Virus record (IMG/VR): IMGVR_UViG_3300042879_003054
DNA from: a virus
Direction: 5' to 3' (one strand)
DNA length: 64,000 bases
The translations under genes were made by a program, and so were the position numbers. The notes beneath the pieces are model-generated. The model searched no databases, was not told the origin of the DNA, and saw nothing but the letters and a program-made list of their open reading frames with translations. Of the stretch, positions 1-64,000 are shown piece by piece (positions within the stretch are counted from its first letter, which is position 1; every line of letters begins with the position of its first letter).

Positions 1-195
1 AACATTACCATCAAAAGTATGATGACCAACAATTCTTACCTTACATCTTGCTGCCCACACTTGACCGTCAGAACCCTTTTCTTCTGAAAACTGAGATTTA
101 CTTTTCCAAGAATTTTGATTTGCTACTTGTCCAATCCACCAATAAAAACCATCTTTGCCAATGTAATTGGATTTCAATAAAGATTCTTCAATCAT
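1..195 (-). CDS. gp5: Baseplate hub/tail lysozyme gp5, N-terminal part (runs off window)
   Basis: Hand translation MIEESLLKSNYIGKDGFYWWIGQV...RCKVRIVGHH matches the gp5 N-terminal OB-fold motif; baseplate context. Confidence 0.85.
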   Translation of the reverse strand, partial: MIEESLLKSNYIGKDGFYWWIGQVANQNSWKSKSQFSEEKGSDGQVWAARCKVRIVGHHTFDGNV

Positions 196-397
196 CGTAA
201 ATTCTACACTCCAGTGCGTTTGGGTTTAAATCGCAAAATAATTCTAATGCATTTGGTATTAAAGTATTATTTGGATTATTCTTTTGATATTCCAAAAGTT
301 CTTCCAAATGTGCTTCTAAGTATCTTTTTCTTTGTTTATTTAATGATGAATTTCCCAATTCATCATTTATAGTATGTATGAATTGTTGTAAATCCAT
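188..397 (-). CDS. cp12: CP12 Calvin-cycle inhibitor
   Basis: C-terminus LELFCDLNPNALECRIYDD is the CP12 C-x8-C signature; 69 aa. Confidence 0.88.
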   Translation of the reverse strand: MDLQQFIHTINDELGNSSLNKQRKRYLEAHLEELLEYQKNNPNNTLIPNALELFCDLNPNALECRIYDD

Positions 398-402
398 TTT
401 TC

Positions 403-1716
403 TTACCCGTTTTGAGGACCGTAAAGACCGTAACTATCACGAATTAATTTTACACTTGTAACCATTTGATTTCCTTCAAAATGATGTCTCAATTCTTTAA
501 TCAAATAATTTCCACTTTGCTCATCATCTGCTTCTTTATTATCCGATCTTTTGATTCTCGGAAATTGTGCATTTATAATATCTCCAACTTTCAGTTTTAT
601 ATTACAAGGTATAACCATATTTAGTGCTTGAGTGAATAATAAATTATATCTAGAATAAGACATTGACATATCCGCACCACTTCTTGACTTGCCACTTACA
701 GTTCCATCATTATTCAAATTTCCTCTATCAGAAATTTTAAACATAATTCTACTAATACTATCTCCAAATTCATCAGAAACAGCAATATTCTTAGACGCAC
801 CTAGTTTATTTTTAACTTGGTCTTTCACTGTGTATTTGTAAATATCTAAAGTGTTTGAATACAAATCAAAATAATATGTTTTATTTGAATACATACCAAC
901 TCTCAATGATTTCATCAAATCAATATTCTTTTCATACTTATAGTTTAAAATTCTAAAATTTGTTTCTACATTATTACTCTCAATGATTGGAGCATATTGA
1001 TAATTATATATTGATTCCTTATCGGCACTATTGTTTTGAATTTGAGTGCTTGAAACTAAACTATCAATACTTCTAAAATTAAACCCATCTTTGTTTTCAT
1101 AGAATAAGAATCCTGCAGTTCCTTTTGCGATTCCACTATTCTCTCCACCTGATGTTCCAGAGTTTTGACCATTTGCAGGAACTGCTTTTGGTCCCAACCA
1201 AGTCAAAGTATGAAATGGTTTTCTATTGTTTCCAATAAAAGAAAAATCATTTGATGTTCCTTCTATATTTTCACTCTTAAATTTTTTAGTTTTTAATACA
1301 TCTTTTAAAATTTTAGTTACTGTAGTTTGAATATTACCTGTATATTTTCTTTCACATCTGACAGTATCATTCGTCAAACCTTCACGAGAAACTAAGTGTA
1401 AAGTGAACATTTCACTTGACTTTTGTGCATCAAGATTGCTAACCTTATAAACATAAAAAGCAGTATCACCGTCAAATAAAAATTCACCAAATGCAGTATC
1501 AACACTAATGGAAACTTTTTCTCCACCACGAATTGGTAAAAGATTAAACAAACTTGTACTATTAACTATTTGTGCAGTAGCAGTTATACAAGGAGATAAA
1601 ATATCCTCAAAGTAATCAAAAAACAATAATGAATTGGTAATATCAATTTTTTTGCTACCATCTAATGATTGTATGATAAAATAATTTGGTTTAAATGCTG
1701 CTACAGATTGTGACAT
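403..1716 (-). CDS. Baseplate hub protein (gp27-like)
   Basis: 437 aa; YFEDILSP, FLFYENKDGFNFRSIDSL and SGNYLIKELRHHF motifs typical of hub proteins; upstream of gp5. Confidence 0.65.
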   Translation of the reverse strand: MSQSVAAFKPNYFIIQSLDGSKKIDITNSLLFFDYFEDILSPCITATAQIVNSTSLFNLLPIRGGEKVSISVDTAFGEFLFDGDTAFYVYKVSNLDAQKSSEMFTLHLVSREGLTNDTVRCERKYTGNIQTTVTKILKDVLKTKKFKSENIEGTSNDFSFIGNNRKPFHTLTWLGPKAVPANGQNSGTSGGENSGIAKGTAGFLFYENKDGFNFRSIDSLVSSTQIQNNSADKESIYNYQYAPIIESNNVETNFRILNYKYEKNIDLMKSLRVGMYSNKTYYFDLYSNTLDIYKYTVKDQVKNKLGASKNIAVSDEFGDSISRIMFKISDRGNLNNDGTVSGKSRSGADMSMSYSRYNLLFTQALNMVIPCNIKLKVGDIINAQFPRIKRSDNKEADDEQSGNYLIKELRHHFEGNQMVTSVKLIRDSYGLYGPQNG

Positions 1717-3812
1717 TAGCTTGCTGACAGATTAGTAAGTAACATAGTCTTCATAAGACTATTTACCAGTTGTCCTTCATCTGGACCAGGAAGAATTACA
1801 GTTCCTCCACCACCACCTCCAACTGGAATAAAGACTGGTTTTTGTTGTCCTCCTCCACCTTGAGGACTCATCATCATTGGTATAATTGTTGTAACCTGTT
1901 GTAGTTGATTATAAGAAGGGTATTGTTGGAGATTTTGAATCATTCCAGATTGATATGCAGCAATTGCCTCTGGAGTTAAATCTGGACCTCCTATTCCAGG
2001 TCTCTTTGAAGCATCCATTATTGCTTTAATTCTGGAAAGATTTGAATTTGGATCACTTGCTTCATTTGCAATAATAGATTTATGGTACATTACATTTAAT
2101 TTCTGTGCTTTTGCTAATTTTTCAACCAATTCAGCAGTTTTTAAATTATATTCCTTTTCTCCAGGAGCACCAGTTTCACCTTTTGTTACATCAGCGTGTC
2201 CTGCAAAAATATGATATGCACGTTTAGGGTCTTTCATCATTGCTTCAACTATTCTTTTTGCATTTGCTTCAGCACCTAATGCCATATCTGACTCTAGAAT
2301 ATTTCCACCTCTATTTGTAACACCCAATCCTCCTCTAAAATTTTTACCATAAGTCCCGAAACTAGAAACAAGTGCTTGAGAAACAGCAGTATCTGGACTG
2401 GTATTGCTTGGGATTAATCCTGTCTTTTGTCCTTTTGCATTTGGGTCTGCGTGTAATTCTAAAACAAAAGGATTAGAACCTGCTCCCGAAACTCCTGCCT
2501 TTGGTTTGACTTTTACATTGCCACCGAATCTAAAATACTTATCTCCCTCACTTGTAGGTATTTCTAATTTTTTACTTCCTTGTCTAACTTCAAAATGAAC
2601 GTGAGGTCCCGTAGAATTTCCTGTGCTTCCTACATTTCCAATTACAGTTCCAGGTTCTATTTGTTGTCCTTCTTTGACTGATATTTTACTTAAGTGCCCA
2701 TAAAAACTACTAGAACCACCAGGATGTGCAATTTGTACAGCATATCCATACCCACCATCATTAAATTGTGCGTATGTTACTTGACCAGGTTGAATCACAC
2801 TTACTGGTGTTCCTTCCGTAATAGCATAATCAACACCACTATGAATTCTTCCCCATCTCCAACCATAAGGAGATGAAGTATATTTGCTGGGCATTTGACC
2901 ACCTTCAGCAGTCATATCTGGAAGTTCTCCTGGAATTTCAGGAGCATCTGGAATTGCATCTGGGTCTAAACCGTAATCCAACATCATTTCATCAGAACCA
3001 GCAGCAGCTGCGGCACCATTTACCACAGAAGCAAATGACTTATAGACAAAGTTTTCAAACTTTCCTACAGAGTCACTAAATCTGTTTATTACATCACCAA
3101 ATCCACTTTCTTGAACTGATGCCTTTTGTTGTTGTTCTTGTGCCTTTAGTTTTTCTTCAACTTTTCCAGACACACCTCCAGCACCACCAGTTGCAAGTTC
3201 ATATGCTCTATCTGCGGTGTAACCACCCAAAAATCCACCTGCCATACTTCCAATTACAAAACCAAGCCCAGGTATTGGAATTAGTGCTTGCCCAATGGCA
3301 CCACCAAGTAATGAACCAGCAAGATTGCCCACTGCTCCCGATGCTGCTTGACCTGTGCTTTCTCCCTCTGCCAATCCCTGAGCAAAATCCAATCCAGAAA
3401 AAACTGCATTCAAAATACCTACAGATTTGAGTCCTCCAAATTGTAACTTAGAACCAGAAACTATTGGTTTTGGTGGTCTCAATCCTCTTGTATTTTGAGG
3501 AGCACCCATTTTTCCTCTTGGAGGGAACATATTACCAAGAAAACCAGCAACATCAAGTGCCCCTCCAAGTAAAGATGATAATAAATTTCCAGGAGAACCA
3601 AAACTTGAAGCAATGTTTAAGTTCGCAAGTTCTTTAATTTTTCTTTTTTCAGGTAATTTTATTCTATTAATTTCTTTATTTTGAGTGTTTAAAAACTTAG
3701 AGAAATCAACAACATCTCTCTGAATTCCTTTTAGTCTTCTTGAGGAATCTCCACTAAAAGAAACTATGTTATTGGAAGCAGAAACTAAAGGAGAAGAAAG
3801 TACTTTTTTCAT
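1716..3812 (-). CDS. Virion hub/tape-measure-like protein with M23 peptidase and permuted amidase domains
   Basis: HSGVD and STGPHVHFE (M23 HxxxD/HxH); Gly-rich hydrophobic segment; amidase-like AGHAD/EKEYN/LHAD motifs. Confidence 0.8.
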   Translation of the reverse strand: MKKVLSSPLVSASNNIVSFSGDSSRRLKGIQRDVVDFSKFLNTQNKEINRIKLPEKRKIKELANLNIASSFGSPGNLLSSLLGGALDVAGFLGNMFPPRGKMGAPQNTRGLRPPKPIVSGSKLQFGGLKSVGILNAVFSGLDFAQGLAEGESTGQAASGAVGNLAGSLLGGAIGQALIPIPGLGFVIGSMAGGFLGGYTADRAYELATGGAGGVSGKVEEKLKAQEQQQKASVQESGFGDVINRFSDSVGKFENFVYKSFASVVNGAAAAAGSDEMMLDYGLDPDAIPDAPEIPGELPDMTAEGGQMPSKYTSSPYGWRWGRIHSGVDYAITEGTPVSVIQPGQVTYAQFNDGGYGYAVQIAHPGGSSSFYGHLSKISVKEGQQIEPGTVIGNVGSTGNSTGPHVHFEVRQGSKKLEIPTSEGDKYFRFGGNVKVKPKAGVSGAGSNPFVLELHADPNAKGQKTGLIPSNTSPDTAVSQALVSSFGTYGKNFRGGLGVTNRGGNILESDMALGAEANAKRIVEAMMKDPKRAYHIFAGHADVTKGETGAPGEKEYNLKTAELVEKLAKAQKLNVMYHKSIIANEASDPNSNLSRIKAIMDASKRPGIGGPDLTPEAIAAYQSGMIQNLQQYPSYNQLQQVTTIIPMMMSPQGGGGQQKPVFIPVGGGGGGTVILPGPDEGQLVNSLMKTMLLTNLSAS

Positions 3813-5587
3813 TATCCGTCTACTATATTATAAACCATTCTTGAATATAAAACTAAAAAATTATCAGTGTTTGCAGAAGGTAATAATGGAACTGATGGAC
3901 CATTTTTTTGAGTTGATGGTGGTGCAGAAATACCTCCTCCACCACCTTGAGATTGTTGAGGCATTGCACCAGACAAATCTATTGGTACAATATTTGTTTG
4001 TGATTGTGCTGCTGTTTGAGCAACTTGAGAAACACCTGTTGCTAAGTTGTTGTATTCTTCTAATTTTAATTTTCCAGCCTTATATGCTGCAGCATATTCT
4101 TTAGGCAATTCCTCATAACTACCTCCTATTCCTGGTTTTGGTTTATATGTTTTTTCCAATCCTGGAGTCAATTTTTTATACCATTCTCCAGTTTTAACTG
4201 ATCCATATTCTGGATCAGGACCCCCAGAATAACCACGATCAGTTCTATAAACAATATACTTATCTCTAAGTAATTGTGATATTTTAGCACCAGAATAACC
4301 TTGAGTGGTTAATGCTTCAGGAACTCCAGCACCTCTCGTCTTAATTTCATTTGCAGAAAATCTTGCTTGGAATCTCAATCCCTCAGCAGTTTCTTTTATT
4401 TGACCTTTGGTCTCATCCCAAACCCCAGCCTTTTTGGCCTGATCGATTAAAGCAGTTCTTCTATCTTGATTCCAACTAAACATACCAGTATTAGGAATTT
4501 TTGCAGAAGGATCAGTATGAGTTCCAAACAAGTTTTTATTGTCCATCCCACCTTCTCTGCCAATTTCAGCAATTAATCTTTTTGCTCCCTCATCAGTATA
4601 TCCAAGATTTCTATATTCATCATATAAAACTGCTGATTTGCCTGCCATAGTAGATATATCACCACTTTTCAAATTACTATAATCCACTGGAGATCCAGGA
4701 CCAGGACCTCCAGGACCAGGACCTCCAGGACTTCCCCCACCACCTCCTGCACCACCACCAGGAGGTTTGGAAGGACCCTTTCCAATACCAATCATTGTAT
4801 TAATTGCTGTAATAAATCTTTCTATTGCAGAACTAAACGTTGATATGATGTCTCCACCATCTCCAGGTTGAAGCATTCCTGCTCTAATTTCATCAACATT
4901 AGAAAGAGCATTCACTGTGCCAGCACCAACAGCACCCAATCCAAGAGCACCAGCACCAAGGGCAAGCATTTTGCCTCTTCCCTTGAACATATTACCAAGT
5001 CCTCGTGGTGCGCTCTTTCTGACACCACCCATGGGAACATCAACATCAATGTCAATTCCACCTCCACCACCTGGAGATGCTTTTGGAAGATTTGATAATT
5101 GTTGTACTATTTTTACAATGACCTGACGAATCAATTTTGCAACTTCAAAACTTTCTGTAAATGATTTAGAAAGATTTTTTAAATTGTCACTTATTCTATT
5201 CACAAATTTTTTGTTGCCAAAAAACTGAATGAATTGTATTACACTCTTATAGGTACTTAAAAACTTACTTAGAATGCCGGTTGGTTTCGCAGAATCAACA
5301 TCAGATACTCTTTTCTTATAATCTGTAGTGAAACTTTGAAGAGTATTATTTAAAGTGCTTGTTATATTGTTTGTAATATTTGTAGAAATAGTACTTACGA
5401 TTGAATCTACTGAAGATGGGACTGGTTTTGCAGTCCCTCTTTGAAATCCTACTATTTTATTTGCAGCAGAAGCAATTGAAGATGTTCCAAGAAAAGAACC
5501 ACCAGAAATAAAATTTTTGGCGAGTTGTTGGTTTGTATTCTGCTTACCTACTATTCTTTCTGGGTTCAGAACCGAACCTATTACCAT
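3812..5587 (-). CDS. Virion hub-associated protein with phage tail lysozyme-like domain
   Basis: LIAEIGREGG...GMFSWNQDRRTAL...FQARF resembles the Phage_lysozyme2 family; Gly/Pro linkers; architecture parallels the neighbouring gene. Confidence 0.65.
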   Translation of the reverse strand: MVIGSVLNPERIVGKQNTNQQLAKNFISGGSFLGTSSIASAANKIVGFQRGTAKPVPSSVDSIVSTISTNITNNITSTLNNTLQSFTTDYKKRVSDVDSAKPTGILSKFLSTYKSVIQFIQFFGNKKFVNRISDNLKNLSKSFTESFEVAKLIRQVIVKIVQQLSNLPKASPGGGGGIDIDVDVPMGGVRKSAPRGLGNMFKGRGKMLALGAGALGLGAVGAGTVNALSNVDEIRAGMLQPGDGGDIISTFSSAIERFITAINTMIGIGKGPSKPPGGGAGGGGGSPGGPGPGGPGPGSPVDYSNLKSGDISTMAGKSAVLYDEYRNLGYTDEGAKRLIAEIGREGGMDNKNLFGTHTDPSAKIPNTGMFSWNQDRRTALIDQAKKAGVWDETKGQIKETAEGLRFQARFSANEIKTRGAGVPEALTTQGYSGAKISQLLRDKYIVYRTDRGYSGGPDPEYGSVKTGEWYKKLTPGLEKTYKPKPGIGGSYEELPKEYAAAYKAGKLKLEEYNNLATGVSQVAQTAAQSQTNIVPIDLSGAMPQQSQGGGGGISAPPSTQKNGPSVPLLPSANTDNFLVLYSRMVYNIVDG

Positions 5588-5611
5588 CTTGCTTTCTTAT
5601 TTTAGAATTAT

Positions 5612-5785
5612 TTATTGAGCATTTTGTTGTTTTAGTTTCTCATCTTCAATATGTTGTTGGAGAAGTGCTAAGTAAATATCTCTTTCCCAAGGCATCATAT
5701 TTTCAACATCCCTAATCGGCCATTTATGAAATTGAAGTAATGCAAAATTAATTCTAAAGTATGACTCCAATTCCATATAAGCCAT
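5612..5785 (-). CDS. gp51: Baseplate hub assembly catalyst gp51
   Basis: Hand translation MAYMELESYFRINFALLQFHKWPIRDVENMMPWERDIYLALLQQHIEDEKLKQQNAQ (MMPWERDIY motif); follows gp26; absent from ORF track. Confidence 0.88.
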   Translation of the reverse strand: MAYMELESYFRINFALLQFHKWPIRDVENMMPWERDIYLALLQQHIEDEKLKQQNAQ

Positions 5786-5787
5786 AC

Positions 5788-6516
5788 TCAACCGAAAAAA
5801 GATGTTAACCCCTCCAACGTAACTTCACTTTCCACTCCAGTCTTTGGATTCTTAACTTTTACTTTGTGTGCAAGTTTTGGCATTGTATTAAAAAAGTTTT
5901 CAACCTGTTTGAATTGATTTGAATCAAGTGTTTCAATCCAAGAAACTAATTCTTTTTTAGTACAATCAGATGCTGCCCAACTTTCTTCTTCATTAAAGAT
6001 CATATCAATACAAGAAGCAATAATATCTAAAGATTTTTCAATATTTGATGTACTTTGCTCTGTGTTAAAATCAAAATTATTTTTAATAAACTGGTCTAAA
6101 GATGGATACTTCATTCTTAAAACTAAAGAACTATCAAGTTTAATATCCGTGCTATGATTTTCTTCTTTTTGAACTTGAATCTCATCAATATAAATTGTGA
6201 CTGGAACTTGAGTTTCCATATCATCACCACAAGTAATAATTAATTCAATAGACTCACCAACAGATTTTGAACGAAGGTTTAAGAACAAATATTCAATATC
6301 AAAAGTTGGAAGTTCTTCTACTTTAATTGCTTTTGTTAAAATACAATCTTTTAATACTTGCTTGATTGCATTTGTAATTTCTTTTGTATCTTGACTTTCA
6401 AGAGCAAGAATTAATATCTTTTCTTCTTTGACTAGAAATGGTCTGTATTTAATTGTTTTCCCAGTTGATGGCAAAACCAATTCATACGTTGGTGTAGAAA
6501 TCTTAGGTAATGGCAT
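5788..6516 (-). CDS. gp26: Baseplate hub subunit gp26
   Basis: MPLPKISTPTYEL...YRPFLVKEEKIL...FDIEYLFLNLRSKSVGE. Confidence 0.92.
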   Translation of the reverse strand: MPLPKISTPTYELVLPSTGKTIKYRPFLVKEEKILILALESQDTKEITNAIKQVLKDCILTKAIKVEELPTFDIEYLFLNLRSKSVGESIELIITCGDDMETQVPVTIYIDEIQVQKEENHSTDIKLDSSLVLRMKYPSLDQFIKNNFDFNTEQSTSNIEKSLDIIASCIDMIFNEEESWAASDCTKKELVSWIETLDSNQFKQVENFFNTMPKLAHKVKVKNPKTGVESEVTLEGLTSFFG

Positions 6517-6540
6517 AATTCAATAGTTCAGTGCTTTTAT

Positions 6541-7245
6541 TTATTTACTCCTCGTTTTATGTTTTTCAATTACATAACGGGAGTAACTAAAGGTAACTAT
6601 TGTTTTAGTGATTGTACTTCCTTCATAAGTCACTGGCATTGCTGCTATGTTTGTAGGGAAAGCATCAATCAAACGATAAGTTATTCTTGGCACATCATTA
6701 GTTCTATTCAAATCTCTTTCAAATTTTACAATTGATATAATTCTCTTATATGTGTCGGGATATTTAAGTCTAAAGAAATCTGGACGATTTTTTGCGTCTC
6801 CCTGTCCCCTTGAATTTGCTTTAACTTCTCCAGCATCTGTATAAACAGGATTGATATAATTCATCCATTCTTCAAAAAGACGAATGAGTTTATAATCATA
6901 ATCAACATAAAATGTCATTGTAACATCTGGATAAACTCTTTTAGTTGGAAACCTCTCTATCACTCCTTGACGTGACCCAATCTCTTCCGTGACATCAAAG
7001 GTTGCGCCAGGAAGTGAAGTCTCCGCACAATAAAAGTCAAATTTTGAAAATTCTCCATCACTTGTAATTCCTGCATCTGCCAACCAATTCATCAATAAAT
7101 CACCATCACCACGATTAGTCAAGTGCAATGATACCTTAAATTGACTTGTAAGGGATAATTTACCAAAGATTTCTAATGCTTCATCTGTTGTCTTATACAA
7201 AAAACCAACTTCAGGTTGTCCTGCTCCTGGTCCTCTTGATGCCAT
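6541..7245 (-). CDS. Tail-tube-fold protein (gp54/gp19-like tube initiator)
   Basis: CAETSLPG, MTFYVD, FEEWMNYI and AFPTNI motifs of the tube fold. Confidence 0.7.
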   Translation of the reverse strand: MASRGPGAGQPEVGFLYKTTDEALEIFGKLSLTSQFKVSLHLTNRGDGDLLMNWLADAGITSDGEFSKFDFYCAETSLPGATFDVTEEIGSRQGVIERFPTKRVYPDVTMTFYVDYDYKLIRLFEEWMNYINPVYTDAGEVKANSRGQGDAKNRPDFFRLKYPDTYKRIISIVKFERDLNRTNDVPRITYRLIDAFPTNIAAMPVTYEGSTITKTIVTFSYSRYVIEKHKTRSK

Positions 7246-7246
7246 T

Positions 7247-7254
7247 TATAAATA
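7247..7254 (+). promoter_or_regulatory. T4-type late promoter TATAAATA for the gp4-gp2-gp48-gp53 operon
   Basis: Exact TATAAATA 22 nt upstream of the gp4 start. Confidence 0.75.
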
Positions 7255-7276
7255 CGATTAAGATTATATAATATGT

Positions 7277-7741
7277 ATGCCTCGTAACGAAGATAGTAAG
7301 TATAGGCAAGGAAAATATAGACCACAAAACCCAGAAAAATATAATGGTGACCCAACAAACATAGTTTATAGGTCATCATATGAATTGAAGTTTATGCAAT
7401 ATTGTGACCTAACTGAAAGTGTAAATGGTTGGAAATCTGAAGAATTTTGGATTCCTTATCGTTCTCCAATTGATAATAAAATTCACAGATATTTCCCAGA
7501 CTTCTTCGTTAAATATAAAGACAAAAATGGAAATAACAGACATCTGGTTGTAGAAATTAAACCACAAAAAGATTTAAAAATGCCAGAAACAAATCCAAAA
7601 AGAAAAACAAAATCTTGGGCATATGCTGTTAAAACTTGGGCAGTAAATCAAGCAAAATGGGAAGCAGCAAAGGAATATTGTGCAGACAGAAATTATGAGT
7701 TTCGTGTTCTGACAGAAAAAGAATTAGGTATCAAATTATGA
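7277..7741 (+). CDS. gp4: Head completion nuclease gp4
   Basis: YRSSYELKFM, HRYFPDF, VEIKP and NQAKWEAA motifs. Confidence 0.92.
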   Translation: MPRNEDSKYRQGKYRPQNPEKYNGDPTNIVYRSSYELKFMQYCDLTESVNGWKSEEFWIPYRSPIDNKIHRYFPDFFVKYKDKNGNNRHLVVEIKPQKDLKMPETNPKRKTKSWAYAVKTWAVNQAKWEAAKEYCADRNYEFRVLTEKELGIKL

Positions 7742-8235
7742 TAGCAGAAGAAATTATAAAAGAAACGGGAGGAAAATATAAAAGCACCAGTTGGTATGTC
7801 AATTCATTGATGAATTCTTTATTAGAATACAACAAAAAAGATATCAATCAATTAGATACTGGATTTATAATTCCTGGTGATTTAGTATTTTTTATGTACA
7901 ATGCCAAGTATCCTCAAAGATATGATTATTGGGATATGCATCCACTATCTTATATCATTGAAGTAAATCCAAGAGAAGGTTCTTTTTTTGGTTCAAATCT
8001 TCACTATCTAACACCAAAGTATCGTGAAGCAGTTGCAAATTCTTATCTAAATAAATCAGGTATTGTAAATGCACCCAAGAAAACTTTACATAAATATCTC
8101 TTCTCTGGAGTAATGAGTGATTTCTTTAAAGTGCCTGAAGGAGAATGGGCAGGAGTATCTTTACTTCCAACAGAGAAATTTGTGGATAGACGAGGACAAC
8201 CAGTATTTAAAACCAAAGTTTGGGACGCACCATAA
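7738..8235 (+). CDS. gp2: DNA end protector gp2-like
   Basis: FMYNAK, YWDMHPL, GSNLHYL and LHKYL motifs; follows gp4. Confidence 0.75.
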   Translation: MIAEEIIKETGGKYKSTSWYVNSLMNSLLEYNKKDINQLDTGFIIPGDLVFFMYNAKYPQRYDYWDMHPLSYIIEVNPREGSFFGSNLHYLTPKYREAVANSYLNKSGIVNAPKKTLHKYLFSGVMSDFFKVPEGEWAGVSLLPTEKFVDRRGQPVFKTKVWDAP

Positions 8236-9756
8236 ATGTCTGACTGGATAATACTAAACGACAATTATTACACATCACAACCAAGTGGTGCGCCAACTTC
8301 AATTAGACTTGGAATTGAATACAACTATAAAACAGGAGATTATCAACTTAAAGAGCAACCACCACATAATGTAATTTCCCCTTCTGTATTTTTTCTAAAT
8401 GGTAGTTGGACTAGTGATGCTATAAAAGATCCAAAATTATTTCAGGATGGGGATCCAAATAAACCCACACAACTAGCAAAACAATATTCAGAAAACATCA
8501 ATAAAGTATCTTATGCTGCTTTTCAGACGAGAGGAGGAAGCGCAAAAGGCAATAAGATTAATGCGGCAGCGCAACCACAGAATCAAGGAAGATTTATTGT
8601 CTACAATGCCCCTGCTGGAGCAGGACCACCACCTTCATTGCCTGGATTGGGAGGAACATCACTCACTGCCCCACCAGGACAAGGAAACTTTTTTGACCCT
8701 GGACTTAATTTAGGAAATTATAAAAATTTCCAAAGTAAAAATGAAAAAGAATTATTCAAAGGTCTTTTAAAGTACCCAAAAGATATTCTTGAGAATCAAC
8801 AAGATACTCTTCACATTACAATGTTTAATTATAAACCACCTCTTGAAGAATTATTTGATCCAGCACCAGGCAAAGCAATAGATATAAAATCTATATTCAC
8901 TGAAGGAGTTCAAAGAAATAGTGCATTAAAAGATCCAATCGGAACAGTCATTCTACCAATCCCATCTGGAATCTCGGATTCCAACAATGTGGAATGGGGG
9001 GATGATAGAATGAACAACATGTCAATAGCAGCTACTGGATATGTAGGTAAAAATTTGCTTGGAACTGGAATTCAACAATCTCTTGTTGCACTTGCTGCTG
9101 CCATTGCACAACAAAAGGGGGGATTAAATCTGCCATCAGGAGCAATAAATCAAGCAGCATTATTAAAGGGTGCAGGTGCTGACTTAAATATGCCAGAGAT
9201 AAAAACAGCATTAATGTCAATGGTATTGAAAAATGCTGGATTTGAAGTTTCCCCCGAAAGTATTTTGGCAAGGGGTGCTGGATTGGTTCCAAATTCAAAT
9301 CTTGAACTCTTATTCAGAGGTCCAACTCTCCGTCAATTTCAATTCGCATATCGTTTTAGTCCAAGAAGTGAACCAGAGGCAGCAGATGTAAGAAGAATCA
9401 TCAGATTCTTCAAGCAAGGAAGTGCTGCAAGAAAACTTAATGCAACAAAAGGTGCTGGTTATGGTTCAGTATTTCTTGGTTCTCCTAATGTGTTTAAGTT
9501 GGAATATAAAACTGTAGGAGGAAAATCAATCGCAGGTGTAAATAAATTTAAAATATGTGCTCTTCAAGGAGTATCCGTAAATTATGCTCCTGATGGTCAA
9601 TGGTCAGCATATAAAGAAGGACAACCAGTTTCTTACACAATGTCTTTAGGATTTCAAGAAATTGAACCCATATACGAAAGTGATTATCAAGATACAATAT
9701 TTGATGGTCTATCTGGTGATTATAATGAAATCACAGAAAACGATATAGGATACTAA
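8236..9756 (+). CDS. gp48: Baseplate tail tube cap gp48
   Basis: LPIPSGISDSN, NLELLFRGPTLRQFQF and FQEIEPIY motifs. Confidence 0.88.
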   Translation: MSDWIILNDNYYTSQPSGAPTSIRLGIEYNYKTGDYQLKEQPPHNVISPSVFFLNGSWTSDAIKDPKLFQDGDPNKPTQLAKQYSENINKVSYAAFQTRGGSAKGNKINAAAQPQNQGRFIVYNAPAGAGPPPSLPGLGGTSLTAPPGQGNFFDPGLNLGNYKNFQSKNEKELFKGLLKYPKDILENQQDTLHITMFNYKPPLEELFDPAPGKAIDIKSIFTEGVQRNSALKDPIGTVILPIPSGISDSNNVEWGDDRMNNMSIAATGYVGKNLLGTGIQQSLVALAAAIAQQKGGLNLPSGAINQAALLKGAGADLNMPEIKTALMSMVLKNAGFEVSPESILARGAGLVPNSNLELLFRGPTLRQFQFAYRFSPRSEPEAADVRRIIRFFKQGSAARKLNATKGAGYGSVFLGSPNVFKLEYKTVGGKSIAGVNKFKICALQGVSVNYAPDGQWSAYKEGQPVSYTMSLGFQEIEPIYESDYQDTIFDGLSGDYNEITENDIGY

Positions 9757-9757
9757 T

Positions 9758-10600
9758 ATGTCATACTTCAGAGAACTTCCCAACTTTGAGTACGTCTCAA
9801 ATTTTCCAAATCAAAGTTTTAATGATGATTATACTGTAACAAAAAATCTATTTAAAAGAGCAAAACTTAGAGATGATATTGCAAATGCAGTTTCTGCCTT
9901 TGAATATTACCAAATAATAGATAATGAGAGACCAGACCAAGTAGCACAAAAAGTTTATAATGATTCATCTCTTGATTGGGTTATTCTAATCTCAAATAAC
10001 GTTACAAATCTAAATGACCAATGGCCTTTAGATAATAATAGTCTTTATAAGTATCTTTTGGATAAGTATGGTGATGACGAAACAATAGCACAAGTCCATC
10101 ACTACGAAACGATAGAAGTTAGAGATAGTTTTGATAGATTGATTCTTCCTGGTGGTTTGCAAGTTGATCCACAAAAAACAATATCAGTCACAACAAACAC
10201 AACAGATACTGAATATAATCTATCTGAGTTTCCAAGTGCTGATGCCGACAATGTAATCACAATTAATTTAAATCAATTTGTTCGTGTTTTTGGAAATTAT
10301 ATATCTAACGAAAATACTGATGCCATTGTAAAAGATATTGAAACTAATAAATCCTTCCTACAAGTAAAAGCACGAGATACAAACACACCAATTTCAATTA
10401 TAAACACTTTATCAAATTGGCCTAATAGTTGGGGTGGAAGTTTTTCAGTAGTTGGAAGAAACAGTATATCTACAACTATACAAGTCGGTGATGTTGTCTT
10501 TGATAATGATGTTGCATTAGACCCAACACTGTATGAAATTGTCGGAGAAATTCAAGACGGAAAGGTTGTTCCAGTATTTAAATTCCTACCTCAATCCTAA
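9758..10600 (+). CDS. gp53: Baseplate wedge gp53, N-terminal part with extension
   Basis: MSYFRELPN, ERPDQVA, LDWVILISN and HHYETIE motifs. Confidence 0.85.
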   Translation: MSYFRELPNFEYVSNFPNQSFNDDYTVTKNLFKRAKLRDDIANAVSAFEYYQIIDNERPDQVAQKVYNDSSLDWVILISNNVTNLNDQWPLDNNSLYKYLLDKYGDDETIAQVHHYETIEVRDSFDRLILPGGLQVDPQKTISVTTNTTDTEYNLSEFPSADADNVITINLNQFVRVFGNYISNENTDAIVKDIETNKSFLQVKARDTNTPISIINTLSNWPNSWGGSFSVVGRNSISTTIQVGDVVFDNDVALDPTLYEIVGEIQDGKVVPVFKFLPQS

Positions 10601-10613
10601 ATAAAAATAAAAA

Positions 10614-10907
10614 ATGGCAACTCCATTACCTGGCGTAAAAATAAAAATATCTACAGAAAAACAAGATACCAAAATCACTGCACCAGCAGGAAACGTAGTA
10701 TCAACAAAAAATAGTTTTAAAGCAGTTTCAAATTATGAATATGAGGTTGACCAAAACGAAAAAAAAAGACTTATTTTAATTCTAAAACCAGAATTTCTTT
10801 CAGTATTCATAAGTGATATGAAGAACATTATGAAATATGATGAGTCTTCTCAATACATTAATCAAACAACTAAACGTGGTTATAATCCAAAAACAACTGG
10901 GGTATGA
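10614..10907 (+). CDS. gp53 C-terminal segment encoded as a separate ORF
   Basis: VSNYEYEVDQNEKKRLILILKP is the normal gp53 C-terminal motif. Confidence 0.7.
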   Translation: MATPLPGVKIKISTEKQDTKITAPAGNVVSTKNSFKAVSNYEYEVDQNEKKRLILILKPEFLSVFISDMKNIMKYDESSQYINQTTKRGYNPKTTGV

Positions 10908-10920
10908 ACCCTACAGACAA

Positions 10921-10952
10921 AAAAATACCCCCGATTTTTTTCGGGGGTAAAA
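10921..10952. terminator. Bidirectional intrinsic terminator
   Basis: TACCCCCGA-ttttt-TCGGGGGTA hairpin flanked by A runs, between convergent operons. Confidence 0.8.
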
Positions 10953-10976
10953 TGGATTTAAAAGTTGATTTTGAAA

Positions 10977-11876
10977 TCAGTCTGATGCCAACTTTTGAAA
11001 GTATGAAAGTGCGTCATCTTCATCTTCATCATCATTAGAAACAGAAGAACGAACTGAAGTAGTTTCTTTCGCAGGACGTGAAACTTCAACTTCTTCCTCC
11101 TCATCAATCGTCTCGGGGTCTTGATACTTAGGAGTTCCTTTGAGACCAAGTGTATAATCAAGACGTTTCTTCAAATCTTCATAAGACTTGAACTCACCTG
11201 GAGCAACAAAGTCATTCAAGTTGTTGAGTGTCTTATAGATTGTTTCCAGTTCATCATCGTCTTCAAGAAGAACAGAAGATGGTGCGAACTCGGACTTATC
11301 GTAGTTCCAATAACCATCTTTCTTTACCAACTTCAGTTTGAAGTTAGCACCCTTCCAGAAATCAAAAGGATTGATTGGTTCTTCATCATCAAACTCTGGT
11401 TGCATAGAAGCCATAATCTTATCAAAGATTTTCTTACCAAACTTATAAAGAAAAACTTTTCCTTCGTTTGATGGATTTGCAGGGTCTTTTACAACATAAA
11501 TGTTTGCAAAATAAGAAAGTTTACGCTTACGATCACGAACAATATTTTGATTGTCCTTACTGCCAGTATTCCAAAGTTCACGGTTTGCTTCACATACAGG
11601 ACAGTTTTGTCCCAAAGTAGTGAGGCAATTATCAATCATCCATTTTCCATTTGATTGAAATGCGTGAGACCAAACTTGAACCCAAGGCAGATCACAACCC
11701 TCTGGTGCAGGAAGAAATCGAATGATTGCGGAACCAGTACCACCCTTATCCATTACAGGTTTCCAAAAACGATCATCATCTTTGGAACCACTGTCGTTAA
11801 GTTTCTCAACTTGTTTGATGAGTTTTTCGGTCAAAGAACCCAGCTTTGATTGCTTCTTCAAATCAGCAAATGACAT
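10977..11876 (-). CDS. gp32: Single-stranded DNA-binding protein gp32
   Basis: DDRFWKP, IRFLPAP, HAFQ, CPVCE, acidic tail DDALSYFQKLA. Confidence 0.96.
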   Translation of the reverse strand: MSFADLKKQSKLGSLTEKLIKQVEKLNDSGSKDDDRFWKPVMDKGGTGSAIIRFLPAPEGCDLPWVQVWSHAFQSNGKWMIDNCLTTLGQNCPVCEANRELWNTGSKDNQNIVRDRKRKLSYFANIYVVKDPANPSNEGKVFLYKFGKKIFDKIMASMQPEFDDEEPINPFDFWKGANFKLKLVKKDGYWNYDKSEFAPSSVLLEDDDELETIYKTLNNLNDFVAPGEFKSYEDLKKRLDYTLGLKGTPKYQDPETIDEEEEVEVSRPAKETTSVRSSVSNDDEDEDDALSYFQKLASD

Positions 11877-11921
11877 TTGTATTCTCCATATTAGTTGTAT
11901 TGAGACGTATTGTACATATTA

Positions 11922-11950
11922 ATTGTAGCAGTAATGAAGTTATTTGTCAA
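11922..11950 (-). promoter_or_regulatory. sigma70-type promoter for gp32
   Basis: TTGACA-17 nt-TACAAT. Confidence 0.75.
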
Positions 11951-12272
11951 GTGTTTCTTCAAGGTTTTGGATTGACTCTTCCAGTTTTTCAAAGAAAGCA
12001 TTCAAATTATCTCCTGGTTTCAATCCAAAAATTTTGGCAGAATCCAGAATTCTATTTTTCATTTCAATTGCTTCTGGGTCATCAGACAATGATAATCTAA
12101 AAACAAAATTTTTTTGTTTTTCTAAAAAAAGTTTCATCTTATCAAGATGTTCCTTTTTTTGTTTTGAGTCAAAGAAAGGAAGAGAAAACAATTCATCAAA
12201 AATACTCTGCTGAAGTTCTTCCAATTCAAGTAAAGATTCTCTGACTTGTTCCGAATCAAAAAATCTACTCAT
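11940..12272 (-). CDS. Conserved cyanophage protein (DUF1825-like)
   Basis: FFDSEQVR...RLSLSDDPEA; usual position between gp59 and gp32. Confidence 0.65.
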   Translation of the reverse strand: MSRFFDSEQVRESLLELEELQQSIFDELFSLPFFDSKQKKEHLDKMKLFLEKQKNFVFRLSLSDDPEAIEMKNRILDSAKIFGLKPGDNLNAFFEKLEESIQNLEETLDK

Positions 12273-12859
12273 AACACAATCTCCTGAAGAACTTTCTTGT
12301 ACTTTGCTACATCAATATTTAGAAATGGTTTGTATTTTATAATTCTTAACCTAACGGTTTCCCATACTGGGTCTGTTATTTTTTTATCAAATTTTTTAAC
12401 ATAACCCAATATCATATCCAATATCACCATTGTTTCTAAACTGACTGCTTTTTGAAAATACTTTTTAAGAATTTCTGGATGTTGATTGTTTTTTATCTCA
12501 AACAATTTTTCAAAATTATCCTTTTGGATAAAAATTTCACATTCAGTTTTAAACAAATAAAAAAGACTCTGAGATTTTTTCAACCAATTAGTATATGTTT
12601 CTTCCCCACTACGAATAATTTCACCAATCCAAAGTGATTGTGGGTCATTACATTCAACAAAATTTGCAACAAAATATGCTTTGATTTCATCATCACTCTT
12701 CTGTCTAGAAGTTCGTTCAAAGAAAAATCTATCTTTCCTCTTATGAAAAGAGTCCAGAGATGCTCTGGACTTTCCACAATACTTAAAGTAATCGTATGAT
12801 GGTTTATTAAAATGATTTTTTATTGCAAGATAGGTTTTATATACATCAAATGGAGTCAC
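12269..12859 (-). CDS. gp59: Helicase loader gp59
   Basis: YLAIKNHF...YDYFKYCGK...FHKRKDRFFF. Confidence 0.9.
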   Translation of the reverse strand: MTPFDVYKTYLAIKNHFNKPSYDYFKYCGKSRASLDSFHKRKDRFFFERTSRQKSDDEIKAYFVANFVECNDPQSLWIGEIIRSGEETYTNWLKKSQSLFYLFKTECEIFIQKDNFEKLFEIKNNQHPEILKKYFQKAVSLETMVILDMILGYVKKFDKKITDPVWETVRLRIIKYKPFLNIDVAKYKKVLQEIVL

Positions 12860-13110
12860 AACGGCAATTTAGCACGAGTAGTTTTTTTCAAAAAATTCAA
12901 TTCAATAGCATCATTTTTAATTTTTTCCTTTAATGGTTTTGAAATTAGTTTAGAAACCGTTTCAATTTCAATGCTATTCTCTTCACAATAAGTAACGATT
13001 GCATCAATATAATTAATTTTAGAATTTTTTACAATATTTTCTATATCCTGTGCAAACCTTTGAGGACATAAAAATTTACTATTTAATTCGTCCTTTACTT
13101 TATCATTCAT
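12856..13110 (-). CDS. gp33: Late transcription coactivator gp33
   Basis: YIDAIVTYCEENSIEIETVSKLISKPLKEKI; start moved to MNDK. Confidence 0.9.
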   Translation of the reverse strand: MNDKVKDELNSKFLCPQRFAQDIENIVKNSKINYIDAIVTYCEENSIEIETVSKLISKPLKEKIKNDAIELNFLKKTTRAKLPL

Positions 13111-13840
13111 ATTGGTGAAGTTTATCTCTAACAAATTCTCTAATATATTCGGTGAGTAATTTAATGTATTTTTGTTTGTCATATTCTTCATAAACAATGC
13201 ATTCTCCATTTTCACAAGCCATAATGATGACTAATTTCTTTACCATTATACCAGTAATCTCGTATAACATACAACCATATGCCATACACTGAACAAAATA
13301 GTGTTCAATCCACTCTCTTGGTTTTGGTTTTTTAGAAGTTTTAAAGTCGATTATTGCTAACTCACCATTATACTCTCCGATACAATCTACAGTTCCTGCA
13401 ATACCAAGAACTTTACTGTAAAGAGAACCTTCAAGAGCATGAATATTATTTATACAATTTAATTCTGGTTTTGCAATTTTGAAGAGAAAATCAGATAAAG
13501 GTTGGACTGGTGGAAGGTCTTTATTGTAAAGATAATTTTCCACCAGTGTATGCATATCAGTTCCACGACTGGTTGCTTGTTTAGTAATTTTATCTGCTTG
13601 CTTTTCCCCAACTTTTTTTCTCCAATCAGCAAAGAACTGACGGTTCTTATGACTGGTTACAGAGGTAATTGAAACAAGTTTAATTGGTTTATCTTCTTCT
13701 GGTATTGTGTAATAACGAACACCATCTATGGTTTCCCTTTCAAGTTTTGGAAGATTAATATCAATATGAGTGAAAAGATTACTTTTTATTTGTTTTTCAC
13801 CATATAATTCATTATATTTTTCAATTAAAGGATTAGACAT
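13103..13840 (-). CDS. PD-(D/E)xK exonuclease
   Basis: SITSV, RGTDMH, AGTVDCI and IIDFKTS motifs. Confidence 0.85.
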   Translation of the reverse strand: MSNPLIEKYNELYGEKQIKSNLFTHIDINLPKLERETIDGVRYYTIPEEDKPIKLVSITSVTSHKNRQFFADWRKKVGEKQADKITKQATSRGTDMHTLVENYLYNKDLPPVQPLSDFLFKIAKPELNCINNIHALEGSLYSKVLGIAGTVDCIGEYNGELAIIDFKTSKKPKPREWIEHYFVQCMAYGCMLYEITGIMVKKLVIIMACENGECIVYEEYDKQKYIKLLTEYIREFVRDKLHQYE

Positions 13841-14598
13841 TAATAACCTGCTTCCATTTTTGCAACAATATATTCCTTAACAAGTCCAGACCTACAAATA
13901 TCATCTACTCCAAATTCAATAATATCAAAAGATTCCATCTTTCTTAGAATATTCATAAAATCACTAATGCCGTTTCTTTCATTTGTTTTAACCAAATCAG
14001 ATTGTGTGGCATCTCCACAAAAAATAATTCTGCTATTTTCACCAACACGAGTAATGATAGAATCCAATTCGTGAAAATTAAGGTTCTGATATTCATCAAC
14101 AATAATGATTGAATTATCAAGTGTTGTACCACGAATAAAAGATGTGCTCCAAAACTTTACAGTTTCCTGAGATTTGAGATTACCATAAAGCATCTCAAAA
14201 TCAGCATCACTGGGCATTTGGAACATATACTTTACCATATTCTTATAAGGAATTTGATAAAGAGCAGACTTATCATCGTGGTCTCCTGGAAGAAAACCAA
14301 TCTCACGAGTTGCTACAAGAGAACGAACCACATAGATTTGTTCGTATGGTGTTGTCTCATCTAATACATCTTTAAGTGCATTATAGAGACTGATAAATGT
14401 TTTACCAGTACCAGCACAACCATAAGCAACCAAATGTTTTCCGTTTTGATATGATTCAAAAAGTTTTCTTTGATTCTCTGTTAAAGGTTCAACATCAATG
14501 AGATAATCAGCACTGATTGGTTTTCTCCTCTTCATCTGTTTGGATGTGTAACCAACACCAATTGGTTGATTGTCATTGTTTCTTCTTTTTCTTGCCAT
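13840..14598 (-). CDS. phoH: PhoH-family ATPase
   Basis: GCAGTGKT, IGFLPG, FIRGTT, VDEYQN and GDATQSD motifs. Confidence 0.95.
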   Translation of the reverse strand: MARKRRNNDNQPIGVGYTSKQMKRRKPISADYLIDVEPLTENQRKLFESYQNGKHLVAYGCAGTGKTFISLYNALKDVLDETTPYEQIYVVRSLVATREIGFLPGDHDDKSALYQIPYKNMVKYMFQMPSDADFEMLYGNLKSQETVKFWSTSFIRGTTLDNSIIIVDEYQNLNFHELDSIITRVGENSRIIFCGDATQSDLVKTNERNGISDFMNILRKMESFDIIEFGVDDICRSGLVKEYIVAKMEAGY

Positions 14599-14600
14599 AG

Positions 14601-14843
14601 TTAAATCGGTTTTACATTTGCACCTGGAACTTTTGAAACCTTACGGAGGACATCATTCCATCCTGGATTTCTACTAACGTGTTTACTTAATAAGTCACCA
14701 ACCTCTCCTGGTGAAGCACATCCTTGTGACCAATCACGGGACCAAGGTTTATTATTTTCATACCAATCCATAATATCATGGACACTCATTTCAATAACTT
14801 TTTTTTCACCCGTTTCCGGATTATAAACTGGATATATTGCCAT
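14601..14843 (-). CDS. Conserved hypothetical protein (FmdB-like)
   Basis: MAIYPVYNPETGE...GWNDVL; usual position upstream of phoH. Confidence 0.6.
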   Translation of the reverse strand: MAIYPVYNPETGEKKVIEMSVHDIMDWYENNKPWSRDWSQGCASPGEVGDLLSKHVSRNPGWNDVLRKVSKVPGANVKPI

Positions 14844-15394
14844 TAAACCAATCTCCATCCTTTATGTTGTTGTTGTCTTCCTCTACGCAAATCATATATG
14901 CAAGAGGGTTTTAAATTGTGTAGTTCACAAAATTCATTAATATTGTCACCATTATATATTTCCCCCTTTGGAGACATCAATTTAAACGATTTAACATGTA
15001 AGGGAGGTTTTATTCCCATATCTTTATTTCGTTTAGAAAGACGATTTTTCGCATCTTCACTCATACCTGGACCCAATACTCTACCCTTGCAGGAATTTCG
15101 TATCTTTTCTTTACTTTTTTCAGTATGTCCAGTAAAGATAGGAGGAGCATCTCCACCATTTGATTTATTGCGAAGAATTCCAGTTCCCAAATCTTTTCTA
15201 CCAAAAACATTAATCATATAAATTTCATGTTTATATGCAGCATCTTCTGTAAGATTATTTTTAAGAATGAGTATTCTGTCTTTTGGTGGAGGAGAAAAGA
15301 AATCATGTTTTTGATATGCTCTTCTACCTTTACCTTTACCAATATACCATGGAGTTTTATCTTCTCGTAAATAAGCGTAAGTATAATACTCCAT
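14843..15394 (-). mobile_element. Free-standing GIY-YIG-like homing endonuclease with NUMOD3-like motif
   Basis: YYTYAYLRED..WYIGKG, GILRNKSNGG, HTEKSKEKI; inserted directly after thyX. Confidence 0.8.
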
Positions 15395-15421
15395 AAAATT
15401 ACAAAATCAACACAAAAATAT

Positions 15422-16174
15422 TTAGGGACTCAGACGTGCTCTATGCAGTCTCTTCTCTTCATAGTAGTTCCAAACATTTGGTGCCCATAGTTTCAGTTCG
15501 GGAGCAATTGCATCACAAAGTGCTTGAATTTCAAGTTGAGCATCAAGTTTTGAACGAAGATCCATAAAGTGAAGAACAGACCTTAGATTGAAAGAAACCA
15601 CAAAGTTCTGACGAATTGCCTGAGGAAGATAATCCCGAATATGCTCTTCACACATACCCTGCTCATAGTAATCAACATACTCCTCACACTCACTCAAAAT
15701 GCGATCTAACTTGCGTTGTCGGTGCTCTTCGGTCCATTCATACTTCTTACCCTTACGATTGGTGTAGAATCCCACAGGGCGCACATAGAAGACCTCTTCA
15801 ACATCAAGTTCCTTTTTAGCAACCTTAACTACACGCTTTCCAGTATAACGCTGAGATTGAACATCCCAACTAGTTCCGATACGATGAGTTCTTGCCTGAA
15901 CGATAACATTATGAACAAATCCAGCACAAGAAAAAGTAATGCCAGGGTGCTCAATTGGACCCCAATGCCCTCTCTCATTAGCAAGCAATTGTTCAACAAT
16001 CCACTGACCACATTCGTGATGGTTAGGAACTGGAACGTTATGAATCGGAACTTCAGAATAATCGCCCTTTCCTGCTTGCCAAATAACTTGTTCTGGGATT
16101 GGATAACCCTGAAGTTTTACAACTTCAAGTCTTTTATCCAGTTCAAGAAGGTCTTTTGCTTTAATAGGTTTCAT
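15422..16174 (-). CDS. thyX: Flavin-dependent thymidylate synthase
   Basis: HWGPIEH, QARTHR..SWDVQSQRY, NLRSVLHFMDLR and AQLEI motifs. Confidence 0.93.
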   Translation of the reverse strand: MKPIKAKDLLELDKRLEVVKLQGYPIPEQVIWQAGKGDYSEVPIHNVPVPNHHECGQWIVEQLLANERGHWGPIEHPGITFSCAGFVHNVIVQARTHRIGTSWDVQSQRYTGKRVVKVAKKELDVEEVFYVRPVGFYTNRKGKKYEWTEEHRQRKLDRILSECEEYVDYYEQGMCEEHIRDYLPQAIRQNFVVSFNLRSVLHFMDLRSKLDAQLEIQALCDAIAPELKLWAPNVWNYYEEKRLHRARLSP

Positions 16175-16338
16175 TTCTTTCCAAATCCTTTTGTTGTTTT
16201 TGCTTCAAGTTCTGCAAGTTCTTGTTTTACTACTCGCAGTTGTTTTTTCATATCAATCAGTTGCTCAGAAGAATATAGGTGTTCTTGTTTTGTCAATCTT
16301 TCAAGCAACTTTACTAGTTCTCGTGCTCTATTAGTCAT
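16171..16338 (-). CDS. Hypothetical coiled-coil protein (55 aa)
   Basis: Hand translation MTNRARELVKLLERL...TTKGFGKK; fills the gap in the operon. Confidence 0.65.
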   Translation of the reverse strand: MTNRARELVKLLERLTKQEHLYSSEQLIDMKKQLRVVKQELAELEAKTTKGFGKK

Positions 16339-16495
16339 TATCATCCTCAAAGATTTCGTCGTAATCTAAAATTGGTCTTTTTCCCATCGGTTTCATAGGA
16401 GTGTAAGCAGAAGTATCAGAATAAATTTCTGCCTTTAGAGAATCAACTAAGAGTTCAAGATTACGAACAATAAGTTTTAGTTTTTCTTTGTCCAT
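16331..16495 (-). CDS. Conserved cyanophage hypothetical protein
   Basis: MDKEKLKLIVRNLELLVDSLKAEIYSD. Confidence 0.7.
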   Translation of the reverse strand: MDKEKLKLIVRNLELLVDSLKAEIYSDTSAYTPMKPMGKRPILDYDEIFEDDND

Positions 16496-16560
16496 AGAAT
16501 GTTTTCTTCTCACTTTATGTTAACACAAAAAAAGGGAGAAGACAATCCCCCCCCTTTATC

Positions 16561-16818
16561 TTATTTTTTTGTTTTTTTATCTTTAACTTGATAGTTATAT
16601 GATTTTGGATTTACAGTTCCTTCTGTCCATTTAATCTTTAAGATATTGCCTTTACCATATTGGTCGTAGTAATTATCAAATACTTCTACAAACGAACCTG
16701 CTTGAACAATATCATATTTTGTTTGATCATCTTCAAGATATGTAATTAAATAAGAGTTCCTGGGTAAACTTTTATTATTTGATACAGAAGGATCACAATT
16801 TTTATGTATTATTAGCAT
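16561..16818 (-). CDS. Hypothetical protein
   Basis: ORF track; operon packing. Confidence 0.65.
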   Translation of the reverse strand: MLIIHKNCDPSVSNNKSLPRNSYLITYLEDDQTKYDIVQAGSFVEVFDNYYDQYGKGNILKIKWTEGTVNPKSYNYQVKDKKTKK

Positions 16819-16820
16819 AA

Positions 16821-17411
16821 TTAACTTCTATTTCCCCAAGTAATATCTGGGTATGCTTCAGAAACTATTTCTTTAGTAATTTTATATCTTGTTTGTAATT
16901 TTTTATCTTTACACAAACAAAGAATCTCTGCTTCTAATGGATGTAAACCTTCCAACAGATTTACAAAAATATTTTCTCTACGAATACCATTTAAAGAATC
17001 ATTACCACCCTTTACAAAGTTATAAAATTTATCATATTCCTTACGTATTGTAGAATACTTTTGGTCAATTGCTCCGATTGAAGAATCACTCAATTGTTTA
17101 ACTGCTTCTTCAATTCTTTCAGACATTGTTGTCGTCTTCATCGTATTATCCCCAAAAAAGGGAACATCACCTTCTGGTAAAACGGATATTACCGATTCAT
17201 CAAAATTCCATATAAAAATTGCTTTTAATGAATCGTGCTCATATTTTTTAAGCACTTCGACTTTTTTTACATTAGTTCTTTGTGAACTAGCAAGATTTAA
17301 AACTTCAAAAGCAAAAGGATTTGCAGGAAGATCTATATTTTCATTTACAACTTCTTTTGCTTTTGAAGTGGTTCTTTTAGTCGTTGTTTTTTCTTTTACT
17401 GTCATTGTCAT
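16821..17411 (-). CDS. Conserved T4-like hypothetical protein
   Basis: LPEGDVP, RRENIFVNLLEGLHPLEAEIL. Confidence 0.7.
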   Translation of the reverse strand: MTMTVKEKTTTKRTTSKAKEVVNENIDLPANPFAFEVLNLASSQRTNVKKVEVLKKYEHDSLKAIFIWNFDESVISVLPEGDVPFFGDNTMKTTTMSERIEEAVKQLSDSSIGAIDQKYSTIRKEYDKFYNFVKGGNDSLNGIRRENIFVNLLEGLHPLEAEILCLCKDKKLQTRYKITKEIVSEAYPDITWGNRS

Positions 17412-17448
17412 AAAATTAATGCAGAATTAAATTAATTAAATTTATTTA

Positions 17449-17685
17449 TCAATCATTATCACTATCATCTTCATCAATAAAATAATCAGGATCAAATCTT
17501 ACTGAAACAATTTCTTGATCAATTAACTCACCATTTTTATTGTAAAACTCTGGATGATAAGCAATTTGTTTTGGTCCTTCTTGATAGTTCATCATATATT
17601 CTCTGGCACTCCATCCGATAAAAAGTCCCACCATAAAAAATAAAACAATTAAAAAAGAACCAAACACTAAATATGTTGCTGTCAT
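17449..17685 (-). CDS. Small membrane protein
   Basis: N-terminal TM segment followed by HPEFY motif. Confidence 0.65.
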   Translation of the reverse strand: MTATYLVFGSFLIVLFFMVGLFIGWSAREYMMNYQEGPKQIAYHPEFYNKNGELIDQEIVSVRFDPDYFIDEDDSDND

Positions 17686-17702
17686 TGATCTTCTCCGAGA
17701 GA

Positions 17703-17888
17703 CTACTTTTTTTTCATTATATCTAATTCAATTTTGAGGTATATCTCTCTTTTGAGTAGAGAAAATACTTTTTCAAAATTGAAAGTTTTTGGTATCAATT
17801 TTGTTTCTTTTTCCTCTCCTCCTTTTTTTCTAAGCATTAACTCAAAACCACGATTAATGCTATAATTTTCAGAATTATTTATGGACAC
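17703..17888 (-). CDS. Hypothetical protein
   Basis: INRGFELMLR motif; operon packing. Confidence 0.55.
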   Translation of the reverse strand: MSINNSENYSINRGFELMLRKKGGEEKETKLIPKTFNFEKVFSLLKREIYLKIELDIMKKK

Positions 17889-17890
17889 GA

Positions 17891-18139
17891 TCAGAGCATA
17901 TTATTTTCTTGTAAGTATGTGATTGTATCAGTACATCCACCAATATGTTTATCGTTTAGAATAACTTGAGGAAAAGTTGAACCTTCTCCAAATTCTGCAT
18001 AAAATTGTTCTCTATTGAAATCAGTATTAAGTTCATAAGAAATAACATTGTATTTCTTTGTTTCACTCAAAAGAGTTAAAACCATTTTAACCTTATCACA
18101 ATAGGGGCAACCTTGCTTTGAATAAATTGTAAAATTCAT
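17891..18139 (-). CDS. nrdC: Glutaredoxin
   Basis: CPYC active site, TFPQV, IGGCTD. Confidence 0.92.
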   Translation of the reverse strand: MNFTIYSKQGCPYCDKVKMVLTLLSETKKYNVISYELNTDFNREQFYAEFGEGSTFPQVILNDKHIGGCTDTITYLQENNML

Positions 18140-18146
18140 AATACTT

Positions 18147-18527
18147 TTAAACTTTATTTTGTCTTTGTGGATATTTATAGAGCACTTGCTCCTTCTTATT
18201 GTGCATCCATTTTAGTATAGCACGTCTTTTTTCTTCTGTAAAAAAATCTTGTTCGGAAAACCAATCTTCCCAAGGAGTATGTTTCTTGTCTTGATTGCAG
18301 GAATGGCAGCAACAGACAACATTGTTTGTGAAATCCGTTCCACCTTTTGATCTTGGAACTATATGATCAATGGTCAGGTTTTCTTCAGAATCACAATAAG
18401 CACATTTATGATTCCAATGTTCTTTAATATGTTGCCTCCATATTCGTTTTGCTTCTCCAGAACTTGTTGTATAAAGATTAAACAAGTATTCTTTGGACGA
18501 ATGAAGAGGAGTCATAAGTTTTTGCAA
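18147..18527 (-). CDS. HNH endonuclease
   Basis: CAYC...TIDHIVPRSKGG...NVVCCCHSCN. Confidence 0.88.
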   Translation of the reverse strand: MQKLMTPLHSSKEYLFNLYTTSSGEAKRIWRQHIKEHWNHKCAYCDSEENLTIDHIVPRSKGGTDFTNNVVCCCHSCNQDKKHTPWEDWFSEQDFFTEEKRRAILKWMHNKKEQVLYKYPQRQNKV

Positions 18528-18538
18528 CTTATGAATAT

Positions 18539-20134
18539 TTAGATTCCAAATTTACGTCTAAATGCTTCAAAGTTTATTTGGATTTCTTCATTTGTCAATT
18601 CACGATTATAAATCATCACGTTGTTCCATAAGCAACTATAGTTATTTGTTCCTGTTCCAAAGATTTTATCAAGATTAATTTGATCAGAATTATTCCAATC
18701 GTTAGAAGAACCTAAAGTTTTGGCATTTCCATTTGTAGAAATAAAGGTATAGTAATTCGTCGTAACACCAAAAACAACAAAAGTCCAATCAGAAAAAGAT
18801 GCTGATTGACTTGATGGTATAGGGTTTGATGTGTTAGTACTCGGATAAGATCTACCGGCACCCCAAACAATTCTTACTGCACCTTGCCCACCATCTCCAC
18901 CATCCCTCACATATCTATAAGTTGATGTAGAAGTTCTTGAACCACCTCCACCACCATAAAGTCCTCCTACCGATCTACTCGTTTGAGACGTAGAATTTCC
19001 AGATGAAGATGTTCCTCTACTTCCATCAGATCCAGGTGACCCAGAATTTACGGTTAGAGATGTTGATCCACCTGTTCCTCCAAATCCATTAGATCCAGAT
19101 GCATATATTCCAACTCCACCACCAGGATTAACTACTTCCTCAGTTATAGAAGTAGAACTATTTCCACCTCCACCTCCGCCTCCACCAGAACCATTAGACC
19201 CATTTGCGCTAAGCGTACCGCCATTTGCACCGGCACCACCATTTCCAGTATATCCGCCAGCACCTCCTCCTCCACCACCACGACTACTACTTCCATTACC
19301 ACCATTACCACCAGAACCACCATTAGTCCTCATGGTTCCACTGGAAGATCCTCCACTACCACCACTTGCATCAGTAAAGATTCCATATGCCCCACCACCT
19401 CCTCCTCCACCTTCAAGAAGAGAAGTGCCAGAATGTGATACTGTTTTTATATAACTAGATTCACCAGAATTTCCAGTAGTTCCTGCAGAACCAGCATTAT
19501 TATAATTGTAGGAACGACCACCAGTTCCACCGGCACCAACTCTAATATAAAGAGTATCTCCAGGAGTTACAGAAGTGGAACCATAAGCAAGTCCTCCTCC
19601 TCCACCTCCAGCACCCTCATGATTACTATCACCACCACCGGCACCTCCACCACCACCAATACAAACAGCAGTGATAGAAGTTACCCCAACAGGAACAGAC
19701 CAGGTTGTAGTGCCAACTGAAGTGAATACTTTTTGTCCTTCTATTTTTATATTATCTTTTATTTCCCACCCATTAGAAGTTCCATATCTTCCAAATTCAA
19801 TTGCTTTAGTTCCAGATTGTTGCTGAAACCAATAATTCCATTCACTATTTGTTAAAGTCTGTGGTTTAATCATCATACAAATAGTAAAACCACTACCTGT
19901 TGAAGCAGATACAGAAACATTTGTATTGCTTATATAAGATGTTGAACCTGTTGATATAAAATGACTTGTGGTCCCTGAAGATACAAATGTTTGATTGAAT
20001 GAAGTATTAGTTGCACCATATCCAACTAGATTCTTGATTGCTGTTCCGACACCAGAATATGATTTTGGATTTCCGGCATCATTCAGATAAATCAACCCAT
20101 CAGTAACGATTCTAGTTTTAATGTATCTTCCCAT
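18539..20134 (-). CDS. Fiber/adhesin-like protein: LamG-like domain with inserted glycine-rich domain
   Basis: IVTDGL..DAGNPKSY at the N-terminus and IYNRELTNEEI at the C-terminus flank a long polyGly region. Confidence 0.7.
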   Translation of the reverse strand: MGRYIKTRIVTDGLIYLNDAGNPKSYSGVGTAIKNLVGYGATNTSFNQTFVSSGTTSHFISTGSTSYISNTNVSVSASTGSGFTICMMIKPQTLTNSEWNYWFQQQSGTKAIEFGRYGTSNGWEIKDNIKIEGQKVFTSVGTTTWSVPVGVTSITAVCIGGGGGAGGGDSNHEGAGGGGGGLAYGSTSVTPGDTLYIRVGAGGTGGRSYNYNNAGSAGTTGNSGESSYIKTVSHSGTSLLEGGGGGGGAYGIFTDASGGSGGSSSGTMRTNGGSGGNGGNGSSSRGGGGGGAGGYTGNGGAGANGGTLSANGSNGSGGGGGGGGNSSTSITEEVVNPGGGVGIYASGSNGFGGTGGSTSLTVNSGSPGSDGSRGTSSSGNSTSQTSRSVGGLYGGGGGSRTSTSTYRYVRDGGDGGQGAVRIVWGAGRSYPSTNTSNPIPSSQSASFSDWTFVVFGVTTNYYTFISTNGNAKTLGSSNDWNNSDQINLDKIFGTGTNNYSCLWNNVMIYNRELTNEEIQINFEAFRRKFGI

Positions 20135-20338
20135 TTAATTATCAACTTTTTTCTTGTATTTATGAGCACAAGCGCTCCTTGCCCAAGCACGACTTGGACT
20201 ATTTACATAAGAACAAGACTTTTGCTTTTCCTTACAGTGAGGTCATTTTGCATCTGGGGGATCAGCAATATATCCATCAGGAGTGTACATCCTCTTCTTT
20301 TTAAGATTCTCAGATTGTTTTCTTTTACGATGATTCAT
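20098..20338 (-). pseudogene. Small Cys-rich ORF with in-frame TGA at codon 32
   Basis: MNHRKRKQ...DPPDAK*PHCKEKQKSCSYVNSPSRAWARSACAHK...; the frame stays open past the TGA. Confidence 0.5.
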
Positions 20339-20646
20339 ACCATAAAAGGTTCTGCTTGCCTATCAGGAAGTTTGATTTGTGGTAATTGATTAATTTTCTC
20401 AACCATCCACTCATCTTGATGCTCTTGATAAGGTTTGGTATTGATAGCAATTTCATTCGTTGGCAGTGCCTTTGGTATCTCAACATCAATCACCTGACCC
20501 ATCAGAAACTTATTGCGAGTATAAGTGCGGTTTTGGGGATCAAAAGAAACCATCGCAAGAGCATCTTCCTCCAAACCACAATCCATAAGTTTTTTTCCAG
20601 TGTTTCTATTAATTACCGAAAAATATTCTTCATTATACTTTTTCAT
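20335..20646 (-). CDS. Hypothetical protein
   Basis: ORF track; AAGGA RBS upstream. Confidence 0.65.
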   Translation of the reverse strand: MKKYNEEYFSVINRNTGKKLMDCGLEEDALAMVSFDPQNRTYTRNKFLMGQVIDVEIPKALPTNEIAINTKPYQEHQDEWMVEKINQLPQIKLPDRQAEPFMV

Positions 20647-20755
20647 TTTTAGTTTCCTTTTCTTTATTATACCCCCTGTTCATGGGTCTGTAAAGTTGTG
20701 GCCAAGTATCACGAATGATCTCATCCAATTTATAAGGTGTTTCTGAACTAATCAT
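20633..20755 (-). CDS. Small hypothetical protein (40 aa)
   Basis: Hand translation MISSETPYKLDEIIRDTWPQLYRPM...; overlaps the gnd stop (ATGA). Confidence 0.5.
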   Translation of the reverse strand: MISSETPYKLDEIIRDTWPQLYRPMNRGYNKEKETKNEKV

Positions 20756-21783
20756 CTAACGTGATGTCCCCCAAACATAAACCTCATTCCGTTCAAGATT
20801 TTTGCTCCAAATGATCCAAGATTGCGTGAGTTAAATCTTTCAAATAGCGCAGTAGTAATGACAGGAGCGGGAACCCCCAGATCCACAGCGGCAGAAACAG
20901 TCCAACGACCCTCACCGCTGTCGGATACGCCTCCAGAGAACTGTTTAAGGCTACCATCCCTGCGTAGCACATCAGCAGTAAGGTCAAGTAACCAAGACCC
21001 AACCACGCTACCACGACGCCATAACTCAGCAACCTCAGCAACATCAATATCATAGCAATAGGATTCCGGGTCTGCCATTGGGGCAACCTCTGCATCTCCT
21101 TCTCTGACATACTGAGCACCTGCATTTGCATTCTTGATAATGTTGAATCCTTCTGCGTATGCCTGCATAATACCATACTCAATACCATTATGCACCATCT
21201 TTACAAAGTGCCCTGCACCTGGTCCACCACAATGCAACCACCCATATTCAGCAGAAGTTATGTCTGAGTCAAATTGAGTCCTGGGGGCAGCGTCAATTCC
21301 TGGGGAGAGTGCATTAAAAATGCGCGAACAAGTGGAGACTGCAGTATCTCCACCTCCAACCATAAGACAGTATCCACGATCCAAACCGTAAACACCACCA
21401 CTAGTCCCGCAATCAATATACTGGATACCCTGCTTTGCAAGTCGTTCTGCTCTCTTCCGACTGTCCTTAAAATTGCTATTGCCATGATCAATAATAATAT
21501 CTCCTTCACCACAATATCGTAGTAACTCATTAATCGTCTCCTCTACTGTTTCTACAGGAACTACCATCTGAAAAATTCCTGGTTTATTTTGTCCCTTGAC
21601 TACTTGAACAAGGCTTTGTATAGAAGTTGTAACACCATTAACATATCCGTTTTTGTATGCTTCTTGTGCTTTTTCATAATTTCTACGATACCCCCAAACT
21701 TCTATTCCTGCCTTCATCATACGACGAGACATTCCTTCACCCATTCTACCTAATCCAATTAATCCTACTTTCATTTTTTCCAA
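20752..21783 (-). CDS. gnd: 6-phosphogluconate dehydrogenase
   Basis: GLGRMG, DCGTSGG, GHFVKMVHNGIEY and DSGEGRW motifs. Confidence 0.96.
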   Translation of the reverse strand: MEKMKVGLIGLGRMGEGMSRRMMKAGIEVWGYRRNYEKAQEAYKNGYVNGVTTSIQSLVQVVKGQNKPGIFQMVVPVETVEETINELLRYCGEGDIIIDHGNSNFKDSRKRAERLAKQGIQYIDCGTSGGVYGLDRGYCLMVGGGDTAVSTCSRIFNALSPGIDAAPRTQFDSDITSAEYGWLHCGGPGAGHFVKMVHNGIEYGIMQAYAEGFNIIKNANAGAQYVREGDAEVAPMADPESYCYDIDVAEVAELWRRGSVVGSWLLDLTADVLRRDGSLKQFSGGVSDSGEGRWTVSAAVDLGVPAPVITTALFERFNSRNLGSFGAKILNGMRFMFGGHHVR

Positions 21784-21977
21784 TCCTCATAAACTTTTCT
21801 AAAATACATATCCACTTTATTCAAACTATCTAAATGAATATCGCAAACATAATTATGATCATCACACCATTGTAAAGCAATGGTGTGAAATTTTTCTTCA
21901 CTCATAACTCTCTTGACACCGTACAATCTAGAAAATGATGACATCACAAAATGCCAGCACTGATGTTCCGATTTCAT
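21771..21977 (-). CDS. Hypothetical protein
   Basis: ORF overlapping the talC stop and the gnd start. Confidence 0.6.
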   Translation of the reverse strand: MKSEHQCWHFVMSSFSRLYGVKRVMSEEKFHTIALQWCDDHNYVCDIHLDSLNKVDMYFRKVYEDWKK

Positions 21978-22633
21978 TTTTGATTTTTAATAACCTCTTC
22001 CCAATCTTTCTGAAAGAGTTCTAAACCCTTATCAGTCATAATGTTTTTATACATTGCCCAGAATACAATCGGAGGAATTGTAACCACATCAGCACCCGCA
22101 ATAATAGATTGTTCTACTTGCCGAACATCACGAAGCGATGCTGCAAGAATCTCTGTTTGTGAAAATGAATGATCATATACTTTACGAATATTTTTAATCA
22201 ACTCAATACCATCAATTGAATTGTCCATCCAACGACCAACGAAAGGTGAGATAAATGTTGCTCCTGCTTTAGATGCAAGAATTGCCTGTGCTACTGAGAA
22301 CACAAGAGTTACATTTGTTTTAATTCCTTTATCAGAAAGTGTTTTACAAGCCTTAAGTCCTTCTACAGTACAAGGAACTTTAATGGTAACCGCAGGAGCG
22401 ATTGTGTAATATTGTTGTGCTTGTGAAATCATTTCTTCGGCAGTATCTGCAACTACCTCTGCTGAAATGCTTTCTAAATTTGGAAATATATCTGAAATTT
22501 CATTAATAACTTCTTGGAGTTGTCTACCACTCTTAAGAATTAAAGTGGGATTTGTAGTAACTCCATCTAATAGTCCAGTATCATATGCTGAACTAATCAT
22601 TGAAACATCTGCCGTATCTAAAAAGATCTTCAT
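21974..22633 (-). CDS. talC: Transaldolase (TalC family)
   Basis: IFLDTAD, GVTTNPT, IKVP, SPFVGR and LAASLR motifs. Confidence 0.96.
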   Translation of the reverse strand: MKIFLDTADVSMISSAYDTGLLDGVTTNPTLILKSGRQLQEVINEISDIFPNLESISAEVVADTAEEMISQAQQYYTIAPAVTIKVPCTVEGLKACKTLSDKGIKTNVTLVFSVAQAILASKAGATFISPFVGRWMDNSIDGIELIKNIRKVYDHSFSQTEILAASLRDVRQVEQSIIAGADVVTIPPIVFWAMYKNIMTDKGLELFQKDWEEVIKNQK

Positions 22634-22711
22634 AAAAGAAAAAGAACTCCTTAGTAATTATAAGAAGTTCTTTTTAGGTGTCTATGAATTGTTGGGATTT
22701 GAAGATATTAT

Positions 22712-23416
22712 TCAATATTTTTCAAGAGCATAAATTCCATTTTTCTCTACAATAGCAGAACAAGTATCACACCAATCACCACAGCACATATACAAAAGTT
22801 TATTAAAGTATCTGATGTTGCCGTGATGAATATGTCCGCAGATTATACCATCATATTTCTTATCTCTCTGAACACAAAATGATGCAATATCAGTCTCATA
22901 TTGATTGATATAGTTCTTACCCCGAACACTATTCTTCAGTGCATAAACCAAAGAGAATCTGAAGAATCTTTCCAGGAACAAACTGATCGGTGTAATCAAT
23001 TCATATCCTTTATTAAACATTAATTGTTTCCAGGAACCGGATGAATACTCGGAATACTTATCTCCATGAACACAAAGAAACTTATTACCTTTTGAATCTT
23101 TATGAGTATATTCATCTACCATTCGGAAGTTCTTATGTTCAAAGTTCGTATAACGACGAATCTCTGCTTCGTGATTTCCAAGAATATAAATGACTTCGGT
23201 TCCTTTCTTTGCTAGGTTTAGAATCTGATGAACACATTTTGTATGTTCTTTTGTCCAACGAGTATTATATTTTTCCATACAGTAGATGTCTATAATATCA
23301 CCTACCATTACTAACTTTTTAGTTTTTAAGTTTTTAAGAAAATTATAAAATTTTTCAGTATCACATCTTGGAGTGCCCAAATGAACATCAGATAGAAAAA
23401 CTGTATCGTAAGTCAT
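22712..23416 (-). CDS. Metallophosphoesterase (LpxH-like)
   Basis: SDVHLG, GDIID, GNHE, HGD and GHIH motifs. Confidence 0.85.
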   Translation of the reverse strand: MTYDTVFLSDVHLGTPRCDTEKFYNFLKNLKTKKLVMVGDIIDIYCMEKYNTRWTKEHTKCVHQILNLAKKGTEVIYILGNHEAEIRRYTNFEHKNFRMVDEYTHKDSKGNKFLCVHGDKYSEYSSGSWKQLMFNKGYELITPISLFLERFFRFSLVYALKNSVRGKNYINQYETDIASFCVQRDKKYDGIICGHIHHGNIRYFNKLLYMCCGDWCDTCSAIVEKNGIYALEKY

Positions 23417-23418
23417 AA

Positions 23419-23580
23419 TCAGAATCTTGATGGAGTATATTCAATATCTTCAAGAATATCATTTAATATTTCACCATATTCTTTGAATCGTTTATCTCCT
23501 GCAATAAAACGACGTTGACGCATCCATACAGCATCTGCCAGAAGTTTGATTTGGTCTTCTGTGAAGGTTATAGTTTTCAT
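23419..23580 (-). CDS. Hypothetical protein
   Basis: MKTITFTEDQIKLLADAVWMRQRRFIAGD. Confidence 0.6.
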   Translation of the reverse strand: MKTITFTEDQIKLLADAVWMRQRRFIAGDKRFKEYGEILNDILEDIEYTPSRF

Positions 23581-23686
23581 AGTTAAAAGGTAACTGTTGT
23601 ATGTATTAGAAATCTTGTGCGACTGATAATATGAACATAATAACACCGAAAAGTTCAAAGAGAAAGAGTATTAGAAGAAATGCCAT

Positions 23687-23715
23687 AAAAAAGGAGTTCT
23701 TGTAGAACTCCCTTA
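23687..23715 (-). terminator. Terminator after psbD
   Basis: AAGGAGTTCT/AGAACTCCTT hairpin with a U tract on the minus strand. Confidence 0.75.
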
Positions 23716-23721
23716 TTTATT

Positions 23722-24798
23722 TTAGAGTGCGTTGCCCCTCGGGAGAACTTCCTCTGGAAATACGAACCGTTCCCCTGGTTGGTCTACTGGTGCCATCCAT
23801 GCCCTTAACCCCTCATTAAGAAGTATATTTTTTGTGTAAAATGTCTCAAATTCCGGGTCTTCTGCGGCACGAATCTCCTGACTTACAAAATCATAAGCAC
23901 GAAGATTGAGAGCCAAACCAATAATACCAATAGAACTAGTCCAGAGACCCATAACGGGAACAAAAAGCATGAAAAAATGTAACCAACGCTTATTGGAAAA
24001 AGCAATTCCAAAAATCTGCGACCAGAATCGATTTGCAGTAACCATTGAATAAGTCTCTTCCTCTTGCGTAGGTTCAAATGCTTTGAACGTGTTTGCTTGA
24101 TTTCCATCTTCAAATAGAGTGTTTTCTACAGTTGCTCCGTGAATTGCACAGAGCAGTGCTCCTCCCAGTATACCAGCAACTCCCATCATATGAAAGGGGT
24201 TGAGCGTCCAGTTATGGAAACCTTGTAAGAATAGGAGGAACCTAAAAATCGCAGCAACACCAAACGACGGCGCAAAGAACCAACTGGATTGACCCAGTGG
24301 ATACATTAGGAATACAGAAACGAATACTGCAATGGGACCAGAGAATGCGATTGCATTATAAGGACGAATACCGACCAGACGAGCAATCTCAAACTGACGA
24401 AGCATAAATCCAATCAGAGCGAAAGACCCGTGGAGTGCCACAAAAGGCCAGAGTCCCCCAAGTTGGACCCAGCGGACGAAATCCCCCTGAGACTCAGGAC
24501 CCCAAAGTAGAAGAAGAGAATGACCCATAGCATCAGCAGGCGTTGACACAGCTGCCGTGAGGAAATTAGCACCCTCAAGGTAAGAAGACGCCAACCCGTG
24601 GGTGTACCAACTTGTAGCAAACGTTGTGCCAGTAAGCCAGCCACCAATGGCCAAATAAGCAGTGGGAAAAAGAAGTAATCCAGACCAACCCACAAAGACA
24701 AAGCGATCTCGTTTAAGCCAGTCATCCAGGACATCGAACCACCCCCTTTGTGAAATAGGTTGTGAAAGTGTAGAAGAAACCATAGTCTCCATTGTCAT
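23722..24798 (-). CDS. psbD: Photosystem II D2 protein
   Basis: Full-length D2: [16 protein letters not shown] ... [10 protein letters not shown]. Confidence 0.99.
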
Positions 24799-24808
24799 TT
24801 CTCATATT

Positions 24809-24838
24809 TAGTTTACAATACTTTACAAAAGAGGTCAA
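24809..24838 (-). promoter_or_regulatory. psbD promoter with overlapping HLR1 (RpaB) direct repeat
   Basis: TTGACC-17-TAAACT on minus; TTTACAAT-ac-TTTACAAA on plus at 24812-24829. Confidence 0.7.
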
Positions 24839-24972
24839 TGAGTGTTTCTACTCATTCATAAATCATCCCAACAGTCAGTAAGACAAAGCAAAGTATTGTG
24901 AATATCATAAGTCCTATGCCTGCCCAGATTATCCAGTTAGGCATAGGTTCGTTTTGGGTATTATGACTCATA

Positions 24973-25665
24973 TTATTCTGCTCCTGGAATCTCATACCAC
25001 TTGATTGTTGTTCTTACAAAGTCGTTCTTCCCATCTTCAGAGTCTTTCCAGATTTTAGTGAAATAACTCTTTTCGTAGTAATCTTTAGTTGAAGTGATAA
25101 TAACTTTTGCCAACTTACCTGCGACAATTGTAGGAAATACGCAATCAAAGAAATCTTTCACTTTAGTATAAGAACTACTTCCAATCTCATCTAACAATAT
25201 AAGACTAAACGCTTGTCCCCTAGCAGTAGATGATGAAATAGATGCTGCAATAACTCTAGAACCATTTTCCAATTCAAATGTGGTTCTATTGTTTGTTATA
25301 ACACCCTGTTGCATCCATTTTGGTAAGTTTTCATATGAAACTTTAAGTCGGTCTAAAAGGTGTATTGAAGGCTTTCGATGATGTGAAAATATTCCAACAT
25401 TTCCATAATCTTGAAATATAATTTGATGAAGTATATAATAAATTGCAGTTGAAGATTTCCCTGCTATCTGTCTGGGTGCCTTCAGAATATTAAAGCGGTT
25501 GGTGTGATACTTATTGATGAGTTTCTCTTGTGGTTCATATAATTTAATACCAGTCAATCCATCTTTAAAATGATCAAATTTCACATAATTGTTGATAAAA
25601 TATACTGGGTCTTCCTTACACTTTTGTAGTTCCGTGATGTGTTCTTGTGTAAATTGTGTAAACAT
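24973..25665 (-). CDS. Stand-alone terminase large subunit ATPase-domain paralog
   Basis: KCKEDPVYFINNY, LYEPQ, PRQIAGKSST (Walker A), ELENGS, ARG, LILLDE (Walker B), IITST; no nuclease domain. Confidence 0.8.
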   Translation of the reverse strand: MFTQFTQEHITELQKCKEDPVYFINNYVKFDHFKDGLTGIKLYEPQEKLINKYHTNRFNILKAPRQIAGKSSTAIYYILHQIIFQDYGNVGIFSHHRKPSIHLLDRLKVSYENLPKWMQQGVITNNRTTFELENGSRVIAASISSSTARGQAFSLILLDEIGSSSYTKVKDFFDCVFPTIVAGKLAKVIITSTKDYYEKSYFTKIWKDSEDGKNDFVRTTIKWYEIPGAE

Positions 25666-25712
25666 AATATCTTATTGTTTATGACTATCTTAACAGAGTT
25701 GGGAGTCTTATG

Positions 25713-25862
25713 TCAATAAAAAGCATCTTTATTTAATTTATAAGTCTTTCCATTTACTGTAATTTTACCATCACCTTCTCCTGTCAATGCTTTTCGTAAT
25801 TGTTTACTTGCAACAGGGTCTCTGAGTATCTCTTCTAGTTTTTTACTTATAGGTAATTTCAT
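25713..25862 (-). CDS. Hypothetical protein (49 aa)
   Basis: MKLPISKKLEEILRDP...; start reassigned from the ORF track. Confidence 0.55.
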   Translation of the reverse strand: MKLPISKKLEEILRDPVASKQLRKALTGEGDGKITVNGKTYKLNKDAFY

Positions 25863-25866
25863 AGTC

Positions 25867-26037
25867 TTATTGGTGCTTTTGTAAATAGTGCTTTTGTAAA
25901 TATGCAACCAAATCTTTAAGGTAGTCAGATGCCTTATCCCAATCCCCATTAAACCTATCATTAAGTTCTTGATAGATTTTTTCTGCATTTTCAGGTGCTA
26001 GATTGGTTGCTTGAATAAATCCTTCTTTGGTAATCAT
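25867..26037 (-). CDS. Hypothetical protein (56 aa)
   Basis: Hand translation MITKEGFIQATNLAPENAEKIYQELNDRFNGDWDKASDYLKDLVAYLQKHYLQKHQ. Confidence 0.6.
   Translation of the reverse strand: MITKEGFIQATNLAPENAEKIYQELNDRFNGDWDKASDYLKDLVAYLQKHYLQKHQ
25873..25902. repeat. Perfect 15-bp tandem duplication
   Basis: GTGCTTTTGTAAATA x2, giving YLQKH-YLQKH. Confidence 0.9.
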
Positions 26038-26046
26038 AATTTTTTG

Positions 26047-26409
26047 TTAGTTGTCCAGGTATTGTAACATATTTTGTAGGGTTTGTCTATTGTCTCTTAT
26101 GAGACCCAGAGCAGTATTGCAATTATTACAGAGAACACCTCGTATTTTATTTGTGGAGTGGCAATGGTCAATACATTTTTTTCCCATTTTTTCTCTACAG
26201 GTTTTGCAATTTTCATTACTCATCAGGTCATTATATTGGTCCTCTGTAAGTTTAAATCTGCGCCTGGCGTATTCGTGGGTCTTATAATATTGCCTACGAA
26301 CCTCCCTTTCACAATCCTTACACTTTGATTGAACTCCAGAAGGTCTACCACTTCTTTTAGAGAAACTATCAAGTTCTTTTGTTTCTCCGCATCTGCTACA
26401 AGTTTTCAT
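26047..26409 (-). mobile_element. F-CphI-like homing endonuclease (Endonuclease VII family)
   Basis: CSRC..CKDC zinc finger, CKTC, IDHCH..IRGVLCNNCNTALG; immediately downstream of psbA; late promoter TATAAATA at 26436-26443. Confidence 0.82.
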
Positions 26410-26454
26410 TATGGTATGGAAGTTTGGTGTGGAACTATTTATACATTATAGCAT

Positions 26455-26481
26455 AAAAAAAGAGACCCGAAGGTCTCTTTC
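26455..26481 (-). terminator. Terminator after psbA
   Basis: AAAGAGACC-TTCG-GGTCTCTTTTTTT on minus (UUCG tetraloop). Confidence 0.85.
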
Positions 26482-26505
26482 GTGAAGAATTCTGTTTTAA
26501 GAAAC

Positions 26506-27585
26506 TCAACCGATGGTTGGAGCAGTCAAGGCCACAGGTGTGTTCTCAACAGCAGCAAGGTCCAAAGGAAAATTATGTGCATTTCTTTCGTGCATCACTT
26601 CGAGTCCGAGTCCAGCACGATTCAGAACATCAGCCCAGGTATTAACTACACGGTTCTGACTATCAACGATTGACTGGTTGAAATTAAAGCCATTCAAATT
26701 GAAAGCCATCGTAGAAACACCAAGAGCAGTGAACCAGATGCCTACAACGGGCCAGCTAGCAAGGAAGAAGTGCAGTGAACGTGAGTTATTAAAGGAAGCA
26801 TATTGGAAAATAAGGCGTCCAAAATAACCGTGAGCAGCAACGATGTTATAAGTCTCTTCTTCTTGACCGAACTTGTAACCATAGTTCTGCGATTCAGTTT
26901 CAGTTGTTTCACGAACCAGTGAAGAAGTCACAAGAGAACCGTGCATTGCGGAGAAAAGACTTCCTCCGAAGACACCAGCAACTCCAAGCATATGGAATGG
27001 GTGCATCAGGATGTTGTGCTCTGCCTGGAACACAAGCATGTAGTTGAACGTACCAGAGATACCAAGAGGCATACCATCAGAGAAAGAACCTTGACCGAAA
27101 GGATAGACCAAGAATACGGCAGTCGCAGCAGCAACAGGAGCACTGTAAGCAACCATAATCCAAGGACGCATACCAAGACGGTAAGAAAGTTCCCACTCAC
27201 GACCCATATAGCAGAAGACACCAATGAGGAAGTGGAAGACTACCAACTGGTAAGGACCACCATTATAGAGCCATTCATCAAGACTTGCTGCTTCCCAGAT
27301 AGGATAGAAGTGAAGTCCGATTGCGTTGCTTGAAGGAACAACAGCACCAGAAATGATGTTGTTTCCGTACATGAGTGAACCAGCAACAGGTTCACGAATA
27401 CCATCAATGTCCACCGGAGGTGCGGCAATGAAGGCGACGATGAAACATACAGTAGCAGCAAGCAGTGTAGGAATCATCAGAGTTCCGAACCAACCAACAT
27501 AAAGGCGGTTGTTCGTTGAAGTAACCCACTGGCAAAATTGTTCCCAGGAGTTAGTAGATTGTCTTTGTGCAATTGTAGCAGTCAT
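26506..27585 (-). CDS. psbA: Photosystem II D1 protein (intronless)
   Basis: Full-length D1: [11 protein letters not shown] ... [13 protein letters not shown]. Confidence 0.99.
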
Positions 27586-27597
27586 TTTACTTTAAAA

Positions 27598-27712
27598 AGA
27601 AATAAGTATGAGTATAGGGATTACTCGTTTACTGATTTCCTTCACTACCCTCAAGTGAAGGTAAGATGAGAGACGTTTTTATACACCCCATAGGTCCCGG
27701 TTAATGGGTGTT
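27598..27712 (-). ncRNA. PhotoRC-II-like structured psbA 5' leader
   Basis: Hairpins CACCC..GGGACC..GGGTG, CCTTCACT-TGAGGG-AGTGAAGG and GAGTA-ATCCC-TACTC with complementary loops (GAGGG/TCCCT; GGGAC/GTCTC); resembles the known cyanophage psbA motif (from memory). Confidence 0.75.
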
Positions 27713-27740
27713 TAACAATGTTAAGAATTATGAGGAATTC

Positions 27741-27790
27741 GTAACATTTGTTTACCTATTTATCATACTACGGTCTGCTTCTGGTGTCAA
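27741..27790 (-). promoter_or_regulatory. psbA sigma70 promoter with overlapping late-type TAAATA and HLR1-like site
   Basis: TTGACA-17-TATGAT followed by AAATA; GTAACATT-tg-TTTACCTA at 27741-27758. Confidence 0.75.
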
Positions 27791-27794
27791 GCAT

Positions 27795-27817
27795 AAAAAA
27801 GTCCCCTTTCGGGGACC
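27795..27817 (-). terminator. Intrinsic terminator
   Basis: GTCCCC-GAAA-GGGGAC-TTTTTT. Confidence 0.85.
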
Positions 27818-27822
27818 GTAAA

Positions 27823-28032
27823 TTATTCTGCTTCTGGGAGTGGAATTTCTTCTGGTTGTGGTTCTGGTTGTGGAAGAGTCACACCTATTTGTGTAAGATA
27901 CTCAATCGCACCTTGAACCTTCAAAAAAAGTTCTCTTTTTGTTGTGGCCTTAGTTTGAAGTCCTTCCAATTCAAGGGATAGGTCTTGTGCTTGCTTTACA
28001 AGATTCGCAAGATGTTCCTGTTGTTCAGTCAT
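27823..28032 (-). CDS. Hypothetical coiled-coil protein
   Basis: MTEQQEHLANLV...KVQGAIEYL; TATAAATA upstream. Confidence 0.65.
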   Translation of the reverse strand: MTEQQEHLANLVKQAQDLSLELEGLQTKATTKRELFLKVQGAIEYLTQIGVTLPQPEPQPEEIPLPEAE

Positions 28033-28127
28033 AAAATTAAATAAACTCAATTTATTTATAGTATAATACATAAAGACAAATAACAAAATAACATCAATAA
28101 ATAGTTACAAACATTACTTTTAGAAAA

Positions 28128-28589
28128 ATGAAAAGATTAGCACTTATCTTTTCGTTATTCTTCACTACTCCTGCTTTTGCTGGTGAAATCACATCAAAAA
28201 TCACTGACTCAATTCAATTAAATGTTCAGGGTGCTGCGGTACAATCAGAAAGAGTCGGTGCCTCATATGCAGTTTCAGGCACCAATATTAATGTAACAAC
28301 TCTTGGAGGAGTTGGTGGAGCAGGTTCTTATGGTATCAATACAAACGGACAAGCATTTAGTTTCTCTGAAACATCAATTACTGCAGATGTTGATGTTACC
28401 TCTCAGTCGGCAGCTTCTGGAACAATTGCTTCTCCCAACCTTTATAGCAACTCTACTACTCAATTAGGTGGAGATAAGGGTTCTCTTGCTGGTACTTTAA
28501 GCGGAACTGGTGTTCCAACAATTACTGCGGGTGGTTCAGGAACAACTGGAACAGCACAACGTAGCGTTGAATTGAGCGTATTTAAGTGA
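28128..28589 (+). CDS. Secreted/virion protein with signal peptide
   Basis: MKRLALIFSLFFTTPAFA signal; Ser/Thr/Gly-rich. Confidence 0.7.
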   Translation: MKRLALIFSLFFTTPAFAGEITSKITDSIQLNVQGAAVQSERVGASYAVSGTNINVTTLGGVGGAGSYGINTNGQAFSFSETSITADVDVTSQSAASGTIASPNLYSNSTTQLGGDKGSLAGTLSGTGVPTITAGGSGTTGTAQRSVELSVFK

Positions 28590-28948
28590 GACATATAACT
28601 CTCGGACTGGTTACAGTTCTGGGAGTTATAAGTCCTTCATACGCTGGACCCGTAACTCCCAACTTCACCAGTGGGACTATTACATCTGAGACTAAAACAC
28701 GCACTGAAGTTATTGAGACTATCAGGCAAATAGAATATACTACTGGAACATCTTATACAGTCACTGGCACCAACATTAATATACCAGGAACTCCTGCTCC
28801 TGGTATGAATTACACAATTCAAACTCAAGGTGCTCCATTCCAATTTAGTGAGACTTATTTGACTCCTGGAGTGGCAAAGGAAACATGGATAGACAGAAAA
28901 ACTACGGAAGATTCTATAACAAATACTATATCAGTCTTCACTCAATAA
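28586..28948 (+). CDS. Secreted/virion protein with signal peptide
   Basis: Signal ending SYA, then PVTPNFTSG; shares FxFSET and SVF motifs with the upstream gene. Confidence 0.7.
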   Translation: MRHITLGLVTVLGVISPSYAGPVTPNFTSGTITSETKTRTEVIETIRQIEYTTGTSYTVTGTNINIPGTPAPGMNYTIQTQGAPFQFSETYLTPGVAKETWIDRKTTEDSITNTISVFTQ

Positions 28949-29589
28949 TTTTTATGCCCCCTACCTTTTGGCATTTTAGTTTTATTTCTCCCATTAATAA
29001 ACCCAATTGGACACTCAAAATGAGTTAATATTTCTTCTCCAGTTAATGGGTTGTGATACCACTTTCTTCCAACATTATGAGAACCCCATAATTTTTTTCT
29101 TTCATTTAAATTAAAATGACTTTTTTGAGTTTTCTGTGAGTGAATATCCCTATTCTCTTGATTCGAAAATCTTTCTTTTTGAGATTTAGACATAAGTTCT
29201 TTAGACTTTTCCATTCCCTCTTTATGTGATTTTTTATATTCTTCATTTTCCCACATTTTTTTAGAGGCAATAGAATGTGACTCTCTTGATTTCTCCCTAT
29301 TGTTTTCAGTCAAAGTATTACCTCCGTCCCCCCCATCAGCAAAGTTACACAACAAACCACCTTCAACTTTTTTACCATATATTTTTATCATTCTTCTCTC
29401 TTCATCCATACATTCATTTCTCGTTCCTTCAAATATTATTTCATATTGAAATGAATTTTCATCTTCTGCTTTTTGCCAAGTATTTAAATGGAAATTATTT
29501 CTTCTTTTTTTAGAAATACATCTATCACCTTGCCCCATTCCAACATAAAAGGGAATTCCCCCCCGTTTATGGATATAAACATAAGTCAT
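28942..29589 (-). mobile_element. GIY-YIG-like homing endonuclease inserted antisense within an operon
   Basis: YVYIHKR..FYVGMG, LCNFADGGDGG, GRKWYHN..GFINGR; own late promoter at 29618-29625. Confidence 0.8.
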
Positions 29590-30144
29590 AGTATTTCTGC
29601 TTGGTTAGTAACATTATTATTTATAATACCACAAGGTTATGTAAGAGCACAACAAGCACCAAGTAATACGAATATTGCAGGTCCAAGTGCTTCAGCAACA
29701 GGTAGTGTTGTGAATCAGGCAGTTCAGGTGCTTCAAGGTCCTTATGCCTTGAATACATTTGGTAATGGAGTTTCATGTCAGGGTCCTACAATGAGTGTTG
29801 CTCCATTTGCTTTGGGAAGTTTCAATGGAAATCAAGACCCAACATCATACCAATCTCATAGTGGAAACTTTGGAGTAAGTTTGGGTTTTAATTTTCCTCT
29901 AGATGGTTCATTACAAGAACTTTGTAAGGCAAGAGCTCGTGTAGAAATTTCAAGACAACAAGCAGAATCGGATAAGGCAAGACTTGACTTTGAACTTGTG
30001 AGACTTTTGAAGTGTGGTGAAGCATTAAAGAATGGAATTTCATTTCATCCACAAAGTCCCTATGCAAAAATTTGTGCTGATATTATTGTGAAGTATCCAA
30101 GAGTACAGGATGTAGCAAATGGAAATAAAACCAATAAAAATTAA
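29569..30144 (+). CDS. Secreted/membrane protein
   Basis: Hydrophobic leader, then QQAPSNTNIAGPSASATG...GVSCQGPT...RLLKCGE; start reassigned to MDIN. Confidence 0.65.
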   Translation: MDINISHSISAWLVTLLFIIPQGYVRAQQAPSNTNIAGPSASATGSVVNQAVQVLQGPYALNTFGNGVSCQGPTMSVAPFALGSFNGNQDPTSYQSHSGNFGVSLGFNFPLDGSLQELCKARARVEISRQQAESDKARLDFELVRLLKCGEALKNGISFHPQSPYAKICADIIVKYPRVQDVANGNKTNKN

Positions 30145-30811
30145 TTCTTCTAGGATTGATGCTCCATCAATTATTCCAACAATAGAACCTCCCGTAATTA
30201 GGAAAGCAGAACGATCTGTGATACCAAGTGTTGATATGCCAATTATTAATATGCCAGATACCACTATAAAGTATCCAGTGATCGATGTTCCAACTCAAGA
30301 AGAGTTTGATGCTGCCGTAAGAGCAGAGCAAAAAAAGAAAGAAGAAGAAAAAGAAGAAAAATCCAGAGGACTTCCAGATACTACCCCTACCCCTCAACTG
30401 CCCCCAGTTGTTCAAACCCCCCCAGATGATCGGAATATTTCCGATCAACCAATACAAACTAGTAATTTAGGAGTACCCGTCATTGAAGTACCAATCATCG
30501 GGGAAGTTCCAGTTCCTCCGAAAGAACAGGTTATGCTTGCTGGCACCACTGCTACTGCTTCTGTTGCTGCGGCTATTGTTGGCAAATCTTTGGTGGAATG
30601 GATGGTAGGTAAAATGAAACCTATTGTTCAGCAGATATTCATAAGGGGTAAGAAACTTTTGAATAGAGATCTTACTCCTTATGAACTTCAGGTTTATTTT
30701 GCTTTTGAAAAAACTTCTTCTATGAAAAAAGTCAATAAGTTACTCAAAAAAGAAGGGAAGAACGAAAAGAAAGAACAATATAAGAAGTTTCACTCAAAGC
30801 AATTATTTTGA
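30119..30811 (+). CDS. Pro-rich membrane-associated hypothetical protein
   Basis: Pro-rich region; AGTTATASVAAAIVG hydrophobic segment; basic tail. Confidence 0.65.
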   Translation: MEIKPIKINSSRIDAPSIIPTIEPPVIRKAERSVIPSVDMPIINMPDTTIKYPVIDVPTQEEFDAAVRAEQKKKEEEKEEKSRGLPDTTPTPQLPPVVQTPPDDRNISDQPIQTSNLGVPVIEVPIIGEVPVPPKEQVMLAGTTATASVAAAIVGKSLVEWMVGKMKPIVQQIFIRGKKLLNRDLTPYELQVYFAFEKTSSMKKVNKLLKKEGKNEKKEQYKKFHSKQLF

Positions 30812-31006
30812 TTTATTCTTTATTTTAAATGCAACATCACCAAGAAAAGAACCAACAGCAAGTATAAGAACTTTAGAATAAGAATCTCTACTAGCATTAT
30901 CAAGTTCTACTTGTCCTTCTGTACGAATCGCAACAGATTCTACAGCAGAAATCATTAAAGCACTCCAAATGATTAAGAATAGTCTTACAATATTAAAGTA
31001 AATCAC
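30803..31006 (-). CDS. Small membrane protein
   Basis: Two hydrophobic segments. Confidence 0.5.
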   Translation of the reverse strand: MIYFNIVRLFLIIWSALMISAVESVAIRTEGQVELDNASRDSYSKVLILAVGSFLGDVAFKIKNKSK

Positions 31007-31407
31007 TTCTTACGCTTTGCGTCAAGTTCAGCAAAATCCTTTTTCTTTGTTCCTCCTGAGTATTCCCAAGCATATCCTTCAGAGATCATACGATCATTAA
31101 GACATACATCATCAACATATAACCTTCCAAGAATTCTTCCATACTTTTCAGTTGAGTCTGGAAGTTCCGTTTTAATGAGAATATTTTTTTTACCATCAAG
31201 ATTTTTTTTCAACCATTCTTTGACTTCTAATCCAAGTGCTTTTTCTTTGAGATCGGTTGTACGACTTTCCGGAGTATCAACACCACTAAGGCGTACTCGC
31301 TTAGTAAGAGAAATATCGAAGCCAAGATCAATATCCGCATCGATTGTGTCACCATCAACTACTCTCAATACTTGTTTTACTCTGTAGATATATGGGTCTT
31401 TATCCAT
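31003..31407 (-). CDS. Thermonuclease (SNase-like)
   Basis: VVDGDTID, RVRLSGVDTPE and KYGRILG motifs. Confidence 0.9.
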   Translation of the reverse strand: MDKDPYIYRVKQVLRVVDGDTIDADIDLGFDISLTKRVRLSGVDTPESRTTDLKEKALGLEVKEWLKKNLDGKKNILIKTELPDSTEKYGRILGRLYVDDVCLNDRMISEGYAWEYSGGTKKKDFAELDAKRKK

Positions 31408-31619
31408 TAGAATGGTAATTTAAACTTCTCAGTATTTAGTTTAGGAATAGGTAATTTTTCAAATGCTTTTGATACCTGTTTCTCTACAACAGCACCAACA
31501 AATGCTTCCGGATTATCTAGAATCTTCTGTGCTTTTTGATAAGTAATGTATGCTCCTACGCAAAGAGCACCACTAATGCTTAGACTTGTGATTGATAGAA
31601 TTAGACTCAGATGTTTCAT
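31407..31619 (-). CDS. Small membrane protein
   Basis: N-terminal TM segment. Confidence 0.6.
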   Translation of the reverse strand: MKHLSLILSITSLSISGALCVGAYITYQKAQKILDNPEAFVGAVVEKQVSKAFEKLPIPKLNTEKFKLPF

Positions 31620-31725
31620 CTTTCATCTCCTCGGATGCTAACTTTAATATGTAGTAAATTACATAAGCAGTAAATACCAAACCAGAACAAAGAATTATAA
31701 CTACACCCCAAGGAAATTCATTCAT
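31573..31725 (-). CDS. Small membrane protein (50 aa)
   Basis: Hand translation MNEFPWGVVIILCSGLVFTAYVIYYILKLA... Confidence 0.55.
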   Translation of the reverse strand: MNEFPWGVVIILCSGLVFTAYVIYYILKLASEEMKDETSESNSINHKSKH

Positions 31726-31918
31726 CCCAAACACCTTCTTGCTTATGAATCCATATCTTTAAATCTTTTACATATTTTCTTAATATTTGTGCTTGTTCTT
31801 CATGCCAAAAATCACCCGTCTCCATATGAAGGCGGGTGTGATTATCTATTGCTTTAAGAATTTGGTGAATTGGGGCGTTCCAACATTGACGCTTGGGAGT
31901 ATTCCACTCTCTTGGCAT
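31718..31918 (-). CDS. Conserved cyanophage hypothetical protein
   Basis: MPREWNTPKR.CWNAPIHQILKAIDNH; GAGG RBS. Confidence 0.65.
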   Translation of the reverse strand: MPREWNTPKRQCWNAPIHQILKAIDNHTRLHMETGDFWHEEQAQILRKYVKDLKIWIHKQEGVWDE

Positions 31919-31927
31919 AAAACCTCA

Positions 31928-32041
31928 TTATTTTTTCTTACCACCGTTCTTTGCTTTCTTTGCAGTAGCATTACCTTGATTCTGCTTAGAATTTTTACCT
32001 CCAGCAGAACCCTTCTTACCTTTGTTTGCTGATTTTGCCAT
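31928..32041 (-). CDS. Small Lys/Gly-rich basic peptide (37 aa)
   Basis: MAKSANKGKKGSAGGKNSKQNQGNATAKKAKNGGKKK. Confidence 0.6.
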   Translation of the reverse strand: MAKSANKGKKGSAGGKNSKQNQGNATAKKAKNGGKKK

Positions 32042-32397
32042 TATGCTCCTGTGCGTGGTTGAACGAATCCTTCACCATCTTCTACTTTAGTTTCCAGTGC
32101 TTCAACTCTTGCTTCAAGAGTTTCTGGTGGTGCTTCAGGGGCAGGTGGTTCTGGTGGAGTTTCTACAAACTCTTCTCTTTTAGGTTCTTGCTTTTTTTCA
32201 TCTTCATCATCTCCACCTTTCTTCATCGTATTAATACCAAAAGTAGCAGCAGATGCTGTGAAGACTGTAGCGATAAAAGTTGGGTCCATCTTAGATAGAG
32301 TGCCCGCATAACTTGCAGTAAGAAGAGCAGCAGACCAACCCAAGATACATATACGAATTAATTGTCCCATAGCATTTTCGTTTTTCTTAGTAGTCAT
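32041..32397 (-). CDS. Two-TM membrane protein (holin candidate)
   Basis: Two TM segments plus a charged tail, directly downstream of the lysozyme. Confidence 0.55.
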   Translation of the reverse strand: MTTKKNENAMGQLIRICILGWSAALLTASYAGTLSKMDPTFIATVFTASAATFGINTMKKGGDDEDEKKQEPKREEFVETPPEPPAPEAPPETLEARVEALETKVEDGEGFVQPRTGA

Positions 32398-32415
32398 TTT
32401 CCTTTGTGAATAGGG

Positions 32416-33087
32416 TTAACCTTTTTTCCAAGATTCACCTTCTGCTTTTCTTCTACGAGCAAGACCTGCTTCTACATTTGAACCAGGATTTCTGTAGAGA
32501 TATAAAGCATCTGGAACTAAGTCCCATTCTTTATTCTTCAGTCTCTTAGTGATAGTATTAAAATCACCAGAACCATAAAAACCAGCACCGAGATTATAAG
32601 CAAAAGAAAGTAGGGCACCTCTTTTGCCGTCAGACATTTCATTCCAGTGTGGAATTTTACGAAGTGAAGGAAGAAACTCTCTCTTACATTGTTCAATCAA
32701 AAGTTCATCTGCTTCTGTTTGTGTGAGAGTATCACCCATATGGAATGCAGATCCATCTTTCTTACGAGTTGAACCCCAACCAATTGTGATTGGAAGTCCA
32801 CCAGATAGAGGATCGGGATATGCCTTTAGATGACATCCTTCAAACTCTTTGATTAATTTAAGGCCTATCATAGGCATATCGTCACCACCAACTACAGGAG
32901 CGGCAGCAGTTGGTGCTGATGCTGGTGCCGCATTACCCTTTTTTCCTCTGTAGATCTCCGCCCAATCTACGTTATCTTCCAGATACTTGACTGGTAGGTT
33001 ATCTTCTAACCATTGAACTGCTTTCACATGATTAGGGTTCTTCTCGTCATAGAACTTGAAGAAGTTATGTAAATCGATTCTTGCCAT
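32416..33087 (-). CDS. GH24 lysozyme (endolysin)
   Basis: LIKEFEG..AYPDP..TIGWG, ALLSFAYNLG, GLARRRKAE. Confidence 0.9.
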   Translation of the reverse strand: MARIDLHNFFKFYDEKNPNHVKAVQWLEDNLPVKYLEDNVDWAEIYRGKKGNAAPASAPTAAAPVVGGDDMPMIGLKLIKEFEGCHLKAYPDPLSGGLPITIGWGSTRKKDGSAFHMGDTLTQTEADELLIEQCKREFLPSLRKIPHWNEMSDGKRGALLSFAYNLGAGFYGSGDFNTITKRLKNKEWDLVPDALYLYRNPGSNVEAGLARRRKAEGESWKKG

Positions 33088-33211
33088 TGTCGTCTCCAAA
33101 GTATTTGTTGAAAAGTTTGGAAGCTTCTAAGTGCTTTCCGTGATTTGTAAGATCTTTAATTCTTTGTAAGATCTTTCTCTTGAAATTAATCGAGGAGTTT
33201 TCATTCTCCAT
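33065..33211 (-). CDS. Small hypothetical protein (48 aa)
   Basis: Hand translation MENENSSINFKRKILQRIKDLTNHGKHLEASKLFNKYF... Confidence 0.5.
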   Translation of the reverse strand: MENENSSINFKRKILQRIKDLTNHGKHLEASKLFNKYFGDDNGKNRFT

Positions 33212-33217
33212 AAGTAT

Positions 33218-33589
33218 TTAACCAATAATACTCTCTCTCCAATCTTCACTCATATTCACCATAATTGCTTCTGCTGCTTCTGGAGTTTCAGCATATCCTT
33301 CATCAAGTAAGTGTGAGAGGATGATGTCGTAATAGTCATAACTATCAGATACAGCAATACGACTATCCTTTACTTCTTTACCTGCTCTTCTTCTTGCTTT
33401 ATTACCAGAACCAACATCTTCTGGTTTTTGTCTTTTACGAGCACTAAGTTTTCTAAGAGTTTCAACATCTCTTAGTTTTCTATTAAGTAAATCAGATGCT
33501 TTTTGTTTGCGAGCACCAGTAAGTTCTTCATCAACCTGATAAACTTGATTATAAGCTTCTTGAAGGGCACGAAGTTCTTGTGCGTCCAT
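33218..33589 (-). CDS. Putative internal head protein (modular family)
   Basis: C-terminal YDIILSHLLDEGYAETPEAAEAIMVNMSEDW motif shared with two other genes in the window. Confidence 0.55.
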   Translation of the reverse strand: MDAQELRALQEAYNQVYQVDEELTGARKQKASDLLNRKLRDVETLRKLSARKRQKPEDVGSGNKARRRAGKEVKDSRIAVSDSYDYYDIILSHLLDEGYAETPEAAEAIMVNMSEDWRESIIG

Positions 33590-33611
33590 TTTACAAATAC
33601 TTTTTAGTTAT

Positions 33612-34247
33612 TTATATTTTAAAAGCAGTCCAACCTTTCTCTTGTTTCCTTTTACCAGAAACCACATCATAAAGATGTTTTAAATTATTTTGTCTTTGGA
33701 ATTCTTTTAAATTATTGGTATTATATTTAACCCCATCTGGTGATATTATGACATAAGTATTTTTACAGACAGATTGAGTTCTTTTATCTACCAACTCTTT
33801 TGATAATTTTCTTCCTTTTAGAGTATTACTTATTTTTCTTTTTGTTTCCTCACTTTTTGGGGAATATATCCTACTCAAAGAACTTTGTCTTATTTTTTCT
33901 ATTGCTTCTGGTGTGTGTTTCCACCCACTACATTTCTCTTTAAGAATTACTCTGGTGGAATCTTTGACTACTCTACCAGAAGCACCTTCACCACCAAAAG
34001 TTTTATTCAAAAGAATTCCACCATCAATCTTTCTGCCGAACACACTTATCATATAAGTTTCGTGTTTAAATGCTTCCTCTTCTATAAGATTTTGTTTGAG
34101 AAAGATTATTCTATTTTTATCTTTTGGAACAGGACAAGGTTTTCCACTACCTTCAAATAATCTATATCTTACTCCCTTACCTATGTAATAAGGAGTTCTA
34201 TCCTCACGTAAATAGGCATAGGTATAAAACCTGTTAGGATTTACCAT
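33612..34247 (-). mobile_element. GIY-YIG-like homing endonuclease with NUMOD3 repeats
   Basis: FYTYAYLREDRTPYYIGKG, ILLNKTFGGEG, HTPEAIEKI, SEETKRKIS; paralog of 14843-15394. Confidence 0.82.
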
Positions 34248-34351
34248 TTCTACTCTTAAATTGGTTCGCAATAGTATTTATACAAGAAAAGGAGCATTTC
34301 TGCTCCCCCCTCTACCTTAAAGATGCGAACCAATTAAGGCATTATTATTTA

Positions 34352-35023
34352 TCAATCAAAGATACGACCCCATCCGTCCCCTCCGGTAGGTGCCCAACGG
34401 TGCTTAAGAACTGCTTTGGTATAAATGGTCTTCTTACCATTTGTAACTGGACCAGTATAGTTATCGTTTAGAGAACCATAAGGATCATTTACATAGTATC
34501 CTTTACCATCAGGTGTCTTACCGATGACTACGCACATGTGTCCACCAGTAGGGGAAGTTAGAGAACCACGATGAAGAATTCCAATGACAACTGGTTTTCC
34601 CCTATCAAGGCTCTTATCAATGTCAGCAAAAGAAAGATTATAACTAAAGTGAGACTTAATACCATAACCTGCGAGAACCTTTGTCTGAACCGCATGGTCT
34701 GTCGTGTCACCAATCGCAAATACTTTCTTAACATATTCATCATCACCTTTAATGCTTCCTGGTTTGAGGAAAGCAAGACACATAGCACATGATGAACTGT
34801 TACAAGTTCTATGTGCATCTCTATAATTATCTACTTGATTAAAATATGGAACATCAAGAACTGCTGGTGTAGGTGGTTTAGTTCTAAAGATTCCAATCCA
34901 TTCTGTTTCTGAGTCATCCATGAATTCAGCAGGAAGGTTATCCTCTAACCATTGCACTGCTGCCACATGATTCGAATTTCCATCATCATAATACTTAAAA
35001 AAGTTATGAAGATCTAATGTCAT
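34352..35023 (-). CDS. Peptidase C39-like protein
   Basis: VPYFNQ, TCNSSSCAM, GGHMCVVIG and VNDPYG motifs. Confidence 0.82.
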   Translation of the reverse strand: MTLDLHNFFKYYDDGNSNHVAAVQWLEDNLPAEFMDDSETEWIGIFRTKPPTPAVLDVPYFNQVDNYRDAHRTCNSSSCAMCLAFLKPGSIKGDDEYVKKVFAIGDTTDHAVQTKVLAGYGIKSHFSYNLSFADIDKSLDRGKPVVIGILHRGSLTSPTGGHMCVVIGKTPDGKGYYVNDPYGSLNDNYTGPVTNGKKTIYTKAVLKHRWAPTGGDGWGRIFD

Positions 35024-35061
35024 TTTTTTATATTTACAGACACTGAAGGTATTTATTTATT

Positions 35062-35226
35062 TTAATACCTATACTCTTCTATTTTATCAAGAACTTTATT
35101 TAGGTATTGATGTGCTAACCATTTTGGGTCATATCCAGATTTATCCATCCACTCTTTATCCAGGTTTGATTTTATTTTAAGAACTTCACACTTGATAATA
35201 TCTTTAGTCAGTTGTCCTCGTGGCAT
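35062..35226 (-). CDS. Hypothetical protein (54 aa)
   Basis: Hand translation MPRGQLTKDIIKCEVLKIK...LAHQYLNKVLDKIEEYRY. Confidence 0.6.
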   Translation of the reverse strand: MPRGQLTKDIIKCEVLKIKSNLDKEWMDKSGYDPKWLAHQYLNKVLDKIEEYRY

Positions 35227-35283
35227 AATACAAAAAAACTCTGCTGCTTATTTAGCAACAGAGTAAAAAAATATTAAGTATTA

Positions 35284-35403
35284 TCAAAAAATTCCAGGAA
35301 TAATTTGTCCGGTAGTGAGATAAGTGCCTACAGCAACAACAAATCCTAGCATTGCCAATCTTCCATTTAGCAATTCTGCTTGTTCAGTCCATCCGAATTT
35401 CAT
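35284..35403 (-). CDS. hli: High-light inducible protein (39 aa)
   Basis: MKFGWTEQAELLNGRLAMLGFVVAVGTYLTTGQIIPGIF (ExxNGRxAMxG); absent from ORF track. Confidence 0.93.
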   Translation of the reverse strand: MKFGWTEQAELLNGRLAMLGFVVAVGTYLTTGQIIPGIF

Positions 35404-35564
35404 TTTGTTTCTCCTCTTTTAGTAGTGTTTTGAATTACAATAAATTTGTCTTTTGGTAGAGTACCTGCGATACAGACTTTAAGTTTGTCATTATTATTCC
35501 AGGCACCAGATTCAACCAGTTCTTGAAGAGCAACAGAAAGTTGCCCAAGCATATTAGCACTCAT
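35400..35564 (-). CDS. Hypothetical protein
   Basis: MSANMLGQLSVALQEL...; coupled to hli. Confidence 0.55.
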   Translation of the reverse strand: MSANMLGQLSVALQELVESGAWNNNDKLKVCIAGTLPKDKFIVIQNTTKRGETK

Positions 35565-35650
35565 TAATAAGTTTCCACAACTTTCTCTATAGAATAACAC
35601 AGAAGCACAAGAAAGGCAACTGAGGTAATGGTGAAAATTAATTCAGTCAT
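35564..35650 (-). CDS. Single-TM peptide (28 aa)
   Basis: MTELIFTITSVAFLVLLCYSIEKVVETY; overlaps the stop and start codons of both neighbours. Confidence 0.55.
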   Translation of the reverse strand: MTELIFTITSVAFLVLLCYSIEKVVETY

Positions 35651-35859
35651 CAGAAGATACCGAAGAAGAGTTTACCAGTGCCAACATAAGAAATGATAGC
35701 AGCAATAAAACCGACCATTGCCCAGCGTCCATTTATTTTCTCCGCCTTTTCGGCATAAGGTTCAATACCATAACGCTCAAGATCTTCCTTAGTCATATAC
35801 ATAGAAGGTTCTTTTGCCCACATATTCATTTGCCCAAATTCATTTTTGGTTACAGTCAT
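35650..35859 (-). CDS. hli: High-light inducible protein (69 aa)
   Basis: NMWAKEP..AEKINGRWAMVGF..TGKLFFGIF; start reassigned to MTVTK. Confidence 0.92.
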   Translation of the reverse strand: MTVTKNEFGQMNMWAKEPSMYMTKEDLERYGIEPYAEKAEKINGRWAMVGFIAAIISYVGTGKLFFGIF

Positions 35860-35868
35860 ATAAGTTTT

Positions 35869-35923
35869 GTTAAGAAACATTACAGAATTATATAGCAAAA
35901 ATAAAGAGGGGTCAAGCCCCTCT
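35869..35923 (-). promoter_or_regulatory. hli promoter whose -35 lies in a terminator hairpin
   Basis: TTGACC-17-TATAAT; AGAGGGG/CCCCTCT hairpin; degenerate HLR1 at 35869-35886. Confidence 0.7.
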
Positions 35924-35968
35924 AGTAGTAATTTATACCTAATTGTGTTAGGATTTGCTAAATTATAT

Positions 35969-36769
35969 TCACCAATCAATATTTTTTCTAATCTTAATGT
36001 TATAATTCCAAATCTCAGAAAATATAGAACTATTCAAATCGTTATCATTAAAAGTTTCATTAAGAGCATTTAAATCTTTCGGAAAACAAGTTCCACCAAA
36101 TCCCCTGTCTCCATCAATGCCTGGAACCAAACTATGAGATTCACCAATCCTTTTATCCAAACAAACACCACTTCTAACTTTCTCAAAATCAATTCCAAGT
36201 TTGTCACATAAATCAAACATTAAATTAAAATAAGTGACTTTCATTGAAAGATATGTGTTAGAAAAGTATTTTATTGATTCAGATTCTTCAAAAGAAACTA
36301 AAATATTTTTGATATGAGGAAAATAGTTTAAATAAAAATTTTCTAATTTTTGAGATGATTCTTTTTCTCCACCAATAATATTTCTATCAGCATTATTAAA
36401 ATCTTCTACAGAATTTCTGGCAGTTAAGAATTCTGGATTATGAATTATTTTTAAATCTAATCTTTTTTCACTTAATGCTTTGGTAGTTCCAATAGGAACA
36501 GTAGATTTTATAACAAAAATCCCAGATAGATTTTTAGGAAGATCTTCAAAAAATGATTCAATATAAGATAAATTGCATCCTCCACCCATTTTATTTTTCA
36601 TTGGTGTTGGAAGACAAACAAAAACAATATCTGAATTTATAGTTTCATCATAAGAATTTAAAGATCTTTTTTCATCAACATCAAAAACAAATAAATTTTG
36701 AATCTTATTTTTTAGATTTTGGTATATAGCATTACCAACAAATCCATTTCCAATTATTCCAATTTTCAT
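35969..36769 (-). CDS. UDP-glucose/GDP-mannose dehydrogenase family (short form)
   Basis: GNGFVG, CLPTP, KSTVPIG, NPEFL and GFGGTCFPKD motifs. Confidence 0.85.
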   Translation of the reverse strand: MKIGIIGNGFVGNAIYQNLKNKIQNLFVFDVDEKRSLNSYDETINSDIVFVCLPTPMKNKMGGGCNLSYIESFFEDLPKNLSGIFVIKSTVPIGTTKALSEKRLDLKIIHNPEFLTARNSVEDFNNADRNIIGGEKESSQKLENFYLNYFPHIKNILVSFEESESIKYFSNTYLSMKVTYFNLMFDLCDKLGIDFEKVRSGVCLDKRIGESHSLVPGIDGDRGFGGTCFPKDLNALNETFNDNDLNSSIFSEIWNYNIKIRKNIDW

Positions 36770-37473
36770 TATAAATTTTCCTTCTGTATAATATATGCTC
36801 TTCCTTGTTCATCAAAACCATCAATTTCAATAAGTTGTGTCTCTGTATTAATATCATTATTTGGCACTAAGCAAGTATATGGACCAGGAATTCTATCATC
36901 ATTATTATAATTTCTATGTCCAGAAATATGATAGTGAGCACATACTATTTGTTTTCCTGGATTTTTTAATGTATATCCTTGTTCTGCCATCAATTTAGCA
37001 ATTTTATTATCACATCCAGGTTTTCCTAATGTAAAATTCATTTCTTCAGTTGTTTTAATTGGTGTAGTAAACACCCAAACATCTTGGGAAGAAGAATTAT
37101 CAAATGGAGCAATACACCACTCACCATTTTGGCAAAATACTTCCCATCGTGTTAAAGCAACAAAAATATTATCTAAATTAGTTTCTTTAACTGCAGATAA
37201 AGTTTCATCAAGAATAATATCAGCATTTGCAATAATACAAATTTGATCTTTTAGATTTTCATTACAAAATTCAAAAAGGTCCTTATATGTTGGCCTTTCT
37301 TCTCTTTGAACAATTTCTATTTTATCAGATTGAAAATTTAACTTTGCATCATCTGATATAAAAATATAAACTTTATCAATGTACTCATTTTCCAAATTCT
37401 CGTGAATACAAGTAAGATATTCACTATGCCTCTGATAATCAGGGGATCTAAAATATTCTATTAATAAATTCAT
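36769..37473 (-). CDS. Putative glycosyltransferase
   Basis: IANADI, ALTRW, SQDVW and LGKPGCDN motifs. Confidence 0.5.
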   Translation of the reverse strand: MNLLIEYFRSPDYQRHSEYLTCIHENLENEYIDKVYIFISDDAKLNFQSDKIEIVQREERPTYKDLFEFCNENLKDQICIIANADIILDETLSAVKETNLDNIFVALTRWEVFCQNGEWCIAPFDNSSSQDVWVFTTPIKTTEEMNFTLGKPGCDNKIAKLMAEQGYTLKNPGKQIVCAHYHISGHRNYNNDDRIPGPYTCLVPNNDINTETQLIEIDGFDEQGRAYIIQKENL

Positions 37474-38363
37474 TGAGTTTTAATCCAATCCATTAAATTT
37501 ACTTGAGGTCTCCATCCAAAAATGGTTCTCAATTTTCCATTATTTGCAAGAGTAATTCGTGATTCTCCAATTCTTGCTGGAATATTTATTTGATTATCAG
37601 ATATAACATTTGCAATTTCATTAATTGAGTAATTCACACCATTACCTACATTATAAAGTTCACCATAATATTCATCATCAATATCTTTTGTTGCTGCAAG
37701 AATATTTGCTTGAACTACATCAGATACGTGTGTAAAGTCTCTACGTTGTTCCCCATCCCCAACAATAGTAAGAGGTTCACCATCCTTTCGTTGACGTAAG
37801 AAAATACCAATAACTGGAGCATATTGTCCTTTTAAAGGTTGCCTTTCACCATAAACATTAAAATACCTAAAGGAAATTGTTTTAAGACCAAATAAGTCAT
37901 TATACATTTTGCAGAGTTTTTCTCCAGCAACTTTAGATACCGAATATGGATTTAAACAATCATCTCGTTGATTTTCGTGATTTGGTTTTTCATTAAATCC
38001 ATAACCAGAAGATGTAGAAGAATAAATCACTTTCTTTACTCCTGCTTCTCTAGCACACTGAAGGACTGTAACAGTACCTACACAATTAATACTAACTGCT
38101 TCAATAGGACTTAAAATTGCTGGTTGAATCCTTGCCTCAGCAGCAAGATGAAATACACAATCTACACCTTCATACAAAGGTCGCGTATTTTCATAATCCC
38201 GAATATCATACTTATAATTTTTTGCTTTTGTATTCCAATAAAATTGATCATGAACATCGGAAAATTCATTATCAATTACGATAACTTCATGACCAAGTTC
38301 AATCAATTCATCAACAAGATTTGATCCAATAAATCCTGCTCCACCTGTTACTAAACTTTTCAT
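37470..38363 (-). CDS. NAD-dependent nucleotide-sugar epimerase/dehydratase
   Basis: TGGAGFIGS, YxxxK (YSVSK), RYFNVYG, GDGEQRRDF. Confidence 0.92.
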   Translation of the reverse strand: MKSLVTGGAGFIGSNLVDELIELGHEVIVIDNEFSDVHDQFYWNTKAKNYKYDIRDYENTRPLYEGVDCVFHLAAEARIQPAILSPIEAVSINCVGTVTVLQCAREAGVKKVIYSSTSSGYGFNEKPNHENQRDDCLNPYSVSKVAGEKLCKMYNDLFGLKTISFRYFNVYGERQPLKGQYAPVIGIFLRQRKDGEPLTIVGDGEQRRDFTHVSDVVQANILAATKDIDDEYYGELYNVGNGVNYSINEIANVISDNQINIPARIGESRITLANNGKLRTIFGWRPQVNLMDWIKTQ

Positions 38364-39451
38364 AATACACTCCTATAAAGATCAATTATTTGTGTTTTTA
38401 CTTTTTTATATTCATATTTTTCCATATATTTATTTTTTGTCTTTTCTGACATTTCTTGATAATATTCAATATTTTTTTCCATTTTATTCAATTGATTTGC
38501 ATAATCTTCTACAGTGTAAGCCATATAACCACATCCTTCAATCTGTTCACTATGTCCCATAGAAACTGTTCCAGGATGTGTAACTATTGGTTTTCCATGA
38601 TACATTGCTTCAATCATTGCAACAGAACAAACTTCACCATCAATTCTTGAATGTGCAAAAACATCAATAGAAGATAAAAATCCATGAATGTCCTCTTGTT
38701 TGGAGGAAAAATCTAAAAAGTGAATATTTGTCAATTTTAACTCTTTTGCTGCCAATCTGTGATAATCACTACCTCCAAGAATTATAAAATGATTATTTTT
38801 ATTTGATATCAAACTATAAGCCTGCAAAGAATATGGTGCAAATAGTGCTGGATCATTTCTTTGATGAAATCCATAAACAAATGCATCTTCTGGTATTCCA
38901 AGATTTTTTCTAAGATTTGATTTTTTCTTTTTTGGTACAGAAACCAGATTTGGAATTATTTCTGCTTTTTTAATGTTGCCCCCATTTGCTGCCCATTTTT
39001 CTGCTTGCCATTTTGAGATCAAAATTGCTTTAACAATATTTTCTTTATCCTCACCTTTATCACTATGTATTCCATCAATAATTTTTGTTTTATTAATTAA
39101 ATTAAATGGATATTCCGGATAACCACCTCTAGCAGTCTGAATAATATCATATTCATTCTCATTAAAAAGTTCCCAAAAATTAGTATTGTTCCAAATAAAA
39201 GGTTCTGCATTACCAATTTTTGATTCCACATAAACAGGAATTGTACTAACACCAAAAGACTCAATCCATTTTTTTCTATTTTCATCATTATCTGGATGAA
39301 TAAAATTAGATCCTATAAATGGAGCAGCATTAGTATAAAAATAATCTACTTTAAAATCATTTTCAGCAAGAACCATTGCAATATTTTGCAGTGCCTTTTC
39401 TGTTCCACCAGAGGCAAGACCAGCAAATTTAATACAAGCTACTTTAGTCAT
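38360..39451 (-). CDS. GT4-like glycosyltransferase
   Basis: GGTEK; GEVCSVAMIEAMYHGKP (E-x7-E). Confidence 0.8.
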   Translation of the reverse strand: MTKVACIKFAGLASGGTEKALQNIAMVLAENDFKVDYFYTNAAPFIGSNFIHPDNDENRKKWIESFGVSTIPVYVESKIGNAEPFIWNNTNFWELFNENEYDIIQTARGGYPEYPFNLINKTKIIDGIHSDKGEDKENIVKAILISKWQAEKWAANGGNIKKAEIIPNLVSVPKKKKSNLRKNLGIPEDAFVYGFHQRNDPALFAPYSLQAYSLISNKNNHFIILGGSDYHRLAAKELKLTNIHFLDFSSKQEDIHGFLSSIDVFAHSRIDGEVCSVAMIEAMYHGKPIVTHPGTVSMGHSEQIEGCGYMAYTVEDYANQLNKMEKNIEYYQEMSEKTKNKYMEKYEYKKVKTQIIDLYRSVL

Positions 39452-39453
39452 AA

Positions 39454-40029
39454 TCAATACCAATTATGCAATTTTACTCCTAATTCACCTATAATTTTTT
39501 TTAAATCCACTTCACTCTGAGGAGTTTCAGTTGATAATAGTGGTGTATGCCATTCAACATACAATTCATTAATTTTATTAATTACATTATCTTTTATCAT
39601 TTTCCTAAGAATAGTAAATTCAGATCCCTCAACATCCAGTTTAACGACTATAAAATCATCATCATTATATTGATTAAGTATATCGGTCACATCTACGCAA
39701 TCAACTTCAATAAATTTACCAACTTTATTATTTTTTAAATAAAAATCGTGATTTGGATCAGTGAAATATCCAGAATCTAAAAGACAGTTTACTGAAGATG
39801 CTTGACTATCCAATAAAAATTGATGAAATTTAATTTTTCCATTTTTATCAAAGACAGCTTTTTTATGAATTTTAACAAATGGAATATCAGAAATATGTTT
39901 TTCCAATTCACAAGAAGGATCTGGCTCAAAAGATTCAACTATCCAATCTGAGTCAATACTATACATTTGTATAAATTGCCTCAATCCTTGTCCTTTATTT
40001 GCCCCAAAATCAAGAAAGACTTTTTTCAT
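39454..40029 (-). CDS. FkbM-family methyltransferase
   Basis: DFGANKG, FEP, KLDVEGSE, VEWH. Confidence 0.85.
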   Translation of the reverse strand: MKKVFLDFGANKGQGLRQFIQMYSIDSDWIVESFEPDPSCELEKHISDIPFVKIHKKAVFDKNGKIKFHQFLLDSQASSVNCLLDSGYFTDPNHDFYLKNNKVGKFIEVDCVDVTDILNQYNDDDFIVVKLDVEGSEFTILRKMIKDNVINKINELYVEWHTPLLSTETPQSEVDLKKIIGELGVKLHNWY

Positions 40030-40033
40030 TTAT

Positions 40034-40747
40034 TTACCTCAAAGTAGAACTATATTGACCATTTTTTGAACCTTGGCAAAATATAGAAGGAATTGACCAA
40101 TATACATTCATATTTAACTTACAAAATTGATATGCCAATTCCCAATCACTAACAAGTTGAAATGGAATAATTGAATCATAAATTTTTTTAGCGGAGTCTT
40201 TTTTAATTAAATATGCTTCTGCACAATTTGTAGATGGTGGTGGAACTTTAAATAAATTTTCACTTATTCTTTCTGTTTTATTCAATTTAGAACGAATAAA
40301 ATCATTTCCACATCCTTCACCCAGAAATATACTATCCCAGTTTTTTGGTGATTGTTGGATTATTAATTCAATTTTATCAAAAGTATCTTCAAAAATTGGT
40401 ATTATATCATCCTCAACAATTAAACAAAAATCATCTTCTTGTTCTGAAACTTTTTTCAAAGCAATAATATGTTTAATTGTACAAGAAATTTCAGCAGTAT
40501 TCAAAACCCTAAACCAATTTTCCTTTAAATCCCAAGCAGGAGGGTTAAACGCAGTTTCAATTTTATGTTCAAATAATTCTCTATCTGCTTTATAGAATTT
40601 AGAAACAATATCATCAGTAAAATCATCTTTATCGTAATCTTCAATAAATTCATATTGAAGATTACTATTTTTAAAAATTTCTAATACTTTACTTTTTCTT
40701 TCTATTAGTTTTGTATAATGAATTATAAAAGATTTTTTTAATTTCAT
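40034..40747 (-). CDS. GT25-like glycosyltransferase
   Basis: EISCTIKH, LIVEDD and AYLI motifs. Confidence 0.75.
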   Translation of the reverse strand: MKLKKSFIIHYTKLIERKSKVLEIFKNSNLQYEFIEDYDKDDFTDDIVSKFYKADRELFEHKIETAFNPPAWDLKENWFRVLNTAEISCTIKHIIALKKVSEQEDDFCLIVEDDIIPIFEDTFDKIELIIQQSPKNWDSIFLGEGCGNDFIRSKLNKTERISENLFKVPPPSTNCAEAYLIKKDSAKKIYDSIIPFQLVSDWELAYQFCKLNMNVYWSIPSIFCQGSKNGQYSSTLR

Positions 40748-40748
40748 T

Positions 40749-41390
40749 TTATTTTATTTTAAATAGGTAATCATTTCCAGATAATTGCTCAATAACTTCA
40801 TAATTTTTATTATCCATGTATTCAAAAATAAATTTCTTTCTATCTTCAAAAGTTGTTGTTTCAATTAACATATAAGTTGGTAAGTATTTTTCAATGTCAA
40901 AACCATTAAGAACAGATATCTCATAACCTTCAACATCTAAAGAAAAGAAATCAATTTTTTTAATATTATGTTTTTCTATTAATTTATTAATAGAAATTGC
41001 AGGAACTTTAATTATATTAAAATTTTCCTTTTTTGTTTTTTTACAATCTCTTAAGATATCATCACACCAATCCCCTTCATCCAAAACCATTGACATTAGA
41101 CTATCGGCATATCCTTCATGAGAAAAATCTCCATCAATATAATCACTTTGATAATTATTACTTACTAACGCATAATTTTCAACAATAGAATTTGGTCTAT
41201 TATTTTTACATTGAAAACATTTTGATGGATTTGGTTCAATTAACAATCCACTCCAACCAAATTCTTTTTCATACAAAAACGTATTTGATTGACTAATCCC
41301 ATCATTTGCTCCTGCTTCTATAAAAAAACCATTGTTAAAATTCAAATATTTTAACATTTTTTCATCCAATTCATGCAAGGCATATACCAT
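40749..41390 (-). CDS. FkbM-family methyltransferase
   Basis: EAGANDG..SNT, LIEP, SLDVEGYE. Confidence 0.88.
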   Translation of the reverse strand: MVYALHELDEKMLKYLNFNNGFFIEAGANDGISQSNTFLYEKEFGWSGLLIEPNPSKCFQCKNNRPNSIVENYALVSNNYQSDYIDGDFSHEGYADSLMSMVLDEGDWCDDILRDCKKTKKENFNIIKVPAISINKLIEKHNIKKIDFFSLDVEGYEISVLNGFDIEKYLPTYMLIETTTFEDRKKFIFEYMDNKNYEVIEQLSGNDYLFKIK

Positions 41391-41391
41391 T

Positions 41392-42480
41392 TTATTTCTC
41401 CAAAGTTTTAAATTTATTGACTGCTGATTCGATAACTACATGCATATCCATATACTTGTACTCAGACAATCTACCACCAAATATAAAATTAGTCATTTGT
41501 TTAGTTTTTTCTTGATATTTTTTATAAGTGTTTTGATTTTTATCATTATTAATTGGATAATAAGGAACTAATCCTTTTTTATATTCTTGAGAATATTCTT
41601 TTGTAATTACAGTTTTTTCTGTTGATATAGTTTCAAAATGTTTATGTTCAATAATTCTAGTATAAGGATGATCCATATCAGTATAATTAATCTGAGCACA
41701 TCCTTGATAATTTTCAATATCTAAAATTTCTTGTTTGAATTCTAAAGATCTATATTCAAGTTCCCCAAATTCATAATCAAAAAATTCATCAATACATCCA
41801 GTATATACAACTTTTTTTGCAAGTGAATTGAAATATTCTTTATTGGAAAAATAATCAATATTTAATTTAACTTCAATGCCATCAAGAATTTTTTCAAACA
41901 TTTTAGTATATCCACCAATTGGAATTCCTTGATACTTGTCATTAAAATAATTATTATCAAAAGTGTATCTCAAAGGAAGTCTTTTAATAATAAATGATGG
42001 AAGTTCTTTCGGATTTCTTCCCCATTGTTTCGTCGTATAACCTTCAATCAGAGTTTGGTAAATATCTTTACCAACTAATGATAATGCTTGTTCCTCCAGA
42101 TTACTTGGTGTTCCTTGAAATTTTTGTCTTTCTATAATAATTTTTGCATGTTTTGGAACACAAGTCCCCCACATTTCATAAAATGTATTCATATTGAATG
42201 GCAATGAATACATTTTACCACCAAACATTGCTTTAGGTGATAATATAAAATTATTAAATTTTGCAAACTTATTTACAAAATCCCAAACAAATTGATTACT
42301 AGTATGAAATATATGAGGTCCATACTTGTGGATATTAATACCTTCAATATTTTCAGTAAAACAATTACCAGCTATATGTGATCTTTTATCAATAATAAGA
42401 CAAGACTTGCCATAATCAGTGGCAAGTCTTGCAAAAGTAGATCCAAATAGTCCAGCACCAACAATTAGATAATCATACAT
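41392..42480 (-). CDS. glf: UDP-galactopyranose mutase
   Basis: VGAGLFG, HKYGPHIFHT, YQGIP, TRIIEHKHF, PYYP, GRLSEYKYMDM. Confidence 0.95.
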   Translation of the reverse strand: MYDYLIVGAGLFGSTFARLATDYGKSCLIIDKRSHIAGNCFTENIEGINIHKYGPHIFHTSNQFVWDFVNKFAKFNNFILSPKAMFGGKMYSLPFNMNTFYEMWGTCVPKHAKIIIERQKFQGTPSNLEEQALSLVGKDIYQTLIEGYTTKQWGRNPKELPSFIIKRLPLRYTFDNNYFNDKYQGIPIGGYTKMFEKILDGIEVKLNIDYFSNKEYFNSLAKKVVYTGCIDEFFDYEFGELEYRSLEFKQEILDIENYQGCAQINYTDMDHPYTRIIEHKHFETISTEKTVITKEYSQEYKKGLVPYYPINNDKNQNTYKKYQEKTKQMTNFIFGGRLSEYKYMDMHVVIESAVNKFKTLEK

Positions 42481-42486
42481 AATTAA

Positions 42487-43128
42487 TTAATAATTCCAAT
42501 TATTTTCAGTAAAAATATAAGCCCACATTCTTTCTAAGAAATGTGCCTCTTCTGGATTATGATGATTAGGAAAAGACTCCAAAAGTCTTTGATAAAAATC
42601 TTTTGTTCTAGATAAAATAAAATCCTTTCTAACCCCAAAGCATCCACACCAACAAACAGGAGTTATTTGTGGTATTTTATTAAAATGATTTTGCACATAA
42701 TCTTTAAATTTGATTTCACTTAATTTCAAAAATCCACTTTCAACCTGAGATTTATATCTTGGATCGGAAAGAAAGTCAATATCATTCCATAAAGTTTCAT
42801 TAAAAAATCCAATATTACTAGCAGAAAATCCATTATTTTCAATTTCAACAACATATTGCATTAAGTTTTTAAAAACATTAATACCAATATCTTTTATATC
42901 ACCTTGAAGAAATATTGTTCCATCATATAAAGAATCATAATTTTCTACAATATGATGAAGATATGTTTGAGATTCTCTCCCATAATTTGGCAATTCAACT
43001 ACTGTATAGTTATTATTATCTATTTTTTCTCCTTTATTATAGACAATAATGTCAAACTCATCTTTCCATTTCATTAACCAATCTAAATTTTCACCATATC
43101 TTGATATGACTAATTGATTTTTATTCAT
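42487..43128 (-). CDS. DUF3431-like protein (putative glycosyltransferase)
   Basis: LPNYGRESQTYLHHIVENYD, FLQG, LERMW. Confidence 0.7.
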   Translation of the reverse strand: MNKNQLVISRYGENLDWLMKWKDEFDIIVYNKGEKIDNNNYTVVELPNYGRESQTYLHHIVENYDSLYDGTIFLQGDIKDIGINVFKNLMQYVVEIENNGFSASNIGFFNETLWNDIDFLSDPRYKSQVESGFLKLSEIKFKDYVQNHFNKIPQITPVCWCGCFGVRKDFILSRTKDFYQRLLESFPNHHNPEEAHFLERMWAYIFTENNWNY

Positions 43129-43132
43129 TTAA

Positions 43133-43654
43133 TTATAATTTAACCAAATGAGTAGAACAATAAGATTCAATATATTCAATTGATCCTGTTTTTTTAGTAT
43201 CATTAATTAGTTTTTCAATTTCTGCACAAAAACTCTTATCCCCCATATAATGATTCATATCATCTATCATAATTACACTGTCATTAAATTTTTCCGAATA
43301 TTTTTTTATAGCAGTAATTTCTTTAGGCAGATAAACATTCATCAATTCACCAATATAATCTCCCCCAGACCAATGAGCATCTAACCACAAAACAAATGGA
43401 TCATTAATATTTTCTAATACTTTTGGCAGTTCTTCTTCTGAACTGCCGCAAATTAAATGCACATTTTTTTTGTCTTTAAATCTTTCTTTACATTTTTCAA
43501 AAAGATTAGGGTTCAATTCAATGCTATAAATTTCTTCAAACCCAGCATTTACAGCACATTCAACCCCATCCCCATCTGCTGTTCCCGTTTCAATAAAAAT
43601 TTTTCTATCTCCTCTACGTGCAATAAGTTCAGAGGCATTTGGATTTAATGGCAT
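43133..43654 (-). CDS. SAM-dependent methyltransferase-like protein
   Basis: FIETGT, SIEL, WLDAH, IDD. Confidence 0.7.
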   Translation of the reverse strand: MPLNPNASELIARRGDRKIFIETGTADGDGVECAVNAGFEEIYSIELNPNLFEKCKERFKDKKNVHLICGSSEEELPKVLENINDPFVLWLDAHWSGGDYIGELMNVYLPKEITAIKKYSEKFNDSVIMIDDMNHYMGDKSFCAEIEKLINDTKKTGSIEYIESYCSTHLVKL

Positions 43655-43661
43655 TTTTCTC

Positions 43662-44582
43662 CTACTTTAAAATTTTTTCTTTAATAAAATTAATAACATT
43701 TTTTGGTTTTGCAAACTCTGGTATTTTATTGTCTTTAAACCAAGGTTCACTAATCATTTTAGCATACAAATCATAATTTGCATCTATTTCCATGATTTTA
43801 TCTATAACAAGTTCATCATCTTCATATTGATGCCAATTTATAAAAGATTCTTCATTAAAATCACCAACAACAGCATTTGAACCCCAATAAATTGGAATAC
43901 AATTTGCAAACATAGAATGAATAATTTTTTCACTAACGTACCCATAATCTGGGCAATTTTCCATACTAATATTAAATTTAAAATTTTTTAAATAATCAAT
44001 TTTCCATCTTTGGTCTCCACGTCCAATTATATTTCCATTAGTATTATTATACATTCTACCAGCACAATGAACAAATTGTTTAAGATGTAATTTTGGAACA
44101 AACTCAACTCTTTTACCAAAAGGTTGTGTATTAACGAAAGAACAAAATGCTTGTTTCTGTAATAAAATTTTTTCTGGATCTTTTGGTGCTAAAAATTCAT
44201 CCAATGAATGAAGATATGATTGGTCCCTATTATCATTATGGGGGACATTAAACCAATTTAAATGCAAAACCCAAAGTGGCAATCTATAATTTCTCTCATC
44301 CCCAGTATCTTCATATCCAAAAGAAAAATGAGTTTGATTATAATTGGGCCTATGAATGTGAGGTGGTTCTGCTGTAAAATAAACTTTTTTCGTTATGCCA
44401 TTATCATAACGAAGATGCCCTTTTTGATTATGGTAATCTACACTATGAAATAAAATATCTGGTTCATTTTTTTCAATTGTAACTTCATATTCTTGACTCA
44501 ATAGATGATAAAAATAATTGTCAGTTTTGATAAAGTTTGGCCAAAAGTCTACAAAATCTATTGTTAATTTTTCTTTTTTCAT
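43662..44582 (-). CDS. GT10 alpha-1,3-fucosyltransferase-like protein
   Basis: FKFNISMEN...GYVSEKI...IPIYWG (GT10 motif). Confidence 0.88.
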   Translation of the reverse strand: MKKEKLTIDFVDFWPNFIKTDNYFYHLLSQEYEVTIEKNEPDILFHSVDYHNQKGHLRYDNGITKKVYFTAEPPHIHRPNYNQTHFSFGYEDTGDERNYRLPLWVLHLNWFNVPHNDNRDQSYLHSLDEFLAPKDPEKILLQKQAFCSFVNTQPFGKRVEFVPKLHLKQFVHCAGRMYNNTNGNIIGRGDQRWKIDYLKNFKFNISMENCPDYGYVSEKIIHSMFANCIPIYWGSNAVVGDFNEESFINWHQYEDDELVIDKIMEIDANYDLYAKMISEPWFKDNKIPEFAKPKNVINFIKEKILK

Positions 44583-44585
44583 AAT

Positions 44586-44966
44586 TTATTTTCCATAAAG
44601 AAATTGTGTGATTGAATCTTTTGTAATATTCAAAGAATTTAATACTTTATCATCAATGAGAACATCATAATGTATTTTGCCCATTACAAGTTGATGATAT
44701 TTTAAACCCCATTCATCTAAATTATTGAGAGTTTTGGTATATAACTGACCATAAATTTCAATTACATTTCCATTGAACTGTGTCATTCCTCTTGCTGTAT
44801 ATATAACAATTTTATGACCGTCATCATAGAGAGAATTGACTAATTCAATCATCTTTTTATTTGGAATACAGTAACTGTACTTTAATGGTCCTAAGTTTTC
44901 AAATTGATTTGAACGATGACAAAGAACATCATCCAAATCAAATGCAATAATCTTTTGTTTGCTCAT
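44586..44966 (-). CDS. HAD-family phosphatase (capsule-biosynthesis type)
   Basis: FDLDDVL, YTARG, GK..D..IDDK. Confidence 0.8.
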   Translation of the reverse strand: MSKQKIIAFDLDDVLCHRSNQFENLGPLKYSYCIPNKKMIELVNSLYDDGHKIVIYTARGMTQFNGNVIEIYGQLYTKTLNNLDEWGLKYHQLVMGKIHYDVLIDDKVLNSLNITKDSITQFLYGK

Positions 44967-45936
44967 TTAATAATTTCAATTTAGATGTAATTCTTTTTTG
45001 GATGAGTTTGTCGGCATTTGGAAAATGAGATTTTATATTATTAATAAAACTCTTATCTGATAGTATATAATGACAGCAAGTCATTATAATTTGACTTTTG
45101 GATACACGAGATATATTAGGAATCCATTTTTTCCATTTACCTGAAATATAGCATATTTCATATAATTTTTCAAATAGATAACTATCTTCTTTGCACATTT
45201 CAAGATAAAACTCTGATTCAATTTGCCCATATTCTGGAGCAATATTAATGGCATCAAGACCATCAGCAAATCTCACTTCAACATCAAAAGAATCCGTAAG
45301 ATAATCCCCATTATGTTCTTTACTCATCAAATTAAAACTTTTAACCACTTCAATAAAATTTTCAAGTCTATTATTATTGAAATTTCCAATATTTGTTCTT
45401 GTTGCTAAATCTAATTTTGTCCCAGACTGGACAACAGCATATTTAATTTGATTAAATTGTTCAACCCTCAATCTAATTTTTAAATATCCAAGCATCCAAT
45501 TTAAATCTTCTGGTTCATATTTAAAAATTGCCTCTTCTGTTCCAACCTCGTACATTACGTTTGAATTAATCTCAAAAAGTTCCTCAATAATATCAGCAGT
45601 TTTTTCTGCTGCACGATAAATGGTTTGTGAAACTCTAAAAGGATCTATATGAATCAAATCAAAACATTGTGCATCAACCCCAAAAGATACTTCACCATCA
45701 TCACTCATTTGTCCTTGTTCTTCTCCTCCATGATCACGACAGAGAAAAATTGATGAGTTTTTATTTTTAACATAAGAAGAAAATGTTTTAGTGTTCCAAT
45801 TATTAACATATCCACCAGAAAAATCAACTTGTCTTCTAGAAGCAATCAATCCAATAGGATGTTTTTGACCATGTTTAATTACACAATCTACCACATTTTG
45901 ACTCATTGGACCTATGTAATATTTGGGGAAAATCAT
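44938..45936 (-). CDS. GatZ/KbaZ-like TIM-barrel sugar-phosphate epimerase/aldolase
   Basis: ASRRQVD..GGY, RDHGG, IHID, EVGTE and KEHNGDY motifs. Confidence 0.6.
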   Translation of the reverse strand: MIFPKYYIGPMSQNVVDCVIKHGQKHPIGLIASRRQVDFSGGYVNNWNTKTFSSYVKNKNSSIFLCRDHGGEEQGQMSDDGEVSFGVDAQCFDLIHIDPFRVSQTIYRAAEKTADIIEELFEINSNVMYEVGTEEAIFKYEPEDLNWMLGYLKIRLRVEQFNQIKYAVVQSGTKLDLATRTNIGNFNNNRLENFIEVVKSFNLMSKEHNGDYLTDSFDVEVRFADGLDAINIAPEYGQIESEFYLEMCKEDSYLFEKLYEICYISGKWKKWIPNISRVSKSQIIMTCCHYILSDKSFINNIKSHFPNADKLIQKRITSKLKLLNEQTKDYCI

Positions 45937-47480
45937 CTAAGATTCAAAAATAAATTATATTTACCAAAATAGTATAAAAACATATCTAAGGGGTGCTCAT
46001 GAAGGGGTGCCATATTGATCCAAATAATAGAACTCAATATTTCAATTGAACTATAATCAATTCCTTGATGTTCACAAAAATCTTTAAGCAATTCCTTACA
46101 TTCTATCATAGATTTCTTCATAAGAACATCGCACCGAATACCATCTGTAAAATCAATGGAATAAAGATTTTTAGATAAAATTTCGTGATTAAGAGTTAAA
46201 TTATGATTAAGTTTAGCAATATCATAATTCATATCACCAGCATCAATACTACCATTAAAATCTTGTCTCCAATCAATTAAAGTAATTTTATCATCGGTCA
46301 TAATGATATTATCCAGAATAAAATCACCATGAAACCCTGTCGGAACCTTACCCATTATTGAATAAAAATCAACTTCTTCAAGAAGTTTTTTCATAGGAGG
46401 AACAATACATCCATTAATGCAATCGTAATCATCAATAAGATTATATTTTTCCAAAAACTTTTCTAATCTCAAAATTGTCTTATCTTTATAAAAATAAAAA
46501 GCATTATTTTCATAGTTCAAATCTTCTTTTTGTGTCCAAAGATTATCAATGGACCAAAAGAGTAAATTAGAAAATTTTTGCAAATTTACTACATCAGAAA
46601 GAAGATTTCCTTTTACATATTCATACTTATAAAAGTTTTCGGTGCTTCCAAGTAAATTTGGAACTAGACCTTTGAGATTTTTTGTTCGCAATACTCTATC
46701 ATAGCACACTTTTTTATTATAAAAAAACTTAATCACAAAGTCATCGAATATAAAAATATTTTCATCCTCTTTATCAAGAACATGAATGGTTCCTTTAATC
46801 TTTGAACGAGTTCTTCTTAGAGAATCAATGTTCCCAATATCATACCATTCATCAATTTTAATCACCAAAAAATCATTCATTTTACGAATGACATGACAAT
46901 CACTTAAGTCACTAGTTTTTATAGTTTGGAGAATTGTTTTACAAGTATTCCAAAAAATTTCATACTGTTTAATACCAGAAACACCAACATAAACAAAATC
47001 AAAGTTCTGTTCACCCTTTTCGTTGATCGATGCAATTTTTCCATTTAAACAGTTGATGGTTCTATAAGATTGACTATTATCACCAACTCCACCAATAGAC
47101 CAATTTGTTAAAAAATCCATATCTTCAATATAGTTTTTTGGAAGAATCGTATCACAAGCATGAAAAATAAAAGGGCATTGTAAATATTCTTCACACAAAG
47201 ACATAGAATAGAGGAGACTACTTCCTTCACCAGTATAATTATCAACCTCCACAAACTGAATTTTCCTATCAGAGTGTGTTAATGACAAATACTGCTTTAC
47301 ATGAGATCCATAGTGACCCAACGTCACAACGAACTCAACATGATCAGGATAAGACTCAATGATGTGAGAGATAACTGGTTTATCACCAACTCTAACTAGA
47401 CTTTTATTTGTAAACTTAGTTAGATTGCCAAGTCTAGAACCAAGACCACTAGTTGTAAGTAAAACTTTATAGTCTACCAT
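45933..47480 (-). CDS. Nucleotidyltransferase-phosphotransferase fusion
   Basis: SGLGSRL..NKSL and WYDIG (NTP transferase); HGDF..DN..IDWR (APH/choline kinase fold). Confidence 0.8.
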   Translation of the reverse strand: MVDYKVLLTTSGLGSRLGNLTKFTNKSLVRVGDKPVISHIIESYPDHVEFVVTLGHYGSHVKQYLSLTHSDRKIQFVEVDNYTGEGSSLLYSMSLCEEYLQCPFIFHACDTILPKNYIEDMDFLTNWSIGGVGDNSQSYRTINCLNGKIASINEKGEQNFDFVYVGVSGIKQYEIFWNTCKTILQTIKTSDLSDCHVIRKMNDFLVIKIDEWYDIGNIDSLRRTRSKIKGTIHVLDKEDENIFIFDDFVIKFFYNKKVCYDRVLRTKNLKGLVPNLLGSTENFYKYEYVKGNLLSDVVNLQKFSNLLFWSIDNLWTQKEDLNYENNAFYFYKDKTILRLEKFLEKYNLIDDYDCINGCIVPPMKKLLEEVDFYSIMGKVPTGFHGDFILDNIIMTDDKITLIDWRQDFNGSIDAGDMNYDIAKLNHNLTLNHEILSKNLYSIDFTDGIRCDVLMKKSMIECKELLKDFCEHQGIDYSSIEILSSIIWINMAPLHEHPLDMFLYYFGKYNLFLNLR

Positions 47481-47811
47481 ATTTGTCTTCCAATCTTACA
47501 ATGTCATCTTCACCAAAGTATTCACCAAGTTGAACTTCAATAAAAATTAAGTCAGCATCACCAATATTTGTCATTTGATGTTTTGATTCTTTTGGTATAA
47601 AAACAACGTCACCTTCTCTATAATAATAAACCTCATCATCTATTTTAACCTTACCAGTTCCTTTAACTAAAACCCATATTTCACTTCTTTTAAAGTGATA
47701 TTGATAACTGGGGGATTCTCCTGGATTAATGACAATTTTTTTAACTTTAGTATAATCTTCATCCATCAGGTTCTTATATGAACCCCAAGGTTTTAAAATA
47801 GTATTATTCAT
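47467..47811 (-). CDS. Cupin, mannose-6-phosphate isomerase type II C-terminal-like
   Basis: KPWG, SYQYHFKRSE, IEVQLGEYFGEDDIVRLEDKYGR. Confidence 0.88.
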   Translation of the reverse strand: MNNTILKPWGSYKNLMDEDYTKVKKIVINPGESPSYQYHFKRSEIWVLVKGTGKVKIDDEVYYYREGDVVFIPKESKHQMTNIGDADLIFIEVQLGEYFGEDDIVRLEDKYGRL

Positions 47812-48590
47812 TATCTAGGTCCATATATTTCATCCCTATCACAAGAAGTGTATTCTGTATGGGATGAATATTTAAACCCATAAAACTTTGAGTTTTCATC
47901 AAATACATCTTCAATATTATATTCCTTCCCATTATGCCCATTAGGAACAAACATAATTCTAGCAAGTCTCCATACAGGAAGATTGTATGCCCCCTCATCA
48001 CCAGATTTATGAGGATACATGCCATGATATCTAATTCCTTTTTCAAGAAATCTATAAACCATATGATGAGTTATACATAAATTTTTATTTTTATTGTATA
48101 TTTCCAATGCCAAATCCAACAAATCACCACTAATTACAATAAAACAATCATCATTTCTTTGAGGAACAGAAATTGAATTTTTTGGAAGAAATATTTTAGA
48201 AAAATCTTCAAATATTACGATATCAAATCTAGTCAAAATAATATAATCATATTTTATATTATTTTTTTCTTGATATTTTTTAATCTGAATCAAAGAATCA
48301 ATAATTATTTGTGTTACATTAGACCAATTATATTTTTTAATTTTTTCATTAAACTCAGAAATTCGGACATCAACTGGCTTTAACTTATCAATATATTCAT
48401 TTAATTTTTTAGAGTCATAAGTATTGAAAAAAATATCTACTTCATTTCCTTCATTAAATAAAGGATTAATTAAATTTTTTTCATTATATAAAATACAATC
48501 AGAAAAATCTACAGTATAAGGATCAATTCCTGCTTCATTAAAATAATTTTCTCTATAGCTTATTCCTCTATAGCAAATTGCGTATTTCAT
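47811..48590 (-). CDS. Hypothetical glycan-modifying protein
   Basis: YDYIILTRFD motif; island context. Confidence 0.5.
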   Translation of the reverse strand: MKYAICYRGISYRENYFNEAGIDPYTVDFSDCILYNEKNLINPLFNEGNEVDIFFNTYDSKKLNEYIDKLKPVDVRISEFNEKIKKYNWSNVTQIIIDSLIQIKKYQEKNNIKYDYIILTRFDIVIFEDFSKIFLPKNSISVPQRNDDCFIVISGDLLDLALEIYNKNKNLCITHHMVYRFLEKGIRYHGMYPHKSGDEGAYNLPVWRLARIMFVPNGHNGKEYNIEDVFDENSKFYGFKYSSHTEYTSCDRDEIYGPR

Positions 48591-49279
48591 AGTACCAAAT
48601 CATCATCTTCATAGATCTCAAAAATTCTATTTGAACCATATCTATTGTCTAACATTTGATCCGGAAAAACAAATTCATAATTAAAATCATTTTCCCACAT
48701 AAAAGCAATTTCAGTATGAATTGCATCACCCCAATTGACATTATCCATATCAATATAATCAAAAAAGTTCATTTTTGGATATCCAATTAAAATATTATTT
48801 TTTATTGAGTATATCCATCTATGGTGATGGTATCCCTTATATGATATTCCTTCCTTTCCCTCAAATCTAGTTTGTTCTGCATATTTAGATGGCATACTAA
48901 TAAAACCTGCTTTTCCGATTTTATTAATCATTTTACAAGCAATTAAAGGATTATTCAAATCTTCAAGAGTATGCGAACAAATAACAAAATCAAATTTTCC
49001 ATTTTTTTCAACATCTTCTAAAATTTCGTTCCACTCCAAAGAATCCTCAATATTTACACGAAAAACTTTTATATCTTTTTCATTAAACTTTTCAATATAT
49101 TTTGGGTCTGTAAAAATATCTGCAATATGTGTTAACCAATCAATTGCCCAAGGACTTGCTGCTGCACCAACATCAAGTATTCTATAATTCCTTTCTTCTT
49201 TGTTGAAATTTTTTTCAAAATATTCAAATGCCCATTCATAATGAGCGTTCATTTTACCAATTCCTTTTTTAATCATCAT
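48587..49279 (-). CDS. Class I SAM methyltransferase-like protein
   Basis: ILDVGA, FDFVICSHTLED. Confidence 0.7.
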   Translation of the reverse strand: MMIKKGIGKMNAHYEWAFEYFEKNFNKEERNYRILDVGAAASPWAIDWLTHIADIFTDPKYIEKFNEKDIKVFRVNIEDSLEWNEILEDVEKNGKFDFVICSHTLEDLNNPLIACKMINKIGKAGFISMPSKYAEQTRFEGKEGISYKGYHHHRWIYSIKNNILIGYPKMNFFDYIDMDNVNWGDAIHTEIAFMWENDFNYEFVFPDQMLDNRYGSNRIFEIYEDDDLVL

Positions 49280-49300
49280 AGTTTTTTCCGATAAATTTAT

Positions 49301-50053
49301 TCAATTAAACCACTCCTTTCTCCATTGCTGACCACCAGCAAAATGACGAATAATGACATCCTCTTTATTCACCTTATTTATTAGAAACTCACAGGATGAT
49401 TCTCCCTCCATTTCTGTCACGTTCCAATCAGTTGGCAGTATTTCCACATTTTCATACAGTTCATCTAAAGAGTAAACAGTCCATTCTGTTTTATCTGAAT
49501 GCCAACCACAATCAGATAAATCCCAAAACGGTGTATCAGAATGTCTTTTAATTCCCGCAAGAGAATACCAAGATGCTTGTTCACGAAACTCATGCCAAAA
49601 ACTATTAATATATCCAAATCTTTCGTGACGACTCACCGCATCATTTAATGCCTTATATCTTTCCTCGGATAAAATATTTGCTACCAATTGACGAGACCAA
49701 TCATTAACTTTAATGGAATATGATCCCATACAATGAGTATTCCCAGAGTCTATTGCATAGGAAAATGATTTAGTAGTTTCATAAGGAATATCTGTTTTCA
49801 CAACGCACATATCGGCATCAATATGTGTTACAATGTCTCCATCTTTAATATATTCCTCTTCAAGCATTTGCTCAAGAACAGTAAATTTTAACCAAGTATA
49901 ATTTCCACGATACTTGTATAAATTTTCTTTTAATTCAAGATACTCAAATCCATGTTTATCTGCATATTCTTGATTTCTTGGAGACATATAAGTGTCAAAA
50001 AATTGTTGCCTCTGATCTTTATAATCTGCAAACACTAATAAAATTTTTTTCAT
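49301..50053 (-). CDS. GT34-like glycosyltransferase
   Basis: YADKHG, WLK, DAD, EQ and HFAG motifs. Confidence 0.65.
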   Translation of the reverse strand: MKKILLVFADYKDQRQQFFDTYMSPRNQEYADKHGFEYLELKENLYKYRGNYTWLKFTVLEQMLEEEYIKDGDIVTHIDADMCVVKTDIPYETTKSFSYAIDSGNTHCMGSYSIKVNDWSRQLVANILSEERYKALNDAVSRHERFGYINSFWHEFREQASWYSLAGIKRHSDTPFWDLSDCGWHSDKTEWTVYSLDELYENVEILPTDWNVTEMEGESSCEFLINKVNKEDVIIRHFAGGQQWRKEWFN

Positions 50054-50907
50054 TTGATTCTTTTTATAATATTATTAAACATACCTTCAAGTGAAAAATA
50101 TTCATCATAAACTTTTTTACCATTTTCCAATAAGTCATTATATTCTACATCAGAAATGGATTTTAGTATAGCATCAATATCTTCAATCTCATCTTCATTT
50201 ACTGGAACACAAAAATCATTCCAATCTAGTTCATCTATCCAAGGAAGATAATGAACATCTGAAATATAAACTGGAACAGTTCCCAGTTGAAGAATTTCAT
50301 ACATTCTAAAACTACTCTTCCCATAACCTCTTGGAGCAAGTCCAAATTTGCTGGAGCAGGTTATGTCCAGAAACTTCTTAAAGTTGTCCATAGGGACTGT
50401 CGTAGACCAGTTTCCAGCAGAAATCTCATACCCTTCCTTTCCAGATAAATGATTACACATATCCATACGAATAGGATGAGTATTTCTAGAACCAACAAAA
50501 GAAGCAAGAATAGTTTTTTCTTTATTTGGAATTAATTCTTTTGGAATAGAACCACAAATCAAAGGAATAGGAATAATATTATCACCTTCACGATTACCAC
50601 CAGCAGAAAAAATTAAAGTATCCTCTGGAAATTTTTCAAAAGGTCCATCATCAAATTGAGATACTGTAAAATATTTTCCATCTTTATTCAAAACAGAATC
50701 CAATTCTTCTTGAATATTATGATATTGCTGCCCTGCAAACATTGAATTGCAAAAATTATTCGTCCAGAAGACATCAATATATTCTCTATCCGATTGAATA
50801 TTTTCCTCATTCCATCTTTTAAAGAAATATTCCTCAAGATATTCTCCAGTATGATAAGGGGGATATGTGGGTGATATTGATGCTGGTCTTAATGCATCAT
50901 TATTCAT
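50050..50907 (-). CDS. Exostosin (GT47)-like glycosyltransferase
   Basis: SKFGLAPRGYG.SSFRMYE...VPVYISD...LPW. Confidence 0.85.
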   Translation of the reverse strand: MNNDALRPASISPTYPPYHTGEYLEEYFFKRWNEENIQSDREYIDVFWTNNFCNSMFAGQQYHNIQEELDSVLNKDGKYFTVSQFDDGPFEKFPEDTLIFSAGGNREGDNIIPIPLICGSIPKELIPNKEKTILASFVGSRNTHPIRMDMCNHLSGKEGYEISAGNWSTTVPMDNFKKFLDITCSSKFGLAPRGYGKSSFRMYEILQLGTVPVYISDVHYLPWIDELDWNDFCVPVNEDEIEDIDAILKSISDVEYNDLLENGKKVYDEYFSLEGMFNNIIKRIK

Positions 50908-51569
50908 AAGAACCATAATTTTTCCTCCTTAAACTTTTCAATTTTAGTGCCTACACCAACCATCCAATTATTATGAACAATAAAAGCATTTTTCTTTTTT
51001 CCTTCAGTATAATATGCATACCCATTTGGAAACAAGTCACGATTTAGGATAGCAATATTTTCTGGATATTTGTTAATTGCTACATCATTAATAATTAGTT
51101 GATCGTCCTGCCCCTCAGAAGAAGCACAATCGTTTATCATCTGTTCACATTCTTTACTTTCATTGAAAACCATAAATCCAGAACACAAAGTAGATCCAGG
51201 AGAATCTCCCTGAAAAAGAACTTCTTCGTGTCCTGAGATATATTCAGTCGGATTTTCAACAAATACAATATCAGTATCAACCCAACATAAGTTTTTGTGT
51301 TCTTGATAAATTTTTTGAATGATGCTCCATTTATTTTTTACAATATTTCTAAAACCACTATTTTCATCAAAAGTCCAATTTTGATATTCAACTACTGGTT
51401 GATCAGCATAAAGAAAAGCATTTTTATATTCATTTAGATTTTCATATGCATTACTATCTAAACAAGCAATATAAAAATCATTTACATCAATTCCTACTCT
51501 TTCTGCAGAAATTAACATATTTTTGCAAATGTCTATGCATCCACTATTCAAGAATGTTAAAAATTTCAT
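50904..51569 (-). CDS. GT77-like nucleotide-diphospho-sugar transferase
   Basis: DTDIVF..NP, CSGF, DDQ, FPNG, VHNNW..K motifs. Confidence 0.78.
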   Translation of the reverse strand: MKFLTFLNSGCIDICKNMLISAERVGIDVNDFYIACLDSNAYENLNEYKNAFLYADQPVVEYQNWTFDENSGFRNIVKNKWSIIQKIYQEHKNLCWVDTDIVFVENPTEYISGHEEVLFQGDSPGSTLCSGFMVFNESKECEQMINDCASSEGQDDQLIINDVAINKYPENIAILNRDLFPNGYAYYTEGKKKNAFIVHNNWMVGVGTKIEKFKEEKLWFL

Positions 51570-52363
51570 TTATTTAATATTTCATTCAAAGATAAGTTTT
51601 TTCCCACATCTTTCCACCAATTTAAAACTTTATGATAAGATTCAATATGATGACCTTTATGTGTTTCTTTATATAGTCCAGTATCTTCTCCCCAATATTT
51701 TGATTTTCTATCAAAAAACGTAGTAGTAAATTTTATTTCTTCTACGAATAAAGGAAGAACATAAACATTATATTCTAAATTTTGACTATCTACAACACTT
51801 TTTGGTGAATAATAAATCAAATGTTCTGCCAAAGGAACCCAACCATTATTATTCGGAAACTCCAAAAGAAATTTATCTTCTTTTATAAAAGTATCAATTA
51901 AAACTTTTGCAAACCTTCTTGTGACAATATAAGCACCAACAGAAAAATCATCCCAAGTTCTTCTTCTCAATCTAATATCATCAGAATTTTCACTTGCACA
52001 CATTAATTGAATACAATCCCAATCTTTTGGTAGATTTTCAATAAATTCTTCCCAAGTAAAATTCCAATATTGAATAGTTTCTAAACTCAGATCATCTTCA
52101 CAAAAGAAACCATAAGGTTCATTAGTATTATTATACCAATAATTTATCATTCTAAGATGTGAAGTTATTGCTCCCTTTGTTCCATCATCAAGATAAAATA
52201 CTTTAGAACCTTCAATTATATCATTTGTATTTTCAAATCTATCTGATAAAAGAAATTGAAATGATTGAATATTATTTTCTAAAAATTGTCTTTTGATATT
52301 TTCTTGACGGTCTTTGCTTTCTTTTAAACTTGCACAATAAATGTTTGGAAAATTACTGTCCAT
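51566..52363 (-). CDS. GT25-like glycosyltransferase
   Basis: [26 protein letters not shown]. Confidence 0.7.
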
Positions 52364-53354
52364 GAATACACATATCCTCAACTAATTGCTCAAAAGAAAT
52401 TTTAGGTTCCCAACCTAATTTTTCCTTTGCTTTTGTAGCATCACCCAATAAAGTCTCTACTTCAGTCGGTCTAAAATATTTAGAATCAACACGAATGATT
52501 GGTTTTCCACTAAACTTTTCAACTCCAACTTCATCCAATCCTTCACCTTTCCATTCAATATGAAGACCAAAATAAGGACCGGCAGCATTTACAAATTCTT
52601 TAACTGAATATTGTTTCCCTGTTGCAATTACATAATCATCAGGGTTATCTTGCTGAAGCATTAACCACATTGCTTCCACAAAATCTTTTGCATGTCCCCA
52701 ATCTCTTTTAGCATTTAAATTACCAAGATATAAACAATCTTGAAGTCCGACAGAAATTTTAGATAATGCTTTTACAATTTTTCTTGTAACAAATGTCTCA
52801 CCCCTGCGAGGAGATTCATGATTAAAAAGAATCCCCGTGCAAGCATACATTCCATATGCTTCACGATAATTTTTAGTAATCCAATACCCATAAACCTTAG
52901 CACATCCATAAGGAGAACGAGGATAGAATGGTGTGGTTTCTTTCTGTGGAATCTCTTGAACCATCCCAAACATCTCTGAGGTGGATGCTTGATAGATACG
53001 AACATTACCTTCCATTCCAAGCAAACGAACTGCTTCAAGAACACGGAGTGTTCCCAATGCATCTGTTTGTCCTGTATACTCAGGCATCTCAAAAGAAACC
53101 TTTACATGACTCTGAGCACCAAGATTGTAAATTTCATCAGGTTGAACCTGCTGAATAACTCTTACTAAGTTAGTAGAGTCGGTGAGGTCTCCGTAATGTA
53201 GTTTAATGCTGTTGTAAATATGATCAATTCTATGAGTATTAATAAGAGAAGACCTCCTAATAATGCCATGAACTTCATATCCTTTTCCTAAAAGTAATTC
53301 AGCAAGATAAGAACCATCCTGCCCAGTAATGCCAGTGATTAATGCTATTTTCAT
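52353..53354 (-). CDS. gmd: GDP-mannose 4,6-dehydratase
   Basis: [45 protein letters not shown]. Confidence 0.97.
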
Positions 53355-53364
53355 GAAAAAAATA

Positions 53365-53487
53365 TTACTTTTTAGGTGATCTATGAATTATCATTATACC
53401 AATAATCGGAGCAATAGTCAAACCTGCTCCACAAAGTCCTAACCATATTGGACTTGCAGCAAGTGCTTCTATGATATGAAAAATCAT
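53365..53487 (-). CDS. Small membrane peptide (40 aa)
   Basis: Hand translation [40 protein letters not shown]. Confidence 0.5.
53393..53421 (-). promoter_or_regulatory. sigma70-type promoter heading the glycan island
   Basis: TTGACT-17-TATAAT, ~40 nt upstream of gmd, inside a small ORF. Confidence 0.7.
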
Positions 53488-53588
53488 TGTGGATATGCGT
53501 GATTGAGTGCCCAAACAATGAATAGTCCGATTATACCAAAAATAATCATTGCTGAAAATATTGTGCTACTCATATTTTCCTTTTCCAT
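53484..53588 (-). CDS. Small membrane peptide (34 aa)
   Basis: [34 protein letters not shown]. Confidence 0.5.
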   Translation of the reverse strand: MEKENMSSTIFSAMIIFGIIGLFIVWALNHAYPQ

Positions 53589-53597
53589 ATAAAAAGA

Positions 53598-53801
53598 TTA
53601 GTTTAGAGTAATTTTAAGAAATGGAAGTAATGGTGGAATAACACCAATCAACCTTAAAAGTCCCTCAGCAAATAGAGCAAGAACCACCCAACCGACGCAC
53701 ATACTAATGATAGAAGCATTACGGTTGTGTCTTCGTATAGAAGCATCGATCATCTCCTGAACTTCTGTGCGTGTAATAAACTCTTCTTGCTCATACATCA
53801 T
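53598..53801 (-). CDS. Small membrane protein
   Basis: EVQEMIDASIRRHNRNA followed by a TM segment. Confidence 0.65.
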   Translation of the reverse strand: MMYEQEEFITRTEVQEMIDASIRRHNRNASIISMCVGWVVLALFAEGLLRLIGVIPPLLPFLKITLN

Positions 53802-53947
53802 TTTTCATCACCAAGAAACTTTGCCAGAGGATCTCTTCTGGTCTTTACAATTTCAACTGCCCTCTTGTAGAACATATTGTCAGTATTGCCAGAAGATTCA
53901 AAAGTTTCCTTAATCTTCACCCAATTATCATAGGTGTGCTGATCCAT
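53798..53947 (-). CDS. Conserved cyanophage hypothetical protein (49 aa)
   Basis: MDQHTYDNWVKIKETFESSGNTDNMFYKRA... Confidence 0.6.
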   Translation of the reverse strand: MDQHTYDNWVKIKETFESSGNTDNMFYKRAVEIVKTRRDPLAKFLGDEK

Positions 53948-54061
53948 AGGGTTTTAAGTTGAATATTATTAGTTATAATAATCAGCACATTATGGTTGTC
54001 AAGTTTGTGTTGATTACCAAACAGACATTAAAAAAATGTAAAGTATTTTACAAAACTTATA

Positions 54062-54319
54062 TCAACGAACTTCAAAATCCAATCGTCCTACTTTCCTTTG
54101 ACGACGTGCTTCTTGCCAAGCAATGTCTTCATTTGTCAATACATTATTTTTTTCTTTGGTGTGAAAAAAATTCAGCATTACTATATTAGATAAATCTAAT
54201 GCTGTAATGACTCCACCACGAATAGTTGCCATATTTGGACAACCACAAGTTATAGTTTTTATTGGATGCCCTTCCAATTCTTTTCCACAAGAACGACATC
54301 TAATTTTTATATTTTCCAT
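54062..54319 (-). CDS. Zn-ribbon hypothetical protein
   Basis: CRSC...CGCPN. Confidence 0.65.
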   Translation of the reverse strand: MENIKIRCRSCGKELEGHPIKTITCGCPNMATIRGGVITALDLSNIVMLNFFHTKEKNNVLTNEDIAWQEARRQRKVGRLDFEVR

Positions 54320-54369
54320 ATTCCAATCCTATAAATAAATTTCAAAATATTTTACTTATTTATACTAGT

Positions 54370-54399
54370 TAAAAAAAACCACCCCAGAAAGGGGTGGTT
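54370..54399 (-). terminator. Terminator after the porin gene
   Basis: AACCACCCC-TTTCT-GGGGTGGTTTTTTTT. Confidence 0.85.
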
Positions 54400-54421
54400 C
54401 CAATCATCTTATGAGTACTTA

Positions 54422-55924
54422 TCAAAACCTAAAAGTCGTCTGAATCACACCACCATAGTTATCTGAAGCATTCTTGAGTCCTTGATTGTTGGAAACATAA
54501 AACACAGCAGGAGTGATGCTAATGTTATCGCTGACTTTGTAACGATAGAAAGCTTCCCACATCAGAGCCTTCTGACTATCAGTAAGTGAAGCAGCATTAC
54601 CAGGAGCACCGATGGCAAAACCAGCAGCATTTCCCTTAGCAAACACATCACTCCACTGAAGACCAGCAAACCAGGTCTGGGAGTTGGTAGCACCAGTAGG
54701 AGTTGTCTTACCAAGAGAATTCAGGCTAACATCATTCCAACCATAAGCACCTGAGATTGAAGGTACAATACCAGACTTCTTAGGTTGCCAGTAAGCATTG
54801 ATAGCATAGCTGTTGGAAGATTGACCAGAAGCAAGAGCACCAGAACCACCGTTAATAGCATTGAAGGTACGAACACGAGTGCCTTCGGTTCCATAACGAT
54901 AACCAAATGCAATACCATACTGAGGAGCACGATAACCAATCTGAGCAAGAGTGTTCAGAGCACCAGATTCATCAAATTCACCTTTGCTAGAATCAGAACC
55001 GTTCTGGGCAACATAGTTTACACCAGCAACAAAACCACCCTTACCTTTCTTGGTAGGTTGTGCCCACTGAGCACCGAAACCAGAACCAGTTGCCTTGTTG
55101 TAGACACCTGGAGCACCAGCAACAGCAAAGAAGTCCAGAATGTCAGACTTATAAGCAGTAGGAATCCAAGACATCTCAGTGTTACGAACCAGAGCACCAG
55201 CAGTCAGAGTCACACCTTTAGCAAGTGCAGGGAACTGATAGTACAGACGGTCAAGTTGTACTTGGTTAGAAGTACTTTCTGCCTTATCCAGTTTGAACAG
55301 AGACGAGGAAGAACTAAAGGGTTGACTGGAGAAATTACCAGAACGCAGACGAGTCTTCAGCAAATCCTTACCCGTGAAGGAAGTATCGAAGTTCAGACGA
55401 ACATCATAGTTGAATGCTGTGTTGCCAACGTTAGAATTATTAGCAAGACGAGCACCTTCTACACCACCAAGAACGAAGGTTGCTTCACCACGCAGTTTAG
55501 ATGTAGTGGAGAACTGAGTTGCTTGAAGTTGACCAACTTGTGCTTCCAGTTTATCAACACGACCACGAATAACTAGAAGTTCTTCAGAAAACTCTTTTGA
55601 AAGACGTTGGAGTTCATCAGTTACTTCGGTTACACGGTCAAGGCAAGCATTCAGAAGTGCTGCTGCCTCATAACGAGTCATTGCCTTACCACCACCATAA
55701 GTTCCGTTAGGATAACCAGCAACACAACCATAACGTTCTACGAGATTGCTGAGTGCCTGATATGCCCAATCGGAAGGTTGAACATCAGAGAATTGAGTGA
55801 CGCTTGTTGCCTGCTCAGAGGAGTATTGATTGACTGCTGCAATATTAAGGTCTGCGGCATTCGCAACAGCAGGAGCAATCATACCAAGAGCAACAGGTGC
55901 AAGCATCAGTTGTTTGATTTTCAT
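54422..55924 (-). CDS. Cyanobacterial SLH-domain outer-membrane porin (OprB/Som family)
   Basis: Signal peptide; FSDVQPSDWAYQAL..LVERYGCVAGYP (SLH); QFSTTSKLRGE; C-terminal TTFRF. Confidence 0.92.
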   Translation of the reverse strand: MKIKQLMLAPVALGMIAPAVANAADLNIAAVNQYSSEQATSVTQFSDVQPSDWAYQALSNLVERYGCVAGYPNGTYGGGKAMTRYEAAALLNACLDRVTEVTDELQRLSKEFSEELLVIRGRVDKLEAQVGQLQATQFSTTSKLRGEATFVLGGVEGARLANNSNVGNTAFNYDVRLNFDTSFTGKDLLKTRLRSGNFSSQPFSSSSSLFKLDKAESTSNQVQLDRLYYQFPALAKGVTLTAGALVRNTEMSWIPTAYKSDILDFFAVAGAPGVYNKATGSGFGAQWAQPTKKGKGGFVAGVNYVAQNGSDSSKGEFDESGALNTLAQIGYRAPQYGIAFGYRYGTEGTRVRTFNAINGGSGALASGQSSNSYAINAYWQPKKSGIVPSISGAYGWNDVSLNSLGKTTPTGATNSQTWFAGLQWSDVFAKGNAAGFAIGAPGNAASLTDSQKALMWEAFYRYKVSDNISITPAVFYVSNNQGLKNASDNYGGVIQTTFRF

Positions 55925-55995
55925 AAAAATGTTTTTTGTGTACTAAACGACATTGTGAAGATTTACAACAAAGCAAATCTTCGTTATTTATGCGT

Positions 55996-56066
55996 CTTAA
56001 GCAAATCTTAAGATGACCAACATCATAAATCAACTTTGGTATTATGTCAATTAAAATTTGTTTAAG
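55996..56066 (-). promoter_or_regulatory. Porin promoter with Pho-box-like 11-bp repeats
   Basis: TTGACA-17-TATGAT; YTTAA repeats 11 bp apart at 56049-56066 and 55996-56012. Confidence 0.55.
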
Positions 56067-56109
56067 AGGGGGAGATTTACATTGACTCCCCCCATATTAT
56101 TCTATTGTG

Positions 56110-56757
56110 TCAAACTTCTACCGTGATCAGTCGGTTAGCATATTCATGAGCATAAGATGTGCGAGCACCATGAATGCCCCAACCAATCCAACTATACGCA
56201 TAGTCCATGTAACGATTGATAGATTTTCCAGGAGTTTTCATCCTGTCAGCAATTCGTTTCCATTGAACCTCAGTCGTTAGATAACCAAGTTGCGTTTGAA
56301 AAGATGATGGATTTCCACCAAATCTCTTAGCAAAATCACCCAATCCATAATAACGATCGGCAGATGTCCATTGGATCAAACCATAACCACGACCGCAGTG
56401 ATGGTACTGAGTCCTACTACCACCTTCACAAATATTAGGCACGAACATAGATTCTTGCTTAATATTGCCCAGGATAGTAGCAAGGGCGTTTCTGTCTTTA
56501 ATTCCTTGCTCTTGGAAATAATCCACAGCAAGTTTTTCATGTTCTGAACACCCTTTACAAATTAACCTTTTCTCTTTTGGTTTTTCGGGAGCAACCTCTC
56601 GGATTGCTGTCTTCTTTTCATCTACAAGATTCAATTTGGTTAGTTCTTCCAATGGCGGAGGAGGACCTTGCATCTTGTATTTGACGAATGGCAGTGATGC
56701 CGTGCTGGTTGTAACCGTTGCCAAAAGGGGCAAGGCTACTGTAAAGATTGATTGCAT
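56110..56757 (-). CDS. Secreted cell-wall hydrolase (phage tail lysozyme-like)
   Basis: N-terminal signal; ILGNIKQES...GYGLIQWT..R...TQL. Confidence 0.8.
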   Translation of the reverse strand: MQSIFTVALPLLATVTTSTASLPFVKYKMQGPPPPLEELTKLNLVDEKKTAIREVAPEKPKEKRLICKGCSEHEKLAVDYFQEQGIKDRNALATILGNIKQESMFVPNICEGGSRTQYHHCGRGYGLIQWTSADRYYGLGDFAKRFGGNPSSFQTQLGYLTTEVQWKRIADRMKTPGKSINRYMDYAYSWIGWGIHGARTSYAHEYANRLITVEV

Positions 56758-56771
56758 TTAAAATAATTGAA

Positions 56772-56832
56772 CTCTACATCCGTATAGAAGGGGGGTATAC
56801 CAACCCTCTCGGGAGGCACCTTCCACGGCTCT
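56772..56832 (-). ncRNA. Candidate structured 5' leader RNA
   Basis: GC-rich nested stems (CCC-GAGA-GGG; CCGTGGAAGG/CCTTCTATACGG) in an AT-rich intergenic region. Confidence 0.5.
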
Positions 56833-56921
56833 AATTGTCACGATCAAAAACTCATAATATTAAAACCTACTCATAATAGGAATCCTTAAGGATTTTTTCA
56901 TTATATCAGATTATTTAGATT

Positions 56922-57119
56922 TTATTCAAAATCTACAAAATAACCACTGATATATTCCAAAGATAATACTTCAAGATTTTCTTTTTGAATTACCCAATCA
57001 CGAATTTCACTATAAACACTTTCGGCATCTTTAATTCTTTTTTCATCACATAAAGAATGCATACGGTCAATATGATTATTAATCACATCATTGCACATTT
57101 TCTTGACGTGAAGTTTCAT
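56922..57119 (-). CDS. Hypothetical protein
   Basis: MKLHVKKMCNDVINNHIDRM...; start uncertain. Confidence 0.5.
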   Translation of the reverse strand: MKLHVKKMCNDVINNHIDRMHSLCDEKRIKDAESVYSEIRDWVIQKENLEVLSLEYISGYFVDFE

Positions 57120-57537
57120 TGAAGTAATCCTTCCTAAAGTATCTTGAAAGTATATTCGAATTATAATACTTAGGAGTTCCATTGTCAAGAGACTCAGTTA
57201 AGACATTGTTTAAGAACAATTGCCTTGTTTCTTCGTAGTTAGTTTTACCAACAGTTTTATGAAGTGATAAAATAGTTCTTTGAAACTTATCTTTTCCTAT
57301 CTTTTTTATATCTTCTTTTAACTCAGGACAAGAACCATAATATTTTTTCCAATCTGATTCTTGTTTGACTTTTCTTTTCTTTCCTTTTGGTGTTCTAAAA
57401 GACCAAAAGTATTTCCTTCCCAAATATTTCCTTTGAGTTTCTTCGCAATTTATCAAATAAACAAATCCAAAATTCTCTTGAATATCTTCTGTCTCAAAAA
57501 CTTTTCCTTGGTATAACCAAGGGTTTTCATAACTCAT
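57088..57537 (-). CDS. GIY-YIG nuclease family protein
   Basis: GFVYLI...KYLGRK, ESDWKKYYGS, YYNSNI. Confidence 0.75.
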   Translation of the reverse strand: MSYENPWLYQGKVFETEDIQENFGFVYLINCEETQRKYLGRKYFWSFRTPKGKKRKVKQESDWKKYYGSCPELKEDIKKIGKDKFQRTILSLHKTVGKTNYEETRQLFLNNVLTESLDNGTPKYYNSNILSRYFRKDYFNETSRQENVQ

Positions 57538-57600
57538 CTGGGTCCCTAATAATATTCAAGTTATTTATAGATATAACTTATCTTCAACCCTAACAGAGTG

Positions 57601-57638
57601 ATTATAGTCATAAAAAAAGCACCTGTCAAGAGGTGCTT
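57601..57638 (-). promoter_or_regulatory. Terminator hairpin fused with a consensus sigma70 promoter
   Basis: AAGCACCT-cTTGAC-AGGTGCTTTTTTT; TTGACA-17-TATAAT. Confidence 0.8.
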
Positions 57639-57660
57639 GGTGTATTATAATAAAAGTGTT

Positions 57661-59256
57661 TTATCCTTCTATAATTTGGTTGAACCAACCTTCACTCATA
57701 TTATTGATAATTACATTTGCGTTTTCAACTGTTGAAGCAAAGTTGTTTTCAAGAAGATATGATGCTACAAATTCGTATGCTTCATATGCCTCTCTATTGA
57801 GTTGCTTTTTCTCTCTAGGAGTCAGAGCACCTCTTTGTGCTCCTCTTGCTGCCTGCTTTGCTTTTACGGCAGGGTCATCAGACTTGTGAGCATATCCACG
57901 AAGACCATAATCAGAAGAAGTTGTCTTACGAAAATCACCTCTTTGCTTTCTGGCAAGATTTTGTCTTGCTGTTGGATTTACACCTCTTCGACCATAAGTT
58001 GGTCTGTTTTCTAATTCAGTTGCTCTATCTGCTGCCTCTCCACCACCTGTTGATTTTGCAATTCTATTACGGATTGCTGTCTCATCGTGGCCTCTCTTAG
58101 CCATTGCAGTTGCTTCATCAAGTTCAAACTCTTCATTATATGGTTTTCCTTTAACCTTTGCGATTGCAACTTCTTTGGGAACACCAGAAGCAATCATTCT
58201 TGCGATTCTTACATCAGCAAAGTCATTATCACCATCTTGGTCCTGGTCTACTTTTTTCTTTGCTTCGTAAATTGATGAATAAGCATCTGCAATATCTTTA
58301 ATTGTTTTAGCAGAAGGCCATTCGTAAGATGATTTTTGCGTCATTGGTTTTAGTGCTCCTGTTCCTGGAGTTGGAGTTTTAGTGGGTTTTGTATTATTTA
58401 TACCAGTTGCTGGTTTTAGTGGGTATTTAGACATATCCCTTGGAGTGAATTTCTGCAAATCTGCTGCTGCACTTTTCACATCAGGAACAGCAGGAGTAGG
58501 ACCAGTCGTAGGAAGATTGGTTTTTTGTGCTGCTTGAAGTGCCTTTTCTGGTGATGCACCAGATGCTCTTGCTCCTTGTGCTGCTCTTAATTCTGCAGAT
58601 GTTGGTGTTCTTCTTTCAAATGAAGTATTTCCCAACTTACCGATTGCTGGTTTTGGTGCCGACGCAGCAGGAGTTGGTGAAGATGGTTTTGGTGTTCCAC
58701 TTGAAGCAGAACTTCTTGCAGCATTTTGTGCGGCAACACTTGAATAACGAGACTTCTCTGCACCACTAAAAGCACCAGCAGTAAACTTACCAGTTGCTTT
58801 ATCTAATTTTCCTTCAACTCCTTTTTGTTTTGCAAGGACGGTTGAAGATGCTGCTGGTCTTGGTGGAGGTGTTGAACCTGACCCTGCTGGTCTTGGTGGA
58901 GGTGTTGAACCTGAACCTGCTGCTGGTCTTGGGGTAGGTTTATTTCTCCCTTCTTCTTTATTTAATCTATCTGCCAGAGATAGTGCTTCTGGAGTTTTAG
59001 TGTAAATTGTTTTATATTTACCATCTCTCAGCACTACACCCATATCTCTTCTTTGGTTTGTTGCATCAATCGTTCTTTGTGCTTCTTTTTCTTTTCTCAC
59101 TCTATCCCGCATTGCTTTCATAGAAGAAGATGAACCAGGAAAAGATTGTGGCAATCCAAGTGAATCCACAATACCCTCATCAAGTTGCTCCACATCTTGA
59201 GAATAATAAACTTCCTCATATAAGTTTGCTAAAGCACCCAAGTCCTGCTTATTCAT
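57661..59256 (-). CDS. Large modular low-complexity protein, putative internal head protein
   Basis: Pro/Ala/Lys-rich modules separated by acidic xxE motifs; C-terminal YLLENNFA...NMSEGW. Confidence 0.55.
   Translation of the reverse strand: MNKQDLGALANLYEEVYYSQDVEQLDEGIVDSLGLPQSFPGSSSSMKAMRDRVRKEKEAQRTIDATNQRRDMGVVLRDGKYKTIYTKTPEALSLADRLNKEEGRNKPTPRPAAGSGSTPPPRPAGSGSTPPPRPAASSTVLAKQKGVEGKLDKATGKFTAGAFSGAEKSRYSSVAAQNAARSSASSGTPKPSSPTPAASAPKPAIGKLGNTSFERRTPTSAELRAAQGARASGASPEKALQAAQKTNLPTTGPTPAVPDVKSAAADLQKFTPRDMSKYPLKPATGINNTKPTKTPTPGTGALKPMTQKSSYEWPSAKTIKDIADAYSSIYEAKKKVDQDQDGDNDFADVRIARMIASGVPKEVAIAKVKGKPYNEEFELDEATAMAKRGHDETAIRNRIAKSTGGGEAADRATELENRPTYGRRGVNPTARQNLARKQRGDFRKTTSSDYGLRGYAHKSDDPAVKAKQAARGAQRGALTPREKKQLNREAYEAYEFVASYLLENNFASTVENANVIINNMSEGWFNQIIEG
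58851..58932. repeat. 33-bp tandem repeat (about 2.4 copies)
   Basis: CTGCTGGTCTTGGTGGAGGTGTTGAACCTGA(C/A)C units encoding PAGSGSTPPPR. Confidence 0.9.
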
Positions 59257-59292
59257 TTTTAGCAATAAAAAGTATTTTTATATACTTATTTA

Positions 59293-60678
59293 TTATTTGA
59301 TAAATTGCTTCCAATACTCATAGGAAGTCATTTCTTCGTTCTTAGTTGCTTGATAAGAACGAACTCTTGATTCACCATTTTTATCTGGTGCAACCATATG
59401 AGTTTTTATTTTCTTTGATGTTGGTGCTTCTTTCTTCTCTTTCTCAAATGCTTTATGAACTTTTGCGGCATCATCATACATATGAATACTCTTAGCACCA
59501 CTTTGCTTTGCTACTGCATTCGCAACATCAACTTTCTTCTTACCAATATCACCACCTTTCATCCCACCAGTATAGTGAATCTTTGACTTATCTACATCAA
59601 CACCGTACTTTTTCAAATGTCCTTGAAATTCACTTGGTTTATCAAACTTAGAACGAGCAGTAATAAGATGAACATTTTGTCCTCTTGCCTGTTTTCTCTT
59701 AATGTCCTTAATTACTTTCTTATTTGGACTTGAAGTTTCCTTGAACTTCTTAGCACTTTGAAACTCACTGAAATCATATGAGTGTCCTTTTTCCAACTTA
59801 TGAGTATTGAACTCTTGGTTGCTTAAACTCTTAACTCTCTTTCCAGATTCATCTTTGACGTGAACCTGAACATTTGGTTTGCCCTTCTTTCCGTGCCCAA
59901 ATAGGGTCTCATCCACATCATATGCGTGAACTGTTCTTTTTGGTCTAGTTCCTCTTGCCTTCTCTTCAATATACTCTTCAAGAATTGCCGCAGTAAACTC
60001 TTCACTGATATGCTCAAACATCACTTCTGCTGCTTCATAACTTTCTGCAAAATCAGCATCAACTAAAGTTTCAATTACATAATTATAAATGTTTTCTGTT
60101 TCTTCTCTTTGTGCTGCATAATAAGCACCAAGTGCTCTCTTAATTCTTTGCTTCTTACTATCACCTTTGAAGGTTTTGCTCTTTGAATGAACGAAATCAC
60201 TAATTGTTTTACTGACATCAGCACCTACGTCAATTTTTTCATTTACATATTCCTCTTTGTAACCTTTTGCTGCAGAACTCCAATAGTCACCCCAAGATGC
60301 TTTATTTGCTTTTGCTTCTTCTGGTGATGATGGTTTAAATGTTCCACTAGTTTTACGAATAGAACCTTGTGGTTTTCTTACTTTTTTCTTAGTTCTTGCT
60401 TTTGCTGCCAAAGATTCAATTTCTTCCTTTGATGGTGGTTTATCCTGAATTTTTTTTGTTACTGGATTCCAGTGTGCTTCATTTACTTCAACTTCTTCTT
60501 TCTTTACTGACGCAACAAAACCAGGAAGTTGTGGTCCTGCTTTCTTTGCTCTTGCTGCTCTTCTACGAGCAATTTCAGCATCTGCCTTATTTGCAAATTC
60601 TTTTTGTCCCGCAATATCTGGATGTTCTGCTGCAACACCTTCAGTATAAAAACTTTTATATGAATTTCTTAAAGACAT
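59293..60678 (-). CDS. Modular putative internal head protein with C-terminal HAD-like domain
   Basis: Internal YVIETLVDADFAES..AEVMFEHISEE motif; YDVDETLF, ITAR and MYDD (HAD motifs). Confidence 0.6.
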   Translation of the reverse strand: MSLRNSYKSFYTEGVAAEHPDIAGQKEFANKADAEIARRRAARAKKAGPQLPGFVASVKKEEVEVNEAHWNPVTKKIQDKPPSKEEIESLAAKARTKKKVRKPQGSIRKTSGTFKPSSPEEAKANKASWGDYWSSAAKGYKEEYVNEKIDVGADVSKTISDFVHSKSKTFKGDSKKQRIKRALGAYYAAQREETENIYNYVIETLVDADFAESYEAAEVMFEHISEEFTAAILEEYIEEKARGTRPKRTVHAYDVDETLFGHGKKGKPNVQVHVKDESGKRVKSLSNQEFNTHKLEKGHSYDFSEFQSAKKFKETSSPNKKVIKDIKRKQARGQNVHLITARSKFDKPSEFQGHLKKYGVDVDKSKIHYTGGMKGGDIGKKKVDVANAVAKQSGAKSIHMYDDAAKVHKAFEKEKKEAPTSKKIKTHMVAPDKNGESRVRSYQATKNEEMTSYEYWKQFIK

Positions 60679-60706
60679 CTTTTTAGACTGTTTTTAGTTA
60701 TTTATA

Positions 60707-60736
60707 AAAAAATAGGAGGGGCAATGCCCCTCCTAT
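60707..60736 (-). terminator. Intrinsic terminator
   Basis: ATAGGAGGGGC-ATT-GCCCCTCCTATTTTTT. Confidence 0.85.
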
Positions 60737-60740
60737 CAAT

Positions 60741-60833
60741 TTACTTTTTAATCATCACTATTTTAGCTTGGTGACGACGATTTTCTTTTTGTTTTTGTTC
60801 TTTAATAAGTTGAAGGACATTAATTTTTTTCAT
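60741..60833 (-). CDS. Basic peptide (30 aa)
   Basis: MKKINVLQLIKEQKQKENRRHQAKIVMIKK; ATGA overlap with the upstream ORF. Confidence 0.55.
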   Translation of the reverse strand: MKKINVLQLIKEQKQKENRRHQAKIVMIKK

Positions 60834-60994
60834 TTGATTGTTTCCCCCGACTTCTGCATAGAAAGTTTGTTTCCATTTTCATCAACATAAAACATAGTAC
60901 CACGATAAATTTCTACTCTTGGTTCACATTTAAATGTTTGATTGGGACGGTTTGTAGTGTCATATTCAACACCACGGTATACAACTTTTGACAT
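60830..60994 (-). CDS. DUF4278-like small protein (54 aa)
   Basis: MSKVVYRGVEYD...IYRGTMF (two YRG motifs); AAGGAG RBS; directly downstream of a glutamine riboswitch. Confidence 0.78.
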   Translation of the reverse strand: MSKVVYRGVEYDTTNRPNQTFKCEPRVEIYRGTMFYVDENGNKLSMQKSGETIK

Positions 60995-61025
60995 TAGGTT
61001 TCTCCTTAGTTTTTAGGTTAAAGAG

Positions 61026-61194
61026 CGTTCCTTCAGTCGGCTTTTGCGTCTATTTTACACGTCTTTGGTGAGATTTGTTTAATCTCCCAAATTAAATCAT
61101 TCTTTGCTTGTTTAGGAATGTCTTGTTTATGAACTCTTCCTACAATCAATTGTGCTTGTAAGCAAGATAGAATGAGTGCTTCCATAGATGAACG
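61026..61194 (-). ncRNA. Glutamine riboswitch aptamer 2 (glnA/Downstream-peptide class) with ~130-nt P2 insertion
   Basis: CGTTCA-TCTAT...ATAGA-CGCAAAAGCCGACTGAAGGAACG. Confidence 0.78.
61033..61185 (-). CDS. 50-aa ORF nested inside a riboswitch aptamer
   Basis: MEALILSCLQAQLIVGRVHKQDIPKQAKNDLIWEIKQISPKTCKIDAKAD*; open frame spanning the whole insertion. Confidence 0.65.
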   Translation of the reverse strand: MEALILSCLQAQLIVGRVHKQDIPKQAKNDLIWEIKQISPKTCKIDAKAD

Positions 61195-61197
61195 TTC

Positions 61198-61254
61198 CGT
61201 TCCGAGTCGGCTTACTTCCGTCTACATTCGCAATTCGCAAATAGCAGATGAACG
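61198..61254 (-). ncRNA. Glutamine riboswitch aptamer 1 (glnA-type)
   Basis: CGTTCA-TCTGC..hairpin..GTAGA-CGGAAGTAAGCCGACTCGGAACG. Confidence 0.8.
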
Positions 61255-61264
61255 TTAGGGACTT

Positions 61265-61294
61265 ATTATATTCCCTTGTACGTTATATAGTCAA
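61265..61294 (-). promoter_or_regulatory. sigma70-type promoter of the riboswitch operon
   Basis: TTGACT-18-TATAAT ending 10 nt before aptamer 1. Confidence 0.7.
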
Positions 61295-61320
61295 TTTTTT
61301 TTGTTATTTTTGTTACAATT

Positions 61321-62499
61321 TTAGAGTTTAAATCCACTAAAAGAATCTTTTGTAATATCCTGCTTAATGCCACCAACCACATAAGATTCTACTTCCGTTT
61401 CCTGTGGAGCAACTTGAAGTCCCTTAGAGGAAATCCAATGTTCAGTCCAAGGAAGTGGATTATTCTTTGCAGAAATATCATAGAGTGGTTTGAGTCCAAT
61501 TGCCTTCATTCTACGGTTTGCAATCCATTCAACATAACTCCAAAGAAGTTTGTCGTTTAGACCAATCATAGAACCATCTTTGAACAGATACTCTGCCCAC
61601 CTCTTTTCCTCATTTACACAATTCTCAAAGGCACCTCTTACCCATTCCTCTTCTTCTTTAGCAATTTGTTGCATTTCTGAATCATCCCCTTCACGCCACT
61701 TATTGAGGATGTTTTGAGTAATAACAAGGTGCTGATTTTCGTCTCTTGCGATGAGAGAGATAATTTTAGCGGATCCTTCCATAAGTTTGAGTTCACCAAA
61801 CGCAAAACTGCAAGCGAACGAGACATAAAACCTGATACCTTCGAGAATGTTGACATTGGCAATTGCCCTATAAAGTTTTCTCTTTAATTCAATTCTACTT
61901 TCTTTTGCATATCCAGCACCCTCTTGTGCAAAAATCCAATCATTAGATGTTCCATATTGTTGTGCAGAATTAATAAAATCATCATAAGCTCCTGTGACTG
62001 AGGATGCTCTTTCTAAAATTTTATCATTATTCAAGATGGAATCAAATACTTCAGAGGGGTCTGGATAAACATTCTTAATGATGTAAGTATAAGAACGACT
62101 ATGAATCATTTCCATAAATTCCCACACAGTCATACAAGCTTCCAATTCAGGAAGAGAGCAATAAGGAATAAATGCCATTCCAGGACCACGACCCTGAACT
62201 GAATCTAAAAGAATTTGATATTTTAAATTAGAAGTAAAGATGTGCTTTTGTTCTGGACGAAGAGTTTGATAATCAGCACGATCCTTCTGTAAAGAAACTT
62301 CTTCTGGTCTCCAGAAATATCCCAACTGTTGTTGAGTTAATTTATCAAAGACTGGATACTTATATGAATCGTACCTTTGAACTCCAAGTGGAGATCCAAA
62401 AAACATTGGTTGTTTTTTGGAGTCTACGTAAGAAGTATTAAATACTGTCATTCCCTGTATTTCTTTTTTTGAATTAACTCTAAATTTTACAACTGTCAC
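61321..62499 (-). CDS. nrdB: Ribonucleotide reductase class Ia beta subunit
   Basis: FWRPEEV, EMIHSRSY, LEGIRFYVSF, IARDENQH, VAPQETE..SY. Confidence 0.97.
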   Translation of the reverse strand: MTVVKFRVNSKKEIQGMTVFNTSYVDSKKQPMFFGSPLGVQRYDSYKYPVFDKLTQQQLGYFWRPEEVSLQKDRADYQTLRPEQKHIFTSNLKYQILLDSVQGRGPGMAFIPYCSLPELEACMTVWEFMEMIHSRSYTYIIKNVYPDPSEVFDSILNNDKILERASSVTGAYDDFINSAQQYGTSNDWIFAQEGAGYAKESRIELKRKLYRAIANVNILEGIRFYVSFACSFAFGELKLMEGSAKIISLIARDENQHLVITQNILNKWREGDDSEMQQIAKEEEEWVRGAFENCVNEEKRWAEYLFKDGSMIGLNDKLLWSYVEWIANRRMKAIGLKPLYDISAKNNPLPWTEHWISSKGLQVAPQETEVESYVVGGIKQDITKDSFSGFKL

Positions 62500-63577
62500 A
62501 ATCTTCTTCTCCTTTTAAACTTAAAATTTCCTCAATTAAATCATTAACACCTTTAGATGATTCTTTAATTTCATCAGTCTTATTATCATATGTATTTTGA
62601 TAATAAGATGTTTTCCAACCATACTTATATGTATTAAGAAGGTCTTGTGCCATCACTGACACAGGAACTTCATTATTTTCATAATTCTCTGGATTATAGG
62701 ACCAGTTTCCAGAAATTGCTTGATCAAAGAATTTCTGCATAACTGCAACAATATTAATATACCCAATATTGTTAGGCATATCCCACAAAAGCGTATAGTT
62801 ATTTTTAAGAGTTCCATACTGGGGAACAATTTGTTTAAGTGGTCCCTTTTTACTTTTTTTAACTGACAAGAATCCCCTGGGTGGTTCAATTCCATTTGTT
62901 GCATTTGACACAACGGAACTGCTCTCCGATGGCATTTGTGCGGACAATGTTGAATGTCGTAAACCATATGCCTGAATGTTGGCACGTAAAGTTTCCCAAT
63001 CATGTTGATATGGAATGGAGGAAAGTTCGTCTACATCTTTCTTGTAGGTGTCAATTGGAAGAATTCCCTGTGAATATTTAGTTTTGTTAAAATATTTACA
63101 TGCCCCTTTCTCTTTAGCAATTTGGTTAGATGACTTCAAAAGAAAATATTGGAATGATTCAGAAAGACCATGAACAGCATCCCATGCCTCCTGTGAGTCA
63201 TACTTATACCCAAGTTTAGCAAGATAGTGTGCAAGACCAATAAAACCTATTCCAAGAGACCTACGTGCCTTGGTTGAGATCTCTGCTGCTTCAACTGGAT
63301 AGTTTTGATAATCAATCAGTTCCTCCAGTCCTCTAACTGAAAGATCACAAAGTTCTTCAAACTCTTCATCAGATTTTACTTTACCTACATTAATTGCAGA
63401 AAGAATACACAAAGCAATTTCACCTTCAGGATCATCAATGTGTTGCAGAGGAGCAGTAGGAAGTGTAATTTCCTGACAATTATGGACCAGAATATCATTT
63501 GCGAAGAAGTTATGTGTTCCTTCTACAGTAATATCATAGACTGGGATTTCTTCTTCAAGATATTCAATCTTTAGCAT
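62480..63577 (-). CDS. nrdA: NrdA C-terminal half fused to split-intein C fragment
   Basis: 33-aa IntC (VYDITVEGTHNFFANDILVHN), then CQEI, LCILSA, AQMPSESSS, NGIEPPRG, KTSYY, C-terminal CDSCKI; AGGAG RBS. Confidence 0.93.
   Translation of the reverse strand: MLKIEYLEEEIPVYDITVEGTHNFFANDILVHNCQEITLPTAPLQHIDDPEGEIALCILSAINVGKVKSDEEFEELCDLSVRGLEELIDYQNYPVEAAEISTKARRSLGIGFIGLAHYLAKLGYKYDSQEAWDAVHGLSESFQYFLLKSSNQIAKEKGACKYFNKTKYSQGILPIDTYKKDVDELSSIPYQHDWETLRANIQAYGLRHSTLSAQMPSESSSVVSNATNGIEPPRGFLSVKKSKKGPLKQIVPQYGTLKNNYTLLWDMPNNIGYINIVAVMQKFFDQAISGNWSYNPENYENNEVPVSVMAQDLLNTYKYGWKTSYYQNTYDNKTDEIKESSKGVNDLIEEILSLKGEEDCDSCKI
63479..63577 (-). mobile_element. Split intein C-terminal fragment (IntC)
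   Basis: Block F VYDITV..HNFFAN and block G HN/C junction. Confidence 0.92.
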
Positions 63578-63999
63578 TTTTTTCTCCTGTTTTGTTCTAA
63601 AAGTTGTTTAGCAAGTGTTCTTTGAGTTTCGTCTCTATAATAAGGATTATACACCAATCCAGTTTGTTCTTCAATAGATTTATAAAAGTTTTTATGTTTC
63701 CCACCAAATCTATTTTTAGAAAAATGTTTTGGAAACTTAATATTCAATTCATTAATAGCAAACTCAACTATTCTTTGTCTTCCACCAATAAATCCATATT
63801 TTTTAGCAAACTTTACACCTACTTCTATAAGTTCCTCATCAGTGTATCCAGAATAGTTTGGATTATTATAACCAGTAGTTCTTATGGAAATACCATTTCT
63901 CCACTCTTCCTGAACCTCCTGTGAGCATCTTGGAAGCATCCATCCACCAGTTCCTCCTGAAGTGGCATTATAACCTTTAGTATCACTTTCAAAGAGTTT
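63571..63999 (-). mobile_element. GIY-YIG-like homing endonuclease between the nrdA halves (5' part outside window)
   Basis: Frame open to the window edge: KLFESDTKGYNATSGGTGG (GYNxTxGG motif) ... GYNNPNY. Confidence 0.7.
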
Positions 64000-64000
64000 A

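What the first reader, a model, noticed from the sequence alone, without database searches (positions are those of the whole stretch)
2005..2475. Circularly permuted N-acetylmuramoyl-L-alanine amidase in a virion hub protein
Established Amidase_3 motif order: GH...GA...E..N...R...SxHxN...LxE. Seen here: the second half comes first (FVLELHAD ... GLGVTNRGGNILE ... AKRIVEAM), followed by the first half (HIFAGHAD..GAPGEKEYNLKTAELVEKL...NLSRIKAI). All putative Zn ligands and the catalytic Glu are present. Inference: a natural circular permutation fused behind an M23 endopeptidase, which standard HMMs would probably miss.
Basis: partly seen in the sequence, partly recalled or inferred. Interest (0 to 1): 0.7.

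Follow-up and report, generated by a model that had tools for sequence, protein, structure and literature searches.

The report
Circularly permuted amidase in cyanophage tail protein
A tail-module protein of this T4-like cyanophage carries, behind an M23 peptidase, a cell-wall amidase domain whose two halves are swapped relative to all solved Amidase_3 enzymes, and standard annotation misses it.

Summary
Bases 2005-2475 encode residues 446-603 of a 698-aa minus-strand ORF (1716-3812), and every quoted motif is there. An M23 domain (323-415) precedes them.

The domain is a small family: 30 clusters among 1.84 billion representatives. All 33 non-redundant members have the window's order. Half A carries LExH and ILE; half B carries FAGHxD and GE.

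Seven natural relatives carry the halves in the opposite, canonical Amidase_3 order:
- two metagenomic proteins, P0081 and P0083
- five proteins from cultured cyanophages, including S-H9-1 gp216, the syntenic counterpart with the same M23-then-amidase layout

A family profile permuted in silico matches P0081 in one collinear piece (97 bits, E 5e-23). The native profile matches it in two swapped pieces.

The three zinc-ligand equivalents (H539, E552, H454) and the catalytic-Glu equivalent (E507) are invariant.

Enzyme activity and the window model's zinc-site geometry were not tested. "Hub" is inferred only from gene context. I found no publication on a permuted Amidase_3. It is a new variant of a known kind, of moderate interest.

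The parts
1716..3812 (-). Whole ORF, 698 aa (P0001). N-terminal Gly-rich, hydrophobic region; M23 peptidase; permuted amidase-like domain; conserved Gly-rich C-terminus ending LLTNLSAS.
2568..2846 (-). Peptidase_M23 domain, aa 323-415. The HxxxD motif (H324, D328) and the HxH motif (H404, H406) are present.
   Evidence: (102.3 bits against a cut-off of 28.7)
2229..2477 (-). Half A of the amidase-like domain, aa 446-528. It equals the C-terminal half of canonical Amidase_3: strand with LELH (H454, equivalent to the third zinc ligand), short strand, helix, strand NILE (E507, equivalent to the catalytic Glu), last helix.
1995..2228 (-). Half B of the amidase-like domain, aa 529-606. It equals the N-terminal half of canonical Amidase_3: strand FAGH (H539, equivalent to the first zinc ligand), helix starting at GE (E552, second ligand), strand, helix with DPNSNLSR. 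The short linker KDPKRAY (pLDDT about 94) joins the old C-terminus to the old N-terminus.
3812..5587 (-). Upstream neighbour P0003, 591 aa, Gly-rich, with a weak lysozyme-like match (Phage_lysozyme2, E 0.052). It holds the position of Syn9 gp14 and S-MbCM6_009, which carry the canonical-order amidase domain.
403..1716 (-). Downstream neighbour P0002, 437 aa, tail protein (phrog_350). It is homologous over its full length to S-H9-1 gp217, which fixes the synteny between P0001 and S-H9-1 gp216.
5788..6516 (-). gp26-like baseplate hub gene (phrog_150). It marks the baseplate and tail-hub module.

Best explanation
Residues 446-606 of this tail/baseplate-module protein form a zinc amidase domain of the Amidase_3 (MurNAc-L-Ala amidase) fold that has undergone a natural circular permutation. 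The ancestral order is strand1(GH)-helix1(E)-strand2-helix2, then strand3(H)-strand4-helix3-strand5(E)-helix4. It was cut between helix2 and strand3. The old C-terminal helix is now joined to the old first strand by a 7-residue linker.

The four residues equivalent to the Amidase_3 active site (H539, E552, H454 for zinc; E507 as general base) are retained. The domain follows an M23 endopeptidase in the same chain. The adjacent gene product carries a lysozyme-like domain.

Inferred function: the protein is packaged in the virion tail or hub and opens a local hole in the cyanobacterial peptidoglycan during infection. The amidase would strip stem peptides from MurNAc while M23 cuts the peptide cross-links.

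Shown here: the permutation relative to natural relatives, the Amidase_3 fold of a canonical-order relative's domain, and residue conservation. Inferred: zinc binding, the bond cleaved, virion location, and timing.
For: 1. The family HMM in native order hits P0081 and P0083 in two swapped pieces. Permuted in silico at residue 528/529, it gives one collinear hit over HMM positions 4-167 (97.2 bits, E 5e-23 at a library size of 1.84e9). P0083 scores 64.2 bits. Reversed-sequence controls score nothing above 8 bits.
2. MAFFT places the separate halves of the window and five loci contiguously on P0081 and P0083, in B-then-A order, at 27-44% identity to P0081.
3. Cultured cyanophages carry the canonical order: Ma-LMM01 gp094, S-CREM2 ORF208, S-MbCM6_009, Syn9 gp14 and S-H9-1 gp216. 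S-H9-1 gp216 has the same M23-then-amidase layout and the same downstream tail-protein gene.
5. The window's own model (pLDDT 78.8) has the same secondary-structure elements in rotated order and no sequential fold match, as expected for a permutant.
6. H454, E507, H539 and E552 are invariant in the aligned members (17 and 9 sequences) and visibly kept in the 33-member alignment. The GH, E and HAD motifs align with those of AmiC once the order is restored: 103 columns against 36 in native order.
7. Context: the baseplate gene cluster. Relatives pair the domain with other wall hydrolases such as M23, SleB-like and lysozyme. S-CREM2 ORF208 was found in the virion proteome (PMC10665884).
Against: Sequence similarity to bona fide Amidase_3 is sub-threshold throughout. 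Pfam gives 13.7-19.1 bits against a cut-off of 27. Half A alone has no Pfam or hhalign match. hhalign probability is only 29% even in restored order, against a narrow AmiC-type profile.

The fold link therefore runs through one canonical-order relative's predicted structure, not through a permutation-aware alignment of the window's own model. Zinc-site geometry in that model could not be inspected.

Family-specific invariant residues (E452, D456, D541, R531) differ from typical Amidase_3, so the substrate could differ. No activity data exist. The single-origin tree split has weak support (0.32).
Confidence: 0.82

Rival explanations
1. The domain has the permuted Amidase_3 fold and an intact metal site but cleaves a different bond. 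Candidates are a gamma-glutamyl or stem-peptide carboxypeptidase activity like PghP or the M14/FGase relatives, or an amide in another envelope polymer.
Confidence: 0.12
2. The domain is catalytically dead. It serves as a peptidoglycan-binding or purely structural module of the tail protein.
For: No activity data exist. Many LytM and amidase-like domains in cell-division proteins are inactive regulators (general knowledge). The domain lies inside a long structural protein.
Against: All four active-site equivalents are invariant across sequences down to about 31% identity, and are kept in the canonical-order relatives. Dead domains usually lose such residues.
Confidence: 0.05
3. There is no permutation. 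The window domain is an unrelated alpha/beta fold (flavodoxin, PTS-IIA or DegV-like) that shares short motifs with Amidase_3 by chance.
Confidence: 0.01

Closest known systems
Amidase_3 / MurNAc-LAA zinc amidases (Pfam PF01520), for example CD27L 3QAY, PlyPSA 1XOV, CwlV 1JWQ, PHICD111 EAD 9JZO, Ami1/Rv3717, AmiA/B/C
   Different: The chain order is rotated, with the last half first. The sequence is below the Pfam threshold. The motif is ExHxD instead of SxHxN. No AmiC-type regulatory helix. The domain is embedded in a 698-aa tail protein behind M23.
Synechococcus phage S-H9-1 gp216 (YP_010669528.1), the syntenic counterpart in a cultured Kyanoviridae phage
   Same: The same gene position, upstream of the phrog_350 tail protein. 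The same architecture: Gly-rich N-terminus, then M23, then an amidase-like domain.
   Different: Its amidase-like domain is in canonical B-then-A order (PGH...GE...LEIH...FE). Its length is 970 aa.
Microcystis phage Ma-LMM01 gp094 and phrog_30576 'baseplate protein', including metagenomic P0081
   Same: The nearest canonical-order relatives of the domain; P0081 is 27-44% identical to the aligned halves. Baseplate context, with an M23 protein encoded next door.
   Different: The domain is C-terminal to a gp5/VgrG-like OB-fold (Phage_base_V) and is in canonical order.
Circularly permuted NlpC/P60-papain-like peptidoglycan hydrolases (recalled from the literature; not checked here)
   Same: A precedent for natural circular permutation within a cell-wall hydrolase superfamily.
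   Different: An unrelated cysteine-peptidase fold.
Earlier scan note e1-5301219: a LysM protein with a permuted Amidase_3 domain in another genome
   Same: Also a natural permutant of the Amidase_3 fold, in a mostly phage-borne family (per that note; unchecked).
   Different: There only the first strand and helix moved to the end, and one zinc His became Asp. Here two strands and two helices moved and all ligands are kept. That makes it a different cut point, so probably an independent event.

Membership tests
Amidase_3 (Pfam PF01520) | Score at or above the Pfam gathering threshold (27 bits) | tested here: not met
   13.7 bits for the whole protein. 18.4 bits for half B alone and nothing for half A. 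Canonical-order relatives are also below threshold (19.1 and 14.3 bits).
Amidase_3 (Pfam PF01520) | Collinear order: strand1(GH), helix1(E), strand2, helix2, strand3(H), ..., strand(E), helix | tested here: not met
   The order is rotated, with strand3(H)...strand(E)-helix first and strand1(GH)...helix2 second.
Amidase_3 (Pfam PF01520) | Three-layer alpha/beta/alpha MurNAc-LAA fold | tested here: inconclusive
Amidase_3 (Pfam PF01520) | Zinc ligands His, Glu, His | tested here: met
   H539, E552 and H454 are invariant. They align with the GH, E and HAD motifs of AmiC once the order is restored. Their geometry was not inspected.
Amidase_3 (Pfam PF01520) | Catalytic Glu at the end of the last strand | tested here: inconclusive
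   E507 (NILE) is invariant. It sits at the end of the strand before the last helix and aligns with E508 of P0081. Its equivalence to the Amidase_3 Glu rests on position in the fold, not on a residue-level structural alignment.
Amidase_3 (Pfam PF01520) | MurNAc-L-alanine amidase activity | not testable with these tools
   This needs a muropeptide assay.
Peptidase_M23 (Pfam PF01551) | Pfam score above threshold, plus the HxxxD and HxH metal motifs | tested here: met
   102.3 bits against a cut-off of 28.7, residues 323-415. HSGVD at 324-328 and HVH at 404-406.
Natural circular permutant (relation to the canonical-order cyanophage amidase-like domains) | Both halves are homologous in swapped order, and one collinear match appears after in-silico permutation | tested here: met
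   Two swapped pieces become one piece of 97.2 bits (P0081) and 64.2 bits (P0083). The same holds for five cultured-phage proteins. All 33 non-redundant family members are A-then-B. Six relatives scored B-then-A; S-CREM2 gave only a B half-profile hit, and no tandem forms appeared.

The most novel reading that the evidence does not exclude
The permutation arose once, in place, inside a tail protein that still exists in canonical order in cultured relatives such as S-H9-1 gp216. The new chain order, together with family-specific invariant residues (E452, D456, D541, R531), would go with a changed property: a different substrate bond, or a different folding order suited to a protein that must pass through the tail tube and refold in the periplasm. 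That would make this a natural matched pair for studying how circular permutation changes an enzyme.
Probability: 0.15. Interest if true: 0.7.

Novelty: new variant of a known kind. Interest (0 to 1): 0.52.

Why it matters
1. Annotation blind spot. Every homologue carries only the M23 Pfam domain, and the only source name given is an M23-type endopeptidase name. A second lytic domain in a widespread cyanophage tail protein is therefore missed, and the canonical-order cyanophage subfamily is also below the Pfam threshold.
2. Protein evolution. The permuted form and canonical-order forms occur in the same gene position in related phages. That gives a clean natural pair for testing how permutation arises and what it changes.
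3. Phage biology. The result suggests T4-like cyanophages deliver a set of wall hydrolases (M23, amidase, lysozyme-like) in two adjacent tail-internal proteins, with the modules shuffled between lineages.
4. Literature. Two full-text searches found no paper on a circularly permuted Amidase_3. This scan has noted a different permutant elsewhere (e1-5301219), so the fold may tolerate permutation unusually well.

Tried and rejected
- P0081 and P0083 were not found in viral contigs, and P0081 was not found in metagenome contigs.
- The window's assembly is not held.
- Single-sequence and profile searches of PDB sequences gave nothing useful. The best amidase hit was 7agl at E 0.21.
- ESM Atlas gave no usable hit for the window domain.
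- hhalign against an AmiC-type profile built here was weak: 16% probability in native order, 29% in restored order, and half A alone nil. That profile is narrow (at least 55% identity to AmiC) and contains the AmiC regulatory insert. A broad Amidase_3 profile could not be brought into the script box.
- Re-ordered sequences could not be sent to Pfam or to the folding tool under the rules, so natural canonical-order relatives were used instead.
- The OmpA-like reading (NCBIfam Loa22, 20 bits against a cut-off of 300) was rejected. Pfam OmpA does not hit and the score is at noise level.
- Synechococcus phage B23 gp10, the top tblastn hit of P0001, has M23 but no amidase domain.
- No tandem B-A-B-A intermediate was found.

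Full report
**Location and observation**

The finding lies on the minus strand in a 698-aa ORF, window 1716-3812 (P0001). Bases 2005-2475 correspond to residues 446-603.

Pfam finds Peptidase_M23 at 323-415 (E 1.6e-29). It finds only a sub-threshold Amidase_3 match, in which residues 535-578 align to profile positions 3-48 of 174 (E 0.063). So the beginning of the amidase profile sits in the second half of the region.

The window is a T4-like cyanomyovirus. It carries photosystem II D1-family genes, a 6-phosphogluconate dehydrogenase, gp32-like SSB, a gp26-like hub, and gp48- and gp53-like baseplate genes. The ORF sits in the baseplate/tail-hub module, between a Gly-rich protein with a weak lysozyme-like match (P0003) and a phrog_350 tail protein (P0002).

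**The family**

A word-index search found 52 homologues at 47-100% identity. All are about 700 aa and carry only the M23 domain in precomputed Pfam. An exhaustive profile search of 1.84 billion representatives found just 30 clusters. Some are short stand-alone proteins. Others are fused to additional wall hydrolases (M23, SleB-like Hydrolase_2, DPBB, Extensin-like_C).

After redundancy filtering, 33 members remain. Invariant residues across members down to about 31% identity are P448, E452, H454, D456, G465, I467, G486, E507, R531, G538, H539, D541, G545, G548, G551, E552, N573, N591 and R594 (converted to P0001 numbering).

**Proof of permutation**

When the family HMM was run back over the hits, two proteins matched in two pieces in swapped order: P0081 (634 aa) and P0083 (699 aa). 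Their sequences show the family motifs in the order FAGHxDV...GE...DPxSNWxR followed directly by LExH...G(V/L)IP...FR..L..P.RG..(I/L)LE.

With the 33-member profile in native order, P0081 gives two pieces: 63.7 bits for HMM 86-162 and 27.2 bits for HMM 3-88. When the alignment is permuted in silico after residue 528, the result is a single collinear hit over HMM 4-167: 97.2 bits, E 5e-23 at a library size of 1.84e9. P0083 gives 64.2 bits. Other cut points split the hit again, and reversed sequences score nothing above 8 bits.

MAFFT aligns the separately supplied halves of the window and five loci contiguously on P0081 and P0083, at 27-44% identity to P0081.

tblastn and the permuted profile then found the canonical order in cultured cyanophages:
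- Ma-LMM01 gp094, a 'baseplate protein' with a Phage_base_V OB domain
- S-CREM2 ORF208
- S-MbCM6_009
- Syn9 gp14
- S-H9-1 gp216

Half-profiles give A-then-B in all 33 family members. They give B-then-A in the natural relatives except S-CREM2, where only half B scored. No tandem intermediates appeared.

S-H9-1 gp216 is the most telling case. Its M23 domain aligns collinearly with that of P0001, while the two amidase halves align in swapped order. The next gene, gp217, is a full-length homologue of P0002 (E 1e-39). The same gene therefore exists with either chain order in related phages.

**Link to Amidase_3**

Sequence evidence is weak:
- Pfam gives P0081 19.1 bits (profile 1-88), Ma-LMM01 gp094 14.3 bits (profile 3-110), and the window's half B 18.4 bits. 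The threshold is 27. Half A gets no hit.
- hhalign against an AmiC-type profile improves from 36 to 103 aligned columns when the order is restored. The longer alignment passes through the GH, E and HAD motifs, but probability is only 29%.

Structural evidence is strong:
- Foldseek lists 29 matches at E <= 0.001; every one listed is an Amidase_3-type amidase, at probability 1.00.
- The ESM Atlas's independent model of P0081 gives TM 0.65-0.69 to Amidase_3 clusters and a feature score of 0.95 to MurNAc-L-Ala amidase clusters.

The window's own model (pLDDT 78.8) contains the same elements in rotated order:
- Window model: strands 13-20, 30-32, 69-73, 97-102, 138-141 and helices 41-50, 79-90, 117-134, 156-168.
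- P0081 model: strands 361-366, 415-418, 444-451, 465-467, 504-510 and helices 392-411, 432-441, 477-486, 523-542.

The window model finds no sequential match in PDB or BFVD. That is what a permutant should do with sequential aligners.

**Mechanism**

By alignment, H539 (FAGH), E552 (GE) and H454 (LELH) correspond to the His-Glu-His zinc ligands. E507 (NILE, at the end of the strand before the last helix) corresponds to the catalytic glutamate. All four are invariant.

The old termini are joined by the short linker KDPKRAY, which is modelled with high confidence. The new termini lie where canonical proteins have the loop between helix 2 and strand 3.

The most likely function is a virion-associated lysin. 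With the M23 domain in the same chain and the lysozyme-like domain of the neighbouring protein, it would locally degrade host peptidoglycan during tail penetration. Three lines support virion association:
- the baseplate gene context;
- the recurrent pairing with other wall hydrolases;
- mass-spectrometric detection of S-CREM2 ORF208, a canonical-order relative, in purified virions (PMC10665884, Table 3).

Zinc binding, the bond cleaved and packaging of this particular protein are inferred, not shown.

**Origin**

In a FastTree of restored-order sequences, the 33 permuted members fall on one side of a single split from the six natural canonical-order sequences. That is consistent with one event, but support is weak (0.32).

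Because the canonical order is that of the whole Amidase_3 superfamily, the window's order is the derived one. The usual duplication-then-truncation route is plausible, but no intermediate was seen.

**Novelty**

Two full-text searches found no paper describing a circularly permuted Amidase_3. The co-occurrences refer to permuted phage genomes or to unrelated domains. The permuted form was absent from 50,697 deposited phage records.

I did not test that note. If it is right, this fold has been permuted at least twice at different cut points.

I rate this as a new variant of a known kind, of moderate interest.

**Limits**

- The window's genome is not held.
- No permutation-aware structural aligner and no model coordinates were available.
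- Re-ordered sequences could not be submitted to Pfam or to the folding tool.

Noticed in passing
P0081 residues 355-544 (ESM Atlas): Three cyanobacterial protein clusters without any Pfam family match the canonical-order amidase-like domain at TM 0.87. One has 1,618 members of about 245 aa and is auto-named 'dehydrogenase'. This may be a large, unannotated host family of Amidase_3-like proteins and a possible source of the phage domain.
   Followed up: no
window 403-5587; L105, L107, L108, L110: The wall-hydrolase modules are shuffled between two adjacent tail-module proteins across cyanophages. In the window: lysozyme-like, then M23 plus permuted amidase. In S-MbCM6: amidase in gene 009, SLT/lysozyme in gene 010. 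In Ma-LMM01: OB-fold plus amidase (gp094), then M23 (gp095). In P0083: amidase plus M23 plus lysozyme in one chain.
   Followed up: partly
L015:4705-6796: In one IMG/VR relative (66% identity) the gene is split by a frameshift inside the amidase-like domain, giving ORFs 4705-6264 and 6233-6796. This is either a sequencing error or a broken copy.
   Followed up: no
L106 (S-CREM2 ORF208) and the adjacent ORF209: In the exceptionally long-tailed phage S-CREM2 (about 418 nm), two adjacent proteins, ORF208 and ORF209, span about 4.7 and 4.4 kb. Both are abundant in the virion proteome (PMC10665884). The window's pair P0003 and P0001 are 591 and 698 aa. The size difference hints that these lysin-bearing proteins act as tail-length or tail-internal proteins.
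   Followed up: no
window 3812-5587 (-), P0003 residues 313-490: There is a lysozyme-like region below the Pfam threshold (Phage_lysozyme2, E 0.052). It matches phrog_6922 and phrog_19273, both of unknown function, at about 1e-11. This may be another under-annotated lytic domain.
   Followed up: no
window 23722-24798 and 26506-27585 (-): Two photosystem II D1-family genes (probably psbD and psbA) and a 6-phosphogluconate dehydrogenase gene at 20752-21783. These are typical cyanomyovirus auxiliary metabolic genes.
   Followed up: no

What the first reader, a model, noticed from the sequence alone, without database searches (positions are those of the whole stretch)
61026..61254. A complete protein-coding ORF nested inside a glutamine riboswitch aptamer (tandem switch)
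Seen: two back-to-back aptamers on the minus strand share CGTTCA-TCT...AGA-CG(G/C)AA..GCCGAC..GGAACG. Aptamer 1 has a short P2 hairpin. In aptamer 2, P2 (TCTAT/ATAGA) closes a ~130-nt loop. A 50-codon ORF starts in the 5' strand of P2 (TCT-ATG), runs through the loop and the conserved core (GAC GCA AAA GCC GAC = DAKAD), and stops at the TGA inside the aptamer 3' core. Established: glnA/Downstream-peptide motifs are cyanobacterial glutamine riboswitches, often tandem and often upstream of DUF4278 genes. Inference: folding of aptamer 2 and translation of the nested ORF are mutually exclusive, giving a ribosome-coupled glutamine logic gate. Ligand binding would bury the start codon, and translation would unfold the aptamer that controls the downstream gene. 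I do not know of a described riboswitch containing a whole gene.
Basis: partly seen in the sequence, partly recalled or inferred. Interest (0 to 1): 0.9.

Follow-up and report, generated by a model that had tools for sequence, protein, structure and literature searches.

The report
Gene nested inside cyanophage glutamine riboswitch
In this T4-like cyanophage, one hairpin of a two-core glutamine-sensing RNA switch closes around a real 50-codon gene, so nitrogen sensing and translation of that gene should compete on one RNA; over a hundred related phage contigs share the layout and I found no paper describing it.

Summary
On the minus strand, 61254-61026 holds two glutamine-riboswitch cores. The second closes a 5-bp P2 helix (61188-61184 with 61053-61049) around a 50-codon ORF (61185-61033). 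Its AUG lies in the P2 5' strand and its UGA in the conserved 3' core.

- **Recurrence:** a capped scan gave 119 viral contigs with the same 3' core. All 89 with a long P2 carry such an ORF. Compact-P2 versions reach Rfam RF01739's cut-off.
- **Selection on both levels:** P2 covaries across 130-190 nt. The ORF is under purifying selection (dN/dS about 0.13, two invariant Cys) and is unusually structured as RNA.
the cores are not independent. The long-range "linchpin" pair forms only across cores, in 131 of 131 tandems. The E-loop halves are split between cores, and a P3 helix forms between them.
- **Output:** the downstream DUF4278 (IF17-like) gene has a Shine-Dalgarno (SD)-masking hairpin that shares nucleotides with the outer core. 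This predicts a glutamine ON switch.

Ligand binding and ribosome-aptamer competition are inferred, not tested. The scan reported this layout before on other DNA. No searchable paper describes it.

The parts
61265..61294 (-). Sigma-70-like promoter, TTGACT-18-TATAAT. The predicted transcription start is about 61258, a few nt before core a.
   Evidence: 11 of 12 consensus matches. A similar TTGAC(T)/TATA promoter sits upstream in related loci.
61250..61254 (-). P1 5' strand of core a (CGUUC). Proposed partner is GAACG at 61030-61026, forming the outer P1.
   Evidence: The partner is assigned from the linchpin covariation. P1 itself never varies, so its pairing is inferred.
61221..61248 (-). P2(a), a compact hairpin (UCUGC...GUAGA). 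It carries no ORF in this window.
   Evidence: Rfam alignment and the MFE fold. In 40 of 112 related tandems this hairpin also encloses an ORF.
61213..61220 (-). CGG strand of core a followed by AAGUA. G61219 is the equivalent of G22. G61218 is linchpin X1. AGUA is the 5' half of the E-loop.
   Evidence: Residue roles come from PMC6698751. X1 is complementary to Y2 in 131/131 tandems.
61206..61211 (-). P3a (GCCGAC). It pairs antiparallel with P3b at 61041-61036.
   Evidence: Variant pairs GUUGAC:GGCAAC (12 loci), GACAAC:GUUGAC and GCCAAC:GUUGAC keep the helix. Position 4:3 is paired in 8 of 8 distinct combinations (G:C, A:U, G.U).
61190..61202 (-). Inner P1 hairpin: GAACG(a), loop G-AA, CGUUC(b). 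G61197 is linchpin Y1, which pairs with C61046.
   Evidence: It forms in the MFE fold. X2:Y1 is C:G in 124 of 131 tandems. No variants of A57 or C58 in this strand exist in viral contigs.
61049..61188 (-). P2(b) domain. The closing helix is UCUAU (61188-61184) with AUAGA (61053-61049). An extension pairs GCAC (61179-61176) with GUGU (61060-61057). The interior is structured.
   Evidence: Covariation. Compensatory pairs in the extension and in an internal hairpin. Predicted closure probability is 0.90 against 0.43 with a shuffled interior, and the MFE z-score is about -4.3.
61033..61185 (-). Nested gene of 50 aa: a small two-helix protein with two invariant Cys residues. It weakly matches phrog_504. 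The stop codon UGA is at 61035-61033.
   Evidence: dN/dS is about 0.13. Entropy by codon position is 0.46, 0.21 and 0.91. C8 and C43 are invariant in 58 sequences. The AF2 model has pLDDT 85. The profile finds 357 clusters at 50% identity.
61046..61048 (-). CGC strand of core b. G61047 is the equivalent of G22. C61046 is linchpin X2.
61036..61041 (-). P3b (GCCGAC), the partner of P3a.
61025..61034 (-). GAAG (the 3' half of the E-loop, overlapping the UGA), then GAACG (the outer P1 3' strand), then C61025 (linchpin Y2).
60996..61032 (-). Predicted OFF hairpin. AGG (61032-61030) pairs with CCU (60998-60996). The anti-SD CUCUUUA (61025-61019) pairs with the SD UAAGGAG (61008-61002). The hairpin shares AGG and C61025 with the outer core.
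   Evidence: -13.2 kcal/mol for the 76-nt fold that contains it, z -2.4; the hairpin segment alone folds at -7.1 kcal/mol. The same hairpin is predicted in most related loci with Y2 = C.
60830..60994 (-). Regulated gene: a 54-aa DUF4278 / IF17-like protein with two YRG motifs.
   Evidence: Pfam DUF4278 scores 22.4 bits, below the gathering score of 25.3. phrog_5049 matches at E 2.8e-7. A Y[RK]G gene follows the core in 116 of 118 loci.
60741..60833 (-). A 30-aa ORF that overlaps the previous stop codon (ATGA). It carries a conserved LQLIKEQ module.
   Evidence: The same motif is fused to, or replaces, the YRG gene in L017, L108 and L119.
60711..60737 (-). Intrinsic terminator that ends the mini-operon.
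   Evidence: a 12-bp stem with 7 G-C pairs and a T run.

Best explanation
This is the leader of a small cyanophage operon that runs from the promoter at 61294 to the terminator at 60711.

**Architecture.** The leader is one composite glutamine riboswitch built from two interlocked glutamine-I-type cores.
- The outer core joins the 5' strand, P2(a) and the CGG-AAGUA strand of core a to the GAAG-GAACG-C strand of core b.
- The inner core is the hairpin GAACG(a)-GAA-CGUUC(b) together with P2(b) and the CGC strand of core b.
- A P3 helix, GCCGAC with GCCGAC, joins the two cores.
- P2(b) is not a small hairpin. It is a 140-nt structured domain that also encodes a 50-aa two-Cys helical protein.

**Proposed mechanism.**
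1. Glutamine stabilises the composite fold.
2. That fold withdraws AGG and C61025 from the hairpin that masks the Shine-Dalgarno sequence. Translation of the DUF4278 (IF17-like, presumed glutamine-synthetase inhibitor) gene turns ON.
3. The same fold buries the nested gene's AUG in P2(b), beside the inner P1, so the nested gene turns OFF.
4. A ribosome on the nested ORF must melt P2(b) and the inner P1. When it terminates at the UGA inside the outer core, it must also melt the outer P1, the E-loop and the anti-SD. Sensing and translation therefore exclude each other on one RNA.
5. The AUG is transcribed about 130 nt before its P2 partner, so the nested gene may be translated mainly co-transcriptionally, or when glutamine is low.

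**Shown here:** the anatomy, its recurrence, covariation of P2, of the linchpins and of P3, coding selection on the ORF, and RNA structure within the ORF.

**Inferred:** glutamine binding, the ON direction, start-codon occlusion and the ribosome-aptamer competition.
For: - **Family and layout.** Sequence and ORF are. Core a hits RF01739 at 31.3 bits. Compact cores with the identical 3' sequence reach 35.4-39.4 bits, above the gathering score of 35.
- **Recurrence.** 89/89 long-P2 loci have an ORF whose ATG lies in the P2 5' strand, and 83 of them stop at the core UGA. 40/40 long P2(a) hairpins also hold an ORF. The layout classes are cL 53, LL 31, cc 19 and Lc 9, where c is compact and L is ORF-bearing, in the order a then b.
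- **P2 covariation.** 93% of native strand pairs have 5 or more contiguous base pairs, against 27% for cross-pairings. Positions 1-5 are 96-100% paired.
- **Cross-core linchpins.** X1:Y2 is complementary in 131/131 tandems (81 C:G, 50 G:C). The cis pair X1:Y1 would be a mismatch in every tandem with X1 = G (49 of the 116 tandems parsed). On the ORF tree the two sites change together five times.
- **E-loop and P3.** The E-loop halves are split between the cores. P3a:P3b keeps pairing through compensatory variants.
- **Ligand contacts.** The nucleotides named in PMC6698751 (C1, G2, G22, C58, G59) are present in both cores.
- **Coding and structure.** dN/dS is about 0.13 with three-nucleotide periodicity. 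Two Cys are invariant. The AF2 model has pLDDT 85. The ORF RNA is more structured than shuffles, and 83/84 MFE folds close P2. Helices inside the ORF show compensatory changes.
- **Output.** An SD-masking hairpin overlaps the outer core. Glutamine riboswitches are ON switches for gifB/IF17 genes (PMC6212724).
Against: - No binding, probing or expression data exist for this RNA.
- Core a is below Rfam's cut-off, and core b is invisible to cmscan.
- P1 never varies, so outer versus cis P1 pairing cannot be tested by covariation.
- The linchpin co-change rests on only 3 well-supported (5 in all) independent contrasts, sign test p 0.25. It could reflect two ancestral backbones that exchange ORF cassettes by recombination.
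- The canonical P3 helix has two A.C mismatches, and two single-locus exceptions exist.
- The inner linchpin is A or U instead of G in 7 of 131 tandems.
- The nested ORF has no clear Shine-Dalgarno sequence.
- A terminating ribosome would also open the anti-SD. Translation of the nested gene might therefore switch the downstream gene on whatever the glutamine level, which blurs the simple OFF/ON logic.
- Loci with Y2 = G have a different 3' platform with no obvious SD masking.
Confidence: 0.6

Rival explanations
1. Two independent aptamers sit in tandem and each folds in cis. The second merely tolerates a gene in its P2 loop, and together they give a pseudo-cooperative (more switch-like) response.
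For: The linear order reads as two complete units. Compact b units alone pass RF01739. A review counts 157 glutamine doublets as pseudo-cooperative (PMC9481103). In tandems with X1 = C, cis and cross linchpins cannot be told apart.
Against: In this window the cis linchpins would be G.G and C.C, at a pair conserved in both crystal structures. Core a lacks the GAA half of the E-loop and core b lacks the AGUA half. P3 variants compensate between the cores, not within them.
Confidence: 0.15
2. The conserved half-cores mainly act as recombination sites that shuffle small-gene cassettes between cyanophages, as promoter-stem-loop cassettes do in T4-type phages. Glutamine sensing by the ORF-bearing units would then be lost or secondary.
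For: The same ORF families occur in P2(a) or in P2(b), and with either linchpin state. Nearly identical ORFs sit on different backbones, for example L019 and L122. A free-standing homologue exists with no riboswitch around it (L261).
Against: Recombination sites would not need P2 covariation, invariant ligand-contact nucleotides, complementary linchpins, or an ORF interior selected to fold so that P2 closes.
Confidence: 0.12
3. The ORF is not translated. The insert is only an enlarged structured P2 domain that happens to keep a reading frame open.
For: The insert is strongly structured, with compensatory pairs. It has no clear Shine-Dalgarno sequence.
Against: dN/dS is about 0.13 and the third codon position is the most variable. 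The frame survives length changes from 49 to 66 codons. Two Cys are invariant at 33% mean column identity. The helical model is confident. A free-standing homologous gene exists.
Confidence: 0.04

Closest known systems
Glutamine-I riboswitch (glnA RNA motif, Rfam RF01739), for example the Synechocystis gifB/IF17 leader (PMC6212724)
   Same: It has the CGUUC/GAACG P1, the adjacent P2, the CG(G/C) strand and the AGUA/GAA E-loop elements. The ligand-contact nucleotides are present. A DUF4278 gene lies downstream, and a translational ON logic through SD masking is predicted.
   Different: - Two cores are interlocked rather than one three-way junction.
- The linchpin pair, the E-loop and P3 form between the cores.
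- P2 encloses a translated gene.
- This locus fails Rfam's cut-off as linear units.
Glutamine-II riboswitch (Downstream-peptide motif, RF01704; structure in PMC6698751)
   Same: The inner core uses a C:G long-range pair like C19:G41, and it has CGCA after P2. The compact homologue of core b scores 24.9 bits on RF01704. The published two-piece version shows that the binding site can assemble from separate strands.
   Different: There is no Glutamine-II P2 or pseudoknot arrangement. The score is below the gathering score of 33.
Tandem (cooperative or pseudo-cooperative) riboswitches, for example the glycine riboswitch and the glutamine doublets in PMC9481103
   Same: Two sensing cores for the same ligand precede one gene.
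   Different: That survey required that no ORF intervene and treated the doublets as separate riboswitches. Here the cores exchange strands and one of them encloses a gene.
ORFs inside structured RNAs or leaders: homing-endonuclease ORFs in group I intron loops, and translated uORFs in riboswitch expression platforms (for example the M. tuberculosis B12 switches, bioRxiv 10.1101/2022.06.01.494293)
   Same: A coding sequence is housed in a peripheral loop of a functional RNA fold, or translation of a short ORF is coupled to riboswitch output.
   Different: The ORF lies inside the ligand-binding aptamer itself. Its start codon is in an aptamer helix and its stop codon is in the conserved core. 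It is not in the expression platform and not in a ribozyme.

Membership tests
Glutamine-I riboswitch (RF01739) | The covariance-model score reaches the gathering score of 35 bits. | tested here: not met
   Core a scores 31.3 bits and core b gets no hit. Natural compact-P2 relatives with the identical core-b 3' sequence score 35.4-39.4 bits. Rfam could not be run on an edited, insert-deleted sequence with these tools.
Glutamine-I riboswitch (RF01739) | A P1 helix CGUUC/GAACG with the ligand-contact nucleotides C1, G2, G22, C58 and G59. | tested here: met
   All are present in both cores. Their roles come from PMC6698751. No variants of A57 or C58 exist in viral contigs.
Glutamine-I riboswitch (RF01739) | A P2 hairpin directly after CGUUCA, supported by covariation. 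| tested here: met
   The 5-bp P2(b) spans a 130-nt interior. Positions 1-5 are paired in 96-100% of 52 distinct strand pairs, with several pair types.
Glutamine-I riboswitch (RF01739) | A long-range Watson-Crick linchpin pair (G23:C60) within one aptamer. | tested here: not met
   In cis the pairs would be G61218.G61197 and C61046.C61025. Across the cores they are G:C and C:G, and they are complementary in 131/131 tandems.
Glutamine-I riboswitch (RF01739) | An E-loop (AGUA opposite GAA) flanking P3 within one aptamer. | tested here: not met
   AGUA occurs only in core a (61216-61213) and GAA only in core b (61034-61032). A complete E-loop is possible only between the cores.
Glutamine-I riboswitch (RF01739) | Selective binding of L-glutamine. 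| not testable with these tools
   This needs in-line probing or ITC.
Glutamine-I riboswitch (RF01739) | A position upstream of a DUF4278 (gifB/IF17-like) gene, with translational ON control. | tested here: inconclusive
   The downstream 54-aa protein hits DUF4278 at 22.4 bits, below the gathering score of 25.3, and has two YRG motifs. An SD-masking hairpin that overlaps the core is predicted. The ON behaviour itself was not tested.
phrog_504 (small phage protein, function unknown) | A significant profile match. | tested here: inconclusive
   The window ORF matches at E 0.0039 and 17.9 bits. The P-SSM4 homologue matches at E 5.6e-16. My own family profile finds 357 clusters.

The most novel reading that the evidence does not exclude
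This would be a riboswitch whose ligand-sensing fold is physically gated by translation of a gene embedded in it. Two interlocked glutamine sites would form only after the pioneer ribosome has cleared the nested ORF. The nested two-Cys protein would then be made in a co-transcriptional or low-glutamine burst, and the IF17-like protein only afterwards at high glutamine. A single 230-nt RNA would act as a timer as well as a sensor that reciprocally controls two genes during infection.
Probability: 0.35. Interest if true: 0.92.

Novelty: new variant of a known kind. Interest (0 to 1): 0.82.

Why it matters
Riboswitch aptamers are treated as compact non-coding units, and tandem surveys explicitly discard arrangements that contain ORFs (PMC9481103). 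A 2017 census found only two glutamine aptamers in cyanophages and concluded that phages rarely use riboswitches (PMC5473149).

Here a capped scan alone gives more than 130 viral contigs with this device. Most are invisible to Rfam because a gene sits inside the aptamer.

If the mechanism holds, three things follow:
- It is a natural example of direct ribosome-aptamer competition within the sensing domain.
- It is a strand-swapped two-site sensor.
- It gives cyanophages a way to tie manipulation of host glutamine synthetase to host nitrogen status, which matters for ocean nitrogen and carbon cycling.

It also shows one stretch of sequence under simultaneous selection for a protein and for a long-range RNA fold.

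Tried and rejected
- **Rfam on an edited sequence.** The tools cannot run Rfam on an insert-deleted sequence, so I used natural compact-P2 homologues as the control.
- **Genome-contig scan.** A 14-base junction pattern returned only chance hits in unrelated bacteria.
- **The genome search.** The window's assembly is not held. The nearest record, G001, has no match, and no cyanobacterial handle could be obtained.
- **P1 covariation.** Scans for variants in the P1 3' strand of core a (at A57 and C58) and at P3b positions 1 and 6 found none. P1 pairing therefore cannot be tested by covariation.
- **Protein function.** Foldseek against the PDB and the ESM Atlas gave nothing useful for the nested protein. 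Pfam gave no hit. Source names such as \"indole-3-glycerol phosphate synthase\" for 50-aa proteins are spurious.
- **Literature.** Ames & Breaker 2011 and Ren et al. 2015 are not held. I cannot exclude that one of them mentions strand exchange in tandem glnA RNAs.
- **Rejected readings.** A lipoprotein signal peptide is unlikely because only 7 residues precede the first Cys in this window. A chance ORF and a recent insertion scar are both ruled out by the divergence and covariation data.

Full report
**1. Context**

The window is a T4-like cyanophage of the Kyanoviridae. A PhotoRC-II RNA lies at 27625-27723. nrdA and nrdB lie just upstream of the finding. The nearest cultured relative is Synechococcus phage DSL-LC03, at about 80% identity.

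On the minus strand a near-consensus promoter, TTGACT-18-TATAAT, sits at 61294-61265. An intrinsic terminator sits at 60737-60711. Together they bracket a mini-operon of about 550 nt. It holds the leader with the nested ORF, a 54-aa DUF4278-like gene (60994-60830) and an overlapping 30-aa ORF (60833-60741).

Yes. The sequence reads exactly as described.
- Core a runs 61254-61198 and core b runs 61194-26, that is, 61194-61026.
- A 50-codon ORF runs 61185-61033. Its AU pairs within the P2 helix UCUAU/AUAGA, and its UGA lies in GAC-UGA-AGGAACG.
- Rfam's Glutamine model hits core a at 31.3 bits, below the gathering score of 35. It misses core b.

I could not run Rfam on an edited sequence, so I used nature's own deletion control.
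- Thirty loci have a compact P2. Of the 11 compact-P2 loci I submitted to Rfam, 9 reach RF01739 at 35.4-39.4 bits.
- Eighty-nine loci have a 143-200-nt P2. All 89 carry an ORF whose ATG lies 9-11 nt after the C of CGTTCA. Eighty-three of these stop at the core UGA.

**3. Selection on the RNA helix**

Among the ORF-bearing units there are 52 distinct P2 strand pairs. Positions 1-5 are paired in 96-100% of them. Positions 3-5 each use three or four different Watson-Crick or wobble pair types. Native strand pairs reach 5 or more contiguous base pairs in 93% of cases, against 27% when strands are mismatched between loci.

The ORF interior is itself selected to fold.
- Predicted closure of P2 is 0.90, against 0.68 with shuffled interiors. 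For this window the figures are 0.90 and 0.43.
- 83 of 84 MFE folds close P2.
- The mean MFE z-score is about -3.8.

RNAalifold on 23 same-length relatives finds two further helices with both-sides-changed pairs. One is an extension of P2, GCAC with GUGU. The other is an internal hairpin.

**4. Selection on the protein**

- In 17 unique 50-codon relatives, entropy by codon position is 0.46, 0.21 and 0.91. dN/dS is about 0.13.
- ORF lengths from 49 to 66 codons keep the frame through to the core UGA.
- An alignment of 58 diverse members, at 33% mean column identity, has two invariant cysteines, C8 and C43.
- AlphaFold gives a confident two-helix hairpin with pLDDT 85.
- A profile search finds 357 clusters at 50% identity.
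- The P-SSM4 homologue is a clear phrog_504 member, while the window ORF matches only weakly.
- A homologue in L261 stands free of any riboswitch, so the protein has a life of its own. Its function is unknown.

**5. The two cores are interlocked, not independent**

The crystal-structure paper PMC6698751 states that both glutamine riboswitch classes end the ligand-binding helix with a conserved long-range pair. This is G23:C60 in class I and C19:G41 in class II.

In this window the cis pairs would be G.G (core a) and C.C (core b). The cross pairs G61218:C61025 and C61046:G61197 are Watson-Crick. Over all parsed tandems, X1:Y2 is complementary in 131 of 131 (81 C:G and 50 G:C). In every tandem with X1 = G (49 of the 116 parsed), X1:Y1 would be a mismatch.

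On a tree of the ORF interiors the two sites change together five times, three of them on well-supported branches. That is too few for a significant sign test, and the pattern could reflect cassette exchange between two backbones.

Two further observations point the same way.
- Core a keeps only the AGUA half of the E-loop and core b only the GAA half.
- The GCCGAC segments of the two cores can pair antiparallel, and variants compensate: GUUGAC:GGCAAC in 12 loci, GACAAC:GUUGAC and GCCAAC:GUUGAC.

The simplest topology has an outer and an inner unit.
- The outer unit is a class-I-like aptamer made from the 5' elements of core a and the 3' elements of core b.
- Its P3 position holds an inner, circularly permuted core, formed by the GAACG-GAA-CGUUC hairpin, P2(b) and the CGC strand.

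P1 is invariant, so this assignment is inference. Earlier notes of this scan described "interlocked cores" on other genomes. That phrase prompted me to run this test, and I verified the claim here independently.

**6. Output**

Directly after the outer core, CUCUUUA (61025-61019) pairs with the Shine-Dalgarno sequence UAAGGAG (61008-61002). AGG (61032-61030) pairs with CCU (60998-60996). The same hairpin recurs in most related loci with Y2 = C.

This hairpin shares AGG and C61025 with the outer P1, the E-loop and the linchpin. A glutamine-stabilised fold should therefore free the SD. That matches the ON behaviour shown for gifB leaders (PMC6212724). A Y[RK]G (DUF4278-like) gene follows the core in 116 of 118 loci.

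**7. How the nested gene fits**

The A and U of the AUG pair within P2(b). Immediately upstream lies the inner P1 hairpin. The UGA lies 8 nt before the anti-SD.

Folding should therefore occlude initiation of the nested gene. A translating or terminating ribosome must in turn melt both cores and the SD mask. Some relatives have a 13-20-bp P2(b) that covers the whole AUG. This suggests that initiation happens mainly before the 3' strand is transcribed. These steps are inferred and none was tested.

**8. Variants of the layout**

Of 112 parsed tandems:
- 53 have the ORF only in P2(b), as in this window;
- 31 have ORFs in both hairpins, as in P-SSM4;
- 9 have the ORF only in P2(a);
- 19 have none.

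**9. Novelty**

Searches of the held literature found no description of an ORF inside a riboswitch aptamer or of strand-exchanged glutamine cores.
- Weinberg 2010 notes only that some glnA RNAs are tandem.
- Sherlock 2022 counts 157 doublets as pseudo-cooperative and excludes arrangements with intervening ORFs.
- McCown 2017 found only two glutamine aptamers in cyanophages.
- Ames & Breaker 2011 and Ren 2015 could not be read.

This scan has reported the same layout on many other genomes.

**Verdict.** This is a real, widespread and apparently undescribed architectural variant of the glutamine riboswitch. The anatomy is solid. The mechanism is plausible but untested.

Noticed in passing
window 62480-63999 (- strand): nrdA is fractured. 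The C-terminal NrdA piece (62480-63577) begins with an intein C-terminal splicing block (...ILVHN|C), which matches Pfam Intein_splicing at 30.8 bits. A separate 122-142-aa ORF (63571-63999) precedes it, overlaps its start and has no Pfam hit. This resembles the 'fractured gene' layout of a split intein plus a free-standing endonuclease, which I recall from memory for cyanophage-like sequences.
   Followed up: partly
window 27625-27723 (- strand): A PhotoRC-II RNA (RF01717) scores 67.9 bits. It is a known cyanophage cis-regulatory motif.
   Followed up: no
L004 115-300; L042, L078, L080: A manA RNA (RF01745, 168-184 bits) lies within a few hundred nt of the glutamine device in P-SSM4 and in several viral contigs. 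One is followed by a tRNA.
   Followed up: no
window 61262-61280 (- strand), and related loci: An inverted repeat overlaps the -10 box and the transcription start. It reads AGGGA..TCCCT here and GTGTTA..TAACAC in relatives. It resembles the promoter-early stem-loops of T4-type phages that mediate cassette shuffling (recalled from memory).
   Followed up: no
window 60741-60833 (- strand); L017, L108, L119: The 30-aa ORF carries a conserved ..N.LQLIKEQ.. module. In other phages this module is fused behind a YRG motif, or it replaces the DUF4278 gene directly after the riboswitch.
   Followed up: partly
L093 about 2474-2560 (rc coordinates); proteins P0151, P0183, P0186: Further core variants exist, for example ACGCAAATGACTAAAGGAACG. 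Family members ending in ..WDAND or ..WDAHD imply ORFs that read through those variant cores. The device is therefore more diverse than my single search pattern shows.
   Followed up: no
window 61019-61035 (- strand): The core UGA is followed five codons later by an in-frame UAA inside the anti-SD (UGA AGG AAC GCU CUU UAA). In S-SRM01 the UGA is GGA, and the ORF ends at that UAA.
   Followed up: no
window 59293-60678 (- strand): A 461-aa lysine- and glutamate-rich ORF lies just downstream of the terminator. It has no Pfam hit.
   Followed up: no
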